Part shown: positions 1 to 64,000 of the stretch, in pieces | How positions within the stretch are numbered: the first letter of the stretch is position 1 | How the letters are laid out: the number at the start of each line of letters is the position of its first letter | From: Guillardia theta CCMP2712 | Taxonomy: Eukaryota > Protista > Cryptophyta | Direction of reading: 5' to 3' | Assembly: GCF_000315625.1 (NCBI RefSeq) | Contig: NW_005434631.1 | Location: 310,001-374,000, forward strand | DNA length: 64,000 bases | Notes under the pieces: model-generated | Told to the model about the DNA's origin: nothing | Seen by the model: only the letters and a program-made list of their open reading frames with translations | Database searches by the model: none | Position numbers and translations under genes: made by a program

Positions 1-2188
1 GCGATCGAGCTCCTCCTTCACCCTCGAGGGAATCCCCGTCATGCTGAACACGCACAGCATGGCGTTTCTGATGTCTTTGTCCACGAGGTTTCTGCGTCAT
101 CATCACTTCCTCAATGCTCTTCCCCCTGCCTCCCCCGCCACCTCCGCGTCCCCCCCCATCCCCCGCCTCCTCGTACCTCTCCTGTGCTTCAGCAAACAGA
201 CTTTCAGCAAGGCGAATGTCTCGGAGGCGCGCACAGGCGAGGAGCATGGAGCTGTAGAGAGAGGGGTCGAGGCTGTCGCGAGGGGACAAGGTCCGGATCT
301 GCTTCAGGCAGCTCTGAGCCTCCTCTATGTGATCCAACTGAGAGTGGAGGAGGAGGAGAGCTTTGACGGCTGAGACGGGAGGAACTTTCCCCTCCTGCTC
401 GCATCGATCGATCATGTCCCTGGTGATGCCAAGCCTCGTCTTGAGGTCGCGGATCCTGAAGTTGGTGTGTCTCATTCCAACGGCAGTTACAAGTGAGCCT
501 CACCGTTCCAACTCTTGTATCTCTATCACATCTTCACACAGAACGACTGCTGTCGCTCCCTTTGCTCTCTCCTTCTTCTCCTCCTCCAGCCCATCTGCTG
601 TGCTCGCATGCCTTCCACCCAAACCTCGCAGTTCACCATCCTTCGTCCTCTCCTCAACTGAACGGACCACAGGCGGCTGCTGCTCCAGTCCTCGAGACTG
701 CCAGAGGAATCAGGTGCAGCAAGAGGTGAAGGAGGACTAGCAGGAGACCTGCCGGACGAGCGAAGCGTCATCGGCGAGCTCGTTGAGCGTGAGCTTCTCG
801 GAGATCCGAGCGACGAGGGAGGAGAAGAAGGACTTGGAGACTGAGGGCTTCACGCGGGCAAGCACGCGATCAATCTCTGCTATGCTGCTCGATGGGCCCA
901 AAGTCAGACAGGAGGAGGAGAGAGGAGTCCCGGCAGCAAGCACCTGGAAGCGCTCGAAATCATCACGTCGATATGCTTCTCGTTCACAGCTCCCGAGGCG
1001 CACAACCCTTCGAAGAGAGCACATGCTCGAGCTCGATCTGCTCCTCGCAGCCTCTCCAACAAGTTCGGAGGCATCGCATCCTCCCCTCCCTTTCCCCTCA
1101 CTGGGACCGTCGGGGCCTCCACCTTTAGTGGCCCCTCAGTCTCCTGGGTGACTCCCCTGACCTTCTCCTTGGCCCTCGCGCGCTGAGATTCTGCGGCACT
1201 TCATCATCATCCCGCCATGTCCAAGGAAGCAGATAGCTCAGAGGAGACACAGCAAGACTGAGAGAGGCAGGAGGGACACACGCCAGCATCACAGCATGCG
1301 ATTGCGCGAACCAGGAGCAGCGGCAGGAGCAGCGGCAGGAGCAGCGGCAGGAGTAGCAGGAGCAGCAGGAGGAGGCTGCCACTGCACGCCTCCATCAGGG
1401 CGGGAGTAATAGGATCTCTTGCGAGGAGTCTTGGTGACGTGTTGGGCCCATCCTGGAGGTAGGATCGGCTGCATGGCGGTGAGAACCCTCTGCGCTCCAA
1501 ACGGTTCCCACACCTTCTTGTTCTCCTTGCCCGGCACTAGCGCTGGTTTGACTGCAACTTCACCTGCTGGAGCAGCTCCAGGGGGGTAGAGAGGAGACTG
1601 GGGAGGGGGAGGAGTCAAGACTGCCGTCATGCTGAAGATGGTCTCGCACCTCGACAAGTTGTTGGCTGAGAGCTTTAGAAGGTAACTTGAGATCTCTCTC
1701 GTCCTCTGGTTGCCCCGTCACTTGCAAGGATCGCGTCATACCAGGGCCCAGTCACCTTCTTGACAGCTGATCGTCGACCTGCTTCTGTGGGCGGGAAACA
1801 AACTCAGTTCGACGGTGTCTGCATGCCAGCTGGAGATCCGACGATACCTGTCGGCTCGAAAGTCGTCGTCGTTGCTCTTGAAGAGGTCGCGCTTCAGCTT
1901 CGCTCCTACGGACCTGCAGGTGCGCATGAGCAAGAGTACACGCCCGAGTCAGCTCAGAGTTTCCTCCTCTCCCTTCTCATCTCGTCGAACATCTCGTACG
2001 TCGTGAGGTCTGGAACAAAAATGAGCGTCAAGCACAGAGGGAGGAGAGGGTTCTCGGGCGAGCACACAGATAGCAGGTGACGGGGGCTTCTCACCTGGTC
2101 TGCTGCTTGTCAGGCTGCCAACCAACATGCTTGTCTCCATCATCGTCATCAGCAGCACCAACACTAGCCCCGACCTCCATGGTCTCAT
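1..2188 (-). CDS. Multi-exon gene, runs off the left edge: hydrophobic N-terminus, WW domain, degenerate PPR-like repeats
   Basis: WW motif LPPGWAQHVTKTPRKRSYYSRPDGGVQWQPP (1462-1370). Downstream exons give PPR-like ARACALFEGLCASGAVNEKHIDVMISSAS, LDPSLYSSMLLACARLRDIRLAESLFAEAQ and DKDIRNAMLCVFSMTG. A phase-1 GT-AG intron (~1311-1192) can join the WW and PPR parts, but two genes cannot be excluded. Confidence 0.55.
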
Positions 2189-2215
2189 CGATCTCAGGGC
2201 AGCGCAATAAACTGA

Positions 2216-2345
2216 GCCCGCCCAGCCGGACCGCCCCCGGCCCGGCCCGGCCCGGCAATGCCGGGGGCCGGCCGCTGCCCGCCCGGGCTGGCCGCAGCCA
2301 CTGAGGTTGTACCCCGGGCCCGGGGAAGATTCGGGAGGACCGGGA
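2216..2345. promoter_or_regulatory. CCGG/GGCC-dense GC island between divergent genes
   Basis: CCCGGCCCGGCCCGG run and perfect palindrome CCCCGGGCCCGGGG. Similar islands lie in other intergenic regions. Regulatory role is inferred. Confidence 0.45.
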
Positions 2346-2769
2346 TACTGTTACTGAGGGTGTGAAGGGGACCTAAAGCCTTGAAGCGACAAGGTGAAAA
2401 TCTAGAGGCCTCGAACTTGAAGCCGTTTGAAAGTCATCACTCACCGAGTACGTGGTACTGAAAAGTGTAGGTACGTCCGGATACGTACCGGGGTCATGGG
2501 GGCTCGGGGGAGGGGTGGAAGGAAGTCATTATGGGCGGGATGTGATGGCCGTGAGCCAAGAGCCGCGACCTTGCAACCTTTGCAGGAAAAAAGAATTGGT
2601 CTAACAACTGTGCTACTATGCTCTTGTAAAGTGTCCCACCCAGCTTTGTTCTGCTGCCAACCAACGATCGTCTGCGTGACACCCAGGCTGGACAAAGAGA
2701 TCGCAAGCTCCTCGGTTCACTGATCTACTTCATCTCTCTCGCGTCCTCCTATCGTAGCTGCTGATCGCC

Positions 2770-4298
2770 ATGACGACCCTCACAGTGCTAGACCTGCAGA
2801 AGAAGGTGGAATTGCTTACATCGCAACTGCAAACGATGGAGGCAAATTACAATGAAACCAAGACAAGCATAGAAAACAATTCAAGAGATTTAGACATTGC
2901 ATGGCTACTCTTATGCGGTATGGATTATGTTGCTGGCTCTCCTGCAAACTGACTATTGATGCAGGAAGTTTGGTATTCTTTATGCAGGCAGGTTTCGCTA
3001 TGCTCGAAGCCGGTGTCGTGAATTCTCGGAATGTGATTAATATCTTGTACAAGAACATCATGGACGCATCCATTGGATGCGTCTGCTTTTGGCTGGTTGG
3101 GTACGGCTTCGCCTACGGGACTACGGCGGGAGGTTTCATCGGCACTGACAACTTTGCCATATCATCCATCTACAACGGAGCAGGAGAGGGCGGCTCCGAT
3201 GGATGGGAGGGCTTCTTCTTCCAGTTTGCATTTGCTGGCACAGCTGCAACCATCGTGTCTGGATCGGTAGCGGAGAGATTCAAGTTCGAGGCCTACCTGG
3301 TGTACTCCGGAGTTTGCACGGCCTTCATCTACCCGGTCATCGTCCACTGGGTGTGGGGGTCTGGGTTCTTGTCGGCCTGGGGGGCGAGGCCAGACGCCGA
3401 CGGCAACGCGCGTCCTCTGCTGTCAGGAACTTCGACCTCTAATGGGGTGATCGACTTCGCGGGGTCGGGAGTTGTGCACTTGGTCGGCGGCGTGTCGGGC
3501 CTGATGGGTGCGATCCTCGTCGGTCCTCGCAAAGGGCGCTTTGATAGCGACGGGAAGCCGAAAGCGCAACGTCCTCACAACACGACTCTGATGGCGCTGG
3601 GAACCACCATCCTCTGGTTCGGTTGGTATGGCTTCAACTGCGGGTCGACTCTCGCCCTCTCCGGAGGAGCCGCAAACGTCGCTGGCAAAGTCGCTGTCAC
3701 CACAACCATCTCAGCTGCTGCTGGTTGTCTGATGGCCACCATCATCTCGCGCTTCTTGGAGGGGACGTTTGACATCGGGCTGGCGCTGAATGGAATCCTA
3801 GCAGCCCTTGTGGGCATCACTGCCAACTGCTCAGTGGTGAATCCATGGATGGCGTTCCTCATTGGAATCATCAGCGCATGGATCTACTACGGGGCATCGA
3901 AGCTGCTGCTCAAGCTCAGGATTGACGACCCTCTCGACGCTTTCCCCATCCATGGAGCCTGCGGCTTCTGGGGACTTCTCGCTACGGGAATCTTCTGCAC
4001 AGATGCAAATGTGCAGTATGCGGCCTATCCCAACGTCAACGACGCGTGTGGGCGGGGAGAACAGTTTGCTGTCCAGCTCATCGGCGGTCTTGTCATCGTT
4101 GCATGGGCCAGTGTGATGTCAGGCCTCACCTTTCTCGTCATGAAATTCGTTGTGGGGCTGCGTGTGAGCTCTGAGATCGAAGAAGCGGGTCTCGATATCT
4201 CAGAGCATGGAATCGGTGCCTACGCCAACGAGCTGACGAAAGTGTTTCCCTCCCCTGTGAGCGATGAGGTAACAAAGGTGCAAGTGTCCTATGAGTGA
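2770..4298 (+). CDS. AMT1: Ammonium transporter (Amt/Mep family, AMT1-like)
   Basis: Exon 1 MTTL...WLLLCG, intron ~2918-2964, then SLVFFMQAGFAMLEAG, FQFAFAGTAATIVSGSVAER, the DFAGSGVVH signature, WFGWYGFN and DDPLDAFPIHG. Both pore His residues are present. Confidence 0.96.
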
Positions 4299-4744
4299 AG
4301 TGTGCGCCTCATGTAGTAGTTAACGCCAATCAGCTTTGAAATGTCTTAAAAGTGTAACTGATGAAGAAAACAATAAAGAAATTGATATGAAAATGCTTGC
4401 AAACTGTTGTTGTCATTTTTAAAACCTAGCTAGCCCAGCAAGGACATGAATGTTGAAACTAGGTTTAAGTTCTCGATTGACCGGAGCCTCCGACGACTTC
4501 CCGGCGCCGGGCCACAGGGCCAGTGCCGTGACTGAAACCGGGCCAGACAGCTAGAAAGTCTTAGGAAGGAGTCAACGAACTCAACTCTGCGAGCTGGAGA
4601 AGAAAGAGCGAGGGAGGGGAGCGACAAGAACTTTGAGGTAGAGAGAGGGGGAGACAACAGAGAGATGCGATGGTGCCCGCTGGTTGAGACCTTGTTCCTT
4701 GACGGTGCACATCCTTGGTTTCCTATTCGACGGAAAGAGTGCTG

Positions 4745-7504
4745 ATGGTGATGGTAGAAGAGATGATAGTGAAGGAGTTCAAAGTCAATCCCGTCTACCG
4801 CAGATGGTTTACAGTCATGTCAGTGGTGATTGTGATTTCTAACTTGCCTCCCACTGATTCTCAAGCTTGCGGTCGCAAGGCTGGCGATCGGGGTTCTCGC
4901 TGCTCCTGCAGCAGCTCTGCCTCCCTTTGCGCAGCTATTGGCAGGTATGACGGGAAGTGGAAGGCAGACGTGACGCAGAGGAGAGGACTCGTTGCCGGCG
5001 AGAACTTGTTGATAGCAGTTGGTGTGCATGACCAGGGATCGACGTGTGGATCAAACAAGATGCTACTTGAGGCTCAGCTGCGCCAGGACATGCGCATGCT
5101 TGCGATCCAAGACTCTCTTCAGGACCCTGGCCCAACGCCCTCATGCGTACAGTGCGCCTCTTTCACGTGGACGGACACGACCTCAGGAGTCTATCATGCA
5201 CTGATCTTGCTGTACAATGTGGAAGGAGAAGAGAGTTTGCAGCTGGAGTTCGCGTTCGACGACTTCGTTCACGTCGGGAACGCTTCATCATCTGCCTCGT
5301 TGACCATGGAGCATGTGGCGATGGAAGGAGGAAGCGTTCGGATGCACATCAACGTCAGGAGTGAAGTCAGAGATCGATTCTTGCTCACAGTCTTCTTCAC
5401 AGACATGAGCTCTCTTGCGCAATGGACAGGAATGGCCATGATACAAGTGAAGGCAGTAGAGCAGTCTGAGATCATGCGCATCAGGGCACCAGCTGGGAGA
5501 CACTTTCTGGTGCTGGCGACTCTTTGTCAGCTTTCCCTCCATCCTCTCATCGATGATCGGGAGTCGCTGGCTACTGCTTCCTGTGCTCGGGTCTGTTCCT
5601 TGGAGGAGAATGGAAGTGCGATAGACGACGTTGCTCATCACGCTCCGCCCGCAGCATTTCCAGCTCCTCATCCTGAAGACGTCTTGTGCAGCCTTCAGCT
5701 CTACGTGACGCCTCTACAGCCCCGAGCAGGATGGCCTTTCACAATGTCAGCTGTGGCGTTGGGCTTGGTCTCAGGCTGCAGGTACAAGGTTGTCACGTCG
5801 GTTCGGTTACGACAAAACAACAATGCGGCCTTCGAAGAGAGTAAAACAGTCAACGGCTCCAACATGCCAGCTACCCTCAACTTCTCCGTCGCTTCATGCT
5901 GGCCTGGCGACATAGTAGTGAGGGTGATGCTCTACGACGACAGCGCGATGCAGTCACAGGATTCTGTTCTCTCGATCATCTCCAGACATTTTCTCTCCGT
6001 TGCACCTTGTGAGGTTTCCTACGCCTGGTCCTCTTCGAAGCAACCTCTCTTCCTCGGGTCGATGCCCTACGGTCAATCGCCCTTGGCGGGTAATGTTCGC
6101 GTCAGTGAATGTCAGCAGGAGGAGGAGCTTAGCCTGACCCTGGCGACGTTTGCTACTCTCGAGACGGCATCTCAACTTATCAACTCAGCAGCTCAGTGGC
6201 ACCAGGAAATGGCAGTTGCTTTCTATGCTAGAAGCGCATCAGAGCATGCTGACATCTTGGCGCTCGTCCAGCAACAGCTGGGGCCATGGTTCGAGAGAAG
6301 GAACAAGTCGCTTGAGGCGACTGTACTGACGTCCTGCCCTGACCCGAGGAGTAAAGATAAACCCCTCGACTGCCCTACCAACATGCTGCGTAAGATCGCT
6401 TGCTCAATTGCCAAGAGCAACATGGTCTTGAACGCCGACGTGGACATGCTGGCTTCGGACGAGCTCGCTGACCATATAAGGAAAGCTCGCGGGGATGGCT
6501 GGATGGGGAGGGGCGAGCTGTTGGTGATCCCGTCCTTCAGGTCGGCAGGCAGCTGGCCTCGCGCAGTGAAGACTCATTTCGATAGTCATCAACTGACGGT
6601 CAAACCTGCCGCCATCACCATGGAGGACCTCAAGGCTGCGCTGCTACGCTGTGAGCTGCTGCTCCCCCTGCTGGGCTGTGGCATGTGGTCCCCATCGACC
6701 AGATGGTCAGAGAACGCTGTCTTCCACGCCCCCACCGAGTACGGCAGGTGGATGGAGGCAGAGGAGGTATACGAGGTGGACTATCTGCTGGGTTACGAGC
6801 CTTCCTTTGTGGTGGATCGAAGGGCATGGGTAGGAGGTCAAGGAGCAGGTATGTATGACGACCGGTTCGAGCAAGGAGGGTGGGACAAGGCATCAGTCAC
6901 CTTCGAGGCCGCGTACTTGGGCTACACCTTCAAGGTGCTTCCTAAGGGCTTCCTGGTTGGCTCTTCCCCCTCCTCAGCGCGGCAGACGTCGAAGGCTCTG
7001 TCGCTGCCCCTGCCTGCGAGCAAGGATACAGGCTCTGTGGCCGCGGACCCGCACGGGCAGTGGCTGATGGAAAGGATAGTGAACAACGTCTGGACTGACA
7101 CGCAGCGGAAGGTAGCGATCAGGTCGTGTGTGGTGAAGGCCTTCAAGGACACAAACTGCGACGTTGAGCGCCTTCGGCTGGTCCCGAGCGAGGAGATGGA
7201 GCGAGTGGGAGGGGGTCACGAGCTGAAGGTCGAGCTCTTCGGGCTGCCGAGAAGCGTAGGGCTGCTCCTGTCGGTCTACAGGCCGACAAACAAGGTCGAC
7301 AGAGAAGCTCTGGCGTTCCACCTCCTCCTGCCGCAAGATGAGCCGGAGGAGCCTCGCAGAGTCGTTATCACCCTGGGGAAGCTTGCTGCAGGGAGCCAAG
7401 TGCTTCGGATCGAGCTCAGGGACTTGCAAGCTAGCAAGCTGATGCAAAATCATGTTGGCGCGATCCTTGCAGCACAAGAGCACCGGTTTCTCCTCCATGC
7501 CTGA
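4745..7504 (+). CDS. Glycosyltransferase family 49 (LARGE/B4GAT1-like) domain protein with a long unknown N-terminal region
   Basis: Single long ORF with NMLRKIA, DxD motif (ADVD), YEVDYLLGYEPSFVV and YDDRFEQGGWDKASVTFEAAYLGYTFKVLPKGFLV, matching GT49 consensus blocks. Hydrophobic N-terminal segment. Exact start uncertain. Confidence 0.75.
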   Translation: MVMVEEMIVKEFKVNPVYRRWFTVMSVVIVISNLPPTDSQACGRKAGDRGSRCSCSSSASLCAAIGRYDGKWKADVTQRRGLVAGENLLIAVGVHDQGSTCGSNKMLLEAQLRQDMRMLAIQDSLQDPGPTPSCVQCASFTWTDTTSGVYHALILLYNVEGEESLQLEFAFDDFVHVGNASSSASLTMEHVAMEGGSVRMHINVRSEVRDRFLLTVFFTDMSSLAQWTGMAMIQVKAVEQSEIMRIRAPAGRHFLVLATLCQLSLHPLIDDRESLATASCARVCSLEENGSAIDDVAHHAPPAAFPAPHPEDVLCSLQLYVTPLQPRAGWPFTMSAVALGLVSGCRYKVVTSVRLRQNNNAAFEESKTVNGSNMPATLNFSVASCWPGDIVVRVMLYDDSAMQSQDSVLSIISRHFLSVAPCEVSYAWSSSKQPLFLGSMPYGQSPLAGNVRVSECQQEEELSLTLATFATLETASQLINSAAQWHQEMAVAFYARSASEHADILALVQQQLGPWFERRNKSLEATVLTSCPDPRSKDKPLDCPTNMLRKIACSIAKSNMVLNADVDMLASDELADHIRKARGDGWMGRGELLVIPSFRSAGSWPRAVKTHFDSHQLTVKPAAITMEDLKAALLRCELLLPLLGCGMWSPSTRWSENAVFHAPTEYGRWMEAEEVYEVDYLLGYEPSFVVDRRAWVGGQGAGMYDDRFEQGGWDKASVTFEAAYLGYTFKVLPKGFLVGSSPSSARQTSKALSLPLPASKDTGSVAADPHGQWLMERIVNNVWTDTQRKVAIRSCVVKAFKDTNCDVERLRLVPSEEMERVGGGHELKVELFGLPRSVGLLLSVYRPTNKVDREALAFHLLLPQDEPEEPRRVVITLGKLAAGSQVLRIELRDLQASKLMQNHVGAILAAQEHRFLLHA

Positions 7505-7516
7505 CGGTGAGGCCCT

Positions 7517-7517
<1 letters not shown>

Positions 7518-7571
<54 letters not shown>
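7518..7571. repeat. (CTCTCA)n hexanucleotide microsatellite
   Basis: About 9 direct copies just after the GT49 stop codon. Confidence 0.95.
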
Positions 7572-7573
<2 letters not shown>

Positions 7574-9047
7574 ATCATGGCATGACTGACTAACTTGGAC
7601 TCCTCACAGTTCCTGATCGAACTGTCTGTCTCAGTGGCGGCACGACTTCGATCGGACTCGTCAAGCTTGTCACCGTCACTGCACCGTCGTGCGCTTGATT
7701 GACTCAGTGAGTGGAATGCCAAAGTTTGGGGCGGCAGCCGTACTAGTACTTACACTGGCCAATGTAGTCATAACCAGTAACTGATATCAGTCAGTTAGCT
7801 GTCAGTGAAAGCGCAATCGTAACTCTACTGATGCACTGCCGGCTACATTCACTGTTATCATGGCGTACACGTGACGGAGTCCTACCATTGTCCTCGTACT
7901 GATTTTTAACTTAACTTTGAGTAAAGAGAGTGACCGGGTCGTTGACGGATAACGGTTAAGTGCAAGCGCGCCTCAGACACCTCCTCGTGGCAAGAGTCTT
8001 GAAATGCAAGAAGGGTAGCGCAGGATGTACCCCAGGAATCCTGAGAGTACCCCTCCTTTCCCCCCTTGGGCCTATGAATTAGTGACCCCCTACCCCTTGT
8101 CATCGACGCACTACCCTCTGTTTTCCGACCCTAAGATACCGCCCACCCACCTTACACCTGGTAAAAGCACCGGTACTCGTGACTCAGGTTGGCCTCGTCA
8201 ACTCGCAGGTGCCACTTCATAATAAGCAGCAGTTTTCCGACCATGGGGGTGGACAGAATCTTGTTAAAATTTCGATTTTTATCTTATTATTTCAAATTAG
8301 CTCAAACAATTACTGGAAACAATCTTCAAATTTTGAACATGTTGAGTACCTACTAGCAATACGACCACCCCTGTTATCTCCTCGTCCTCGAAGTGTTAGC
8401 AGTGCTAATACAACCCACCCCCTGTATGGAAAGTTTACAAGTAGGGGTAGGATAACCATCAAGGGTGGTGGAAAATGTCAAAAGAGAAAAACATAGGGTA
8501 GGGTACGATTAAGGGTGGGTACACTCAAGACTAGAGCAGGGTTAAAAATAGGTCAAGCAAGGTGAAAATACGGTAGGGTGGTTGCAGGGGTGCTCATAAG
8601 AAGGGTGGGTGTCTTCGAAGGGGGGTGCTGATGATAGAGGGGTAGTTGTCATCTTCAATCTGTGAAACGCACATCAAACATGGGAGAACGCAGGAGAACA
8701 AGAGGCACCAGAGGAGGGAGGGAGAGAGCGATAGATGGAGATGAGGTGAGGGTGAGAGAGGAACGTCTGGGAAGTCATGGAGGAACAGTGATCGGATTGC
8801 GAAGGAGAGAGGGGGGGAGGCAGTTCCTTGTACCATAGAGCAGGAAGGATTGAAGGTAGAAATCCAGAAGCGCTCGTCGTGGGTGTGTTGCACAGAGTTC
8901 AGTGGTAATTGACGTGTTGTAGTCTCTCACATGTTTTCCAATGCAAGATTGAAATCATCATTCATTCACTGAATGATTTTTCCAAACAGATTTCTTGACC
9001 TTGTAAGTGCATTTGAAGCGTGGGAGGATCTGGGGCCGCAAGACTGA

Positions 9048-10106
9048 ATGAGCAACCGGGCAACGATGAAACCTTTCAAAGAGGATGCTCTGAGCGTGCT
9101 TGACCAAGATCCTGGCTCAATACCCCATCACCTGATCAAACACCTCATGGAATTAGATGCCGCCAATCAACAAGGATTGGTCGCAGTCATTGCAAGAAAA
9201 CTGGAACAAGCGATACAATATGTCAGTCTGCGATGATTCATTTCTGTCCATCCTGACGTGCTTTGAAGGGTGACAATATGTCTTCGGGGAACATGCGCAC
9301 TTCACTGCCTTCTTTTGTCGGATCAAAACCTCCCATGACGATCTCGGCTTTCATTCAGAGGTGCTGATTCGGCCTTCCTCACTCACTCCATACCTCCCAC
9401 TTTCCCTCGTTTCTCCTCCCGTATCCTCTCATCGCTGCCAGCAAAAGACTGATATGATTTTCTCGCACTCAGGATCGAGAGGTATAGCTCAGCGAGCCCG
9501 TGCTGCTACGCGATCTCTTTGATCTACTTGGAGCGGCTGAAACGGCGAGCTCCCGACATCTTTCTGAACAGTCACAACTGGCAGCGGTTGATCTTGGTGT
9601 CGATGATGCTGGCAACCAAGACCTTCGACGACAAGTATTACAGCAACAAAGTGTGGGGGAAGATTGGGGGGATCACCACTGCTGAGCTCAACAACCTAGA
9701 GTTAGAATTCTTGAACCTAATGGGATGGAGAATGCAGTTGAATCGAGATGAGTACGAGTGGTATGCGGAGGAACTGAGGGCCGATCCTCTCTTCAACTCT
9801 ACGGCCCCTCTTTCGGACATGTTCGTTGCCTGCTCGATCTCCAGCCCTCATGTCAGGGTGAGGAAGGCAGCTGGAGAGGATGCGCAGCTGTATCAGGAAG
9901 GAAGCAGGTCAGCTCTACAGCAGGAGGAGAACTTCCTTTCTGCTCGTACGACTCCCAGCTCGAGTCTCAACAATCCCAAGCTCAACTCCAACGGCTCAGC
10001 TGTGGGCAAGCACAAGCAAGACATCTTCAAGGGCTCGACTGGCATGACGCGGGGAGAGGCTCGGAGGAAACTCGAAGGTCCAGGGGAAGTCACGCAGAGG
10101 ACGTGA
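9048..10106 (+). CDS. PHO80/CYCU (P-type) cyclin, multi-exon
   Basis: Exons give FVGSKPPMTISAFIQR, IERYSSASPCCYAISLIYLERL, NWQRLILVSMMLATKTFDDKYYSNKVWGKIGGITTAELNNLELEFL. Confidence 0.9.
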
Positions 10107-10228
10107 GAGGCATAGACGGATCAAAGATCCGTCATCTCAGATCTGATGCATCAGATCCGTTATTCTTTGACGCGTTTCCTCCACAGGGGTCTCTTTGTAT
10201 ATAAAAGCTGACAAGGTTTGACCCGCCC

Positions 10229-13200
10229 TCACCTCCCGCTCTGTCCTATCCTGATTCCTTTCTCCTGCGTCAACCCATACGACATCTGCAGCTCAGTCAG
10301 TCGCCTCGTCCTCACCACAAGCGGGTCATCACGAAGGAGAAGAAGTCTTGCGAGCTTGGACTGTCGAATGGTTGGTCATGAAGGATGACCTGCAAGCCTT
10401 TTGTCACACATCTTCCCCTCTTTCGCCTTCGCTTCCTCTCCCCCTCCTACCCGCCCACCGCCTCCTCCTCGTCCTCCTCCTCATCTCCCTCTCCCTGGCC
10501 ATCTCCCTCCCCCTTCCCCTCTCTTCATGCAACTTGCTTATCTTAACATTCACCCTCTCCTTCATCATCCTCCCCTCATTCCTATTCTCCTCCGTCTCCA
10601 CGTTACCAGGCGCGGATCGCGGGGAGCAAGGTCATCGGTGAGCATAAGCTCTCCTCGGCTGATCCTCTGCAGCTCTTGCTCGCTGCCATGACGTCACAAG
10701 CAGTCGGGAAGGGTAAAAAGTCACCGGCCGTTCCAGTACATCTGCCAGTCTTTCTCGACATGCAGCCTTCCAGCGGGTTAGCGAATCTTGCTGCCTCCCT
10801 TCCCACTCATGCTCCTTGTCTGCAGTCTAGACTCCATCCCTCCTCCCTCCTCCCTCCTCCCTCCTCCCTCCACCACACATCATACCCAGAGCGCTGGGCG
10901 ACTCGCAACATGACATCTTCGAACTGCAAAGTCGCATGAGGAGGTGATTGCGAGGAGTTTAGATCACTTTGTCGTTCTTGAAGACAGGAACGAGACAAGG
11001 GTCTCCGGTCGGTTTGATCATACTCGCCTGTTATCAACGCTAAGCGCATGGCGAAAACGGAAGGAAGGAATGGAGGAGGAAGGAAATCGCAGAGCGAACT
11101 ACAAGGAAGGAGGAAAAAGATAAAAGGGCAAGCAGACGGCAGAGCAGGATAAGGGGAGCAAGAGGAGGTGGGACGAGGTAGAGGGCAACTCACAGTCTGT
11201 ACGTGATGAAACACTGGAACGTTGAGGACATCAGGATTGGCGTCGTACCACTCGAGACGAAGAAGGTAAGTAGAGTTGATGGAAGACAGCTGCAGGAGCA
11301 AGTTAGGGGCGCAAAATGAAATAGAGAAACAGGAGGAGAGAAGAGGAGCTGAGCAAGAAGAAGATGAAGGGAATGGCGTTGTTTTCACCATCGTTTTCTC
11401 GCCGAACACGTTGACTATTTCTGAGCACAAATGAGAATCAGCCAACCAGAGGGAGGAGATAGAAGGAAGGCGGGGAGGACGGAGGGAGGGAAGAAGTGAG
11501 CGAGACGGCGAAAGTTTGAGTTTCTCACAGTGACGTAAAGAGAGGGCTGAGGAGGAGGGCAGGGGAGAAGGAGGAGGGATAGGAGGGAGTTACCATGATC
11601 CTTCAGCTGCGTTAGACAGAGTCTGAGCTCTGGCTTGTAGTTCAAATCTCTACTAGCTGACTCCCTTCCCGATCCTCGAGGAAAAATCCCACCGAGAAAG
11701 TCCTGCAGAAGCTCAGCCCCTCAGGTACTCACTGTACTTCCTCCGCCCTTACCCCCCTCGCATCCTCCTCCTCCTCCTCCTCCTCCTCCTCCTCCTCCTC
11801 CTCCTCCTCCTCCTCCTCCCCGTCTCTTCTTACCCGCACTGGCGGAGGTTCGAGAGGACACTCCATCGACTTGCACTTGGACTGAACCTGCCATGCGCGT
11901 ATGAACTCCTCGATCCTCACCTCCGTTCAAGTCTGAACCCCAATCCAGCTCAAAACCTTCCTCCCCTTCCCTCCCTCCCTCCCTCCCCTCCCTCTCTCAC
12001 TCCCTCGACTCCTTCCCTGCCTCCCTCCCTCCCTCCGCACTCTTTCCTCACCAGCTCTATGAATTTCCCGACTGTGCATTCCTCGATATTGGCGACCGGC
12101 ACCTGCTCCCCCTCAGCTCTCATCGCGACTTCCTCCCCCTACCTGCACGAGAGCTCCGCGCAGGCTCCCGCTCCTCCTCTCGCTCTTGGATCGGCTGGTG
12201 CCATTCTCCTCCTGCGATCGAGACTTGCCATCCCTCTGCCCGGCAACCCCATAGCCATCGGGCAGGAGCACCTGTAGAGTCCTGTGAGCCTCCCAGGAAC
12301 GAGAAGGCAGACAAGCAAAGGAGGCAGGGAGAGAGCAGGAAGAGAGCAGGAAGCAGTAGAAAGGAGATATGAAGGAGAGTGGAGGAAGAAGCAGGAGAAA
12401 GAAGCACGAGGGAGGAAGCAGGGAGGAGGAAGGAAGGGAGGAAGAAGGGAGGGAGGAAGAAGGAAGGGAGGAGGAAGGGAGGGAGGAGGAAGGGAGGGAG
12501 GAGGAAGGGGGGGAGGGAGGATCATCTGATCAGACCGGGACTGAGGAAGGGAGTGAGGTCATCTCGCTCTTGTTGGCCATGACATGCCGAGGGATCTGCT
12601 CGCGCAGTCAGCAGCATAACGGGCATAACGGACGAGCTTCCAGCCCTCACCTCCATCTTCTCCGTGTCCATGAGTGCTGGCAGGCAGGAGCTCTTGAGGT
12701 AGACCAGCATGTACGCGCTGCTCTGCTCGTCATCCCCGTCAAAACGCGCGAGTTCAGACCTGCGGGACCGCATGCTCGCCATGGGCCGCCCCATGGAGTA
12801 GACGGAAGGGGTGTCGCCTCCGAAGTTGGCAGACATGGCGTCGTCTTGCGAGACAGGGCGAACCTGTAGGAGGGAACTAACTCAGCTTTCCTCCTCTTCG
12901 TGCTTCTTCTTTCCCAACCTCCTCTTTCCTCCCTTTCTCTTTCTCCCCCTCCTCCTTTTCTCGTCCTCCACCACCACCACTTCCCACTCTTGCTCCCGCT
13001 TGCCTGGTCATCGTCGAACTTATACCACTGCACTCCTCCCGCTTCTTTCCTCTCTCCTCCTTTTCTCCCCAGGTCCGGCCGGATGAAAGCGTAGTAGTGT
13101 CCTCCTTGCGAATAACCTGAAAGCTCGTCATACTTCATCGACTCCTTCCTATCGCTCCTTCCCAACCTCAATCCCCCTCACCACCGCCACCCCCAACTCT

Positions 13201-16200
13201 CCATGCCCTCCTTCTCGCTGAGCGCCATTCATCCTCCTCCTCCTCCTCCTCTCCGCTGTATCTCTTCCGCTTCACGCTCTTATTCTACCTGAGTGTACCA
13301 CGACCGAGTGCAGGATGTAGTTAGCCGGTCCCGTGGGATCGACTGGTTCAGATTTGTCCATGAATTCTGCAAGCAAATGAGAAATAAGAACAAGACAGTG
13401 GAGAGGAAGGAGGGCAAGAGTTGGAAGGGAAGGTGGGAGGGAAGAGGGGGGGCAGCTGAGACGGGAGGAGGAGGAGGAGGAGGAGGAGGAGGAGGAGGAG
13501 GAGGAGGAGGAGGAGGAGGAGGAGGAGAAGCGGGTACCTGTAAGATCGAGCTCCTCCGGGAATTCAAAGCGGCTGTTGATTTTCTCCGCGAAGCCTAAAG
13601 TGGGAGAGAACTGAACTCGCTGCAGGTTGACGATGAGAATGGGGGGAGCCCTGAAGGGCCTCGTCATGTCGATTGTATTCCTGCGAGTCGACATCGCTCC
13701 TCCTGCCTCGTTCCTCCTCACAATCTCTTCCTTGTCTTGCCTTTCTTCCTTGCGTCTCCCTCCTGCACTTCCCAACCCGATGATTCTCTCTGCCGGCTCT
13801 TTCGTCCGCCTGCATCCTTGCTCTGACTTGCCTCCTCTCTCACTTCTCCTGCCTTGATCCTCTCCCCTTGTACCATCACCATCTCTCCTTCCCAGTTTCT
13901 TGCTCACCGCTTGAACAGCAAACTTCGCTCGATCTGTTGTATTCCGTATCCAACATTCTCGCTCTTCTCCATCTCAGCGATTTTGGCTTCAAGCTCATTT
14001 GCCTGCACAAGATATCAGCAAAGAGAGCAGAAGAGAAGGTTGGGGACAAGGCTGTGGTGAAGGAAGAACAGACACGGAAAGGGGGGGGCGGGGGGGGGGG
14101 GGAATCCGAGGAGGAGGAGGAGGAGGAGGAGGAGAGATAGAAGAGATCTTGCCTTCTCCGCGTCTCCTTTTTTCTTGGCTTTCTCTAGCTCGCCCTTCAG
14201 CTCCTGATAATCGGCACTGGAAGCAAAGTGACCAATTTCACTGAAAATCAAAACCGATCTTATCTTCAATTCTCATCATTATCACCATTATCATCTCGTG
14301 AACACAGCAAGAACAGGAGAAGCAAATGAAACAGGAGGAGGAGGAGGAGGAGGAGGAGGAGGAGGAGGAGGAGGAGGAGGAACCTTGTGTTGTATCCATC
14401 GATGATCTCCTTGCCTGTCATGCTCTGTCCCATCAATCAGATCAGCTTCATCTCTTTGATGCTCCTCACCTTGAGCGCTTCTGAGATGTTGTGACACTCA
14501 CGAATGTGATGAATCATCAGCGGCTGACAAGATCATCGTCAACATCAGCGTCGGGTGTACAATCCTCCTCGTTGTGATCGCGATTGTCATCAGCAGGATT
14601 ATCTTTGTCAGCGCCGTAACCTCTGTCACCGACTCCTCCTTGTAGTTCTTCTGCCCCTGCTCCTGCTCATGCCCCTGCTCCTGCCCCTGCTCCTGCTCCT
14701 GCTCATCCTCCTCTGATCTTACTCCATCTCCTCCTCCTCCTCCCCTCCTCCTCCTCCTCCTCTTGATTGGCTTTATGGGATTGCGGGCTAAATGTCTTTG
14801 ATTTCATGTAAGTTAAACTCACTGTCCTACATGCACTTCTAATGGGTAAGCGTTGGTTGATTTAACCGCTGAATGAACTCCCCTTAGGTGAACCATGGAA
14901 AAAAACAACTATGACTTTTTGAAGGTCCTATGACCGGCAGCAACTGGAATCTGACCNNNNNNNNNNNNNNNNNNNNNNNNNNNNNNNNNNNNNNNNNNNN
15001 NNNNNNNNNNNNNNNNNNNNNNNNNNNNNNNNNNNNNNNNNNNNNNNNNNNNNNNNCCTCCTTCATACCTTGAGCAGGACCTGCAGCGCCGCCTCCGTGG
15101 CGTTGTTCGCTACCTCAGGGCTGATGCTCTGGCAGAGGAAAGGCTACTTGCGCCATGACCTGACTTGCCTCTCTGATGTTCTTCTTGTCGTTCGATGTAT
15201 CCGAACTGGACGCCTATCGCCAACGGTCAACAACAGCCTGTGGCAATTTTACAGGAGAGCTACTTGTTCCTCAAGGAATCGATCCTCAATGGGAAGGCGC
15301 AGGAAGTCCTCCTCCTCCTCCTCCTCCTCAGAAGCGGGAGGCCCCCCCCCCCTCCCCCCCCCAATTTGACTCCTCCTTCTCCTTCTCCATTACCCAGTGA
15401 GGCGGCTCGTCTCGAGTTTTCAACCATTTCGCTGAGTCCGGCGAGGGTTTGTGGATCCTGTCAACAAGCTCAGCCTCTACCACATGCATCATCTCCTTCA
15501 GCCTCTACCACATGCATCATCGCCCTCATCCTCTACCACATGCATCATCGCACGCACCTGTCGAAGTATCGATGCTCCAGCCCGCACAGCCTCGTGATCT
15601 CCCCCTAGAGAGACTTCACTTGGATACGCCCGTCGAGACACAGGGTGGGCGGTAGACATATGGGCAGAGACGGGAAGGAGGGGAAGGAGAAATCAACCTT
15701 GACCGGCGTGTTCTTCATGTTCTCCTCAATGGTTTCGAGGAAGATATTCACAAACTCTCCGACGTCCTGATACGAGCATTCAGACAGAGCCGACTCGCCA
15801 TAGAGCCGAACCTGCTGAGTGAGGGTGTCGCTAGAGTCCCATCCGAAGGAAGCGATCAGCTGCCGAGCAGGAGCCTAAAGTCACCCGAGCAGGCATCGGC
15901 AAGCGCACAACTCACCTCAGTTACCGACGACGGCTTCTCCTCCTTCGCATCTACTTCCATCTGGTAGAGCAAGCGTTGTAGGGCCAACATGACGCCAGCC
16001 TGCGGGGAGCGAGGGAGCAGGTGAGGAGCGAGGAAGCGCTCGAGGTGGAGCTGCTCTACCTTGTTCGTGGCTTCGGGACGATCGCTGGGAGAGGTTGGGA
16101 TCTGGAAGATCACTCTCCTGGACGTCGTGGAGATGTCAAACAGAGCAATTTTTGACCTCAGCATCGAAGGCAACCTGATCGCTGGTAGGTGGAAAATGAT

Positions 16201-17467
16201 TTGGAGGACAGAGTTGAGGTAGCAGGTAGCACCCTCGTTGCGGAGCCCAGCGTAAGGGGTGTGCTGAAACCGTTGTCATGGTCACGATCAGCATCAGCAG
16301 AACAGAATCGTCAACGTGTATGCAACAGTTTTTGCACAATCATCACCACTGCTCACAACATCACTGCAATTGCAATGCGCTAAAACTCAGCATGAGGAAG
16401 TCGCATGCAGCAGTCTGAGAGGTGTCACAGAGCACTGAGAACCTCGGATTTGATGAGAGACTGCTTGGAAAACATCCCTTCAAACGCTCTCGACACGGTC
16501 TCCTCGGACGAGGACGGGGGGTGCTCTTTCCGCGCACGAACGCACTCCTTCAGCACCATCATCCAGGGATGAGATCGAGAATCATCCGCACCTTCTGCAG
16601 CCTTATCGCTTCTTGATTCTTGCCGTTCAGACTCAGCACCTGCGCACATCAGCTCGGAGGGAGTAGGGGTAGAGGGAGGAGGCGGACACACCGCCTTGAT
16701 GTCCTTTTGCGCCTCATCGAAGTTGCCCAGTTCCTTCAACGAGGATCCTCGCCTACAGGCACGAGCATCTCAGCATCGGCATCAAGGGCGGCGAGCATAA
16801 CCTGAACAGAGCCTTTTCGTTCTGTGGGTCGAGCTCCAATACTTCCCCACACGCCCTCACCGCATCCTGTTCCCGCTCACATGCGTCCCTCACCCGGGAA
16901 CCGCATCCCCTACCTGATACTTCCCGAGTCGGTGGTAGACCAGGGCCAAGTTCGTCAAGCTCCGCAACTCGAAGTCAGCAGAGGCTTCAGACCTCCCCAG
17001 CAATCACCTTTGCACAGCAATGGTCCTTATTTCGGCCTCATGCTCCTCGTCCACCTCGACGGCGTTGAGGAGTCTGAAAGAGCAATCAGTTGAAAGCAAG
17101 AACGTCTTCGTCACAGAGATATATTGCAAAAGGGGTTATGAGTCAGCAGCAAGATTCAACATGATGTTTGAGGTGCAAACAAATCGAAAATTTCGTTGAA
17201 TCTCACTTGTAAGCTTTGATATAGGCCTCTGCTGCCTCCTCGAACTTCTCAGCCTTGAAAAACGCGTTCCCCTTGTCCTTTTGAGCACTGCCAATCAAAG
17301 AAGTCATCAGCAAGACGTGGAAATATTTAGCATGGATGGTTGTAAATCCCTACCTCGCCAGGACAATGCGCTTTTCTAGCCTCGAGGCCTGATGGCCTGA
17401 AACGTCTATCGGCCGGAGTTACTTGTGCATCACGAACATCTCAGATATGCCAAGAACCTTCCGGCAT
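10229..17467 (-). CDS. USP7/UBP12-like ubiquitin-specific protease with an N-terminal TPR region; many exons, spans a scaffold gap
   Basis: TPR QKDKGNAFFKAEKFEEAAEAY (~17290-17210). Cys box YAGLRNEGATCYLNSVLQIIFHLP (~16255-16185). LIASFGWD...QQDVGEF. PPILIVNLQR, KINSRFEFPEELDL. His box YILHSVVVHSG/GGHYYAFIRP, WYKFDDD, SAYMLVY. Putative last exon ends QEKGIRIGQSGR*. Confidence 0.85.
14957..15056. other. Scaffold gap (100 N)
   Basis: Run of exactly 100 N; true size unknown. Confidence 0.99.
15472..15551. repeat. Intronic minisatellite, 3 copies of CCTCTACCACATGCATCATC with short linkers
   Basis: Directly visible tandem units of ~28 nt inside a USP intron. Confidence 0.85.
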
Positions 17468-18193
17468 TTGACGGTTTGTAGCAGCCTTCAAAAGCGTTGT
17501 TTGGCCATTTTTTTCCCTGCGTTTCGCTGAAAAGTAGTAAACTTAGGAACAACTCAGCATCGACGGAAGTGAGTGAGCCAACGGGATGGCGGTATAAGAT
17601 TATCTCTGACTCGAGGCCTGGTTGGTTGCATGCACATCATTGTAAGCTAGACAACCGTACGTTGAGGACTACCAGTGTTACCATCGGGACATCGGGCATT
17701 GAAGCAACCGTTGTATCTACTTCGCTTCCATACAATCTGCCCGCTCAACTTTTGATTCCTTCATCTCTCGTTGATTTTTCCGTCATTTTCTTAATCTCTC
17801 TTCCTTCTCTAAGGATCGTCAGTCCATTCTCTCCCTCCCTCCTCCTCCTCTCTGCTTCTCTTTGCGTCCTCAGCACCGCCATGCTTCCAGCGTTCCATGG
17901 TACTTGCGGGTACTACCTACCCCTCGCCATAAATCACCCTACCCCACCCTCATTTTCCCATGAATCCGTCTAGACATCTACCCCAATACAACAACAAGTA
18001 CCCGTGTCAAACACCTCGAACGCGTCCTGCATAGCTCGATGAATGAAGGCATAGTAAACGATTTCTGCCTTCGTCCTTTAGGGTGAGGCGAGCTTGAATA
18101 AACTAGGCTGGGAGCGCATGAGTAAATTTTGATATCTTCTTTTTAAATTCTTTTTTTAAAAATCGGTCTGCTCATTACTCCATTATTCAATAG

Positions 18194-19620
18194 GTGTTTC
18201 AGTGGCCACAGAACCAGGCACAGGAGGGTTCATCTGTCCTGCAACCTGCCCCTGGCACCCCTCCATCTGACCTTCAGTTCGCCTACTTCAAACGTCAGTT
18301 GCCTTATAGTGCTGGAGGAGATGGGTTCACCCCGCAGGAGGGCGTGGCCTACACCGCATTCTGGTCGGCGACTGCCAAGTTTCTCAAATGGGCGGGTGAA
18401 ATTGCCATCTTCCAGCATTGGACTTTCCCTACACCGCCACTCTTCCACCGGATCATTTCTGACACTGAGCTTCGAATCCGCCAACCGCAGCAAGCGGACG
18501 CTGGGGATGTTGTCCCCATGCTTGCTGCCTTCTTGGACACTCACAGGCACTTGATGGAGCAGGGCATCTCGGCGTACACCTCCTTGGCGGAGCTTCCTCA
18601 GGCGTGCGACAATGGCTGGATCCCCTCGCCTGAATTATTTGGGACGTCGGGCAGTGCGCTTTTCATCCCCGCCCAGCGGGAGCTCACGGCTCAGTTCCTC
18701 TCGGAGTTTCCCCGGTTCCGCAGTATTCGGGCTCACCTTTCAGAGCGCCAGAGATCTTTGTTGGCACACCACTCCAGCTTCTCTACTCCCCTTCGAGTAC
18801 CAGGCCACCCGGTTGATGAACTTCTGTCTCAGTTTACCCCTCAGCGCACGATTTGGCACTCGACTATGGAAAGTACAAACCTTGGGATCTTTGAGCAGCA
18901 GCCCATCAGCTTGGTGGCTGCCGCTGACAAGTTTCTTCATGGATTGCCGGTTGACCTCCCGCCGCACTGCGATCGATGCCATCATCTTCTTCGTCATCCT
19001 GGGGGGACCACACACATGGCAACCTGCAGGCACCGCAGCCAGTTATGGACTGATGCGCATGAGAAGTGCAATGCCGTCCTCAGTACCCTCATCAAAGATT
19101 CCGGAGTGAGATGCCGCGTCCACGTGCAAGGCGTACCCGGCACCAGGCAGAACGTTTCCCAACATGGCCCTGAAGATCATCATGTAGGGGACTTTGAACT
19201 TCCACAACTGATGGCTACTGGCGGCGGATGGCATGGGTTAATCCTGGACTTCAGCATGTCACATGTTTTTGACAATGATGGAATACCGGACCTTGCTCGG
19301 AGCAAACTGCAAGCGGCAGCACAGCGGAAGATCCGAGGGCATCGTAATGCATATGCTCAGCACGTCCCGCCAAAGGCCTTTCTTCCCATCATCGCCAGCA
19401 CTGATGGCCTCTTGCAGGACGATGCGTTGCGCTTTCTGTGGTGGCTGGCGGATCGCTCGGCGAACAAGGAAACGGCAGCGCTGGATGGTCTCTCGGCCTC
19501 GCAAGACGTCTCAGGTGATCCGACTTGCAAACGCATTCGGTCCAGGATCTTCCGTCAGCTCAAGGCCTCCCTGTCCTACGCTGCCATCATCGCGGGTGCA
19601 TCCCGGTTTAGGACGTTGCT
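18194..19620 (+). mobile_element. 5'-truncated non-LTR retrotransposon fragment with C-terminal restriction-like endonuclease (CRE-like)
   Basis: Post-RT thumb motif QLPYSAGGDG; CCHC knuckle CDRC-x11-H-MAT-C; AHEK (RH-like position); GDFEL...LILDFSMSH (PD..D-like); RKIRGHRNAY; FLPIIASTDG. Intronless in an intron-rich genome. RT core absent. Confidence 0.78.
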
Positions 19621-19682
19621 AGTCACTCTTTTCCTATTCCCCTGCTCCTCCTCGCCCCCTCCCCGATCTCCTCCTCCTCCTC

Positions 19683-19782
19683 NNNNNNNNNNNNNNNNNN
19701 NNNNNNNNNNNNNNNNNNNNNNNNNNNNNNNNNNNNNNNNNNNNNNNNNNNNNNNNNNNNNNNNNNNNNNNNNNNNNNNNNN
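19683..19782. other. Scaffold gap (100 N) within a (CCT)n tract
   Basis: Run of exactly 100 N flanked by CCT repeats. Confidence 0.99.
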
Positions 19783-20097
19783 CCTCCTCCTCCTCCTCCT
19801 CCTCCTCCCTCCTCCTCCTCCTCCTCCTCCCTCCTCCTCCTCCTCCTCCTCCTCCTTCCCCTGATCTCTTGCTATCCCCCCCCTCTCCACCTGATCTCCT
19901 CCTACTCCCCTTTCACCCACCCCTCCCTCCCTCACTTCCTCGCTCCATCCTCCTATCACTCTCCTGCTCCCTTCTTCCCTTTCTTTCTGTATTCTTGCTC
20001 TTCCTTGGCCCTAGCCCCAGCCTCTATTCTTATCCATTGAGAGATGCCCCCTTGCTCATAATTTTCTCGTGGATATCCTTCGAAGAGTCAAACATAC

Positions 20098-21902
20098 ATG
20101 AAATCAGAAAGCTTGCCGTCATGTAACTCCTTCTTCTATGGATTCTGGCTTGTAGCTGCCACATCAGTCGTAATCTCATCGCTCTTCATGCTCGGAAGAG
20201 CATCCTGCGGCATGGCGGGCCTGGATGAAGTTGACCTCACTCCACTTCTATTGTCAAACAGCACAATGCTCACTGGTAGCCCGTTGACGGAGGACATCAT
20301 TAGGCTGATAAAGCCTGAGGACGTGGATAAAGTCTCGTTGGACCCGAATCGCAGCAGCAGCGCGCTGCTTGCTTCTGCACTCTTCTGGACTCGGAAGCGA
20401 GAAAGAAGATCAAGGAGCAGCTGTACAGAGCCTTTGCTGAAGTGCAGAGGATCAAACGACCGATGAGGAACAAAGATCTCTCCTTCAACAACTCTCTCAA
20501 GTCTCTCTTGAGGCTCAAGGGTCTTGCTAGCAAAGCGTTCCAATCTTGCGGTGATTCAGGATGGATTCCAATGGTATCCCAGCAAGCCTCGTTTGAAAGC
20601 GGTCTCAGGCTTGATGGGATCAAGCAAGAGCATAACATCTCTGAAAAATTCAAAATTCAGATGTGTTATGACAAGGGGCGGATGAGTGGGAAGATCCTTG
20701 TAGAGAAGAGGTTCGATTGTAACGAGGCCATGGAATTCTCTGGTGACCCTCAATATGTGAAGATGGTAAGGAATCAATCAGGACCTGACGAGTTTTCATT
20801 CAACCTCCAAGGACCCGAGCTACATAGTTTGGTGTACAACATGAGGTACTTGGGGCAGTGCAGATATGAGTTACCTTTTAAAGTTACCACACCGGGCAAG
20901 TATTTCGTCAACTTGGTCTGGTGGAGAGAGAATTATAACGGAGCTACGGAGCTCTCGAACGGCTGGCTTCCTGCTCACTTTGACCTGCCGCTGGGATTGG
21001 ACGTTTTCATCCATTTGGGTGAGCCAGGAGACGATATGAAAGAAACGAGGGAAGCTTTGCAGAGGAATCGGAATGCCTCCGATCTGCCCCTTTGTGACAT
21101 GCGAGACAAAAATTATACCTACATGGACGGCCGATGGCTGTATATGTATGATGACGTCGAAAATATCTTCTACTCTCCAGCACCGCAGCAGGTGAGACTG
21201 ATTAGTGGAGGTGCGAGTATGTATACATGGGTCAATCTGGAGAAGTATTACTGGTACCCGTCTCGCTGCAAGCTCCGCCATTTCGAGGGCAAGCAAGCAC
21301 TGAATTGCATAGCATCGAAGACTATTAGAATGCAAGGGGATTCTCACCTCAGAACCATCGCCAATGCCCTAAGTGACTTGGCTTGCGGTGTGCGGTCAGG
21401 AGGCTTCGATAGCGGCTGCGCCTCAGCTTGCAAACAGGCTGATTTGAGTCGAAATTGCTATCGAAAGGATGGGTTGGGTCATGCTCCAGACTTCTTTGCG
21501 GACCAAGGTGCCGCGCTAAATGTGATCAACCTCGGCCAGCATTTTTGCGATGGAGAGCGCAAGATGAAATTTGCACAATACAAACAGAGCATTGACGCTG
21601 GTGTGGACAAGATGTCGAAACTTTCACCAGATGCTCGGAGGACGATGATTTGGCACGAAACCAATGCAGTCATGTTCAGAAAAGATTCTTGGATCGTGGG
21701 GTACGGCGATCAAAGGACGAATATCCGCATCGCGATGTACAACAGGTACGCAACAGCGAAAATGAAAGAACTTGGGATCACCGTCCTGCCGACTTTTTCT
21801 GCAAGCCTTGCGCTTGCACAGAATCCTGATGAAGCTCATTATCCATTGAAGTATCTGCAGCATAGCTCTGTGCAGTACCTGCTCAACTTTTTTTGCCAAT
21901 AA
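20098..21902 (+). CDS. Membrane-anchored PC-esterase/SGNH-type (NXPE/TBL-like) O-acetyltransferase/esterase
   Basis: N-terminal signal anchor FFYGFWLVAATSVVISSLFML; one short intron around 20320-20405 changes frame; Ig/filamin-like GPDEF...YELPFKVTTPGKYFVNL; YYWYPSRC; KTIRMQGDSHLR (GDS); C-terminal DEAHY (DxxH). Confidence 0.72.
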
Positions 21903-22786
21903 ATTGAATCGTGTGAAAGACACTAGCTCCCAGGCACTTTAACCTGTTGACCGTCGGACACTTAGGAGGCCCTCCAACTTATCACCGTACCAGCCGCGCA
22001 AGGTACACTAGTGCCCCCGGCACAGGCCGCGGCTGCACTGGGCCCGGTCACCGACCGTCAGCGGCCGGGCCGGCCCTGCCCATTCGTACCGTAGTAACGA
22101 TGGCATTCATGATGACTCAAGCAGCCCACCGTCGGCCGGCCACGGTACGGCGACCAACCGTTGAACTGCTGTCAATGATTGATGCCGTAGCTTCAGAATG
22201 AGATGATTCCGGAACGCACCCGCGATGATGGCAGCGAAGGACAGGGAGGCCTCAGCCTGTCGGAAAGTCACCGTCAAGCCACCGGCGGCGGGGCCCGCTG
22301 CCGCGCCGCGCGGCCGCTGCCGGCGCGCCCGGCCCGCACTGCGCGGCAATCATGAAATGACATTAACTGTCATAACGGTATTCCAATTCAACAATAACGG
22401 TCGTAACCGTTGATCTCCGGCCTCCAGGTGTTCCTCGAAAAAGAAAAAGCAACCAAGATGGAGGATGAATCAATACGTAGGGGTACATTTATGTGGTATA
22501 ATAGGGGTGAGGGTGATGCTTGGCTTTGTCTTTTTTTTCTTCTCGAATGATTTGGCGCCATGCAGGCGACGGGGTGCATGGCACGGAGGAGAGGAGTGGA
22601 GAGGGAGGTGTGGAGAGGAGAGAGCAGAAGGTAGTTCCCCAAGAGGGAAGGAACATGAGCAGAAAGAAAATGACAGATACGAATCTTACTTGACGTTACA
22701 AAGATCGCTGAATGGTCTCTGGCAAGTTTTCGAATCCCATGTAGGCGGTGAGGATCGTCAGTTGAGCAAGGAGCAGGAAGATGCAG

Positions 22787-25700
22787 ATGAGAAACATGAA
22801 AGCGCGTCCTAGCTTCGTTCTCTTGGTGCTTGTGCTGTGCAATCCGGGACAGCGTTTGGCGACGGCTTCAGCACACGTACCTGCAACAGCCTTGGGGCAG
22901 CGCTCTGCATTGCACATTAGCAGGGATGGTCATTCAAAAGTATTGAGGGTCAGAGGCGGTTCTCCTGCATTATTCTCACCAATTCGGACATGCAAAGCAA
23001 ACCAGATATGCAACCATGTATACGAAACTCTTGTCGCTCCCTTGGATTTTGTCAAGGAATACTGCAAGACGTCAAGATCTTGTCAGGAAGTGATGAACAT
23101 GCTTTCTCGAGTTCCACAAATTGTCGATTCAGCCTGCTCCTCGAATGCTCTATGTTCGAGCATACATTCGACATTCATGTCTCTGTGGAAGAGTGACTCT
23201 ATCCTTGCTATACATGCCGGTTTTGTTTCGATGGCCATTGCCCTCGATCTGGTAGCATCGCTGTTTTCGTCAGCAAAACTGCGCCCAGTCGATACACGTC
23301 GCACTCCTGGATGCGTTCCTCATAGCCGTGTGGTTACTGTTGGGTCCCGTGTTCGTGTAAAGGGACTTGCCAGTGCACGGCAATACAACGGACTTGTGGG
23401 GGTTGTGAGGTCCAAGTATGGGAAGAGATTTGCTGTGGAGGTTTGGGGTTTCCCAGAAGATTTAATGCTCAAGTCCAAAAACTTAGAGGTGATCGGATGC
23501 AGTTTGCTATCGATAGAATCGAAGAAATCGCAGCAAACAGAACAAGGCAAAGCCGACCTTGAAGAGAACATCACTGCTTTAGCTTCAAACCAAACGGTTG
23601 AAAAAGGTTATGATGACGAAACCATATCTGTAGACAACCAACCTCATCAAGCTTACCAGAAGAAAGTTAAAGAAGGGCCTTTACAACCTGCTGAAAGCGA
23701 ACAGCTACCGAAGGCATCAAAGAGGAAGACATTCGAGAACTACCTCGAAAAATTTACAGGTTTCAAACAAAAAACCTCGACTAGATTGGCAGATAGCGTT
23801 GCTCCAGCAGCTCATCATCAGGGCTGGCTCTACAGCCGTGAGCCCGCTCTCCTCGCCCTCTGGCATAAGCGTTGGTGCGTCGTCCGCCAGGGCCAGCTCG
23901 ACCTCTACGAGGACGACAGCATGCAGAAGCTGGTCATGACGGTACCGCTGTCGCAGTGCCGGATCGAGAAGACGCGGGTGATGGACGGGCGGCTACAGCA
24001 GGGGTGCGACTTCGAGTACGGGATCCGGGTGGTACTAGGGAAGGGGATCCTGATGGAGCTTGGGGCACAGGAGCGGCTTCTGGCGGCGGGGTCAGAGGAG
24101 GAGCGGGAGGGGTGGGGGGCGGCGTTGATGTCTTGCAGACAGGGAGTTTTAGTGCACAGCACATCTGAGAGGGCCTCTGATAAAATGCAGTCTATGAAGG
24201 ATGCGCAAGGTAGCGATGGTCAGGGGATGAGTTCACAAGTTGCGAGATTTGGTGTCCAGCTGGGAAAGAGTGTCGAAACATTGTTTTCTTCGGATCCATC
24301 CACGTGGTTCGGAGGCGTGAAGGATATGATGCAAGAAGTGCAATCCAAGGCATCGGTAATGCGCTCTTGACTTAATCTGCACCACTCTAACACTGGTTAC
24401 AGATTGTTTTCGAGCGGTTGAAGAACAGCAGCGATTGGATAAGTGATGATGACGAGGATGACGGCAATGGTCTAGTCCGTGACAGCGTGAACGCTCAAAG
24501 TCCCTCAGTTGCTCAATCTGTTGCGAGTCAGTCTGTGACGGAATCTTATTTCACTAATGACCGAATGGGTCATCAAACATTACAGGACTCTCTTTTTCAT
24601 GAGGAGGCGCTCAATGAGTCCGCCGCCGCTCCAAGTGGCAATTTCAAAGGGCATGAAGATCATCTCCGCACAACTGCAGCAAGTGAAAGTGTTTTGAAAG
24701 AGATTGAAGCAATTCAAAATGAATTAGCCGAAACTGCACAGAAGAAGGAGGATGCAGTCAAAAACGAGGATTATCAATTAGCTTCAGTGTTGAAGTCAAA
24801 AATTGATGGGCTCAAATCTAAAATTCACCAACTTCAACAGGGTCTAGCACCGGTGATATCAATAGGAAAAGACCAAATCGCAGCCCTTGGCCCCAATGAC
24901 GTTTCTCAACCGATGCAGAAGCAACACCTGAAACCAGTCGAACCATACGTCAAAGGTGGATGGCTCTACAGCCGTGAGCCCGCTCTCCTCGCCCTCTGGC
25001 ATAAGCGTTGGTGCGTCGTCCGCCAAGGCCAGCTCGACCTCTACGAGGACGACAGCATGCAGAAGCTGGTCATGACGGTACCGCTGTCGCAGTGCCGGAT
25101 CGAGAAGACGCGGGTGATGGACGGGCGGCTACAGCAGGGGTGCGACTTCGAGTACGGGATCCGGGTGGTACTAGGGAAGGGGATCCTGATGGAGCTTGGG
25201 GCACAGGAGCGGCTTCTGGCGGCGGGGTCAGAGGAGGAGCGGGAGGGGTGGGGGGCGGCGTTGATGTCTTGCAGGCAGGGGGCTCTAGAAGTCGGGGGGC
25301 GGCCGGAGGCCTCGGGACAGGGGACGGCGGGGAGGAACGAGACCGGGGAAGGGCTAGGGGGGCGTCTGGCGAAGTGGGGGGTAGTCATTGGAAAGCACTT
25401 TGAATCGCTCCTTACGGCAGATCCTCAGGACACGATCAAGAAGGTCAAGGAGGAGGCGGGGAAGCACGTGGGAGGGGTACTAGGGAAGCTGGACGACTTG
25501 ATCAGCGACGAAGATGAAGCAAACGAATTTCCTCATACCGATGCAACAATATCGGTAATTAACATTTCTTGTTGCACGTGATTTGATTGTACTGTTTGTT
25601 TACAGCGATTACAGGATCATAGAGAACATTCCTTGGAGGCTCCTCCTTCTCAGCCATCCATTACGATTGACCCAAGCATACACCTCAGATATCCACCAGT

Positions 25701-28700
25701 GCGCCAGGGCTGGCTCTACAGCCGTGAGCCCGCTCTCCTCGCCCTCTGGCATAAGCGTTGGTGCGTCGTCCGCCAGGGCCAGCTCGACCTCTACGAGGAC
25801 GACAGCATGCAGAAGCTGGTCATGACGGTACCGCTGTCGCAGTGCCGGATCGAGAAGACGCGGGTGATGGACGGGCGGCGAAGCACGTGTCCTAGATGCA
25901 TGCTCACCTCGATGCACGCTGTCTTCACACAGGAAGGAAATATGGCTGATGGAGCTTGGGGCACAGGAGCGGCTTCTGGCGGCGGGGTCAGAGGAGGAGC
26001 GGGAGGGGTGGGGGGCGGCGTTGATGTCTTGCAGGCAGGGGGCTCTAGAAGTCGGGGGCGACCGGAGGCCTCGGGACAGAGGGCGGCGGGGAGGAACGAG
26101 ACCGGGGAAGGGCTAGGCGGCCGTCCGGCGAAGTGGGGGGTAGCGATCGGGAAGGGGGTAGAGTCAGTGCTCTCAGCAGATCCTCAGGACACGATCAAGA
26201 AGGTCAAGGAGGAGGCGGGGAAGCACGTGGGAGGGGTACTGGGGAAGCTGGACGACTTGATCAGCGACGAAGAATCAGAGCAAGCAAGACCTGTAGGGTA
26301 TGACGGGAGTGCAGGAGATGGTGAAATCAGCATCGCTGCAGGCGCCATGTTGCCTCCTCCTCCTCCTCCTTTACCTCCGCTCGATGCAGACCAGATGAAG
26401 GGGGTAGGCAGTGCATCTACGCCGATCCCTGTTGCCAAGCTCCCGAACTACGGTCCGACGTACCTGTCCCCAACAACAAGCGCGACAGAGAAGGCTCAGA
26501 GCACCACGACGGAAGAGCAGGCATTGAAGAAAGTGCCGTTTCGCAGTGTGCATGTCTTACCACGGGAGAGTGTGGTAGAGGAGCAGATCGTGAAGTATCC
26601 ACGGATGCCCATGTATGGAGCCGAGTATCTTTCGCCGTCGAATCCGCAGTCGTCGACGATGCCATCGCAGCCGATGACGCCGACGCTCTCGGCGTATGTA
26701 CCCCCTATGATTTCTTCTTTACGACCAGTCGTGGAACCTGTGATGCACGAAGAAAAACTGTCTCAGACCTCCCTTGACATCAAGAGTGCTACAGAGTCCT
26801 TCACGCTTGACTGGGACAAGTGCATGACCGATGCGATTGGATCGTGGGGAGTTTTTGCCGGACACGAAGAGACCATTATTGATCAGGAATTTCAGTACTC
26901 AACGAGACAAGAGTACGCAACAAATGAAGCTCAAGCACCAAAGGAAAACAAGCCGCTTCCTCCACCAGTGCGCCAGGGCTGGCTCTACAGCCGTGAGCCC
27001 GCTCTCCTCGCCCTCTGGCACAAGCGTTGGTGCGTCGTCCGCCAAGGCCAGCTCGACCTCTACGAGGACGACAGCATGCAGAAGCTGGTCATGACGGTAC
27101 CGCTGTCGCAGTGCCGGATCGAGAAGACGCGGGTGATGGACGGGCGGCTACAGCAGGGGTGCGACTTCGAGTACGGGATCCGGGTGGTACTAGGGAAGGG
27201 GATCCTGATGGAGCTTGGGGCACAGGAGCGGCTTCTGGCGGCGGGGTCAGAGGAGGAGCGGGAGGGGTGGGGGGCGGCGTTGATGTCTTGCAGGCAGGGG
27301 GCTCTAGAAGTCGGGGGGCGACCGGAGGCCTCGGGACAGAGGGCGGCGGGGAGGAACGAGACCGGGGAAGGGCTAGGGGGGCGTCTGGCGAAGTGGGGGG
27401 TAGCGATCGGGAAGGGGGTAGAGTCAGTGCTCTCAGCAGATCCTCAGGACACGATCAAGAAGGTCAAGGAGGAGGCGGGGAAGCACGTGGGAGGGGTACT
27501 GGGGAAGCTGGACGACTTGATCAGCGACGAAGAATCAGAGCAAGCAAGACCTGTAGGGTATGACGGGAGTGCAGGAGATGGTGAAATCAGCATCGCTGCA
27601 GGCGCCATGTTGCCTCCTCCTCCTCCTCCTCCTCCTTTTCCTCCGCTCGATGCAGACCAGATGAAGGGAGTAGGCAGTGCATCTACGCCGATCCCTGTTG
27701 CCAAGCTCCCGAACTACGGTCCGACGTACCTGTCCCCAACAACAAGCGCGACAGAGAAGGCTCAGAGCACCACGACGGAAGAGCAGGCATTGAAGAAAGT
27801 GCCGTTTCGCAGTGTGCATGTCTTACCACGGGAGAGTGTGGTAGAGGAGCAGATCGTGAAGTATCCACGGATGCCCATGTATGGAGCCGAGTATCTTTCG
27901 CCGTCGAATCCGCAGTCGTCGACGATGCCATCGCAGCCGATGACGCCGACGCTCTCGGCGTATGTACCCCCTATGGTGGAATCTCTAACACAGCAACAGA
28001 CTAAGGTCAAGGAACCTTACACGTTTCCTCTGACGTTGAACAGAACGCTGGTGTACACCAATCAGATCCTTGAATACGGAAAGGCCCTGTGGAAATATGA
28101 AATCGAAATGAATGCTGGAAAAACTCAAGACAATATGATTCCAGCTCCTTCCCCCCCTCCACCAGTACGCCAGGGCTGGCTCTACAGCCGTGAGCCCGCT
28201 CTCCTCGCCCTCTGGCACAAGCGTTGGTGCGTCGTCCGCCAGGGCCAGCTCGACCTCTACGAGGACGACAGCATGCAGAAGCTGGTCATGACGGTACCGC
28301 TGTCGCAGTGCCGGATCGAGAAGACGCGGGTGATGGACGGGCGGCTACAGCAGGGGTGCGACTTCGAGTACGGGATCCGGGTGGTACTAGGGAAGGGGAT
28401 CCTGATGGAGCTTGGGGCACAGGAGCGGCTTCTGGCGGCGGGGTCAGAGGAGGAGCGGGAGGGGTGGGGGGCGGCGTTGATGTCTTGCAGCAGGGGGCTC
28501 TAGAAGTCGGGGGGCGACCGGAGGCCTCGGGACAGAGGGCGGCGGGGAGGAACGAGACCGGGGAAGGGCTAAGGGGGCGTCTGGCGAAGTGGGGGGTAGC
28601 GATCGGGAAGGGGGTAGAGTCAGTGCTCTCAGCAGATCCTCAGGACACGATCAAGAAGGTCAAGGAGGAGGCGGGGAAGCACGTGGGAGGGGTACTGGGG

Positions 28701-31179
28701 AAGCTGGACGACTTGATCAGCGACGAAGATGAAGTTGCTGCTTATGACTCTGCTACGCTCGGATCTGCAGGAGAAATGATTCTTGGAGTGGGTGATTTGA
28801 TGTTGCCTCCTGCAAGTGTGTCAGGTGGATCTTTTGTTTTCAAACCATCAGTGTTGGATGCTGTCAGGGAAACGGGAACGCCGGCTCAGACATCATTGAC
28901 GTTAACAACTCCAGATACCCGACACGATGAAGGATATCTGCAACCAAAGAAGTCGCACGTGCCTGAATGGAAGGAGCCTCAACCTGCCACGAGTACAGCA
29001 GATCCGAACATGCAATTGCACCTGACAATCGCGAGCAATGCACAGACCAATCCACCAGTACGCCAGGGCTGGCTCTACAGCCGTGAGCCCGCTCTCCTCG
29101 CCCTCTGGCATAAGCGTTGGTGCGTCGTCCGCCAGGGCCAGCTCGACCTCTACGAGGACGACAGCATGCAGAAGCTGGTCATGACGGTACCGCTGTCGCA
29201 GTGCCGGATCGAGAAGACGCGGGTGATGGACGGGCGGCTACAGCAGGGGTGCGACTTCGAGTACGGGATCCGGGTGGTACTAGGGAAGGGGATCCTGATG
29301 GAGCTTGGGGCACAGGAGCGGCTTCTGGCGGCGGGGTCAGAGGAGGAGCGGGAGGGGTGGGGGGCGGCGTTGATGTCTTGCAGGCAGGGGGCTCTAGAAG
29401 TCGGGGGGCGGCCGGAGGCCTCGGGACAGGGGACGGCGGGGAGGAACGAGACCGGGGAAGGGCTAGGGGGGCGTCTGGCGAAGTGGGGGGTAGCGATCGG
29501 GAAGGGGGTAGAGTCAGTGCTCTCAGCGGATGTTGCACAAGGAGAAGCTAGTGAAGACTTAGGATCGAGAGATAAGTTGGGTGATATTGCCCCGACAGGA
29601 TCGAAGCTTCAGACGTTCTTCAGTCCCCATGATGTTGTGTTGGAAGTCGGGGAGATGGAGCTCGGGTGGACGTCACCAGCTACAGCTCTCGCGAGACCCC
29701 CGACTTCTTCAGTGCCATCGCAACCTACAGACAAAGTTTCAGATCCAGCCCCTAAGGAAATCAAACAAGCCATTACCCCTGGTTTTCATGATGCTGCTCC
29801 TGTTTTGCCAAACCAGGTCACAATCACCGCTCCCCCTTCACCTCCACCAGTGCGCCAGGGCTGGCTCTACAGCCGTGAGCCCGCTCTCCTCGCCCTCTGG
29901 CATAAGCGTTGGTGCGTCGTCCGCCAAGGCCAGCTCGACCTCTACGAGGACGACAGCATGCAGAAGCTGGTCATGACGGTACCGCTGTCGCAGTGCCGGA
30001 TCGAGAAGACGCGGGTGATGGACGGGCGGCTACAGCAGGGGTGCGACTTCGAGTACGGGATCCGGGTGGTACTAGGGAAGGGGATCCTGATGGAGCTTGG
30101 GGCACAGGAGCGGCTTCTGGCGGCGGGGTCAGAGGAGGAGCGGGAGGGGTGGGGGGCGGCGTTGATGTCTTGCAGGCAGGGGGTGCTGTTTGGTTCATCC
30201 TCTCATGCTGGAGGTCGAAACACTGACTCCTCAAATCAGCTGCAGAATGCCCGTGCAGAACAGGGAGGAGAGCCAGTGTTGGATATTGGTAGGAGAATCG
30301 CTGCTGTTGGTGTCGGGTTGGGGAAGAGCGTTGAGAAGCTGATATCTTCTGATTACACCCCGATCGTCTCAGGAATTTGATCCACCTGTTTCCTTGCTGT
30401 TCCTTTGACGGTTCACCACAGGCATGAGGGAAGTGACAGCAAGAGCCTCGTCCGAGATCCGTCAAGCCTTTGCGGAGGGTGTGTCTGCGGAGCTCCAAAG
30501 CACGGCAGGAGGCCTCCAGGCTCCCATCGAGTCATTCGAAGCATCTTATAAGGCTTCAGCTCACAGCAGCAACTCGCTGCTGCCTCCGCCTCCGCCTCCT
30601 CAGCCTCAAGATCCTCCAGCAACAGCTTCGCAGCAGCCAGTTGCTCCTCCTCCTCCTCCTCCTCCAGTGCAGTCTCAGGTGCAGTCACAGCCTACTTGCA
30701 CAGAGGCAGCACAGGTTGCTGTGCCACTGTATCAGCCTCCTCCTCCACCACCACCCGTCGGTCAACTTCCTTCAGTGGACCTGCCGCCTCCGCCTCCGCC
30801 TGCCTTGGTTGTCCCAGGTCAATGTCCTCGTCTTCTGAAATCAGATTTTTACACGTCATCAGGCCTGCAAAGTGCGAATGTGTCGCCCGTGTTGTCTCCG
30901 CCTCCAGCTCCTCCAGGTGCGTCGTGATGTTCCTGTAGTTCAAGGCAGCAGGATTGAACGCTCCGACCTGTTTCAGGGCAGAGTCAAGGACGAGAGGCAT
31001 CGGAAGGGAACACACCCAAGGTATGTGTCTACTCCCATCCTCAAGGGTGTCGAGGTGTAACTGTGTTCCGATAGGATGACCCGCCACCTCCCTACATCCC
31101 AGACAAGATCAGCTTCCCTCCTCCTCCTCCTCCTCCTCCTCTGCAGTCAATCCCACCACCCTCTTCTCATTCCTTGTAA
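22787..31179 (+). CDS. Very large protein: signal-like N-terminus, TM segment, SH3/KOW-like unit, UVR motif, 7 PH-domain repeats, proline-rich tail
   Basis: PH-like GWLYSREPALLALWHKRWCVVRQGQLDLYED...LLAAGSEEEREGWGAAL repeated 7 times. UVR KKEDAVKNEDYQLASVLKSKI. Short introns near 24356, 25555, 30365, 30917 and 31021. Last exon DDPPPPY...SHSL*. One apparent 1-nt frameshift at ~28490. Confidence 0.75.
23818..30183 (+). repeat. Seven near-identical ~320-1000 bp direct repeats (PH cassette) starting at ~23818, 24961, 25693, 26961, 28158, 29051, 29842
   Basis: Same nucleotide string GGCTCTACAGCCGTGAGCCCGCTCTCC...GCGTTGATGTCTTGCAG at each copy; 25693-26709 and 26961-27975 form a ~1 kb duplication. 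Confidence 0.97.
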
Positions 31180-31720
31180 ACTTCAAAGATTTAGTGAGGT
31201 TCAGCTGAAGTTCAGTTCAACTTTCACTTGCCATGTTGGTTCACCTTGCCCCGCGGCTTGTTCCAAGGACAGTCACACTATCACAGAGTAGACTCATCCA
31301 CTCTGTACGGTCATCATGCGGCACAGCCCGGCCCTCCCGGCGCCGCCGGACTCGGGACGGGTTCAACGGGGCTGGTTCCCGAGTCCGAAGTTCGCTGAGT
31401 GACGGCCGGGCCGGCGGCACTCAGCCGCCCGGGGCCGGAACTTTTCCGGAAAAAGATGGTCTACCATCTTCACCGGTCACGACCAACAAATTTTCTGGGG
31501 ATGTCCTTGGGGAACGAGATGGGGAGATGTAGAGGGGAGCGAGGAGAGCAGCGAGGCAGAAGAAGTTGATGAAGTTGATGATGAGAACAGCTGTCATGAT
31601 GATGAGCTGATGAGATCAACTCGATCTGCGAGCAGAGTGAGCTCGTGCGAGCTAGCGGTTCTTGGGTGAAGGACGAGTTGTTCAGTTGGCATGGTGTGGC
31701 TGTAAGCTCAAACCTGCGCT

Positions 31721-34496
31721 ATGATGTCGGACATGCTGCGTAGGATACGGATGCTCTTGAAGGAGCATTGGAACACGTTCTCGTACTCGCTGTCGGGGCT
31801 GATCCTACTCGTCCTAAGTCAGTCTCACCTCGACGGCGAGCATCCCAAGGTATCCACAGCAGCAGGCATTGCTCTCGGCATGGCAACGATGTGGGTGACG
31901 ACTCCCATCCCCGTGGGCGTCACAGCGATGCTTCCTCTGGTGCTGTACCCGATCCTTGGCATCCTGGACGGCAAGAGCGTCGCCAAGTGCTACTTCAGCG
32001 ACACCCACTTCGTCTTTGTTGGCTCATTTTTCCTCGCCATCGCCGTCGAGCGAGTGAACCTTCATCGAAGAATCGCTTTGAATCTCCTCCTCCTCCTCGG
32101 GGTGAAGCCCAGAAACCTCCTGTTTGGCTTCAGCTTCGCCACCTTCCTCCTCTCCACTTGTCTCTCTAACACGGCCACCGCGATAATGGTGATCCCCCTT
32201 GCAATGGCGGTTGTCGACCAGCTGGAGAGGCCGAGGGAGGAGCAGTCGTGCGACCAGGAGGTCCGTGGGGCCTCCAGCGAGCAGAAGGAGCAGCTCAGCC
32301 CTCGTGCCCCAAGTTTGATCCCCGGCGAGTCAGGTTCGGAAGAGCTCGTGTACGAGGTGAGGGAGTCGTTGGGGGATCGGAGTGACTCCTACCTGGTGAG
32401 AGCTGGCGTCTGCTGCTGACCGTCTCTGATAACCCCAGCAGGGCCCCAGTTCGCTGCCTGTCAGCAGTGACGAGTTACCGCACTCGAGCGACCAGCTGCT
32501 GGGCAGTGCCGCCAGTGAGAGTGACCACTTCAGGCTGCTGCATGGGCGGGGGGACCAGTCAGCCCACAGAGACGAGGAGGATGAAATCAAGCAGGTGAGG
32601 AGGAGATGCTTGCTTGTCATGCACACCTGGTGCAAGTTGAGCGTCTTCGTCTCCTCTCTCCTGCGTCGAGGGCCCCCAAAGGTACTTCCTCCCCTGCTGA
32701 CCCTTGCGAGTCGGCGGGTGACAGTGAAGTTTCAGGGCCCTCTGGCTGTCAGGCTCCGGCGAACTCTGGCGCTGGGAGTGGCGTACAGCGCCAACATTGG
32801 AGGAGTAGCGACTCTGATCGGGACTCCTCCTAACCTGGTCTATGCCGGGCAGTTCCCCATCTTGTTCCCGCGAGGCCCCCCGGTCTCCTTCTCAAGTATG
32901 TTGGACGGGTCCTGACAGCTGCTGCTGACCCTGAGCTCTCAGACTGGTTCTACTTCTCCGCCCCCTACAGCCTGCTCATGTTCCTCATCTGCTTCGCCAT
33001 CCTGAGCTTGAGCCTCAGCAAGGAGCCTCGCCCTGAAGGGGAAAGCGCGCAAGAGAAGGAGGCGATGAGCCTGGAGACGGAGGTGCTGACTAAGGAGAAG
33101 AACTCCCTGGGGAAGATCAGAAGGGAGGAGATCATCGTGATATCACACGGTGTCGTCCTCGTCGTGCTGTGGTTCACCAGGACTCCTGGGATCCTCAGGT
33201 CAACGTCGTGGCCCTCGCCATGGCTGACTGACTTGTCCGCAGCGTCGGATGGTCCCAGCTCTTTTCCAACCCGACCTACATCACGGACGGTATACATACG
33301 TCCAGCGGTACCTCCTGCTCACCTCTGGGGTCACTCAGGGACGGCTGCGATGCTCATTTCCCTCTCCCTGTTCCTCTTCCCCAAGGACGTCGAGAGGAGA
33401 AGGCAGTCCGAGGAGGAGGAGGATTCGATTCAAGGTCCCCCACGAGCCTCCATGCTTGCTTCTTGACAGCTTTTTTTCATGCATCAGATAGCCAAGACCC
33501 TCTCTATCCCCCCAACTGCCCCTCCTCTCCCACTTCCACTCCCTTCCCCTCCGCCCCTCCTTCCTCCTCTCCTCCTCGTCGAATCCTAGATGCTGAGGCG
33601 ATCAAAGAAATCCCATGGTAAGAGGAGACAGAGGGCATTCGATGCCGGGGGAGGAGGGAAAAGGGGTGCGAGCGAGGGAGGGAGCGGGGGAAGGGAAGGG
33701 GTGGTTGACTTGGAGCGTCAGGAGTGTCGTGATTTTGCTCGGGGGAGGATTCGCCTTGGCGGAGGGGTCAAAGGTCCTCACGCTCGCCTCCTATGAGATC
33801 AGCTGACGGTGTTACAGGCCTCCGGCCTTTCATCCTGGATGGCGAAGTCACTGATGTCGCTGAGTGAGGTAAACCCTCCTCCTCCCTCCTCTTCAATCTC
33901 TTTGCTGCCTGTCATCATCTCCGTTGGCAACATCCTTCACCTTCTCCAGCATCGCCCTCAACAACTCCAACGCCTTCCCCCGCCCCCCTTCTTGCTCGTC
34001 TCACCTCCCCCATGCCTGACCTGCTGCCTGCAGCTGGAGCCTCAAGTCGTCCTGTAAGGCTGCGGCGAGGAGGAGGCGAGAAAGAGTGAGCTGACGAGCC
34101 TGCTGCAGGCTCATGACGATCCTCCTCGCCTCCCTCATGACCGAGTGCAACTCCAACGTGGCTGCCACGGCGATGCTCCTGCCCATCGTTGCCGAGCTCT
34201 CGGTGGGACTCAAGGTCTCCCCGATGGCCCACATGATGTGCGCCACCTTCGCCTGCTCCTTCGCCTTCATGCTCCCCATCTCCACGCCCCCCAACGCCAT
34301 CGCCTTCGCTACCAATGCTGTCTCAGCCCGGGACATGCTCAAGGTTGGCTTCTTCCTCAACTCCATCGCCTGCGTCGCCCTCACCGTGTACACCATGTGG
34401 TTCTTCAAGCCCGTCTACGGTCACGATCCCTTCCAGCTCCCCTGGTGGGCTGTTGATGTCGAGGATGACGATAGACGAGCGGCGATGAGCCTGTGA
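31721..34496 (+). CDS. SLC13/DASS family Na+-dicarboxylate/sulfate symporter, multi-exon
   Basis: WVTTPIPVGVTAMLPLVLYP, LAIAVERVNLHRRIAL, LSNTAT (first SNT), AYSANIGGVATLIGTPPN, ILLGGGFALA, TECNSNVAATAMLLPI, SFAFMLPISTPPNAIAF. Confidence 0.93.
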
Positions 34497-34839
34497 GGCT
34501 GAAGGCAGATGCCAGCGGCTCTTTGCAGTCACACGGCGAAATAAATTGAACTTGGGAACTTCGGAAGTGACAGTGACTGTCGATCGACTCTCACTGAGTC
34601 CGATCAGTTTTCACTTTTCAACTTCCTGTAGGCGTGTCTCTTAGCTACTTTGTTGGCACAGGTCCTCACCCTCAGGATATCATGCCATCATAAGTTATCA
34701 TCGGAGGGTCACTAACCGTTGAACTGTCGTCCGGCCGGGCCCCGGTCAGCCTGTGGCCGGGACACGGGCATCAAGGCTCTGAGGCGGGCTTGTGTAAATG
34801 AGGGGGATGAGGTTTGTCCTGAGAAAATCGTGGCAGGCG

Positions 34840-35597
34840 ATGGCGACGGCGCGGGGAGCGATGAAGATGGGATACTACTTCGACGTGGTGTCGCCCTACT
34901 CGGCCTTCTCATGGAAGGTACTCGAGCGGTACCGAGGAAGGTGGCCCTTAGAGACAGCACTGAAGCCTGTCTTCCTTGGTGGGATCATGAAGGGAGCCTC
35001 CAATACGCCCCCGGCCCTGGTATCCAAGGCCAAGGGCGTGTGGATGAAGCAGGACATCCGGAGGTGCGGAGAAACGTTCGGCTACCCCATCCTTGACATG
35101 CCCAAGAACTTCTTCTCCGAGGTTGCACGGGCGACGGTGGACTGTCAGAGGTTGATAGTAGCCGCTCAGCTTCTGGGGAGGAAGGAGGACGAGGTGCGTG
35201 GTTTGATCTCGGTGCTGACAGATGCCATCCATGTCGACAAGGCGCTGAGGACGGAGGAGAACAATCTGAAAGTCGACGGTGCACTCATTGAAGCATGCGC
35301 GAAGAAGGTCTTGCCTGGAGAAGTGGTACAAGATGTCATCGCAGCGTCCAAGTCGCAGGAAGCGAAAGACCAGCTGAAGGCGAACACCGAAGAAGCAGGT
35401 GAGGAGAGCTCTGTTGAGATGCCGCTGACGTCTGCTCCTCTCCTCGTCGTGTAGTCTCCAAGGGAGTCTTCGGGAGCCCTTCTTTCGTCTTCTACAACCC
35501 CGACCCAAAGAAGGAAATCTTGATCTTCGGAAGTGACCGCTTCGACCAGATCGCGCACGTCATTGGCGCCGAGTGGAAAGGACCCAATCCTGCATGA
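34840..35597 (+). CDS. GSTK1: Kappa-class glutathione S-transferase / HCCA isomerase (DsbA-like fold)
   Basis: YYFDVVSPYS, LKPVFLGGIMKGASNTPP, KDQLKANTEEA; after intron ~35399-35454 KGVFGSPSF and IFGSDRF...WKGPNPA*. Confidence 0.9.
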
Positions 35598-35780
35598 TGC
35601 GGATGTTGAGATGCGGACGTTGTGCGAAAGATGGACACTCGTGTGCACCAACTACTCTCTTGAAGGTCTGATTAGCAGACTTCCTTGTGTATTTGTCATA
35701 CCATGACGAATTCATGTTCGTCCAAAGACTGAAACATGCTTGAACGGCAATACGTGTATGTGTGACTTTGTCCACCGGCA

Positions 35781-36831
35781 TCATAGGGATAGAACAGTCC
35801 CCGGTTTCATCTGCCACTGTGAACAGCATCAAAACTACACCCTTCAGTCGCAACAGTTCACCTTTGGATCGAGAGACCAGATGAACTCTTGCAGCCGCTG
35901 GCAATATTCCTGCAGCTCTCTCAGTCGCTGTGGTAGTTGATATGGGCGGACAGGAGGATTGGTAGCAGAAGGGTGGGAGGCGTGTTGACTCACCGTGAAA
36001 TATGAGATTTCAATGTCATTGTGTGCTGCCCCTTTGACCCAGAACGGCCTGCTCCATCCAGGTGAGCAATGCAGGCAACCTCTCTCCACCGTCACGCTCT
36101 CATTCTTGCCTGTGCGGCCTCCTGCTCATCTTGAAAAGCTCCTTGGCATGTTGAAAATCAACCACGTCGTCCCTAGTGCCATGGATCATGAAGACTGGGG
36201 AAACCGATTCAGCGGATGAAGACAGGGGCAAACGGCAAGATCTCTACCTGGGCACTTGATCTTGGGCATCTTTTGAAGGTTGCAGAACGCATCGAAAGCT
36301 GGATACGGATCAGACTTTCGGTTCGGAGCAGGGAAAAGCAGCACCAGTATACTTGACGTCGTACGCCACCCTGATGCAGGAAGTGAAGGCACTTTGCAGT
36401 ATCAGGCCGCCTACTTCCACACGAGATGCGAGCTCGCAAGATGGGCCCGACCCAATGGAGCGGCCGTACAGAACAACCTGAGACGGTAGCAGGTTCTTCT
36501 CTGTCATGAGGTACGCGAATACTGCAGCTATGTCGGCGTAGCAGTCAAGTTCACTCGGCGTTCCCGATGCATGCCCGTATCCCGTGTAGTCATACCCCAC
36601 GACGTTGACGTGGAGGACCTCGCTCAACGTCTTGAGGTGATGGAAGATCAAACCAAGGTCTTCAGCGTTCGCGTGCGAGAAGATGATGGTTAGTTTCGAG
36701 CCTGGCCATGGCACGTATACAAGAGGGATTCGCTGTCCTCTTTGTGTCTTGATCCACGTGATCTCTTTCCATTCTGCATCGTAGGAAGGAGGTGGAGGGA
36801 GGAACGCCAACCTGGCGACTATCCCTCCCAT
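35781..36831 (-). CDS. ABHD17/ABAPT-like alpha/beta hydrolase (depalmitoylase family)
   Basis: MGGIVARLAFLPPPPSY, IIFSHANAEDLG, YDYTGYG, nucleophile GRSIG, IHGTRDDVV, GAAHNDIE. A probable final 45-nt intron gives the end WQMKPGTVLSL*. Confidence 0.92.
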
Positions 36832-37419
36832 CGGGTGGAAAATTCCCTCTCGACCACGTCAGGGTTTAACTCAGACCAGCGGGTATGATCGCATCAGGTA
36901 GTCGGTTCGTCGAGGACTGTCTTTACTATCTCCTCCTCCTCCCGCCATAGAGCTCCCCCGCAGCTTCCCCAGGTCCCTCGCCATTGCTCCGTGCCCTTCA
37001 ACCTTCCCGCCATGGACCGAAATACCCCAAAAATCGGACCGAAATCAAAGGCTTTAGAAATCATGCCCCCCTCCCCTCATCCCCACTCATAAAATGTTTT
37101 AGTTAATTACTTGAGTAATATTGCCGAAAATTTGTGGCCACCATTGCCCGAGTTGAACGTGATGGAGAAAACGAAAATGGAACGAAGAGGAAGGGAGGGA
37201 GAGGGAGAGAGGAGAGAGAGGAGAGAGAGGAGAGAGGGAGAGGGAGAGGGAGAGGGAGATGGGGGGAGAAGGGATGGATTGATGGAAGGATTCGAGGAAG
37301 GTGATGCAGGGAAGAGAAGGCTACATGGTTGGAGAAGCCTGGGAACTGATTCCTTATTTTCACAGAAACCAGCAGTTATGGATGATTCTACCGGAGTGAA
37401 TGGATTGAAGTTATAGACC

Positions 37420-39329
37420 ATGCAAACTGTTGTAAGTGTACGCTTGCTAACGATTTCAGTGTTGTTCTGATTAAGGTCACCTGACCTGGAATCACAGATC
37501 ACATTGTATTGGTTGCAACTCTGTCTTCTGCTGTTCTGCCTCAACTCCTTACAGCCATCTTCAGCATTCATTCGTCTGCCATCACTGAAAAGTTGGCGGA
37601 ATGAATTTGCAACGACGAAACAGGCAGAGAGGCAGGTTGCCATAGTCTCAGTCGCCTTGCGAAGGTTGTTGTTGGTCTTGTTGTCAGTCTGTGTGATGTC
37701 AAGTACTTGGACAGTCCAATATTGCTATCACCAGTCATCTCAGACACACCTTCTTCTTTTCACCGCCATGGAAGGAGCGGCGGTGTGCGGGTGAGCTGCT
37801 AGATACATGCGAGCAGTGCAAGGACTGAGTCTTCCTGTTCTACCAGTTAAGCATGACATGGTCTCTGGATAGAGATGGGATCCCCGAACTGCTCTACAGG
37901 GCAAAGAACGGTGAATGAAGTTATTCATGGTCTTTCCCTGCCTCTTCTGACCTCTCCAACCTCCAGAGACCAAAATCTCCGATGAAATCTTCGCAATGAC
38001 AGGTGAAAGGCACGGGATTGTCAAAGTATGTGATGCAGATGATGTCCGTGAAGAGATTCTTAAGGTAACTTTCCAGGACCTTGGCCTTTACAATGGGACT
38101 CGTCTTGTAATCAAGAACAACGGAAATGTGACATGCTGAAATTGTTGACAACGTGATGTTTATTGAATTTTCAAGGGTCCTGTGCTGAGCTATGGAAAGT
38201 CACTGTTTATCATCCCAGAGAGTTGGCGTGACAGGACGGAAGGGTGAGATAGTTTGTTATGCTGTCATGATCGTTGTTGGTGTCACAATACAACTCTACT
38301 AGAGAAGTGAATCTGCACTCACCAGCTGTTCCTGTTCATGAGCTGTTTCTACATGTGAGAGACTTGAACTTACAGGGTTGTCTGTGTGTCTGTGCGTGCG
38401 TGTCTGTGCTTGTAAAGACAAGTTTGGCAATGTTCACTTTGTGTCGCGACATCTTAACTGCTACGTTCAGATGCTCGCGAGATTATCTGATCAATTGGAT
38501 GGAGAAGGTATACACACCTGTTTATACCTTCTCTCCTCGCCTCCTCATTCGCCCCCTTCATCCACTTGCCCCCAATGCCCAAGACTTGTGCGTGACGTAA
38601 CTTGCAATAGAAAATCTCTTCCTGTCGTTCAGTGCGGATCTCCGGCCTTCCTGCCAAGTATCTTCTTGTTTGCAGTGAGCGCGGCTAAACTTGCCTGCTT
38701 GACAGCCTTGACATCGACGATTTTGCTGAGAGACTGAGGTGAGAAGGGGGCCGGCAGCGGTAAAGAGTAGGCTGATAGCTATCGTTCCTTCAGTAAGGAG
38801 TTTGACATTGGAGATCGAGAGCGTTCCTTGCATGCTGTTCGAAACAATGCTGGGGTATTCACGGTGAGGAGTTTTTCTCCATTTCCTTCCCTCTTGTTTT
38901 CTGTTTTTCTTCTCTTTTCGTTTCTTGCTCTTCTTGCTTCTTCCTTCCTCCTCGTTTTCATATTCTGCTTTCTTGACGGAACGCAGGGGATCCTGCTGGT
39001 AGAGACGAAGGATGCATCTTGTGCCGATCGGCTTTGCGCGTCTCTGGACAAGTAAGGTTCTGTTCGCCGGTGTTGAAAGTAATTCTGTGTTGCCATAGGA
39101 CGTTTGTTCAAGGGCGGATCGTCAACGCCCACAAGCACTATCACTTGTCGAGGAGGAAGACATCGAGAGAGGTCGCTGTGAGTCGAGGGGATGACGAGAC
39201 GGTCAATGACGTGGCGGTCAGAGCGACATGACGGCGTCTGAAAGATTCGGTTCCCTCTTGCAGAAGATCGATGCGGCCCCGGATGATGAAAACATCAGCA
39301 ACAAACTTGTTAGTCAACCTGCGGCTGCT

Positions 39330-39360
<31 letters not shown>

Positions 39361-39421
39361 ATGATGGTGATGACGATGATTGTGATTGTGATGACGATGG
39401 AGATGATGGAAATGATGATCA

Positions 39422-39468
<47 letters not shown>

Positions 39469-40105
39469 AACATATCATGGCAATGCCGACAACGACGATG
39501 TTGATGATGCGATTGTGTAGATCGAACTGGAAGAAGGGTTCAGCATGTTGCGACCGGATGTCTCACGTCGAGGGTTTTTGCTTGACCAATTTCAGTCAAA
39601 CGCACAAGGTCAACTGCAAAACCATCAGCAATCTCTCAGCTCACCCCTTCTGCCAGTCGATCAAATCCTCGACGCTGCTGACGTCTCTGCCAAGACTGTT
39701 TGCAAGGTCCCTTCTCCTTCTCCTTCTCCTTCTCCTTCTCCTTCTCCTTCTCCTTCTCCTTCTCCTCCTCCTCCTCCCCTTCCTTCTCCCTCTTCCCTAC
39801 CTCTTCTCCTCCGTTGCAGGAGCCTCAGAGGCCTAGTCCTTGTCCTTGTCCCTTGCTGTCGCTGCTTTCTTGGGATTGAGGTCTGCTGTGCAGATCATCA
39901 GTGACTTCGGGAAGAGGAAGAACATAGGCAAGGCCATGGCAGGTGAGGGAGGAGGGAGAGAGGGGAGAGGTTCAGGAGCAGGAGGGGAAAAAACAGGCAA
40001 CTGACGGTCTGCAGTGTTCATTTGGATTGAGAGAAGTAAGTTGGATCCGAACCTCTTCCACTTCAACGCCATCATCAGGTCACTTTCTCTTCCTTTGCTG
40101 TTGCT

Positions 40106-40137
<32 letters not shown>

Positions 40138-41789
40138 ATCCTCCGATTTGTCGTCGTCCTCCTCTCTCGTCTCTTCTCTTTCTCTTTCTCTATCTCCGCG
40201 GGATTGCGCTTGTCTTGTTCTGCTTGCATGTCGGCTTTTCGTTTCTTACTTGTTATTCGTCTGCTCTCCAGCGCATGTGAAAAGTCAGGGTACTGGTACA
40301 CTGCGCTCCTCCTCCTCGCCGAAGTCCGCACCAGGTGATTTAGTTGCTGCTGCTGTCTATGTCCTCCCTCGCTACTTCCTGACAGGAAAGTGTAGGAGAA
40401 TTCGACCAGATACCATCACATACAGCACGCTGATCAGGTGAAGGAGGAGGAGGAAGCAGAGATAGGAGGAAGGGAAGAGAGCAGAAGGAGGGAGGGAGGG
40501 AGGGAGGGAGGGAGGAGGGAGGGAGGAGGAAGGGAGGAGGAAGGGAGGAGGGAGGAGGAAGGGATGTTTGATTGAAGGATGTGCAGCGCATGCGGGAAGG
40601 GGAAGCGAAGTGATCTGGCACTGCAGCTCTTTGAGGAAATGAAGAAGAACAGGTACTTGTAAGAAGAGGCGGAAACAAGAGGGGAAGGAGGAGACGTGAA
40701 GATATCTTGCAGTTGTGGTTTTCCTGTTTGCGAGTCAGGAAACGTAGTAAATGGGGCAGATGAATGCAAGGGCAAGCANNNNNNNNNNNNNNNNNNNNNN
40801 NNNNNNNNNNNNNNNNNNNNNNNNNNNNNNNNNNNNNNNNNNNNNNNNNNNNNNNNNNNNNNNNNNNNNNNNNNNNNNAGCACGAGGGGACCGATGCATG
40901 CAAGTGGGAGCAAGCAGAAGCGCGATAATGGGATTGCAGCAACGATCAAGTAGAAAGTGGGGCAGGACAGCAAGGAGGAGGAAGAGAAGGATAGGAAGGA
41001 GGAGGAAGAGAAGGACAGACCGGTCTCACTGTTTGCTTCCCTTGCAGCTTGATGTCAGCATATGCCACAGCCGGCAACATCCACAAGACGCGAGAGGTTT
41101 TTGCTATTCTCTGACCTCCACCTGCTCTTCGTCCTCCTTCGATCCCATCCTCCCCCCCTCTGCTCTCTCGCATGCCCTCCCTCTCCTACCCTCTCATTGT
41201 TTCTTGCAGGTTTTTGACAGTTGCAAGGAGAAATCTCCTGCTCTCCTCCTAGCATTCTACCACGAGCTCATACGATCCTGTCACAACGAGGTCTTGAACC
41301 TCCCCCCTTCGCTCCTCCTCCTCCTCCTCCTCCTGATCTTTGCCCCTTTCTCCCCATCCTCCTCTTCCTCCTCAATTTACGTGGACCTCCTAGTCCATGT
41401 TCTCACTCGCTCACAGGGCGACTACAAAACAGCCATCTCCTACTTAGAACAATTCGAGGTCCAACCACCCTCCCTCCTCCTCTCCCCTCCTCCTCCTCTC
41501 CTCCTCCTCCCTTCCTCCTCCTCCCCTCTTCCCTTACCTTCTCGCTCTGAGTAAGCAGCAGCGAGAGGGCGGCAAACCCATTGAGTACACCTATACTCTT
41601 CTCGCCTCCGTCTGCAACCAGGCTAACCGACCAGATCTAGCCGACAAGGTGCGAACCTGCTGCTGCTGCTGCTCCTCCTCCTCCTCCTCCTTGCGTCTCT
41701 CTCTCTCGCTCGTTCGCTCTCTACTTACGGATCCCTCACAGTATACTTCAATGTCGCAAGAAGTATCCAAGATGAATAATGCGAAATGA
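37420..41789 (+). CDS. Putative plastid-targeted RRM + PPR protein, many exons, spans a gap
   Basis: Signal peptide ...LQLCLLLFCLNSLQPSSA-F. Spliced RRM SVRISGLPANLDIDDFAERL...GILLVETKDASCADRLCASLDKTFVQGRIVNAH (38611-39140). PPRs LFHFNAIISACEKSGYWYTALLLLAEV, TITYSTLISACGKGKRSDLALQLFEEMKK, SLMSAYATAGNIHKTREVF, FYHELIRSCHNEGDYKTAISYL, YTYTLLASVC. The 5' exon chain is less certain. Confidence 0.72.
40779..40878. other. Scaffold gap (100 N) inside the PPR gene
   Basis: Run of exactly 100 N. Confidence 0.99.
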
Positions 41790-41926
41790 AGATTTTGACG
41801 TAGCACAAGCGAAATTTCATAAGGCGAGAACAAACACGCAACAAACCAACATCTCCTCCTCCTCCTCCTCCTCCTCCTTCTCCTCCTTGCTCGCTTGCCT
41901 ACACCACCTCTCGGCTTCACTCCTGT

Positions 41927-44119
41927 TCACAGCTTGAGCGCCTGTATCCTCTCTCTACGGAAGTCACTTCTTCGCATCATCGCCTTCCTCACTTCGTCGG
42001 CCGTCAGCCTCCACATCACACTCGCTCCCCCCGACGTGTCGCCCCACCCGTAGTCGAAGATTTCCTTGGGCTCCCCGAGGTTCAGCACTAGCCCCAGCTG
42101 CGACAGCCGCGTGAACTGATCCCTCACCGTCCTCTGCGTCAGAGTCGAGCAGAAGCCCGTCAGAGCTCGCAGGTCCTTGTCGAACTGCATCGCCCCCATC
42201 GCGCTGAAGCTGCTAGGCTTCTTACCCAGCACGAGGCGCTCGAGGGGGGGGACGACGTGCTGGCTGACGATGGCGAGGACGAGCATGTCGAAGCAGGAGG
42301 AGTTGAGCTCCATGCGGAAGGGCTGCAACGTGCTCTCGAGCGTGGAGATGAGCTCGACGACGGCAGCGCTCTCGCAGAAGACAGCCTCTTGCGTCTCGTA
42401 ATCCGTGCTCTGCAGCAGGTTGATAGCTGGGCTCAGGAATCTGTCCAGCAGGGCTGCGAGGCGTTCGATCGCATCGCTGAGGGACTTCGCAAGGATATGT
42501 CCAGCTGTGGCAAGCTCCGACATGCACTCCCTGGCCTTGTCCTCCTCCTTCCTCATTGCCCCGCGGTAGACTTGCTTGATCTCAGCCTCCAGCTGGTGGT
42601 GCAGTTTCCGGATGTTGTTCGCCGACACCTCGAGGTTGTTGTAGCAGGTCCCGTCGAAGATCTCCGCCACCTGCCTGCGCGACAAGCTCGCCACCTGCTC
42701 GCCTACCGTCGTCCCCGCCAGTAGGTTGGCCAGCCCTCCTGACAGCTGCATCCCTCCCGAGCGATCCGTCGCCGCCAGCATGGCCTCGAGCGCCTCTTTG
42801 TAGGTGGTGACCAGCATGCTGTGGGCGTACATGATGACGTCACCCATGGCGTTGAGGCTGGAGGTCGCCAACGCTCTGCGGGAGCACTTCTTGAGGACGA
42901 AGAAGACCTCGTCGACGAGAGCAGAGACCAGCGTCTCGTCGTCTCGCTCTCTGCTCTTGATCGCCTTCTCAACGGAGTAGCGCATGAACGTCTCCTCCAG
43001 CGCGATGTAGCCGCTGATCAGCTCAGCCTTCTTCACCTCAACGATGGTGACGCGAGGGAGCTCAAAGTGATCGTCGACATGTGGTCGCACTTGCTTGTCC
43101 CCATGCGAGGAGGGAGGAGGCGCTCGCGCCTTGGCCACCATGAACCAGTTGAACTGCTCGATACGCTGCAAGCACAGCGAGATCTCCTCGAGCAGGACGT
43201 CCAGCTCTAGAGCTACCTTCTTCTCCAGCTGCTGCTGGTCTCGATACTTCCTGACGAGCGACGCGATGTTCCTTCGACTGAAGATCAACTCCAGCACCTC
43301 CGCGATGCTCGGAGCCGCCTTCGTGTAGAGGGCAGTCACGAGCTGGGATCGAGCTTGATCCCCGAAGCTCTCCTTCACCACCTGCTCTCCTTCTGTCGTC
43401 GCGCGTGCAACGACGTCAAGGATACTAGTAAGGCACTTGGCAAAGAGCGCGACGTTCCCTCCCGTAGCTCCCAGCGCTAGTACGTTCTTGAGCTGCAGGA
43501 TCTGTTCCTGAGCTCCTGCCTCGACTCTCCTCGCCAGGAACTGCGTGAGGCGCGAGATACCTTCCTCGATCAGCCCGACCTGCCCCATGAGCTTGCAGAA
43601 CCTCACGACTCCCTGCTGGTCGTTGCTCTCCGTCGCTGCCTGACTTCTCTGCCTTACAATCTGCCGGAGCTCTTCTAGCGATCTCTTCAAGCTCTGCAGC
43701 GCCGCTTCCTCGGTCTTGGAGTCCTCGGGCTCCACATGGAGGTACCGCTGGATGGACGTGGCCGCGAGCTCCCAGTTCTCGTTCACCATGGCCGTCGCCA
43801 CATCGTCCACACAAGTTTTCAGGCCCACAATGTCGACAGTTCGCTCCAGGGCCTTCCTCGTGTTCGCCTGCGCTGTGTCCAGGATGCGCACGCTCTCCAC
43901 AACCTGCTGGACGATGTTGCTCGAGTCCTTGAGCCTCCCAGCAAGGTTGTCTGCCTCTGTCCGCAGCTCCGCCACCAGAGGACGCAGGCTCCTTTTGGAC
44001 AGGATCCCACTCTCGATCTCCTCGCCATGGGCCACCAAGTTCTTGAGGCTCGAGGCGGAAAACTCAGCCTTTTCTTGCAGCTCACGCAGCTGCATCTCCA
44101 TAGCAGCGATAGTCGTCAT
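41927..44119 (-). CDS. COG4: Conserved oligomeric Golgi complex subunit 4
   Basis: 730-aa helical ORF: VESVRILDTAQANTRKAL, ENWELAATSIQRYL, VVRFCKLMGQVGLIEEG, YIALEETFMRYSVEKAI, LVDEVFFVLKKCSRRALAT, FSAMGAMQFDKDLRAL, VRDQFTRLSQ, WRLTADEVRKAMMRRSDF. Confidence 0.92.
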   Translation of the reverse strand: MTTIAAMEMQLRELQEKAEFSASSLKNLVAHGEEIESGILSKRSLRPLVAELRTEADNLAGRLKDSSNIVQQVVESVRILDTAQANTRKALERTVDIVGLKTCVDDVATAMVNENWELAATSIQRYLHVEPEDSKTEEAALQSLKRSLEELRQIVRQRSQAATESNDQQGVVRFCKLMGQVGLIEEGISRLTQFLARRVEAGAQEQILQLKNVLALGATGGNVALFAKCLTSILDVVARATTEGEQVVKESFGDQARSQLVTALYTKAAPSIAEVLELIFSRRNIASLVRKYRDQQQLEKKVALELDVLLEEISLCLQRIEQFNWFMVAKARAPPPSSHGDKQVRPHVDDHFELPRVTIVEVKKAELISGYIALEETFMRYSVEKAIKSRERDDETLVSALVDEVFFVLKKCSRRALATSSLNAMGDVIMYAHSMLVTTYKEALEAMLAATDRSGGMQLSGGLANLLAGTTVGEQVASLSRRQVAEIFDGTCYNNLEVSANNIRKLHHQLEAEIKQVYRGAMRKEEDKARECMSELATAGHILAKSLSDAIERLAALLDRFLSPAINLLQSTDYETQEAVFCESAAVVELISTLESTLQPFRMELNSSCFDMLVLAIVSQHVVPPLERLVLGKKPSSFSAMGAMQFDKDLRALTGFCSTLTQRTVRDQFTRLSQLGLVLNLGEPKEIFDYGWGDTSGGASVMWRLTADEVRKAMMRRSDFRRERIQALKL

Positions 44120-44332
44120 GGCGAACTCACAACAGATCGATCACAACAAGCGAAGGACCTCAGCTGTCATGCCACTCGGGATGCAGAAGTTTCAGCCCAA
44201 CGAAGAGATTTGCCTGCATGGCGAGTCAGAAGGGGATCAAGAACCGGCCTGCCAAAAGCGAGTCTAGGAAGGAGATACACAAACGACATCATTTTCCACA
44301 AGTGCTGTTTCTTTTCTGTTCATGTTTGATAC

Positions 44333-44400
44333 ATGGCTGTTTCTACATCTACCTTTGACAAATGGCTGTTTCTACATCTACCTCTCACAAATGGCTGTTT
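44333..44400. repeat. 29-bp tandem repeat (2.3 copies) in the divergent COG4/JMJD5 intergenic region
   Basis: ATGGCTGTTTCTACATCTACCT(TTG/CTC)ACAA x2 plus ATGGCTGTTT. Confidence 0.9.
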
Positions 44401-44787
44401 CAAGCTTTAAAGGATGAAGGAGAATCCAATGAAGATACTTCCCTCCATCTTATGTCTATCCCTCTGACTTTGCTCTCTCACTCTTCTTCCTGGATTCTTC
44501 TTTCTCTCGGTCTACCTCCTGTCTCTCATCTTCCTCTTCTCCTCCTCCTCTCCCTCCCTCCCTCCCTCCCTCCCTCCTCCTCTTCTCTTCTCTCCCCCTC
44601 CCTCTCCATGTCACCGCCAGCAGCTCCAGCGAGGCGAAGAAAACCGAGAAAGAGGGCGATGATCTCAGCGATGGGATGAGGGTGATGATATGTGCTGGAT
44701 GAGGGGCAGTACTGGTGTGAGCGGGGACGAGGTCCACACTTTGCCGGCATGCGGGGTTGGGGGCGGATCGGGGAGCTTGGGAGGAAG

Positions 44788-46668
44788 ATGGCAGGAACGA
44801 GTAGCGAGATCAGGGAGAGCAGAGGAGAGGAGGAGGGAGACCAAGAAGCAGCGGCGCGGGTGGCCGATGGGCTTGACAGGCTGATGAAGCTCATGGAGGA
44901 CGAGGGGAGGGAGCAGGTGCAGGAAATGGCCGAGGACGTCAGGAGGGAATGTTGGGAGAAGCTGGAGAATGGCGGGGGATGGCCGAATGTGGGGTGGAGG
45001 GAGGCTTACGTCTTTGCACTGCTCGTCCTCGCGGACACTTGCATGCACAAGTACAAGCGAGCTGGGCAGGAGGAGAAGGACGGAAGCCTTCCGCGAGCAG
45101 CTCTCCAGCATTTGGACTTCGCGCTGATCATGGGAGGCAACAACGTCTACTCCATAGCTAACGACATGATCAACAAGATCGAGAGCGATGAGAGCGTCAG
45201 CCTTAAGAGCTCTGCGCAACCAGCAAGTGAAGAGGAGGAAGGACACTGTTTCGTGCAGGAAACGCTCCCCAGGCATGCCCCGCAGATTCAGGAGGAGAGA
45301 GCAGTGAAGAGGGTGGCGAGCATCTCGGTCAAAGACTTTAAGCAAGAGTTCTTCAAGAAGGATCTCCCCGTCATCATCACCGGCGTCATGGATGGTTGGC
45401 CCGCCTTGAGGTTGTGGAGAGACCTGAGGTATCTCAGAGACAAGTTTGGCCATCGAACTGTCCCGGTGCGGGCATGCCTCCCCTCCTCCCCTCCTCCCCT
45501 CCTCCCCTCCTCCCTCCTCCCTCCTCCCTCCTCCCTCCTCCCCTCCTCCCCTCCTCCCCTCCTCCCCTCCTCCCCTCCCCTCCCCTCCTCCCCTCCCCTC
45601 CTCCTCCCCTCCTCCCCTGCCAGAAGAGTGACCCGCTGCAGGTCGAGCTTGGAAGGATAGCAGGAGGACAGAAGCTGGACGGGTGGCGAGAGGAGGCGAT
45701 GCTCATGGAGAGGCTGATTAGCGAGTACCTGATCCCCTCCAACATTGCCTGTCTCAAGGAGCAGTCGATGGACGACAAGGACGTGGCGTACCTTGCTCAG
45801 CATGCTCTCTTCGATCAGGTGACTTGCCAGCCGTTGCTCCCCTCCTCTCCCAGCTGGGGCCTCAGCACAAGCCCGGCACAAGACTGACATGCCTGGTGCA
45901 GCTCACACAGCTCCAGAAGGACTTCGAGGTGCCGGAATACTGCGAGTGCGGGGCAGTGGAGGGGATGAACGCGTGGCTGGGGACAGCAGGGACTGTGACG
46001 CCGCTGCATCACGACTCGGCAGACAACATTCTTGCTCAAGCCGTGGGATACAAATACAGTGAGGAGAGGAGACGCAAGGAGGGGAGGGAGAGGGGGAAGC
46101 ATTGCCGGGATGGAAGGAGATGAGAGGAGGAGGAGTCGATGATGACATTCATATATTGATCAGTTCGCTTGTACCACCCACAAGAGACTCGAAATCTCTA
46201 CGTCAACAAGTCAGGGAGGCAATCCCGTAGCTAGCACTGTATGTGAACTGAAGACTCTCGACAGGGGAGATAGCATTGGCTTGCAAGGCAACATAAGTCC
46301 CGTGAGTTCTTGTTCTCCTGTTGATTCTCTTCCTCGCCTCGTCCACTCCCTCCTCCTCTGCCCCTTACGCCTCAAGTTGCTTTGACTGTCCCCGGGCAGG
46401 TCAACTGCGAATTTCCGGATTTCGATCGCTTCCCGCTCCTGCAGCAGGCGAACTACGAAGAGGCTATCTTGAGACCTGGTGAAGGAAAACGGGAAGGAGG
46501 GAGGGAGAGAGTTGGATGGGATCGGAGGAAAGGAGGAGGGAGAGGGGCCGTCGAGTCTGATCGCTGAGCCTGACGGCGTTGGCAGGGGACATGCTGTTCA
46601 TCCCCTCGAAGCACTGGCACTACGTGCGGTCTCTGACGCCGTCCTTCTCCGTCAACTTCTGGTTCTAG
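44788..46668 (+). CDS. JMJD5: JmjC-domain 2-oxoglutarate oxygenase, JMJD5/KDM8-like
   Basis: [77 protein letters not shown] (HxD), [24 protein letters not shown]. Confidence 0.92.
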
Positions 46669-46720
46669 ACGAGCAGAGAGAAGGAGGAGGACAAGGACGA
46701 GGAGGAGGGCAACTGAAAAC

Positions 46721-48627
46721 TCATGACCTTCTCCTCTTCCTGTTGGAGCGCTTCTTGCCAATGGGGTCCAGGATTTCTTCCACTAGATCGACACCAACCT
46801 GTAAAGCACAAATGAAGGAAAGAACTTGACAGGTGGAGAGGAGGAGGAGACAGAAGGTGAGCGGGAATGAAACAGAGAATGCAAAGAGGAAAGGAGGGCC
46901 AGTGCGAGGAGGAAAAGGAACAAAAGGGTGAGGGAGCTTTCTAACCTCAGGATCCATCGGAACATCAAAAATGACAATCTCCTCATCGTTGACCTGCATG
47001 ATATGAGAAAGAGGAGGAGGAAGATACAGGAGGAGCAGGAGAATGAAGGAGGGAGAGGCTAGGAGGAAGAACGACAGTGAGGTACCTTGTAGTTCATCGC
47101 CTCTTCGAGAGTCACGTGTCCTCCCTCTCGCACTCCTCCCCTCCTTCGCCTTCCCCTCGTCATGATGGAGCCCAGGGAGGAGGATGGTCGAGCGATCGCG
47201 TCCATAGCCGTCAAACTCCCGATCGTCAACATCCCTCGGAGCGCAAACCTCGCGGCAGTGAGGAGGAAGCCGTCAAAGAGAGGAGGAGGAGGGGGAGAAG
47301 CGACTCGCTTGTCATCCCTCCGCAACCACGATAGCGAGGCGACATCCATGCTGTGCCGTCTCACCTCCCCCGGCGTTGTGAGAGCTCCGATGCCCGCGTA
47401 GAGGAGGAGGTAAGTCAGGTTGGTGTGCTCCTCCTCCCGTGATGCTCGCATGATGTTCCAAAAGTCAAGGACGGGAACCTGCCAAGAGAACGAGGAGGAT
47501 GTGAGGACACGCGAGCTCGGGCGGGGGCGAGAGCAGGGACGAAGGATTCAGACGAAGGATAGGAAGGGCAGGATCAGAGGAAGGCAGGGCAAGAGGAGGG
47601 AGTGGGGCACCTGCTCGAGGATAGAGATGACTATATCCTGAACGAAGAACGAAGACTGGCTGGCGCCCCTACTCCCTCCTCGCAACATCAGACGCGAGAG
47701 TTGGCCGACTGTGTTGGTGACTGTGGAGAGAAAGAAGAGAGGAAAAATTCTATTGACATGACTCCAAGTCACTGAAAGCCAAGTCAGCCTCAAACCCACG
47801 CTGCCTCCTGAACCTCCTCGACTTCACCTCCTTGTTTCTGCATCATCGCAGGCCACGCGAGGTTCCTTGCAAGAATCGGATGCAGTGCCATGCAGACACC
47901 AAAGCCAACGGCAGAGGCAACACAGTTACTTGTACTTCCTTCCATCAGTCTGAAAGTTGCCAACATCACGTCATCAGATGTGCCATCATGCTCAAAACCT
48001 CTCCCTCCTCCCTCCTCCCTCCTCCCTCCTCTGGCCCTCGTTCTTTCCTCCTCTCTAGAACCTCTTGGCCGGCTCGACTTGGCTCACCTTGGCAGGACCT
48101 GAGCAAGAGGAAGGGGAACACGGACTGTCTTGATGACGTTCTTCTCTCGGATCGGTCGACCTCTCTTGTCCAACAGCTCCACAGCTGTTGTCCTCAAGCT
48201 CTCCAGATGACCGTCATGTCGCAGAGCCAGGTTGAGGTTGCGCAGCGGGTACCTGGCACACCTCTCAGCCTTTGACCTGTACCAGCTCCGCCCTCTTACG
48301 TCGCCATGCTGGCGATGCCGAACGCCAAGGTCCCTCGCGCGAGGCGAGAGGCGCCGCCTGCGAGAGCCTTCGAGCACCAGGGGGGATCTTGGTCGCACTC
48401 CTCGCTATGCTGATCGAGAATTCACCCAAGGGAGGCGAGCAGCAGGGACCTCACCAGACGAAGAGACTTCGCGCTGTGAGAGCTCAACAGCAGAAAGAAT
48501 AAGCACAAGACGCTTGTCCTTGTGAGACAAGCCATCTGGAGGAGGAGTCTTTACGATGGACGACCAACAGAGATCAGCTACCAAGAAAACAAACAAATCA
48601 GATCAGAGTTCATCATGTCTGTGTTTG

Positions 48628-48659
<32 letters not shown>

Positions 48660-48982
48660 CTCATTTCATCAATCTTTTCGTCCGAAAGATGGAGGAGCAA
48701 CCCTTGAGCCATTGGCAACCTTCCCTCCTCATTCTTCCTCACTCAAGCCATCTGGGAACAACTTTCTGAGATCCCTCTCTCGATGTTGTCTGATACAGGC
48801 ACTGCTCTCGCATCGGGATCCTCACCATCCTCTTCCTCTAGCCTCTCAGCGCTGCCTCCTCCCTTCTTTCCCGCATTTCTCCCTCCTGCACATCATCACC
48901 GCCTTCTAGTATCTGCTCAGGTCAGAGCAGATACTAGAGTGACCTCGCCCTTCACTTCTCGCTCCTCCTCCTCTGCCGCCAT
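46721..48982 (-). CDS. Multi-exon gene of unknown function
   Basis: Exon-like segments bounded by GT/AG (e.g. YPLRNLNLALRHDGHLESL, VPVLDFWNIMRASREE, VNDEEIVIFDVPMDPE, final VGVDLVEEILDPIGKKRSNRKRRRS*). No family recognised; start codon tentative. Confidence 0.45.
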
Positions 48983-49057
48983 CCCCTTGCACGTTCACGC
49001 TTAAATCTCGAAACATTTCCGCATGAGCAGGTATGAGGGGGATGAGTCGCACTGGTG

Positions 49058-49500
49058 CCGGGCCCGGGCCCGGGCCCGGATGTCAGGCCCGCCGGCCACC
49101 CACACTGAGTCTGTGAGAGCCGGGTGACGCGCCCGTGTTCTGGATTTTCCATGGAAGGGGTTGTCGTGTAGGGGTGGGTGGTACTGGAAAAGGGGTGATA
49201 ATAAGTGTTTGAGGGGTGGGGTATTCCAGACGGGTATATGTTGGAAAGAGGGGGTGGTGTATTTACCTTGCTGCACAAAGGGGTGACTCCGAGCAGAGGT
49301 GTTGGGAAAACATGGGGGGTGGTGATCATAGGAGGGGTGATGAGTAGGAGGTGATAGGGGTATTCTGAAACGAGGTAGGGTAGTGCCTTGCTGGCATGTT
49401 GTCCAAAAAAAAAGGGGGAGAGTTGATAAATTCAACATTTGTGTGTAGAGGTTAAATTATAAGGTAAAAAATTGATATTTTCAGATTAAATTTTAAACAA
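49058..49500 (+). promoter_or_regulatory. Divergent intergenic region: CCGG palindrome, GGGT cluster, AT-rich patch
   Basis: 22-nt palindrome CCGGGCCCGGGCCCGGGCCCGG, more than 10 GGGT motifs at 49157-49382, AT-rich 49430-49505, upstream of the Trx-NTR gene. Confidence 0.45.
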
Positions 49501-49918
49501 TATTGAAGATCAACGTGTCCAAACCCTCTTTCGGAAAAATCATCCAATCAGATGGAGCGAAATGCACGCTCAGGTTAGGATGTAGTGAAGGTGGCAGGTG
49601 GGCGAAGTCAGAGCAGAGCAGAGTCGGTGTAGATGAAGCTCGAGCATCGAGAAGATCCCAAGGCGTGAGATCTTGGCAGAGGGCATGTTCGCACTGGCCT
49701 TGAGAACACTGGGAGATATTGAAACTGCTTCTTACTTCTCTTGCCTCCCCTTACTTCCTCTTCCCTCTCCCGCCCTTCCCCCTTCAATGTGGCAGACAAA
49801 AGTTTTCTCACATGATCGTAACAGGTGTCCCAGGGATAGGAGTTGTTGGTTTGACCAGGAGCGGAGGGCCCAGCCGAAGTGAAGAGCTTGGTTGAATCAT
49901 TGAACTTCAGTCAAGACC

Positions 49919-52885
49919 ATGCCTTCGCGTGGAGCTCTGGCGCTGCGGACAGCTGCTGTGTTGCTCTTGGCTCTGCAGACCGCGCACTCCAGACCTCTGG
50001 TGAGGAACGTGAAGGACCACAACGAGTACAAGAAGCTCTTGAAACATCACGCGGAGGTCACTGGCCTCCCTGTGATTGTCGACTTCTACAGTGATGGTTG
50101 TGGACCCTGCCGGATGGTAGCGCCGGTCTTCAAGCAGATGGCGGAGCAGTACAAGGACAAGGCGGTGTTCGCTAAGGTCGACATCAACAGGAACTACCAG
50201 ACGGCCTCTGCAGAGCAGATCCGGAGCATGCCGACCTTCAAGCTCTTCCTCTTCGGGAAGAAGCGCGACGAGTTTTCCGGAGCGGACACGCAGAGGTTGA
50301 ACACCATGACGCAGCAGCTGATCCGTGAGTCCGAAGCTAAGAACATCGAGGTCACGTTCGAGGCGCTCAAGTCCTTCTACCAGGAGCATGCGCCCGAGAA
50401 GATGATGGAGATGGACGACAAGAAGCTCCAGGACATCCTGGACAAGGCCGGCAAGGGAGGAGGGCCAGGGCATTACGGTCTTGTCAAGGCTCTCAAGCAA
50501 AAGTACAAGGGGAAGGCCCCCAAGACTCGTCCTCGAGCCGTCCCCAAGCAAGAGACGGCCGCGGAGAAGCCTGCGAGCCCTCCGTCTCCCCGAGGAGGAG
50601 CGAGCAAGCAAGAGGCCAACAAGCCCAATCTTCACCTAGCCACGGTGGAGCAGCTTGAGAAGGAGTTGTCTAAGAGGAGAGAGGAGGAGGCAGCGAAGAA
50701 AGCTGAGGCAGAGGAGGACGATGACGACACTCCTTCCTTCCCTATCTACGACCGCAAGAACAGAAGCGACGTTGAGAACGTCGTCATCATCGGCTCAGGA
50801 CCAGCGGGTCTGTCTGCTGCCATCTACGCGTCACGAGCAGGCCTAAAGGTGCTCCCGCCCTCCTCTGCTGCTCTTGTTCAGCACTCCTTCCCTCCCCTTC
50901 TCCCTCCCTCCCCTTCTCCCATCTCCCCTCCCTCCCTTTCGTCGTCATACTCCACCTCCCCTTCCCTCTCCTTCCCATCCCCCTTCCAATCTAAAACCTC
51001 ATCTTTACCCCCTCCCCCTCCTTCCCTCCTTCTCTGCTGTGTTGACAGCTGACCAAGAGTGGCAGCCTGTGCTCGTGGCTCCTCCGATGGGCGGGCAGCT
51101 GCAAGGGAAGGGAGTCGGAGTTGAGAACTACCCCGGAGTCAACGACACGACTGGACCGAACCTAGTGCACGGCATGCAGGAGCAGGCAGCTCACTTCGGG
51201 ACGGTCTTCCTGCAGGAGCTGGTGGTATCCGTCGACCTCTCCTCCCGTCCATTCCGCGTGCGGACCAACGAGACTGAAGTGAAGGCAAACGCGATGATCA
51301 TGGCGACTGGCGCCGACTCGAGGTGGCTTGGGGTGCCAGGGGAGTACGAGCACAGGGGAGGAGGAGTGTCTTCATGCGCCACGTGCGATGGCTTCTTGTT
51401 CGCAGATCAGGATGTAGTGGTAATCGGTGGAGGCGATACCGCCATGGAGGACGCGCTGGTGCTCGCAAGGACCTCGAAGACTGTCACTGTCATCCATCGC
51501 CGAGACAAGTTCCGAGCATCCAAGGTCAAGATGTCTTCCCTTTCCCCCTCCCTCCCTCCCCTCCCTCCCCTCCCTTCCCTCTCCCTCTCCCTCGTTTCCT
51601 CCCCTTCTCACCGTAGTTGTTGCGTCCTGACGTCACCGGCTAGGTGCTTGCCGAGCGGGTGTTGTCGCATGAAAAGATCAAGGTAATGAGGATTGAGAGG
51701 TGAAAGAGGAGAAGGATGACAAGTGTTTCAGGTTGTGTGGGACACCGAAGTCATCGAATTCATCGGCAAGAGAGTTCGCGTGATGCCCAACGGCCTGACA
51801 GTGAGGAATTTCGAGGGCTGCGATCGTGATTGACCTGCAAATTCAGGTCGAGATCGGCGAAGACGGAAACCCAGTGTTGGAGGTAACGAACATCTTACTC
51901 TCCTCTCCTCTCCTCCCCTCGCATGTCATGCTCTACTCTACTCTACTCTACTCTACTCTACTCTACTCTGCTCTACTCTGCTCTACTCGCTTCTTCAGTC
52001 CCTCTTCTCCCCTGCTATCGTTTCCTCTCTTTCTGTTCAGGAATGTTGAACTCAATGTGGCTATCTAACGCTTGTCAACTAAGGACTTCTCGAAGCTCCG
52101 GGTGAAAGAAGTTCAGAAGCGACTGGACGCTGCAGGTTTCGAGTGCTGAGCGTGAGGAGGAGGAGGGTGAGGCTTATGCAGGGATCAGCTACGCGGGCGT
52201 CAAGGACAAGGAGGCGCTCGTGAAGATTCTCACTGATGCCTACAAGGATGCAGCCAAAGGTGAGGGGGAGGAGGGAGGTGACAATGGGAGGAAATGACGG
52301 ACCTTCAGCGGGCAACGGGGAGGACGATGCAGTTGTGACGGTAGAGGAGAAGTCGATCTTGTCCAAGGTGAAGAAATGGGAAGTGGAAGCTTCGCGATTG
52401 ACAAGCGAGCAGATCAAGATGAAGAACAAGAAGACTGGAGAAGAGTCCCTGTTCCCTTGCACTGCTGCCTTTGTGGCCATTGGACACGATCCAAACACCA
52501 AGTTTGTTCAAGGGCAGGTGAGGAGGAGGAGGAGGAGGAGGAGGAGGAGGAGTGTTTGGGCATCTAAGGCTGCTATCAGGTTGACATGGACTCCAACGGT
52601 TACATCAAAGTGGTTGCGGGCAGCACGCGGACGAGCGTGGAGGGCTTGTTTGCAGCTGGGGATGTAGCTGACCACGTCTATCGTCAGGTACCTCGAGCAG
52701 ACTCTCTACTTGTCCCGCTGACTTGAGATGCAGGCTGTGACGTCAGCAGGAACAGGAGCCATGGCCGGTAAGACTCCTGCCCCCCCCCCCCCCCCCGTGC
52801 TTGTCTTACCCTCCATGCAGCGCTGGACGCCGAGCGGTGGCTGAGCGAGCAAGGATTCTGCAGTGCAGCAGCAGCAGCAGCATGA
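49919..52885 (+). CDS. Signal-peptide thioredoxin + low-MW NADPH thioredoxin reductase (NTR/TrxB) fusion
   Basis: Signal [24 protein letters not shown]. Trx [11 protein letters not shown]...MPTF. NTR motifs [98 protein letters not shown]. Confidence 0.92.
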
Positions 52886-52984
52886 TGGAAGCGAGGGAGG
52901 GATGGGGAGAAGAAGGACTGGATGTTGTAAAGGCGATCATTAACAACGTAACCCCCAGCCCCCTTCCCTCTCGCCCCTACACCT

Positions 52985-55900
52985 TCACGTCCCCCACGCT
53001 GACATGCCAACCTTGCGACGAGGTCCTGCCGTCTCCCACTGCTCCTCCGGGTTTGACGACCAGCTTGACGTTGTCGCGTGCGGGTCTCCCCAGCCACTCA
53101 CGTCGCCCCCCCACGCCCCCCCGACCCCCAGCTGCTCCCCACTTGCCATGCCCTCGCGACTACTCGCGCTGATCGCAGGCTTCCTCGCCCCCCACGCGTT
53201 GCGCACATGCGGCTCGGGCTTCGGGTCAGCGGATCCTCGGAGGTGCGAGGGCAGGTGATCCATCAGGGTCGTCTTGGGGGCCAAGCGCTGATCCTCAGAC
53301 GCGCTCAAGCCGGGGGGCTGCGAGGAGAGAGGCTGCTCTCCTCTCCTCTCGACCTCCCCAGCGCTTCCTGCCGCCTGCATTCTCTTTCTCTGAGCCTCTC
53401 GGATGTAGAAGGCGTGAGAAGCCTCATACTGCTCCTGGCGGAAGAGCTGCCGAGCCAGCTCCTCGTCCTTTCTCTCCTGCTCGAGACGCGCTAGCCTCTC
53501 TCGCTCCTCCTGGCTCATACCAGACAAGGCAGCAGCCGGGGGGTATGCCTCACGTGACAGCTCCGGGTCACGAGAATCGCTCGCCCAGTAGTTGTTTGCT
53601 GTCACTCTCGCCATGTTCCATGGGTTGGTGGGAGGAGGAGGCGGCGGGGGGGTCGCACGAGCCTCTTGAGTGGGCCAACTGCTCCGTCCAGGTTCGGCCC
53701 CTTGTTGCTTCATCTGATCTTCATACTGCTGCATCAGATCCGACGCGTTGATCCTCAAGGGGCCTGTGGACGCGACAGTGTTTCCTTGCAGAGCCGTTCG
53801 CGCGGCGTCGGCATCCTCGTAGCGAACAAAGTTGACGAAGGCGCTTGAAGAGTCAGGCAGGATGTTGATCGGGGGCACACCATGAGTCCTGTTGTTACAC
53901 AGCTCCCCGAAGCGTTCGAAAGCAGCTTTGAATTCAACCTGATCCACAACTTCAATGTGAACATTCCCAACCCACAGGCCGAAGAAGTGGAATCGACTCT
54001 TGTTCCAGGGAAGCTTGCTGGGCGGCAGCTCGCTGCGTAGAGGAATGGGGACGGGAGGGAAGGCATTTTTTTGAGCGTCCCCTTTCGACCTGCCTTTCTT
54101 CTTCTTGGTACCCACTGCCTCCCAGTCATCGTCATCTTGAGAAAGGCCTTTGATCGAACCTCCCCTCGAGCTCGTTTGCGAGTCATCTTCACTCTGCTTG
54201 TCATCCTCGTAACTCCTGGAGGATTGAGCTCCAATGTTTGTTTCCATCGGCGGCGCGTACTGCGGAACATGTTGCGGAGCCGCTTGAGACAGCAACGATT
54301 CTTCATCACCATCCTGCACCTCCCTGAGGAAACAGTTCACAACGACACCGTTCTTGATTTTCTTTCTGTCGAGAGTGTCATTCAGCTCTATCATCTGGCC
54401 CTGGAACACCAGCCTCTGTGCAGCAACTGGGATCCCTGTCAACTCTTTGATCTTCATTCGAAATTGCTTCCCCGTGTCTTGCGGGCTCAGTCCCACAACC
54501 ACCTCCCGGTCATCTGTGAATTTCACTTTCACCTGCACCACACTCGGCTTCTCCGCCTTTGGAGGGGAGGTCGAATTCGGATCTCCTTGCTGTGCCTGCC
54601 CAGGGACCTTCGCGGCGGAGGTGATCGGGAAGTCAGAAGAGTTGGCGGCATACGGGGGGTTCATCGATGAAGCCGTCGGGACCTTGAAGGCGGAATTCCA
54701 AGAAGACCCTTGCCCTTCGCTTTGGGCCTGCATGTTCCAACTGTCTGCGCCAATGTTTCCCCACACCGAGTTGTTGCCCTGTCTGCTGAACACCTGGTCA
54801 CTGCTGATGCCTCCCAGCCCGCCTCCCCACAGTGCGCCAGGGTCACCACTCGCGAAGCCTCCCTGAAACCCTGAGTTTGAGCCCCAGATGTCTTGAGGTT
54901 GCCCGTTGCCCCACATGTTGCCTTGGGCCGCTCCAACATTTCCGCCCTGATTGGGTTGAGGGTAATTGTTGACTGGCTGAGCTGACGCTTGGACCGAATT
55001 GGAGTTGCTGCCCCATGCTGACTTCGTCTGGCTGATGGATGGAAGTGACGCCCCGGTCGCTGGCAGAACGAATTCCTTGACCGGTGCTCGACAATGAGGA
55101 CAGAGGACGCCTTCTGTTGCCTGGAAAACTGCCCGTTTCTTCAAGTTGGTAATGCATTCTGTGCAGAACTGATGGCCACATGGTTTTAAACAGGCATTGG
55201 CAAGGTCCTCGTAACAGATTGTACACACGTTATCCTCATCACCTTCGAAATCAAGGTTGAGCATGGATTCAAGGTCTCTCGAGACTATAGTATCCATCGT
55301 GGTCGCTCCTGTATCCCAATTTGAAGGCACGGTTGCCGTATCCATGGCACTTGCTTCAGCAGTACTAGCCTGGCTTGCTCCCATTGGATCAAACATGTCA
55401 CCCAAATTGCTGATCGCGTTCCAAGAATTATCAGCATCTGCCTGTTTCCATTGATCCACAAGGTCTGAATCCTCTCTTCTCATTCCTTCACGCCCAGGAA
55501 CGCTAGCAAATGCTGGCTTAATGTTGTTTGGTGGACCGCTTCCCCAAGCAGATACCGCTGGAGCAGGCGGCTCCATATTCCTGGAGTAGCTCTGACCAGC
55601 TGAAGTTCCCAGAGTAGCAGCGATCCTCTTGTCCAGTTCAAGCTCTCCACGAGGCTGCATACAAGGCTTTGCTTCCATCCGAACGTTTCCAATGTATGTA
55701 TGGTGCTGACTCAGCAGAGTGTCTGCAGCCTTCTTCTCATGGAAGGTAACGAACGCAAATCCTCTGTATGAACCGTCACGCTCTTTGAGAACCTCGACGT
55801 CAGCTACAGCTCCAAACTAACGTAAAACATCAGAAAATTGAACAGGGCGTCTTTACATGTACCTGGGAAAAATGTGCTCTAAGCTCGTCATGGTCTTTGT

Positions 55901-58404
55901 CTGCAGTCCCACCAATGAAAACTTTTCTTCCGCCAAATGGGGCCTTGCCATTGTCCACTGGAGCATGCCTCGGCGAATACTGGTTGTCAAAAGCACCAAA
56001 TTCTTCACGATTGGTTGATTTCTTGCTGCCTTTCTTTTTGGTTTTAACTTCCTCAAAACCTTCTAGATCTTGTTTAGAGGGCTGCAAACACACGTCAACA
56101 AACAAAGTAATTAAATCAAGCACAGATTTACAATGTCGAATGAAGGTAATTGCCTCTCATGGATGGCTTTGTTGTTAAATTCGTATTTCAATGGTCCAAA
56201 CGCATTAATCAGACGAAAATCATCCTCTTGAGAATCGTTGTCATCGGAATCATTGTCTGAACCATCCTCGGGTTCGACTTTGCTCGTCACAACACTCGGG
56301 GGTTTCTGACTGACTGATTTTCCTTTCTGATTGTGGATAGCGGTGCCCTTCGTCTGTTCGGGAGCGATCTTCTTCTTTGCTTCAGGCTCTTGTTTCACCT
56401 TGACTTTCTTGACATTTTCATCGATTTCTTTTTCTTTCTTGATGGTCTCTGCCTTTGCCTTCGCTTTCTGTATAGAGTCAACCAACTGTGGCAACAATAA
56501 TCAGTACAGCAAGAATACAACAAACAAATCTGACCTGCAACGCCTTCCGAGGTAGATATCCACATCTGTCCAACGCCTCTGCGGCTTCAAGAAGCCCCAC
56601 ACCACCCCTTTTCATCACCGCATCGACTTCCTCGTCAGTGACTATGGCGACAAGTTCTTCAGTGTCTGCGGACATTCCAAGATCGGAAGGTGTTTGCTCT
56701 GGTTCCACCACCTGATGAACATTATATCAGACTTCACATCAACTATTTGAAAGGGAAGCTGACCTTGATTTTACCATTCTTCTTCTCCATGTACTCGAAT
56801 CTTACTTTTTCTATTCGTAAATGTTGCTTTAAACAATATGAATCCATTAATTTTTGCATCGCTGTGCTTGGTTTGACTTTGAAGCTTACATCACGGCATT
56901 TTTCAAGTTTTACACTGATTGTTATGTTTTCTGTAGCAACTGCGCCTTCTTTCACCTGTAAATTCATCATCAGAGGTCCAGAGACACTTGGCAGCACCAT
57001 TACCTCAACAGTCAAATACACTAAGCCATCGTCGATCGCTGCAGAAGGAACACATTCACGCCAACCCCTGTTATCAGAATCCTTTTTGAAAGTGAACGTG
57101 GCCTCTTTTCTACAAATAGCTGCTGCTTTCTGATCTGGAGTCTTTCTTAGTGTGAAAGTAAATGTGACCTGAGTATAGTCAAACCTCTTATATGTCTGCG
57201 TCAAAATGCTTCTATATACCTGCATTTCAAAGCCAGGATCCGCATGAAGAGCATGTCCAGCATCTAAATACGCTGCCATGAATCCTGCTTCGGAACCTTG
57301 CGTCTTTGCCTTGTAGAATCTAACACTCCAAGGCACACCACCAGCATAAAATGGTGGACTGCGAAGCTGATGTTCGTCTGAGGTGTTCTGTGGGTTGGCA
57401 AGTGCCAGACAGCATACTCCGTCCGCAACATGTTCTTCAATATCGCACCAGGCCCAAACCCTTTCTTGCTGCACCACATCGAGGCCTGCAAGTTGAGCTG
57501 GTAGCGACTTTCGTAAACGCTCTAAATAAAGTGTTGCCGCTTCGCACTTTCTATGCAACATTTCGATTCTATGAACAAGATCATCGTACCTGGAGATATC
57601 CATATGGGTCAAAAGAAATTAAGGAAGTGTGCGAAACTTACAAAGGCTGGCATCTGCCAACGTCTAATGATGCATCCAACTTTTCAAGGACGTCACGTGG
57701 GGTTCCAGTCATAAGCTTGTCCGCAACTTCACAGCGCTTCTTGATAACTTCCTCATTTTCTCCTTCAACATTCATTTGTGACGTAAGCTTCAATAACGAA
57801 GTGGCTTGCATATAGGTAGGATGGGTATGTGCTCTGAGTGCTATAAACTCATCTCTGACTTTTCTTGACGCAAATGGCTTCCAAATATTGAGGACCTGGT
57901 CTTCTTCTGTCTTGAATGCCCTGTGTATTTGTAGGAGCCTCTTGAAGGCATTCTTGACCGATTGGAGAGTGGTAGGATCTGCAGTACAATCCGCAATCAA
58001 AGCATGCAGCAAATCTTGAGTTGACGTGATGGGGGTTTTCACTTGTGACTTTTCAAAAACTTTCACGGGGACACTTCGTTCACTGTTACTTTCAGACTTC
58101 ACGGGTTTGTTTTCCTTTTCCGGTCGCTTCCTTTTATCTCTTTGTCGTATATGCTGAGCTGATACTTTTGCCTTGTTACACCGTGGACAAGGATAACCCT
58201 TGTACTGTCCCTTTGCAATCCCTACAGTAATGTCAATACGCAAGTTGCGATCCACAGCAAACACTGACCTTGTTGCCGACAATACTTCTCTTTGCAATGC
58301 ACATGTAGTGAGACCGGTCCACAAGCACCACAGTCGGCTTCAATGAGATCTTCCTCACAAATATCACACGGATTCTTGCAGATGGGACAAGGTTGTAGAG
58401 CCAT
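52985..58404 (-). CDS. ~1,700-aa multidomain protein: C4HC3 finger, MATH, SUMO-like, UBA-like, RRM, C3HC4 RING, UBL, RRM, WG-rich disordered regions
   Basis: Six ~45-52 nt GT-AG introns (near 58245, 57615, 56740, 56510, 56105, 55840), plus a probable in-frame one near 57195, join the ORF fragments in a consistent frame. Domain motifs are listed under findings. An extra 5' exon is possible. Confidence 0.82.
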
Positions 58405-60616
58405 TAGTGCCAACTGTGTATTGAAATAGAGTCAATGTATGAACAATAAGTAAACACAATCCTGTCATCAGAAAAGATGGAGCAAGTCGAAGATGGAAAA
58501 GAGGGTGCGGTGGCAAATCAAATGGAGCCAAGATGACGTTAGATCGCACGACATTTTTCCTCGCTAGAGAATGCTCACACCGATATCAAGGCTGTTCAAT
58601 CTCAAAACTCAAACAAATACAATGTTGAGTTGTATCAAATGACACGTGGAAACAAAATACAAAATCATTTCTCCAATGAACAAATATCGAGTACCAGTAA
58701 ATCCTCTGATGCCAAATCCACTAATTCGTCTACGCATTCTATCTAGGTCATCCCCTAAGTCAAGACGCCTCCAAAAAACAAGGATGTGCTAATGCCCAAG
58801 GTTTAACCCAAAACAAGATTATACTCCATTTGACACGTCAGCCCCCCATGAGTTTGCATCGTTCAACGATGCGCTTTCCATCATCTTCATTATGCTTGAC
58901 CCATTTCCATTTCCCTGATTCTCGATTTCTAATGGAAAGATTATCCTCCACCTACAGCTCCTTGTTCATCCTCATTTCCAAATAGTTCGCATCCCCCCCT
59001 AGCATCTCAACACGCATGTCGCAAGAGGAACCTTCTCAGCTCGATCTACCAGCCATGGTTATATCTCAGTCCTCCTTCTTCTTCCGACCTAACCTCCTCA
59101 TCCGCCTCCGCCATTCCCGCCCACAGCACGCCCGCTCTCTTGGCGGCTGACCTTCAGCTTCCCGAGGAGGGTGTTTGACCAATACCCTTGGACCCACCCC
59201 CTCCCTCCTCTTAATCCTGTAATGATCTTGTTAATCCATCCAACAACAACCTTGAGGCACTGTGAACACCAAAATCCGGGTAATTAGGGGGTACAGGGGT
59301 GGTATTAATCTATGATTTCTGGCTCTTGTTTTGTGTTTATGATTTGTTTACCCCACCCACCCCTGTATAACAACACTATAGATAACCCCACCGATTATTG
59401 AACTACTTGGACACGCTCTTGCAAACTACCCCTACCATGATGGATCTAATCGTATCAGGGGGTAGACATGGGAGAGACGGTTCGAAGTCTGAACAACTCC
59501 TCCTGGGGGGGTAGGGTACCCATGTGTCAAAAGGCTCTATCAAAGAGGGGTAGGGGTGACAAAGAGGGGGTAGATAGTCCCCTTACAAAGGAGATTTTAA
59601 CGAGGGGTCCAATATGAACTTGAGGGTTACAATAGACTGGGGTCATATGAAAGCAGGGGTACGAAGATAGGTGGGGTGGGGTGAAACAGACTTTGATGGG
59701 GTAGTACCCCTGACCCCGAAACTTTCAAAACAGACATATACTTGAGTAAACATTTGACTAATTCATTCCTACCTGGTTGAAAACTGCCAAAATGACAAAA
59801 AATTCAAATATTTCATTATAGTTTCAAAATATCGAACAATATTACACAGAGGCATCCCAACTCTAATCAAGTTGAGTGACATATTTAGTCTATCAGAAGT
59901 GAGCTCACACGTGCAAAGTCTGACGTTGAGTAAAAACTGTCAGTCTACCTACTAGCCTTATGAGCCTCTGGTTCACTCCGGCGAACCCCCGGGTGGGCCC
60001 GGTGGGCCCGGCACCCGGGGCGCGGGGACGCCGCCAGGGTGTGAGTGGACTCGGATGTACCCACCATAAGAACCTAGAGAGAATAATGGGTCAAAATGGG
60101 GGGTGGGTAAACAGCGGTAAGGTTTGTGGCTGCCGAATGGGCGGGAGCAGAGGAAGACGGGAGTGATCAGGGGAGATGTGCAAATGAGAGAAAATGTCGC
60201 AGAGCCAGAAGAAAAAATGAAGAAAGCAGCATAAAAGTATGCAGATCAGAACATGTGTGAACAGATCAAAATTGAAAATGTCGAGCATGTCCGACAGTGG
60301 AAGTCAAAATGGCACAGGGAATCTTGAAACCGGAATCGTAAGGATTCAGGGTAGACGAAGAAAAAGTGAGATTTGATATGATTTAGTAAGTTAGATGAAG
60401 AAGAGGTATGGTTTAGGAATAGACACAATCAATGAGAGAGAAGCGAAAGGCAATGAAGACCAAGTACATGGCGCGTAGAGTCATTCGGAGATGTTGGATC
60501 AGTGAGCCAAAGAGGAAGGGGGGGGGATTTAGAAAAGGACTGTAGAGGTATTGGAGCTTTGAGTCTCAAAGCTCTTTGGTATTGCTTTGCAGCAGGGGTT
60601 CAGCAAGAATCGTAGA

Positions 60617-61700
60617 TGACAACACTCCTTCTGTACCTCCCCCTGTATCCCAAAAGCTCACTTGCATTCTGAGCAGGCAATGGCCAACTTTCTAGCCGAT
60701 CTGCAGTCGTTTCTTCCTGTCCCTCCAGGTACGAGACTCCCAGGTCTTAGCAATCTTCTGACAGGATAAAAGGAACCTTCAGCGACCCTCCTCCAAAAAG
60801 GGACGAAGGTGAACAACTTTCGATTTTTTTGCATCTGAGGGGTCCATGGCATTCTGGTTCAGATCGATACAATGCTGCCGATCGAGCCAAGCAATCTGAA
60901 GAAATCAAAGGCGAAAATGTGCGAATGTTTGTGATTGTTTTTCTTGCTGTATTCAAATAATCAAGGCTCAATTGAGTGTCTCCGACATAATTTTGTTTCA
61001 CATACACAGGGCGAAGACATGAACGAAGCAGAGCCAAAGACAGATGCGCCAGCTGAACCGGTATAGACAAACTATTGATCGGAGATTTTGAGACTGCACT
61101 TCAAATGATCAAATTCAAGAACGAATTTTGTGAAGCGCTCTGAAACGTTTACTTAGCAACCTGTCAGAAGTCAGATGACGAAGCCACTAGCTCCTATCGA
61201 AGCTGGTGAAGAATTTGATCAAAGACATGAGGAAAATGTAAACATGAAGAATGTAGGTGTCGAGGAATGTGATTTGTGCGGACGTTGGAAGAGTAAATGC
61301 CGGTGAGCATGCACTTGGAATGGTTCACAGTTGCTCATTTATTTTAAGAATGTGTGCTGCTCTATTCTGTGAGCAATGCAGGTTTTCGAAGGAAGGAAGG
61401 AATTACATTGTAATTCTTATGAAACTTTTCCAGCATGCGTGAAGCTATTCGAATGTCGCACGTAAGGAGGGGAACAGTGATCTGCGGCCAGTGCACTGTA
61501 TTTGAAACCGTTTGACATCGAAGATTATTGAATGTTTTCAAGGTGATGCTAGAGAAAGTTCCGACTGCACGAATTGTGCCACCATCCATTCCAGACGTTA
61601 GTATTGGTAAGGAATCAAATTGCGATAAAGGAAGTCCTCGCTGATTCTCCTCAGGTCCCTCAATGGTCACCGACAAGCGATGGAAGCATGACGTAAAACC
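60617..61700 (+). CDS. Possible small multi-exon gene of unknown function
   Basis: Series of short exon-like blocks flanked by AG/GT (MANFLADLQSFLPVPP; GEDMNEAEPKTDAPAEP; VMLEKVPTARIVPPSIPD). No family motif. Confidence 0.3.
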
Positions 61701-61792
61701 ATAGTACCTTCTCCAATTGCATCACTAACCTCTCTCCGACTGACAGATCCTTAAAAGCTCCCTCAAAATGCCTTCACGTCCACCACCTGCTT

Positions 61793-64000
61793 TCATTTCT
61801 CTGGTTCCAAGGTCACAAGTTTGCTTTTTGAACTTGTTTTGGTAGTAATCGTTTGCTCCTGTGTACAGGAACAAGGAAAAGGAGTTTTCGCCTGAGGTGA
61901 ATCTAATTCTTTTGCCTGATTTCCTTTTTGAAAATTCTCCAGGACCTCGACAATGATTTCAAGTACCAAAATCTGTTCGAGGTTGATTTTTTTCGCCTCA
62001 CGACGATGAGATATAAGCGCTTGATCGTGTTTTGATATGGGTATACAAGGTTTTGTTCTCACCGGATCTCCACCTTCTATCGGCAATGTTTGAGGTGCTA
62101 CATTTCTGCTTTGGCCATGTCCATTGTACATGCTTGACGACTGGAACAGGTGATGCCGGAAGATGAGGAGGGCGACGAGCTCTTGGCTGCCGTTCTCCGA
62201 TTAGTGGATAGGTAACGAACGGCTTTACATAGTATTTCCCAATCATTCAATCCAGATCCGGAAGAACTGAACAGATCATGAAAGCTTGTGTGGAGATGGA
62301 GGTAACCTCAGGACACTTGTTACAGAAATCAAAAGGTTCAAACTTTTTGTAGGTGGCGAACACTTTAGATGCTACGACCATGTTTAGAAGGAACAATATG
62401 TCATTGCGTATCTTGAAGATGCACATGTCCAAGGTTACAACAGCATCTGAGAAGCTAAATGATTGAACTTCATATACAGATTGGAAATACTTTTCTCCAA
62501 GAATGCTTGCGGCCTCTCATTTCAAGGTTGGGTTGGTTTGATAATACGATGCATTGTATTTTGACTCCTTCTTGAAACAAAAGATTCCGAGATGAAGTCG
62601 AGAAAAGAAGACTTTCTGGTAAACTCGATTCTGGACCTGAAGTGTCTTCTGGACGATTTTAATTTGCTCACTATAACCCAGGTTGTAGCTTTGAGATTGA
62701 TCCATCGTTATCTACACCGTCAGACAATCTTCAGGTATGCCTTTCAGGATTTCTGTTGAACAAGAATCCTTATCAGAGTATTCAGTACAATCTCAAGGAT
62801 TTGACCTTCTACGCTGGATCTGTAGTGGAGGAAATCAAGAAGAGATCACCGCAAAATCTTGGAAAGAACATGGCAATAACTCAGTAGATGCACACGGCGG
62901 CCTGGTCTGACATCATTCTCTTGTTTGTAGACGTGCATTTTTGCGCAACTACGACTACTGTCAGAAGCACGATTTCCAAATTCGGGTATTCATATGAGAC
63001 TATCCCAGTGAATCAACTTAACCTAAGTGGCTTGCAGGCCATCGAGTTGTTGCAGGACTGTTCTTCTCCAAATTTATCTGTCAGGGTATCATGAAGTATG
63101 ATCACAACGCAACTCGCTAAGAGTGTGATAGCACTCCATGAGCCTCACAAGCATGGGATACTGGATCAATATCCTGACAAACTTCTTTCCAGATCACTCA
63201 AGTTGCTGGTGCTCCTCTTTATTTTGAGTATGGGCAATCTGATGACGTGTCAGGCGGATGCAATCAAGATGCTTGCATTGAATGAACGTTTTGCTGCCGA
63301 CTCTTCCATGGCAGGTGAATAAGCCATGGCAGGCTGGGATGATTGCAACGACTGGAATTCATTTTGTTGCAGCTCTGAATTTTTTCATCGATTCAAATTC
63401 CAAAAGGTTTTTCTTGTGATACATTTGAGACGTTCTCATCGTTGAGTACACAGCATGCGTCAGCTTTTAATGTCAATTTCTGGATCCAAGGCATTTGATC
63501 ATTTGCACTGCTTGAGACTTGCTGAAAGTGATTTGACTGGAAGGATGATGCGTGGGAGCATTCTGACCCCAAGAAGGTGACGACTGTCGTCGAATGCAAG
63601 GCGTCTCTGAAAGGCATTATCTGTTAGGTCATGGTGTATAGCAAAGATGTGCCAGATCTGCTCCGCTTGATTGTCAACAAGATGGAGATCATAGAGAGGC
63701 ATGCATACCTTCAGGTACATTTTACTGCTGTGTGCACTGGATGCACTGGATGGCTCATGCAGTTGTCTTGCAGGAGCAGCAGCATGAAGAACTTCGAGGA
63801 TCGTTTCTCCGATTACGAGTGAACTCGATCTGCTTGATTGCCCAGTCCTGAAACCCTCCAGGCTGCTGTAGCCGACTTGACATACTCTGCAAGTTACTCG
63901 AGTGGTATCGGTTCGAGATATGGCACAGCTGCTGCGGCACCGCTTCCCTATGAGGTTGATGGATTGTTTCGAAATCTCCATGCAATGAAACTTCTATGCA
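61793..64000 (-). CDS. 3' part of a multi-exon gene of unknown function entering from the right edge
   Basis: Exon-like ORF pieces with GT/AG flanks (ETILEVLHAAAPARQL, AEQIWHIFAIHHDLTDNAFQRRLAF, YYVKPFVTYPLIGERQPR, INLEQILVLEIIVEVLENF, ending VTLEPEK*). Confidence 0.4.

What the first reader, a model, noticed from the sequence alone, without database searches (positions are those of the whole stretch)
49919..52885. Secretory-pathway thioredoxin-thioredoxin reductase fusion in Trx-first order
Seen: an N-terminal signal peptide (predicted cleavage AHS-R, no Phe at +1), then Trx with a non-canonical DGCGPC site (Trp replaced by Gly), a small helical linker domain ([12 protein letters not shown]...LKQKY), then a full NTR (CATC, HRR NADPH motif). 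Established: plant and cyanobacterial NTRC is NTR first, Trx C-terminal, and plastidic in plants. In complex-plastid algae a signal peptide without +1 Phe points to ER/secretory or periplastid targeting. Inference: a self-contained NADPH-dependent disulfide-reducing system in the ER lumen or periplastid compartment. Related fusions may already be known from other red-lineage algae.
Basis: partly seen in the sequence, partly recalled or inferred. Interest (0 to 1): 0.7.

Follow-up and report, generated by a model that had tools for sequence, protein, structure and literature searches.

The report
Signal-peptide thioredoxin plus thioredoxin reductase fusion
This Guillardia theta gene encodes one protein with a signal peptide, a thioredoxin and a complete NADPH thioredoxin reductase; the fusion is real and expressed, but diatom workers already know it as "NTRC/sNTRC", so only some details found here appear to be undescribed.

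Summary
Window 49919-52885 (+) holds a 12-exon gene. Exon by exon it matches a 677-residue transcript-derived Guillardia theta protein (P0126). The protein has a signal peptide, a thioredoxin with GCGPC, a four-helix linker, and a low-molecular-weight NADPH thioredoxin reductase with CATC and HRR (346 bits against TIGR01292, cut-off 343).

The diatom orthologue Phatr2 56519 was GFP-localised to the periplastidic "blob" (Weber et al. 2009, cited in PMC3101018). This very gene (gt_72625) is listed as its homologue in ASAFind 2.0 (PMC12136025). The fusion is therefore already known.

Three points that I did not find in the papers searched:
- The family also occurs in plastid-free choanoflagellates. 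53 of 79 full-length members end in ER-retrieval-like xxEL/xxDL.
- Its reductase halves form their own clade, apart from true NTRC.
- Cryptophyte and pavlovophyte members lack that tail. They carry a MANF-like SAP insert in the NADPH domain, which the public model GUITHDRAFT_72625 omits.

The final compartment in G. theta (periplastid or ER lumen) is unresolved. The scan noted this stretch before (s1-450954, s1-432951).

The parts
49919..52885 (+). Whole coding region: 12 exons, 677 codons plus stop. This is GUITHDRAFT_72625 / gt_72625.
   Evidence: exon-by-exon identity to P0126; P0135 named GUITHDRAFT_72625.
49919..49990 (+). Signal peptide, residues 1-24. The cut is before R25-P26, the conserved start of the mature protein.
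   Evidence: hydrophobicity; the -3/-1 rule holds in 51 of 51 complete homologues; TargetP signal peptide in PMC12136025.
49991..50344 (+). Thioredoxin domain, residues 25-142. The active site C61-G-P-C64 lies at 50099-50110 and is preceded by Gly instead of Trp.
   Evidence: PF00085, E 3.5e-23 and 1.8e-22; (G in 62, S in 15 and H in 2 family members).
50345..50506 (+). Four-helix linker domain, residues 143-196. It is specific to this family and matches no known family or fold.
   Evidence: AlphaFold2 helices, pLDDT about 82-94; no Pfam, Atlas, PDB sequence or fold match; best Z 4.1.
50507..50776 (+). Residues 211-238 are predicted disordered (pLDDT under 50). The conserved acidic helix 'PNLHLAT..QLE.EL..R' (residues 236-267) follows.
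   Evidence: pLDDT under 50 at 211-238; helix 243-267; conservation across 50 homologues.
50777..50848 (+). Start of the reductase at the end of exon 1. The FAD-binding GSGPAG motif lies at 50792-50809.
   Evidence: G292, G294, P295, A296 and G297 are invariant.
51066..51524 (+). Exon 2: FAD and NADPH domains, with redox-active CATC (51375-51386), GGGDTAMED and the HRR NADPH motif (51495-51503).
51644..51800 (+). Exon 3 (51644-51682) and exon 4 (51732-51800), continuing the NADPH domain. Intron 3 (51683-51731) lies inside this span.
   Evidence: P0031 reads through these joins without interruption.
51847..52367 (+). Exons 5-8a (51847-51882, 52084-52135, 52182-52259, 52309-52367). They encode most of the roughly 83-residue insert in the NADPH domain (residues 489-571), which begins in the last 11 codons of exon 4 (from 51768). 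The MANF-like SAP core is residues 512-554.
   Evidence: gap in the alignment to PDB reductases; helices 518-527 and 538-554; MANF/ARMET C-terminal domain 2.8e-4; Pfam SAP in 8 of 11 members.
52413..52885 (+). Exons 8b-11 plus the last exon (52413-52517, 52580-52687, 52734-52767, 52821-52885): the rest of the NADPH domain and the return to the FAD domain ([16 protein letters not shown]). The C-terminus ends ..[12 protein letters not shown] and has no xxEL.

Best explanation
The gene encodes a self-contained NADPH-dependent disulfide reductase that is inserted co-translationally into the ER lumen through a cleavable signal peptide.

Electron path: electrons should pass from NADPH (bound at HRR and GGGDxAxE) to FAD. 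From FAD they go to the reductase disulfide C414/C417 (CATC), then to the fused thioredoxin C61/C64 (GCGPC), and finally to client disulfides. In NTRC (from background knowledge) this last internal step runs between the two subunits of a dimer; whether it does here was not tested.

Family: the protein belongs to a distinct eukaryotic family with the layout signal peptide, thioredoxin, four-helix linker, reductase. Diatom workers call this family 'NTRC/sNTRC'.

Compartment: the family's ancestral home is probably the ER lumen, given xxEL tails and its presence in choanoflagellates. In algae with complex red plastids the protein may move on into the periplastidic compartment, as shown by GFP for the diatom orthologue. 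For G. theta my odds are about 0.5 periplastid, 0.35 ER or chloroplast-ER lumen, and 0.15 elsewhere in the secretory pathway.

Shown here: the gene model, the single transcript, the domains and motifs, and the family distribution. Inferred: enzymatic activity, the electron path and the compartment.
For: - The gene model equals transcript protein P0126.
- Thioredoxin matches at E 3.5e-23. TIGR01292 scores 346.4 bits against a cut-off of 343.45. The best PDB matches are bacterial thioredoxin reductases at 3e-88.
- All catalytic and cofactor motifs are invariant across 50 homologues.
- A signal peptide followed directly by [AG]-RPxVR is present in 51 of 51 complete homologues.
- 53 of 79 full-length homologues end in [ED]L, for example HTEL, KTEL, RDEL and KADL.
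- Four choanoflagellate species carry the fusion.
- The diatom orthologue 56519 was GFP-localised to the blob-like structure, next to a 6-phosphogluconate dehydrogenase that could supply NADPH.
- This is the only strong low-molecular-weight reductase hit in the genome.
Against: - No enzymatic or localisation data exist for the G. theta protein.
- Read-level RNA evidence could not be obtained.
- The Trx-reductase docking test was not run by the tool.
- The G. theta protein has neither an xxEL tail nor a recognisable transit-peptide-like extension: the thioredoxin fold starts at the cleavage site. Neither ER retention nor periplastid import is therefore explained by known signals.
- The NADPH source in the G. 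theta compartment was not examined.
Confidence: 0.75

Rival explanations
1. The protein stays in the ER lumen (including the chloroplast-ER and nuclear envelope) and never enters the periplastid compartment. It would provide an NADPH-driven reductive pathway for non-native disulfides, ER-associated degradation or peroxiredoxin recycling.
For: The signal peptide is followed at once by the conserved mature domain, which is equally conserved in plastid-free choanoflagellates. xxEL/xxDL tails occur in 53 of 79 family members. The weak OST3/OST6 luminal-thioredoxin match is sub-threshold. The insert resembles the SAP domain of the ER protein MANF.
Against: The G. theta protein itself has no xxEL tail. 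The diatom orthologue with the same N-terminus gave a blob-like (periplastid) GFP signal.
Confidence: 0.35
2. The protein is a plastid-stroma NTRC equivalent that reduces 2-Cys peroxiredoxin, like plant and cyanobacterial NTRC.
For: It carries the name 'NTRC' in the diatom literature. In the quick tree the family sits next to the NTRC-like clade, with 89 SH-aLRT and a long-branch warning.
Against: The domain order is reversed. There is no Phe at +1 and no transit peptide. ASAFind calls it 'Not plastid'. It forms a separate clade with 100 support. It is present in choanoflagellates.
Confidence: 0.04
3. The fused thioredoxin is not the reductase's substrate. The two halves act independently, or the thioredoxin acts as an oxidase or isomerase like protein disulfide isomerase.
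For: The Trp before the active site is replaced by Gly, Ser or His across the family. Weak matches to protein-disulfide-isomerase-domain models were seen. A long disordered spacer separates the two halves.
Against: The CGPC motif is the thioredoxin type, not CGHC. The fusion and the linker are conserved across distant eukaryotes. All reductase motifs are intact.
Confidence: 0.08
4. The protein is cytosolic and its start codon has been misassigned, so the hydrophobic segment is not translated.
For: None was found.
Against: An in-frame stop lies 18 nt upstream and the next Met is M66, after the active site. The transcript ORF is complete with the same start. The presequence is conserved in 51 of 51 homologues.
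Confidence: 0.02

Closest known systems
Diatom 'NTRC/sNTRC' (Phaeodactylum tricornutum Phatr2 56519; Weber, Gruber & Kroth 2009, cited in PMC3101018 and PMC12136025)
   Same: It has the same architecture: a signal peptide cut before RPxVR, an N-terminal thioredoxin, then the reductase. ASAFind 2.0 lists gt_72625 as the best BLAST hit to it.
   Different: Other diatom members of the family (Nitzschia, Odontella) have a roughly 60-residue acidic C-terminal tail ending in ..EL and no SAP-like insert; the P. tricornutum sequence itself was not seen. The G. theta protein has the insert and no tail. Only the diatom protein has a GFP localisation.
Plant and cyanobacterial NTRC (e.g. PDB 7p9d; green-algal P0103, P0105, P0116)
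   Same: A low-molecular-weight NADPH thioredoxin reductase is fused to a thioredoxin in one polypeptide.
   Different: The order is reversed: NTRC has the reductase first. NTRC has WCGPC or SCGPC rather than GCGPC, and is stromal. It forms a separate clade and is not the best PDB match (1e-69 against 3e-88 for bacterial reductases).
Bacterial thioredoxin-first fusions (P0106-P0117, 425-428 aa)
   Same: Thioredoxin precedes the reductase.
   Different: They have C[PA]PC active sites, and no signal peptide, linker domain or insert. They are very distant in the tree, with a stem of 2.56.
MANF/CDNF C-terminal SAP domain (PDB 2kve; 6h9u chain B bound to the BiP nucleotide-binding domain)
   Same: The insert profile matches it best (E 2.8e-4 to 2e-3). 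The shared core is D-x-x-K-L-R-V-K-E..L-D..G....G...K with a helix-loop-helix. The counterparts of the BiP-contact residues R133, K138 and E153 are R (invariant), K/R/Q and D/E.
   Different: MANF's CKGC is replaced by YAGV. There is no saposin-like domain and no RTDL tail. The domain is inserted inside an enzyme domain. The similarity is below Pfam thresholds for single sequences.
ERdj5 and the mammalian ER reductive pathway
   Same: Both are thioredoxin-type reductases of the secretory-pathway lumen. If the insert binds BiP, both would also be coupled to BiP.
   Different: According to PMC11204020 and the abstract of PMC5331760, mammals have no luminal thioredoxin reductase and draw reducing power from cytosolic TrxR1. 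Here the NADPH-using reductase itself carries the signal peptide.

Membership tests
Low-molecular-weight thioredoxin-disulfide reductase (TIGR01292 / TrxB type) | The whole-protein score exceeds the curated equivalog cut-off. | tested here: met
   P0126 scores 346.4 bits against a cut-off of 343.45. The two non-insert homologues tested score 331 and 327, just under it.
Low-molecular-weight thioredoxin-disulfide reductase (TIGR01292 / TrxB type) | It has the redox-active CATC, the FAD motifs GxGxxG and GD, and the NADPH motifs GGGDxAxE and HRRxxxR. | tested here: met
   All are invariant or nearly invariant in 50 homologues.
Low-molecular-weight thioredoxin-disulfide reductase (TIGR01292 / TrxB type) | NADPH-dependent reduction of thioredoxin. 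| not testable with these tools
   This needs an enzyme assay.
Thioredoxin (PF00085) | The Pfam score exceeds the gathering threshold and the active site is CGPC. | tested here: met
   82 bits against 23.5. CGPC lies at 50099-50110.
Thioredoxin (PF00085) | A canonical Trp precedes the active site (WCGPC). | tested here: not met
   Gly here; G, S or H across the family.
NTRC sensu stricto (plant and cyanobacterial) | The reductase is N-terminal and the thioredoxin C-terminal. | tested here: not met
   the order is reversed.
NTRC sensu stricto (plant and cyanobacterial) | The reductase module groups inside the NTRC clade. | tested here: not met
   separate clades with support of 100 and 99. This is a quick tree with no stand-alone reductases included.
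NTRC sensu stricto (plant and cyanobacterial) | Plastid-stroma targeting. | tested here: not met
   ASAFind says 'Not plastid, signal peptide identified'. There is no Phe at +1.
Signal-peptide Trx-first reductase family (diatom 'sNTRC', Phatr2 56519) | A signal peptide is cut directly before the conserved RPxVR, then come a G/S-CGPC thioredoxin, the four-helix linker, the PNLHLA helix and the reductase. | tested here: met
Signal-peptide Trx-first reductase family (diatom 'sNTRC', Phatr2 56519) | Periplastidic (blob-like) localisation. | not testable with these tools
   The only report is for P. tricornutum.
MANF/ARMET C-terminal SAP domain (PF10208 / SAP PF02037) | Significant sequence or profile match. 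| tested here: inconclusive
   the profile against PDB gives 2.8e-4, and the top six hits are all MANF. Pfam SAP matches 8 of 11 members and ARMET_C 5 of 11, all under the gathering score.
MANF/ARMET C-terminal SAP domain (PF10208 / SAP PF02037) | The CXXC motif in the loop and the C-terminal RTDL. | tested here: not met
   YAGV replaces CKGC. The domain is internal.
Protein disulfide isomerase family | CGHC active sites and the a-b-b'-a' layout. | tested here: not met
   a single CGPC domain, and protein-disulfide-isomerase models score far below their cut-offs.

The most novel reading that the evidence does not exclude
The family is an ancestral NADPH-driven thioredoxin system of the ER lumen, kept in choanoflagellates and many algae through an xxEL tail. 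Mammals are reported to lack such a luminal system. In cryptophytes and pavlovophytes the tail would have been replaced by a MANF-type SAP domain inserted into the reductase. That domain would dock on the nucleotide-binding domain of the luminal or periplastid Hsp70 (BiP). This would retain the enzyme and couple disulfide reduction to the chaperone cycle, much as ERdj5 does.
Probability: 0.15. Interest if true: 0.8.

Novelty: already known. Interest (0 to 1): 0.42.

Why it matters
How disulfides are reduced inside the secretory pathway is an open question. In mammals no luminal thioredoxin reductase is found, and forcing Trx1/TrxR1 into the ER is toxic (PMC11204020). This family shows that many protists place a complete NADPH-to-thioredoxin chain behind a signal peptide. 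That group includes choanoflagellates, the closest relatives of animals.

For complex-plastid algae it is the only candidate thioredoxin reductase of the periplastid compartment. Its targeting does not fit the usual signal-peptide-plus-transit-peptide rule, so it is a useful test case for targeting predictors.

For this finding itself the value is mainly confirmation plus a corrected gene model.

Tried and rejected
**Steps that gave nothing**
Loci that other tools produced automatically over that stretch (L001, L002, L006, L007) were not used. The word index is only indirect evidence: RNA-guessed runs hold 0.51-0.61 of the words, roughly the exon share.
- Complex prediction of the reductase module with the thioredoxin domain was NOT FOLDED by a tool rule, so it gives no evidence either way.
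- The linker domain had no Pfam hit, no ESM Atlas hit and no PDB profile hit. The fold search reached only Z 4.1 or less, with EF-hand-like helical matches that are not meaningful.
- Weber et al. 2009 is not held. Its result is taken second-hand from PMC3101018 and the PMC12136025 supplements.

**Ideas considered and dropped**
- Selenocysteine read-through of the TGA at 52147 ('GFEC-TGA'). The 46-nt intron 52136-52181 removes that codon, a second TGA follows, and the transcript protein and P0031 support splicing.
- Skipping exon 6 (a join from exon 5 to 52136) is also in frame, but neither the transcript protein nor the homologues support it.
- A 15-residue stretch that I first kept in exon 8 is a 45-nt intron (52368-52412) according to P0126.

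**Not run**
- The large representative search was not run because the word search already settled the family.
- The joined spliced protein was neither assembled nor searched. Exons were searched by reference, and the database protein P0126, which equals the model, was used instead.
Full report
**What is there**

The window belongs to an 87-Mb, 669-contig cryptophyte genome. Guillardia theta proteins match the gene at 100%.

Between 49919 and 52885 on the + strand lies a gene of 12 exons and 11 GT..AG introns of 45-217 nt. I built the model by eye from the sequence. I then checked it exon by exon, carrying split codons but never storing a joined sequence, against P0126. P0126 is a 677-residue protein from a G. 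theta MMETSP transcript marked 'complete'. Every exon matches, with the start at 49919 and the stop at 52883-52885.

An in-frame TGA lies 18 nt upstream of the ATG. The next Met is residue 66, after the thioredoxin active site.

P0031, from a related cryptophyte, reads through the positions of introns 2-6 as one open frame. That independently supports those joins, including the 46-nt intron 52136-52181.

The public model GUITHDRAFT_72625 (P0135, 616 aa) skips exons 5-8a.

I worked beside those places and sent them to no search tool.

**Anatomy**

- *Signal peptide (residues 1-24).* It has a hydrophobic core, with A at -3 and S at -1.
- *Thioredoxin (residues 25-142).* Pfam E is 3.5e-23. The active site reads SDGCGPCR, so the usual Trp is Gly.
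- *Linker (residues 143-196).* It forms a confident four-helix domain. I found no Pfam, Atlas, PDB sequence or fold relative for it; the best Z was 4.1.
- *Spacer and helix.* Residues 211-238 are predicted disordered. A conserved acidic helix (PNLHLAT..QLE..) follows at 236-267.
- *Reductase (residues 285-669).* It is a complete low-molecular-weight thioredoxin reductase with [26 protein letters not shown] and FAAGDVAD. It scores 346.4 bits against TIGR01292 (cut-off 343.45). The best solved relatives are bacterial enzymes at 3e-88, ahead of plant NTRB (8e-74) and NTRC (1e-69).
- *Insert.* The alignment to solved reductases breaks at residues 489-571, which form an insert in the NADPH domain.

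This is the only strong TIGR01292-type match in the genome. Earlier notes of the scan report large selenoprotein reductases elsewhere in the genome; I did not check them.

**The family**

The word search found hundreds of proteins with the same thioredoxin-first layout. They come from:
- cryptophytes (Chroomonas, Cryptomonas, Baffinella);
- a pavlovophyte;
- diatoms (Nitzschia, Seminavis, Thalassiosira, Odontella, Cyclotella, Grammatophora);
- Bolidomonas and Pseudopedinella;
- four choanoflagellates (Acanthoeca, Savillea, Didymoeca, sp. UC4).

In 51 of 51 members with a complete N-terminus, a hydrophobic presequence ends in a small residue directly before the invariant RPxVR. That motif is already part of the conserved mature domain.

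53 of 79 full-length members end in [ED]L, for example HTEL, KTEL, RDEL, KADL, HSEL and HIEL, with ..ESVGAEL in diatoms. This tail follows an acidic C-terminal extension.

Cryptophytes and the pavlovophyte group lack both the extension and the motif. Instead they carry the insert.

A quick maximum-likelihood tree of the reductase modules gives these results:
- The family is monophyletic, with SH-aLRT 100 and a long stem.
- It is separate from the NTRC-like clade (99).
- It is separate from actinobacterial reductase-first fusions.
- It is separate from the bacterial thioredoxin-first C[PA]PC fusions (100).

No stand-alone reductases were in the tree and the careful search did not finish, so I make no claim about the donor lineage.

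**The insert**

Its core (residues 512-554) is predicted as helix-loop-helix. A profile of 11 inserts finds the MANF/ARMET C-terminal SAP domain as the top six PDB hits (E 2.8e-4 to 2e-3), followed by the RNF34 SAP domain. Pfam SAP matches 8 of 11 members and ARMET_C 5 of 11, all below their thresholds.

MANF's SAP domain binds the BiP nucleotide-binding domain through R133, K138 and E153 (PMC6358605). In the HMMER alignment these residues fall on an invariant Arg, a K/R/Q position and a D/E position of the insert. MANF's CKGC is not conserved. This is a lead, not a demonstration.

**What is already known**

Moog et al. [quoted passage not shown]

The ASAFind 2.0 supplements (PMC12136025) record the following:
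- Phatr2 56519 'NTRC' is scored as a blob-like structure by GFP fusion, with the signal peptide cut as VHA-RP.
- 'Guith gt_72625 NTRC', with exactly this N-terminus, is listed as its best BLAST hit.
- That entry is scored 'signal peptide, not plastid'.

So both the fusion and this gene are in the literature, under a name that hides the reversed domain order.

In the papers searched I found no mention of the choanoflagellate members, the xxEL tails or the SAP-like insert. That is absence in a limited library, not proof.

**Mechanism and compartment**

The enzymology is inferred from intact, invariant motifs. Electrons should run from NADPH to FAD, then to CATC, then to the fused CGPC thioredoxin and on to clients. 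Entry into the ER lumen is well supported.

The final address is not settled.

*For the periplastid compartment:*
- The only experiment, in a diatom, points there.
- A periplastid 6-phosphogluconate dehydrogenase could supply NADPH.
- The cryptophyte proteins have no ER-retrieval-like tail.

*For the ER lumen:*
- There is no transit-peptide-like extension.
- The same N-terminus occurs in plastid-free choanoflagellates.
- The xxEL tails are widespread.
- If the diatom GFP fusion carried only the N-terminal presequence, it would not have reported a C-terminal signal. I could not read the original paper to check this.

One caveat cuts both ways. The same supplement shows a G. theta glutaredoxin homologue of another 'blob' protein that has a signal peptide and ends in KFEL.

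My odds for G. theta are periplastid 0.5, ER lumen 0.35 and other 0.15.

**Verdict**

The fusion itself is already known. Moderate interest remains in the family-level features and in the corrected gene model.

Noticed in passing
window 51847-52367 (exons 5-8a): The public protein model GUITHDRAFT_72625 (P0135, 616 aa) omits the exons that encode the SAP-like insert. The transcript-derived P0126 (677 aa) includes them.
   Followed up: yes
window 52136-52181, 52368-52412, 51801-51846, 52688-52733: Several very short GT..AG introns (45-46 nt). Two of them could be mistaken for coding sequence or for a stop-codon read-through.
   Followed up: yes
C-termini of P0126, P0122-P0131, P0136, P0137: Cryptophyte members end in a conserved EQG[FYH]C plus 2-7 residues. 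Two related proteins (P0136, P0137) have FCTGC or HCGGC there, which could be an extra C-terminal redox motif.
   Followed up: no
P0106-P0117: A bacterial family of 425-428-aa thioredoxin-first reductase fusions with C[PA]PC active sites. In the tree it is unrelated to the eukaryotic family.
   Followed up: partly
window 52985 onwards, minus strand: The stop codon of a convergent neighbour (the giant RING ligase gene of note s1-432784) lies only about 100 nt from this gene's stop, so the 3' UTRs probably overlap.
   Followed up: no
window 51930-51989, 52520-52552, 52780-52796: Simple repeats inside introns: (CTCTA)n, (GAG)n and a 17-base poly-C run. Introns 1 and 2 are CT-rich and of low complexity.
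   Followed up: no
PMC12136025 supplement, G. theta gt_92918: A G. theta glutaredoxin (GLRX2), the homologue of another diatom 'blob' protein, has a signal peptide and ends in KFEL. ER-retrieval-like tails and periplastid assignments therefore co-occur for a second redox protein.
   Followed up: no
G000:C8:878315-878860 and G000:C324:486-1127: The only other TIGR01292-like matches in the genome are weak (E 4e-14 and 1e-9). This gene therefore appears to be the sole low-molecular-weight thioredoxin reductase of G. theta.
   Followed up: partly
P0152 (MMETSP transcript): It groups with the choanoflagellate sequences and ends in RTDL, the same tail I recall for human MANF (from memory). Its source organism was not identified.
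   Followed up: no

What the first reader, a model, noticed from the sequence alone, without database searches (positions are those of the whole stretch)
52985..58404. Single-chain RNA-binding ubiquitin/SUMO hub with WG (Argonaute-hook-like) motifs
Seen: splicing the ORF fragments gives one protein with eight modules. (1) C4HC3 finger CPIC-x15-CGAC-x5-HVHC-x19-CPRC (PHD/RING-CH type, ~58392-58180). (2) MATH/TRAF LRSPPFYAGGVPWSVRFY...FTFKKDSDNRGW...VYLTVEV (~57400-57000). (3) SUMO/Rad60-like ITISVK...VSFKVKPSTAMQKLMDSYC...VRFEY...EPEQTPSDLGM (~56930-56650). (4) UBA-like VTDEEVDAVMKRGGVGLLEAAEALDRC. (5) RRM KVFIGG...RGFAFVTF. (6) C3HC4 RING CTIC..CGHQFCTEC..CPHC (55226-55089). (7) Ubiquitin-like domain IKELTGIPVAAQRLVFQG. 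(8) Second RRM LWVGNV...SAFVNF. There is also a DEELARQL ubiquitin-binding-like helix and about 10 WG dipeptides (AWGS x2, MWGN, IWGS, LWGG, VWGN, AWGA, AWGG, GWGD, terminal AWGT) in G/S/N-rich disorder. Established: WG/GW motifs in such contexts bind Argonaute (GW182/TNRC6, plant NRPE1/SPT5L), and RING + RNA-binding ligases (MEX3, CNOT4, Makorin) act in mRNA and ribosome quality control. Inference: I do not recognise this architecture; it could couple small-RNA silencing or ribosome surveillance to ubiquitin/SUMO transfer in one polypeptide.
Basis: partly seen in the sequence, partly recalled or inferred. Interest (0 to 1): 0.85.

Follow-up and report, generated by a model that had tools for sequence, protein, structure and literature searches.

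The report
Cryptophyte giant RNA-binding RING ligase
One expressed nine-exon gene encodes a 1,674-residue protein, so far seen only in cryptophyte algae, that joins a RING ubiquitin-ligase domain to two RNA-binding domains, a MATH domain, SUMO-like and ubiquitin-like domains and conserved tryptophan motifs whose binding partner is unknown.

Summary
On the minus strand, ATG 58404 to stop 52985, eight short GT-AG introns (46-52 nt) leave one open frame of 1,674 codons. Two independent transcriptome assemblies each carry the locus as one spliced contig, and 3'-biased raw RNA reads pile up at only one place on this strand.

Pfam, PDB and fold searches confirm MATH, a SUMO-like domain without a GG end, RRM1, a C3HC4 RING, an internal ubiquitin-like domain and RRM2. 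The N-terminal C4HC3 finger has PHD spacing but no significant family hit. The "UBA-like" segment is only a predicted three-helix unit.

The same architecture occurs in Geminigera, Rhodomonas, Baffinella and marine metagenome relatives, all annotated as hypothetical. I found no characterised family.

WG is enriched (10 seen, 2-3 expected). In the disordered linkers W is retained in 75% of aligned positions, against 31% for other residues.

The Argonaute-hook reading remains a hypothesis. No tool or paper showed Argonaute in cryptophytes. CCR4-NOT docking, FG-like cohesion or a chromatin role fit equally well.

Best reading: a lineage-specific RNA-binding RING E3 scaffold with functional W motifs. 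It is a new combination of known domains.

The parts
52985..58404 (-). Whole coding region: 9 exons, 1,674 codons plus stop. Exons: 58404-58269, 58221-57642, 57589-57220, 57168-57004, 56955-56764, 56711-56535, 56485-56132, 56081-55863, 55816-52985.
   Evidence: Spliced ORF with a single terminal stop. All 8 joints are seen in the transcript contigs of runs X1 and X2.
58181..58389 (-). N-terminal C4HC3 cross-brace zinc finger (aa 6-59), split by intron 1 (58268-58222). Spacing is C-x2-C-x15-C-x2-C-x5-H-x2-C-x18-C-x2-C.
   Evidence: Read directly from the sequence. In the relatives that cover it, the CPIC and CGAC pairs, the H-x-x-C and the final C-P-x-C are kept. Only a weak zf-RING_2 hit, E=0.065.
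57451..58060 (-). Conserved helical region of unknown fold (aa 100-285), ending in a long helix just before the MATH domain.
   Evidence: 53-57% identity to orthologs. AF2 predicts helices but mean pLDDT is 50. No Pfam or PDB hit.
57004..57408 (-). MATH domain (aa 300-417), interrupted by the 51-nt intron 57219-57169.
   Evidence: Pfam MATH_2 39.1 bits (cut-off 32) and MATH 29.4 bits (cut-off 21.2) in the ortholog. 6 of 7 family rows hit MATH_2.
56646..56934 (-). Internal SUMO-like domain (aa 425-503) with no C-terminal GG, split by intron 56763-56712.
   Evidence: Rad60-SLD 26.6 bits, above the 23.8 cut-off. SUMO2 at E=4.8e-9. Ortholog AF2 model pLDDT 81.7. Foldseek SUMO1/2/Smt3 TMt 0.85-0.90, rmsd about 1.9 A.
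56471..56642 (-). Conserved three-helix segment (aa 505-545), 'UBA-like' by shape only.
   Evidence: Helices H97-106, H110-119 and H124-150 in the ortholog model. 51-68% identity. No Pfam or PDB sequence match.
55655..55934 (-). RRM1 (aa 708-785) with RNP2 KVFIGG and RNP1 RGFAFVTF. It spans the last intron (55862-55817).
   Evidence: RRM_1 33.8 bits in the ortholog. hnRNP A1 / hnRNP D-like hits at E 1e-11 to 4e-13.
55235..55642 (-). Disordered linker with conserved W islands (W822 SAWGS, W854, W898).
   Evidence: Family alignment. Composition.
55082..55225 (-). C3HC4 RING finger (aa 929-976). It has Ile after the first Cys, CPHC, and Arg directly after the last Cys.
   Evidence: zf-C3HC4_3 34.6 bits and zf-C3HC4 28.6 bits, both above cut-off. 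CBL, LNX and TRIM5 RINGs in the PDB. Ortholog alignment.
54536..55057 (-). G/S/N/Q-rich WG region (aa 985-1158) with W999, 1033, 1042, 1061, 1083, 1091 and 1104.
   Evidence: 76% small or polar residues. WG enrichment. W conservation. No DNA tandem repeat.
54314..54532 (-). Internal ubiquitin-like domain (aa 1160-1232) with no GG end.
   Evidence: Pfam ubiquitin 45.2 bits. Ubiquitin and NEDD8 hits in the PDB.
54092..54139 (-). Conserved DDDDWEAVG(T/K)KKKK motif (aa 1291-1306). It carries an Atg8-interaction-like W-x-x-V core after an acidic run, followed by a basic cluster.
   Evidence: The WEAVG core and a following basic run are kept in all six relatives that cover it. Reading it as a LIR/AIM is inference from pattern only.
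53714..53998 (-). RRM2 (aa 1338-1432) with LWVGNV and SAFVNF. This is the best conserved part of the protein.
   Evidence: RRM_1 28.3 bits in the ortholog and 16.7 bits in the window ORF. 74-82% identity. Pub1 and TIA-1 RRMs in the PDB.
53366..53518 (-). Conserved long helix ERERLARLEQERKDEELARQL...YEAS (aa 1498-1548), a candidate MIU-type ubiquitin-binding helix.
   Evidence: 20 invariant columns in 5 sequences. The best PDB hit is 2n11_A, unconventional myosin VI residues 3-23 (LEQERRDRELALRIAQSE), at a non-significant E=0.13. That this stretch is myosin VI's MIU is my recollection.
52988..53212 (-). C-terminal W-rich tail (aa 1600-1674): NAWGA, GAWGG, SGWGD, SSWSS, EQWETAGPRR and terminal AWGT.
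   Evidence: Five of the six W are matched by W in P0003.

Best explanation
The locus is one expressed gene for a 1,674-aa multidomain RNA-binding RING-type E3 ubiquitin ligase and scaffold, found so far only in cryptophytes.

Shown:
- It is one spliced mRNA with one open reading frame.
- The domain order is: C4HC3 finger, helical region, MATH, SUMO-like domain, three-helix unit, K/E-rich linker, RRM1, W-linker, RING, WG-rich linker, ubiquitin-like domain, acidic-W motif, RRM2, W-linker, long conserved helix, W-rich tail.
- This order is conserved across cryptophyte genera.
- The tryptophans in the disordered linkers are kept while the spacers diverge.

Inferred mechanism:
- The RING recruits a charged E2. 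It has all eight zinc ligands, the usual hydrophobic E2-contact positions and an Arg right after the last Cys.
- The two RRMs, both with canonical RNP1 and RNP2, hold the ligase on RNA or RNPs.
- MATH and the W islands act as peptide-docking sites that bring in substrates or partner complexes.
- The SUMO-like and ubiquitin-like domains cannot be conjugated. Together with the MIU-like helix, they would read or mimic Ub/SUMO signals, either to recruit SIM/UIM proteins or to regulate the RING within the same molecule.

The partner of the W motifs is not known. Candidates are Argonaute, CCR4-NOT/CAF40-type W pockets, or self-association.
For: Single gene: (8 joints in two independent assemblies; open frame; only one sizeable minus-strand read pile).

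Collinear orthologs:
- L001: a 781-aa uninterrupted N-half, followed by RING and UBL-RRM2 ORFs on the same strand.
- Geminigera P0197, 1,133 aa: MATH+SLD+RRM+RING in one ORF.
- P0002 and P0204: RING+UBL+RRM in one ORF.

Domains.

RING features.

W motifs: enrichment p<=1e-4. W identity 52/69 against 621/1992 for other residues in the linkers. The two WG flanking the RING survive even in the 40%-identical Baffinella protein.

Folded domains are 60-82% identical and linkers 18-44%.
Against: - No activity, RNA binding or partner has been tested.
- MATH is divergent: a family-profile search of the PDB finds no MATH structure.
- The N-terminal 300 residues could not be modelled (pLDDT 50).
- The Baffinella ortholog lacks RRM1, so not every module is essential.
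- MAFFT rewards W-W matches, and the compared sequences are related, so the W-conservation statistic overstates independence.
- Transcript contigs can merge overlapping genes. X1 also runs into the convergent neighbour.
Confidence: 0.8

Rival explanations
1. One reading: the WG/W islands are Argonaute hooks. The protein would then be a GW182-like Argonaute-docking scaffold carrying its own E3 ligase, ubiquitylating Argonaute, its targets or nearby RNP or chromatin proteins.
For: - The W contexts (SAWGS, NMWGN, DIWGS, ALWGG, SVWGN, DSWN, SSWN) sit in G/S/N/Q-rich disorder. Successive W in the WG region are 8-34 residues apart (positions).
- W is conserved while the spacers drift.
- GW182 proteins also embed a UBA and an RRM in unstructured W-rich regions (abstract of PMC2685099).
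Against: - No homology to any known Argonaute-binding protein.
- Argonaute was not shown to exist in cryptophytes by any search here.
- The same motif type binds other W pockets.
- No Ago-hook predictor could be run.
Confidence: 0.2
2. The W motifs dock mRNA-decay machinery, meaning the W-binding pockets of CCR4-NOT (CAF40/CNOT9, NOT1) or PAN3, as the GW182 silencing domain does. The protein would then be an RRM-guided repressor and E3 that acts without small RNAs.
For: - W islands flank RRM2 and fill the C-terminal tail. In GW182 the silencing domain around the RRM contacts PABP and CCR4-NOT (abstract of PMC5785596).
- From my own knowledge, CCR4-NOT is near-universal in eukaryotes, so no lineage-specific partner is needed.
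- From my own knowledge, RING+RRM also occurs in CNOT4.
Against: - Purely by analogy, with no partner data.
- The WG-rich block between the RING and the UBL looks more like an N-terminal GW182-type platform than like a silencing domain.
Confidence: 0.15
3. It is a chromatin or DNA-damage-type ligase. The PHD-spaced finger would read histone tails, RING plus MIU-like helix would work like RNF168, and the SUMO-like domain like Rad60/NIP45. The RRMs would bind nascent RNA, and the W/G-rich linkers would mainly provide cohesive, FG-like low-complexity contacts for condensates or nuclear transport receptors.
For: - C4HC3 spacing fits PHD.
- Basic NLS-like clusters: RQRDKRKRPEK, TKKKKGRSK.
- Best PDB hit of the conserved helix is myosin VI residues 3-23 (2n11_A), which I recall as its MIU.
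- RING+MIU is the RNF168 layout (PMC2699339).
- ALWGG, SAWGS and GLWGG resemble GLFG/SAFG repeats with W in place of F (sequence).
Against: - No PHD profile hit.
- The MIU match is not significant (E=0.13).
- No localisation data.
- FG-like cohesion would not by itself predict retention of W at fixed aligned positions.
Confidence: 0.2
4. It is an artefact: two or more adjacent same-strand genes (a finger-MATH-SLD gene and a RING-UBL-RRM gene) merged by assembly or read-through.
For: - The X1 contig also merges the convergent neighbour.
- GC content and intron density change sharply between the 5' 2.6 kb and the 3' 2.8 kb.
- A public record carries only a 238-aa piece of this gene (P0001).
Against: - No in-frame stop over 1,674 codons.
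- RRM1 is split by the last intron, so the two halves share a domain.
- Two assemblies from different studies agree.
- There is only one sizeable read pile near the 3' end.
- Geminigera and L001 show the same continuity.
Confidence: 0.03

Closest known systems
GW182/TNRC6 family (Argonaute- and CCR4-NOT-binding scaffolds)
   Same: Multiple W motifs in G/S/N/Q-rich disordered regions surround a small helical (UBA-type) unit and an RRM. W residues are conserved and spacers are not.
   Different: No sequence homology was detected. This protein adds a RING, MATH, a SUMO-like domain, a UBL and a zinc finger. Its RRMs keep canonical RNP motifs. Argonaute binding is untested.
RNA-binding RING E3 ligases (CNOT4, MEX3, Makorin, RBBP6/Mpe1), named from my own knowledge
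   Same: A RING E3 module and RNA-binding domain(s) sit in one chain. RBBP6 also has a ubiquitin-like domain.
   Different: None combines MATH, SLD, UBL, two RRMs and W platforms. There is no detectable orthology. The RING is closest by profile to the zf-C3HC4_3 and XB3/XBAT31 types.
TRAF / TRIM37-type proteins (cross-brace finger, coiled coil, MATH)
   Same: The N-terminal half follows the order cross-brace zinc finger, long helices, MATH.
   Different: No TRAF-type zinc fingers or B-box were detected. The finger has C4HC3 (PHD) spacing. MATH is followed by an SLD and much more.
Rad60/Esc2/NIP45 SUMO-like-domain proteins
   Same: An internal SUMO-derived beta-grasp without a GG end. It keeps FKVK, SYC and TPxDLGM, which resemble SUMO as I recall its sequence.
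   Different: There is one SLD, not a tandem pair, embedded in a RING/RRM protein. No other similarity.
RNF168 (RING plus MIU ubiquitin-binding helices)
   Same: A RING plus a conserved ELARxL-type helix whose best PDB match is a myosin VI stretch that I recall as its MIU.
   Different: The match is not significant. The helix lies far C-terminal to the RING. No homology.

Membership tests
RING-type E3 (C3HC4) | Eight zinc ligands with cross-brace spacing, recognised by RING profiles | tested here: met
   zf-C3HC4_3 34.6 bits (cut-off 27) and zf-C3HC4 28.6 bits (cut-off 21) in the window ORF. Also met in all orthologs tested.
RING-type E3 (C3HC4) | E2-contact residues and a linchpin basic residue after the last Cys | tested here: met
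   CTIC (Ile), CPHC (Pro) and Arg after Cys8 are invariant in 5 sequences. Their roles are taken from established RING mechanism, not assayed here.
RING-type E3 (C3HC4) | E2-dependent ubiquitin transfer | not testable with these tools
   Needs an in vitro ubiquitylation assay.
RRM | Profile match with RNP1 and RNP2 aromatic positions | tested here: met
   RRM1: 33.8 bits, hnRNP A1/D-like E 1e-11 to 4e-13. RRM2: 28.3 bits in the ortholog, Pub1/TIA-1 in the PDB. Motifs KVFIGG/RGFAFVTF and LWVGNV/SAFVNF.
MATH/TRAF-C domain | Pfam MATH or MATH_2 above the gathering score | tested here: met
   Ortholog: 39.1 bits (cut-off 32) and 29.4 bits (cut-off 21.2). 6 of 7 family rows hit. The window ORF piece alone scores 23.5 bits because it reads through an intron. 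No PDB sequence hit.
TRAF family | TRAF-type zinc fingers between the RING and the coiled coil | tested here: not met
   No zf-TRAF hit in the 760-aa N-half.
SUMO-like domain (Rad60-SLD class) | SUMO-type beta-grasp by sequence and fold | tested here: met
   26.6 bits, above the 23.8 cut-off. SUMO2 at E=4.8e-9. Foldseek TMt 0.85-0.90.
Conjugatable SUMO or ubiquitin | C-terminal di-glycine at the end of the beta-grasp | tested here: not met
   The SLD ends ...EELVAIVTDEE and the UBL ends ...VVNCFLREVQDG. Neither has GG, and both are internal.
Ubiquitin-like domain | Pfam ubiquitin above the cut-off | tested here: met
   45.2 bits against a cut-off of 25.4. Ubiquitin and NEDD8 in the PDB.
UBA domain | UBA profile match or UBA fold match | tested here: inconclusive
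   No Pfam or PDB sequence hit. The model shows three helices after the SLD, but the fold search was dominated by SUMO.
PHD finger | C4HC3 spacing plus a PHD profile match | tested here: inconclusive
   The spacing fits. There is no PHD hit, only zf-RING_2 at E=0.065. The AF2 model was unusable.
GW/WG Argonaute-hook platform | Several W flanked by G/S/N/D in disorder, and conserved | tested here: met
GW/WG Argonaute-hook platform | Argonaute present in the organism and bound through the W residues | not tested
Binding needs experiments.
GW182/TNRC6 | Sequence homology to the family | tested here: not met
   I recognised no GW182/TNRC6 among the listed PDB hits (best 60 shown) or Pfam hits.
MIU ubiquitin-binding helix | Helix with a central LA...L core and flanking acidic residues, similar to proven MIUs | tested here: inconclusive
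   The best PDB hit of the family profile is myosin VI 2n11_A residues 3-23 (recalled as its MIU), but E=0.13.

The most novel reading that the evidence does not exclude
Cryptophytes have evolved their own GW182-like platform. Its conserved W islands would dock Argonaute and/or CCR4-NOT, and the platform is fused to an active RING ligase, SUMO-like and ubiquitin-like modules and two RRMs. Small-RNA or RRM-guided target recognition would then be coupled directly to ubiquitylation within one polypeptide.
Probability: 0.2. Interest if true: 0.8.

Novelty: new variant of a known kind. Interest (0 to 1): 0.55.

Why it matters
RNA-binding RING ligases and W-motif scaffolds are both known, but I found no described protein that unites them with MATH, SUMO-like and ubiquitin-like modules.

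The gene is conserved across cryptophyte genera and abundant in marine metagenomes. Where a public name was found for any family member it was 'hypothetical protein', and one public record carries only a 238-aa piece of this gene.

If the W islands dock Argonaute or CCR4-NOT, this would be an independent invention of a GW182-type adaptor with a built-in E3. That would be useful for understanding how RNA silencing or decay is wired to ubiquitin signalling outside animals and plants.

If not, it is still a clean example of conserved short W motifs in rapidly evolving linkers, with a partner waiting to be found.

Tried and rejected
- My first sequence-only model missed the 51-nt intron in MATH and chose the wrong acceptor for the 56534 intron. 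It was corrected from the transcript joints.
- AF2 of the N-terminal 300 aa gave pLDDT 50 and was not used for fold search.
- Profile and single-sequence PDB searches for the UBA-like unit, the MATH domain and the N-terminal region gave only chance-level hits: Med11, desmoplakin, spectrin PH.
- The HYPK chain hit (E=0.0026) spans the SLD plus linker. I could not separate it from the SUMO-like part, so I did not count it as UBA evidence.
- The Atlas feature search of the N-region scored only 0.76-0.78, which is a lead only.
- Searches for relatives of the N-region and of the RRM2-helix region returned the same five family members each. None of the family members with a named source lies outside cryptophytes.
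- Seven literature searches and several paper look-ups did not establish whether cryptophytes have Argonaute or Dicer. The genome paper is not in the library.
- A tandem-repeat origin of the WG block was rejected.
- Ribosome quality control was considered and dropped, because no module or hit points to it.

Full report
**Gene structure**

The six-frame ORF list and the minus-strand sequence show a chain of ORF pieces between 58404 and 52985 that canonical short introns can join. My first model used seven GT-AG introns and gave an open frame of 1,685 codons.

I laid public runs on 52700-58690. Run X1 (organism label A, 2014) and run X2 (label B, 2018) each hold one contig spanning the locus, with eight joints that read CT..AC on the plus strand. 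These are minus-strand GT-AG introns:
- 58268-58222 (47 nt)
- 57641-57590 (52 nt)
- 57219-57169 (51 nt)
- 57003-56956 (48 nt)
- 56763-56712 (52 nt)
- 56534-56486 (49 nt)
- 56131-56082 (50 nt)
- 55862-55817 (46 nt)

Two of these corrected my model. With them the CDS is 5,025 nt and 1,674 aa, with one stop at its end.

The X1 contig also runs into the convergent plus-strand neighbour (joint 52766/52820, GT..AG), so a contig alone does not prove one transcript. Four further points argue for one gene:
- The frame stays open over every joint.
- RRM1 is split by the last intron.
- Raw RNA run X17, whose reads pile near 3' ends, has its only sizeable minus-strand pile at 52900-53099.
- The run shows nothing above 0.5x between 53100 and 58690.

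Run X12 covers the region unspliced at low depth, as DNA would.

**Domains**

Pfam on the ORF pieces and on a contiguous ortholog gives:
- RING (zf-C3HC4_3, zf-C3HC4), ubiquitin, Rad60-SLD, and RRM_1 twice.
- MATH_2 and MATH. Both are above the gathering score in the ortholog, and MATH_2 hits 6 of 7 family rows.

PDB sequence searches add detail:
- RRM1 resembles hnRNP A1 and hnRNP D-like RRMs, E 1e-11 to 4e-13.
- The SLD resembles SUMO2, E=4.8e-9.
- The UBL resembles ubiquitin and NEDD8, and the RING resembles CBL, LNX and TRIM5.
- RRM2 resembles Pub1 and TIA-1 RRMs.

An AF2 model of the ortholog's SLD plus following segment has pLDDT 81.7. It shows a beta-grasp followed by three helices. Foldseek superposes the beta-grasp on SUMO1, SUMO2 and Smt3 at TMt 0.85-0.90 and rmsd about 1.9 A.

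Neither beta-grasp domain ends in GG. Both are therefore built-in interaction modules, not modifiers.

- The N-terminal finger has exact PHD-type C4HC3 spacing, and its zinc-ligand residues are kept in the relatives that cover it. It gives only a weak zf-RING_2 hit (E=0.065) and no PHD hit. The 300-residue N-terminal model was unusable (pLDDT 50).
- The 'UBA-like' segment is conserved and predicted as three helices, but has no Pfam or PDB sequence support.

The DEELARQL helix is strongly conserved, with 20 invariant columns in five sequences. Its best PDB match is 2n11_A, unconventional myosin VI residues 3-23 (LEQERRDRELALRIAQSE), which I recall as that protein's MIU. The match is not significant at E=0.13.

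**Relatives**

HMMER of the last exon against 1.84 billion representatives found 13 hits below 1e-30. The rest were mainly polyubiquitin matches to the UBL.

The real relatives are unnamed fragments and a few long ORFs. Contigs encoding one of them carry three ORFs on the same strand, in the same order. The first is an uninterrupted 781-aa ORF that starts at Met and holds finger, helical region, MATH, SLD, three-helix unit, linker and RRM1. It is collinear with my spliced model, which independently validates the splicing.

Named members are all cryptophytes:
- Rhodomonas lens (P0180).
- Geminigera cryophila (P0197, 1,133 aa), whose single ORF runs from the N-region through RRM1, the W-linker and the RING into the WG block.
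- Baffinella frigidus / CCMP2293 (P0181 cluster, about 40% identity).

Where a source name exists it is 'hypothetical protein'. One public record carries only a 238-aa piece of this very gene (P0001). Searches restricted to the N-region and to the RRM2-helix region returned only family members.

The window organism is therefore very probably a cryptophyte.

**W motifs**

The protein has 28 W, 23 of them in the last exon. Ten of those 23 are followed by G, where shuffles give 2.0 (global) or 2.9 (within 40-residue blocks), p<=1e-4. No DNA tandem repeat underlies the block.

In a family alignment the W stand as conserved islands:
- W822 (SAWGS/T) and W999 (KSAWGS/T) flank the RING and are kept even in Baffinella (KLAWGG, PTAWG).
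- W854, 898, 1061, 1083, 1091 and 1104 are kept.
- W1296 (DDDDWEAVGKKKK) is kept in all that cover it.
- W1464 and W1475 are kept.
- Five of the six tail W are matched in P0003.

Across the five linkers W is identical in 52 of 69 aligned cells. All other residues are identical in 621 of 1,992 cells. Folded domains are 60-82% identical and linkers 18-44%.

This statistic is inflated by relatedness and by the aligner's W-W reward, but the pattern is clear to the eye. It is how functional short W motifs behave.

**Interpretation**

What is established is a conserved, expressed, single-chain protein with a probably competent RING. It has all zinc ligands, Ile after Cys1, CPHC, and Arg after Cys8. 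It also has two canonical RRMs and several docking or reader modules.

I therefore read it as a lineage-specific RNA-binding RING E3 scaffold.

GW182 does embed a UBA and an RRM in W-rich disorder (PMC2685099 abstract). Nothing here distinguishes Argonaute from other options:
- Other W-pocket partners such as CCR4-NOT or PAN3 (PMC5785596 abstract).
- FG-like cohesive behaviour.
- A nuclear or chromatin role, suggested by the PHD-spaced finger, the basic clusters and the RING-plus-MIU layout (PMC2699339).

Whether cryptophytes have Argonaute could not be settled. Ribosome surveillance has no support. 'SUMO transfer' is not implied by a non-conjugatable SLD.

**Verdict**

Every module belongs to a known kind. 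The combination and the family are new, so I rate it a new variant of a known kind, of moderate to good interest.

Noticed in passing
window 54092-54139 (-), aa 1291-1306: DDDDWEAVG(T/K)KKKK is kept in all six relatives that cover it. An acidic run followed by W-x-x-V is the pattern of an Atg8/LC3-interacting (LIR/AIM) motif, and a basic NLS-like cluster follows.
   Followed up: partly
window 52700-52950 (+): The convergent thioredoxin-reductase-like gene has a 53-nt GT-AG intron (joint 52766/52820) and a poly(A) site at about 52946. This lies about 40 nt short of the stop codon of the gene studied, so the two 3' UTRs overlap and assemblies merge the two transcripts.
   Followed up: partly
P0057 cluster (13 members, marine samples): A second, smaller protein family of 726 aa shares the same three-helix segment (..AVMERACVGLQEAIEAM..NPRKAVQLLES) and the same RING signature (..GVLCPHCRQ). 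It combines them with a weak UBA hit, a weak RanBP2-type zinc-finger hit (below cut-off) and one RRM.
   Followed up: partly
P0187/P0193/P0194 (Baffinella frigidus cluster): The 40%-identical ortholog goes from the K-rich linker straight to the W-linker and RING without RRM1. RRM1 is therefore dispensable or alternatively spliced there.
   Followed up: no
window 52985-58404 versus L001 4481-10270: Intron positions are not shared. The window gene has all 8 introns in its 5' 2.6 kb (GC about 41-50%) and none in the 2.8-kb last exon (GC 50-66%). The relative has an intronless N-half and two gaps between ORF calls, likely introns, in the C-half.
   Followed up: no
P0001 (238 aa, NCBI source, contig 577,038 nt): The only 100%-identical public protein found is a 238-aa piece (aa 301-538 of the last exon). 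The public record therefore appears to miss the full-length protein.
   Followed up: no
window 53188, 53758, 57462: Low-depth unspliced contigs of run X12 differ from the window by single-base indels inside the coding region. At depth 3-9 these are most likely read or assembly errors.
   Followed up: no
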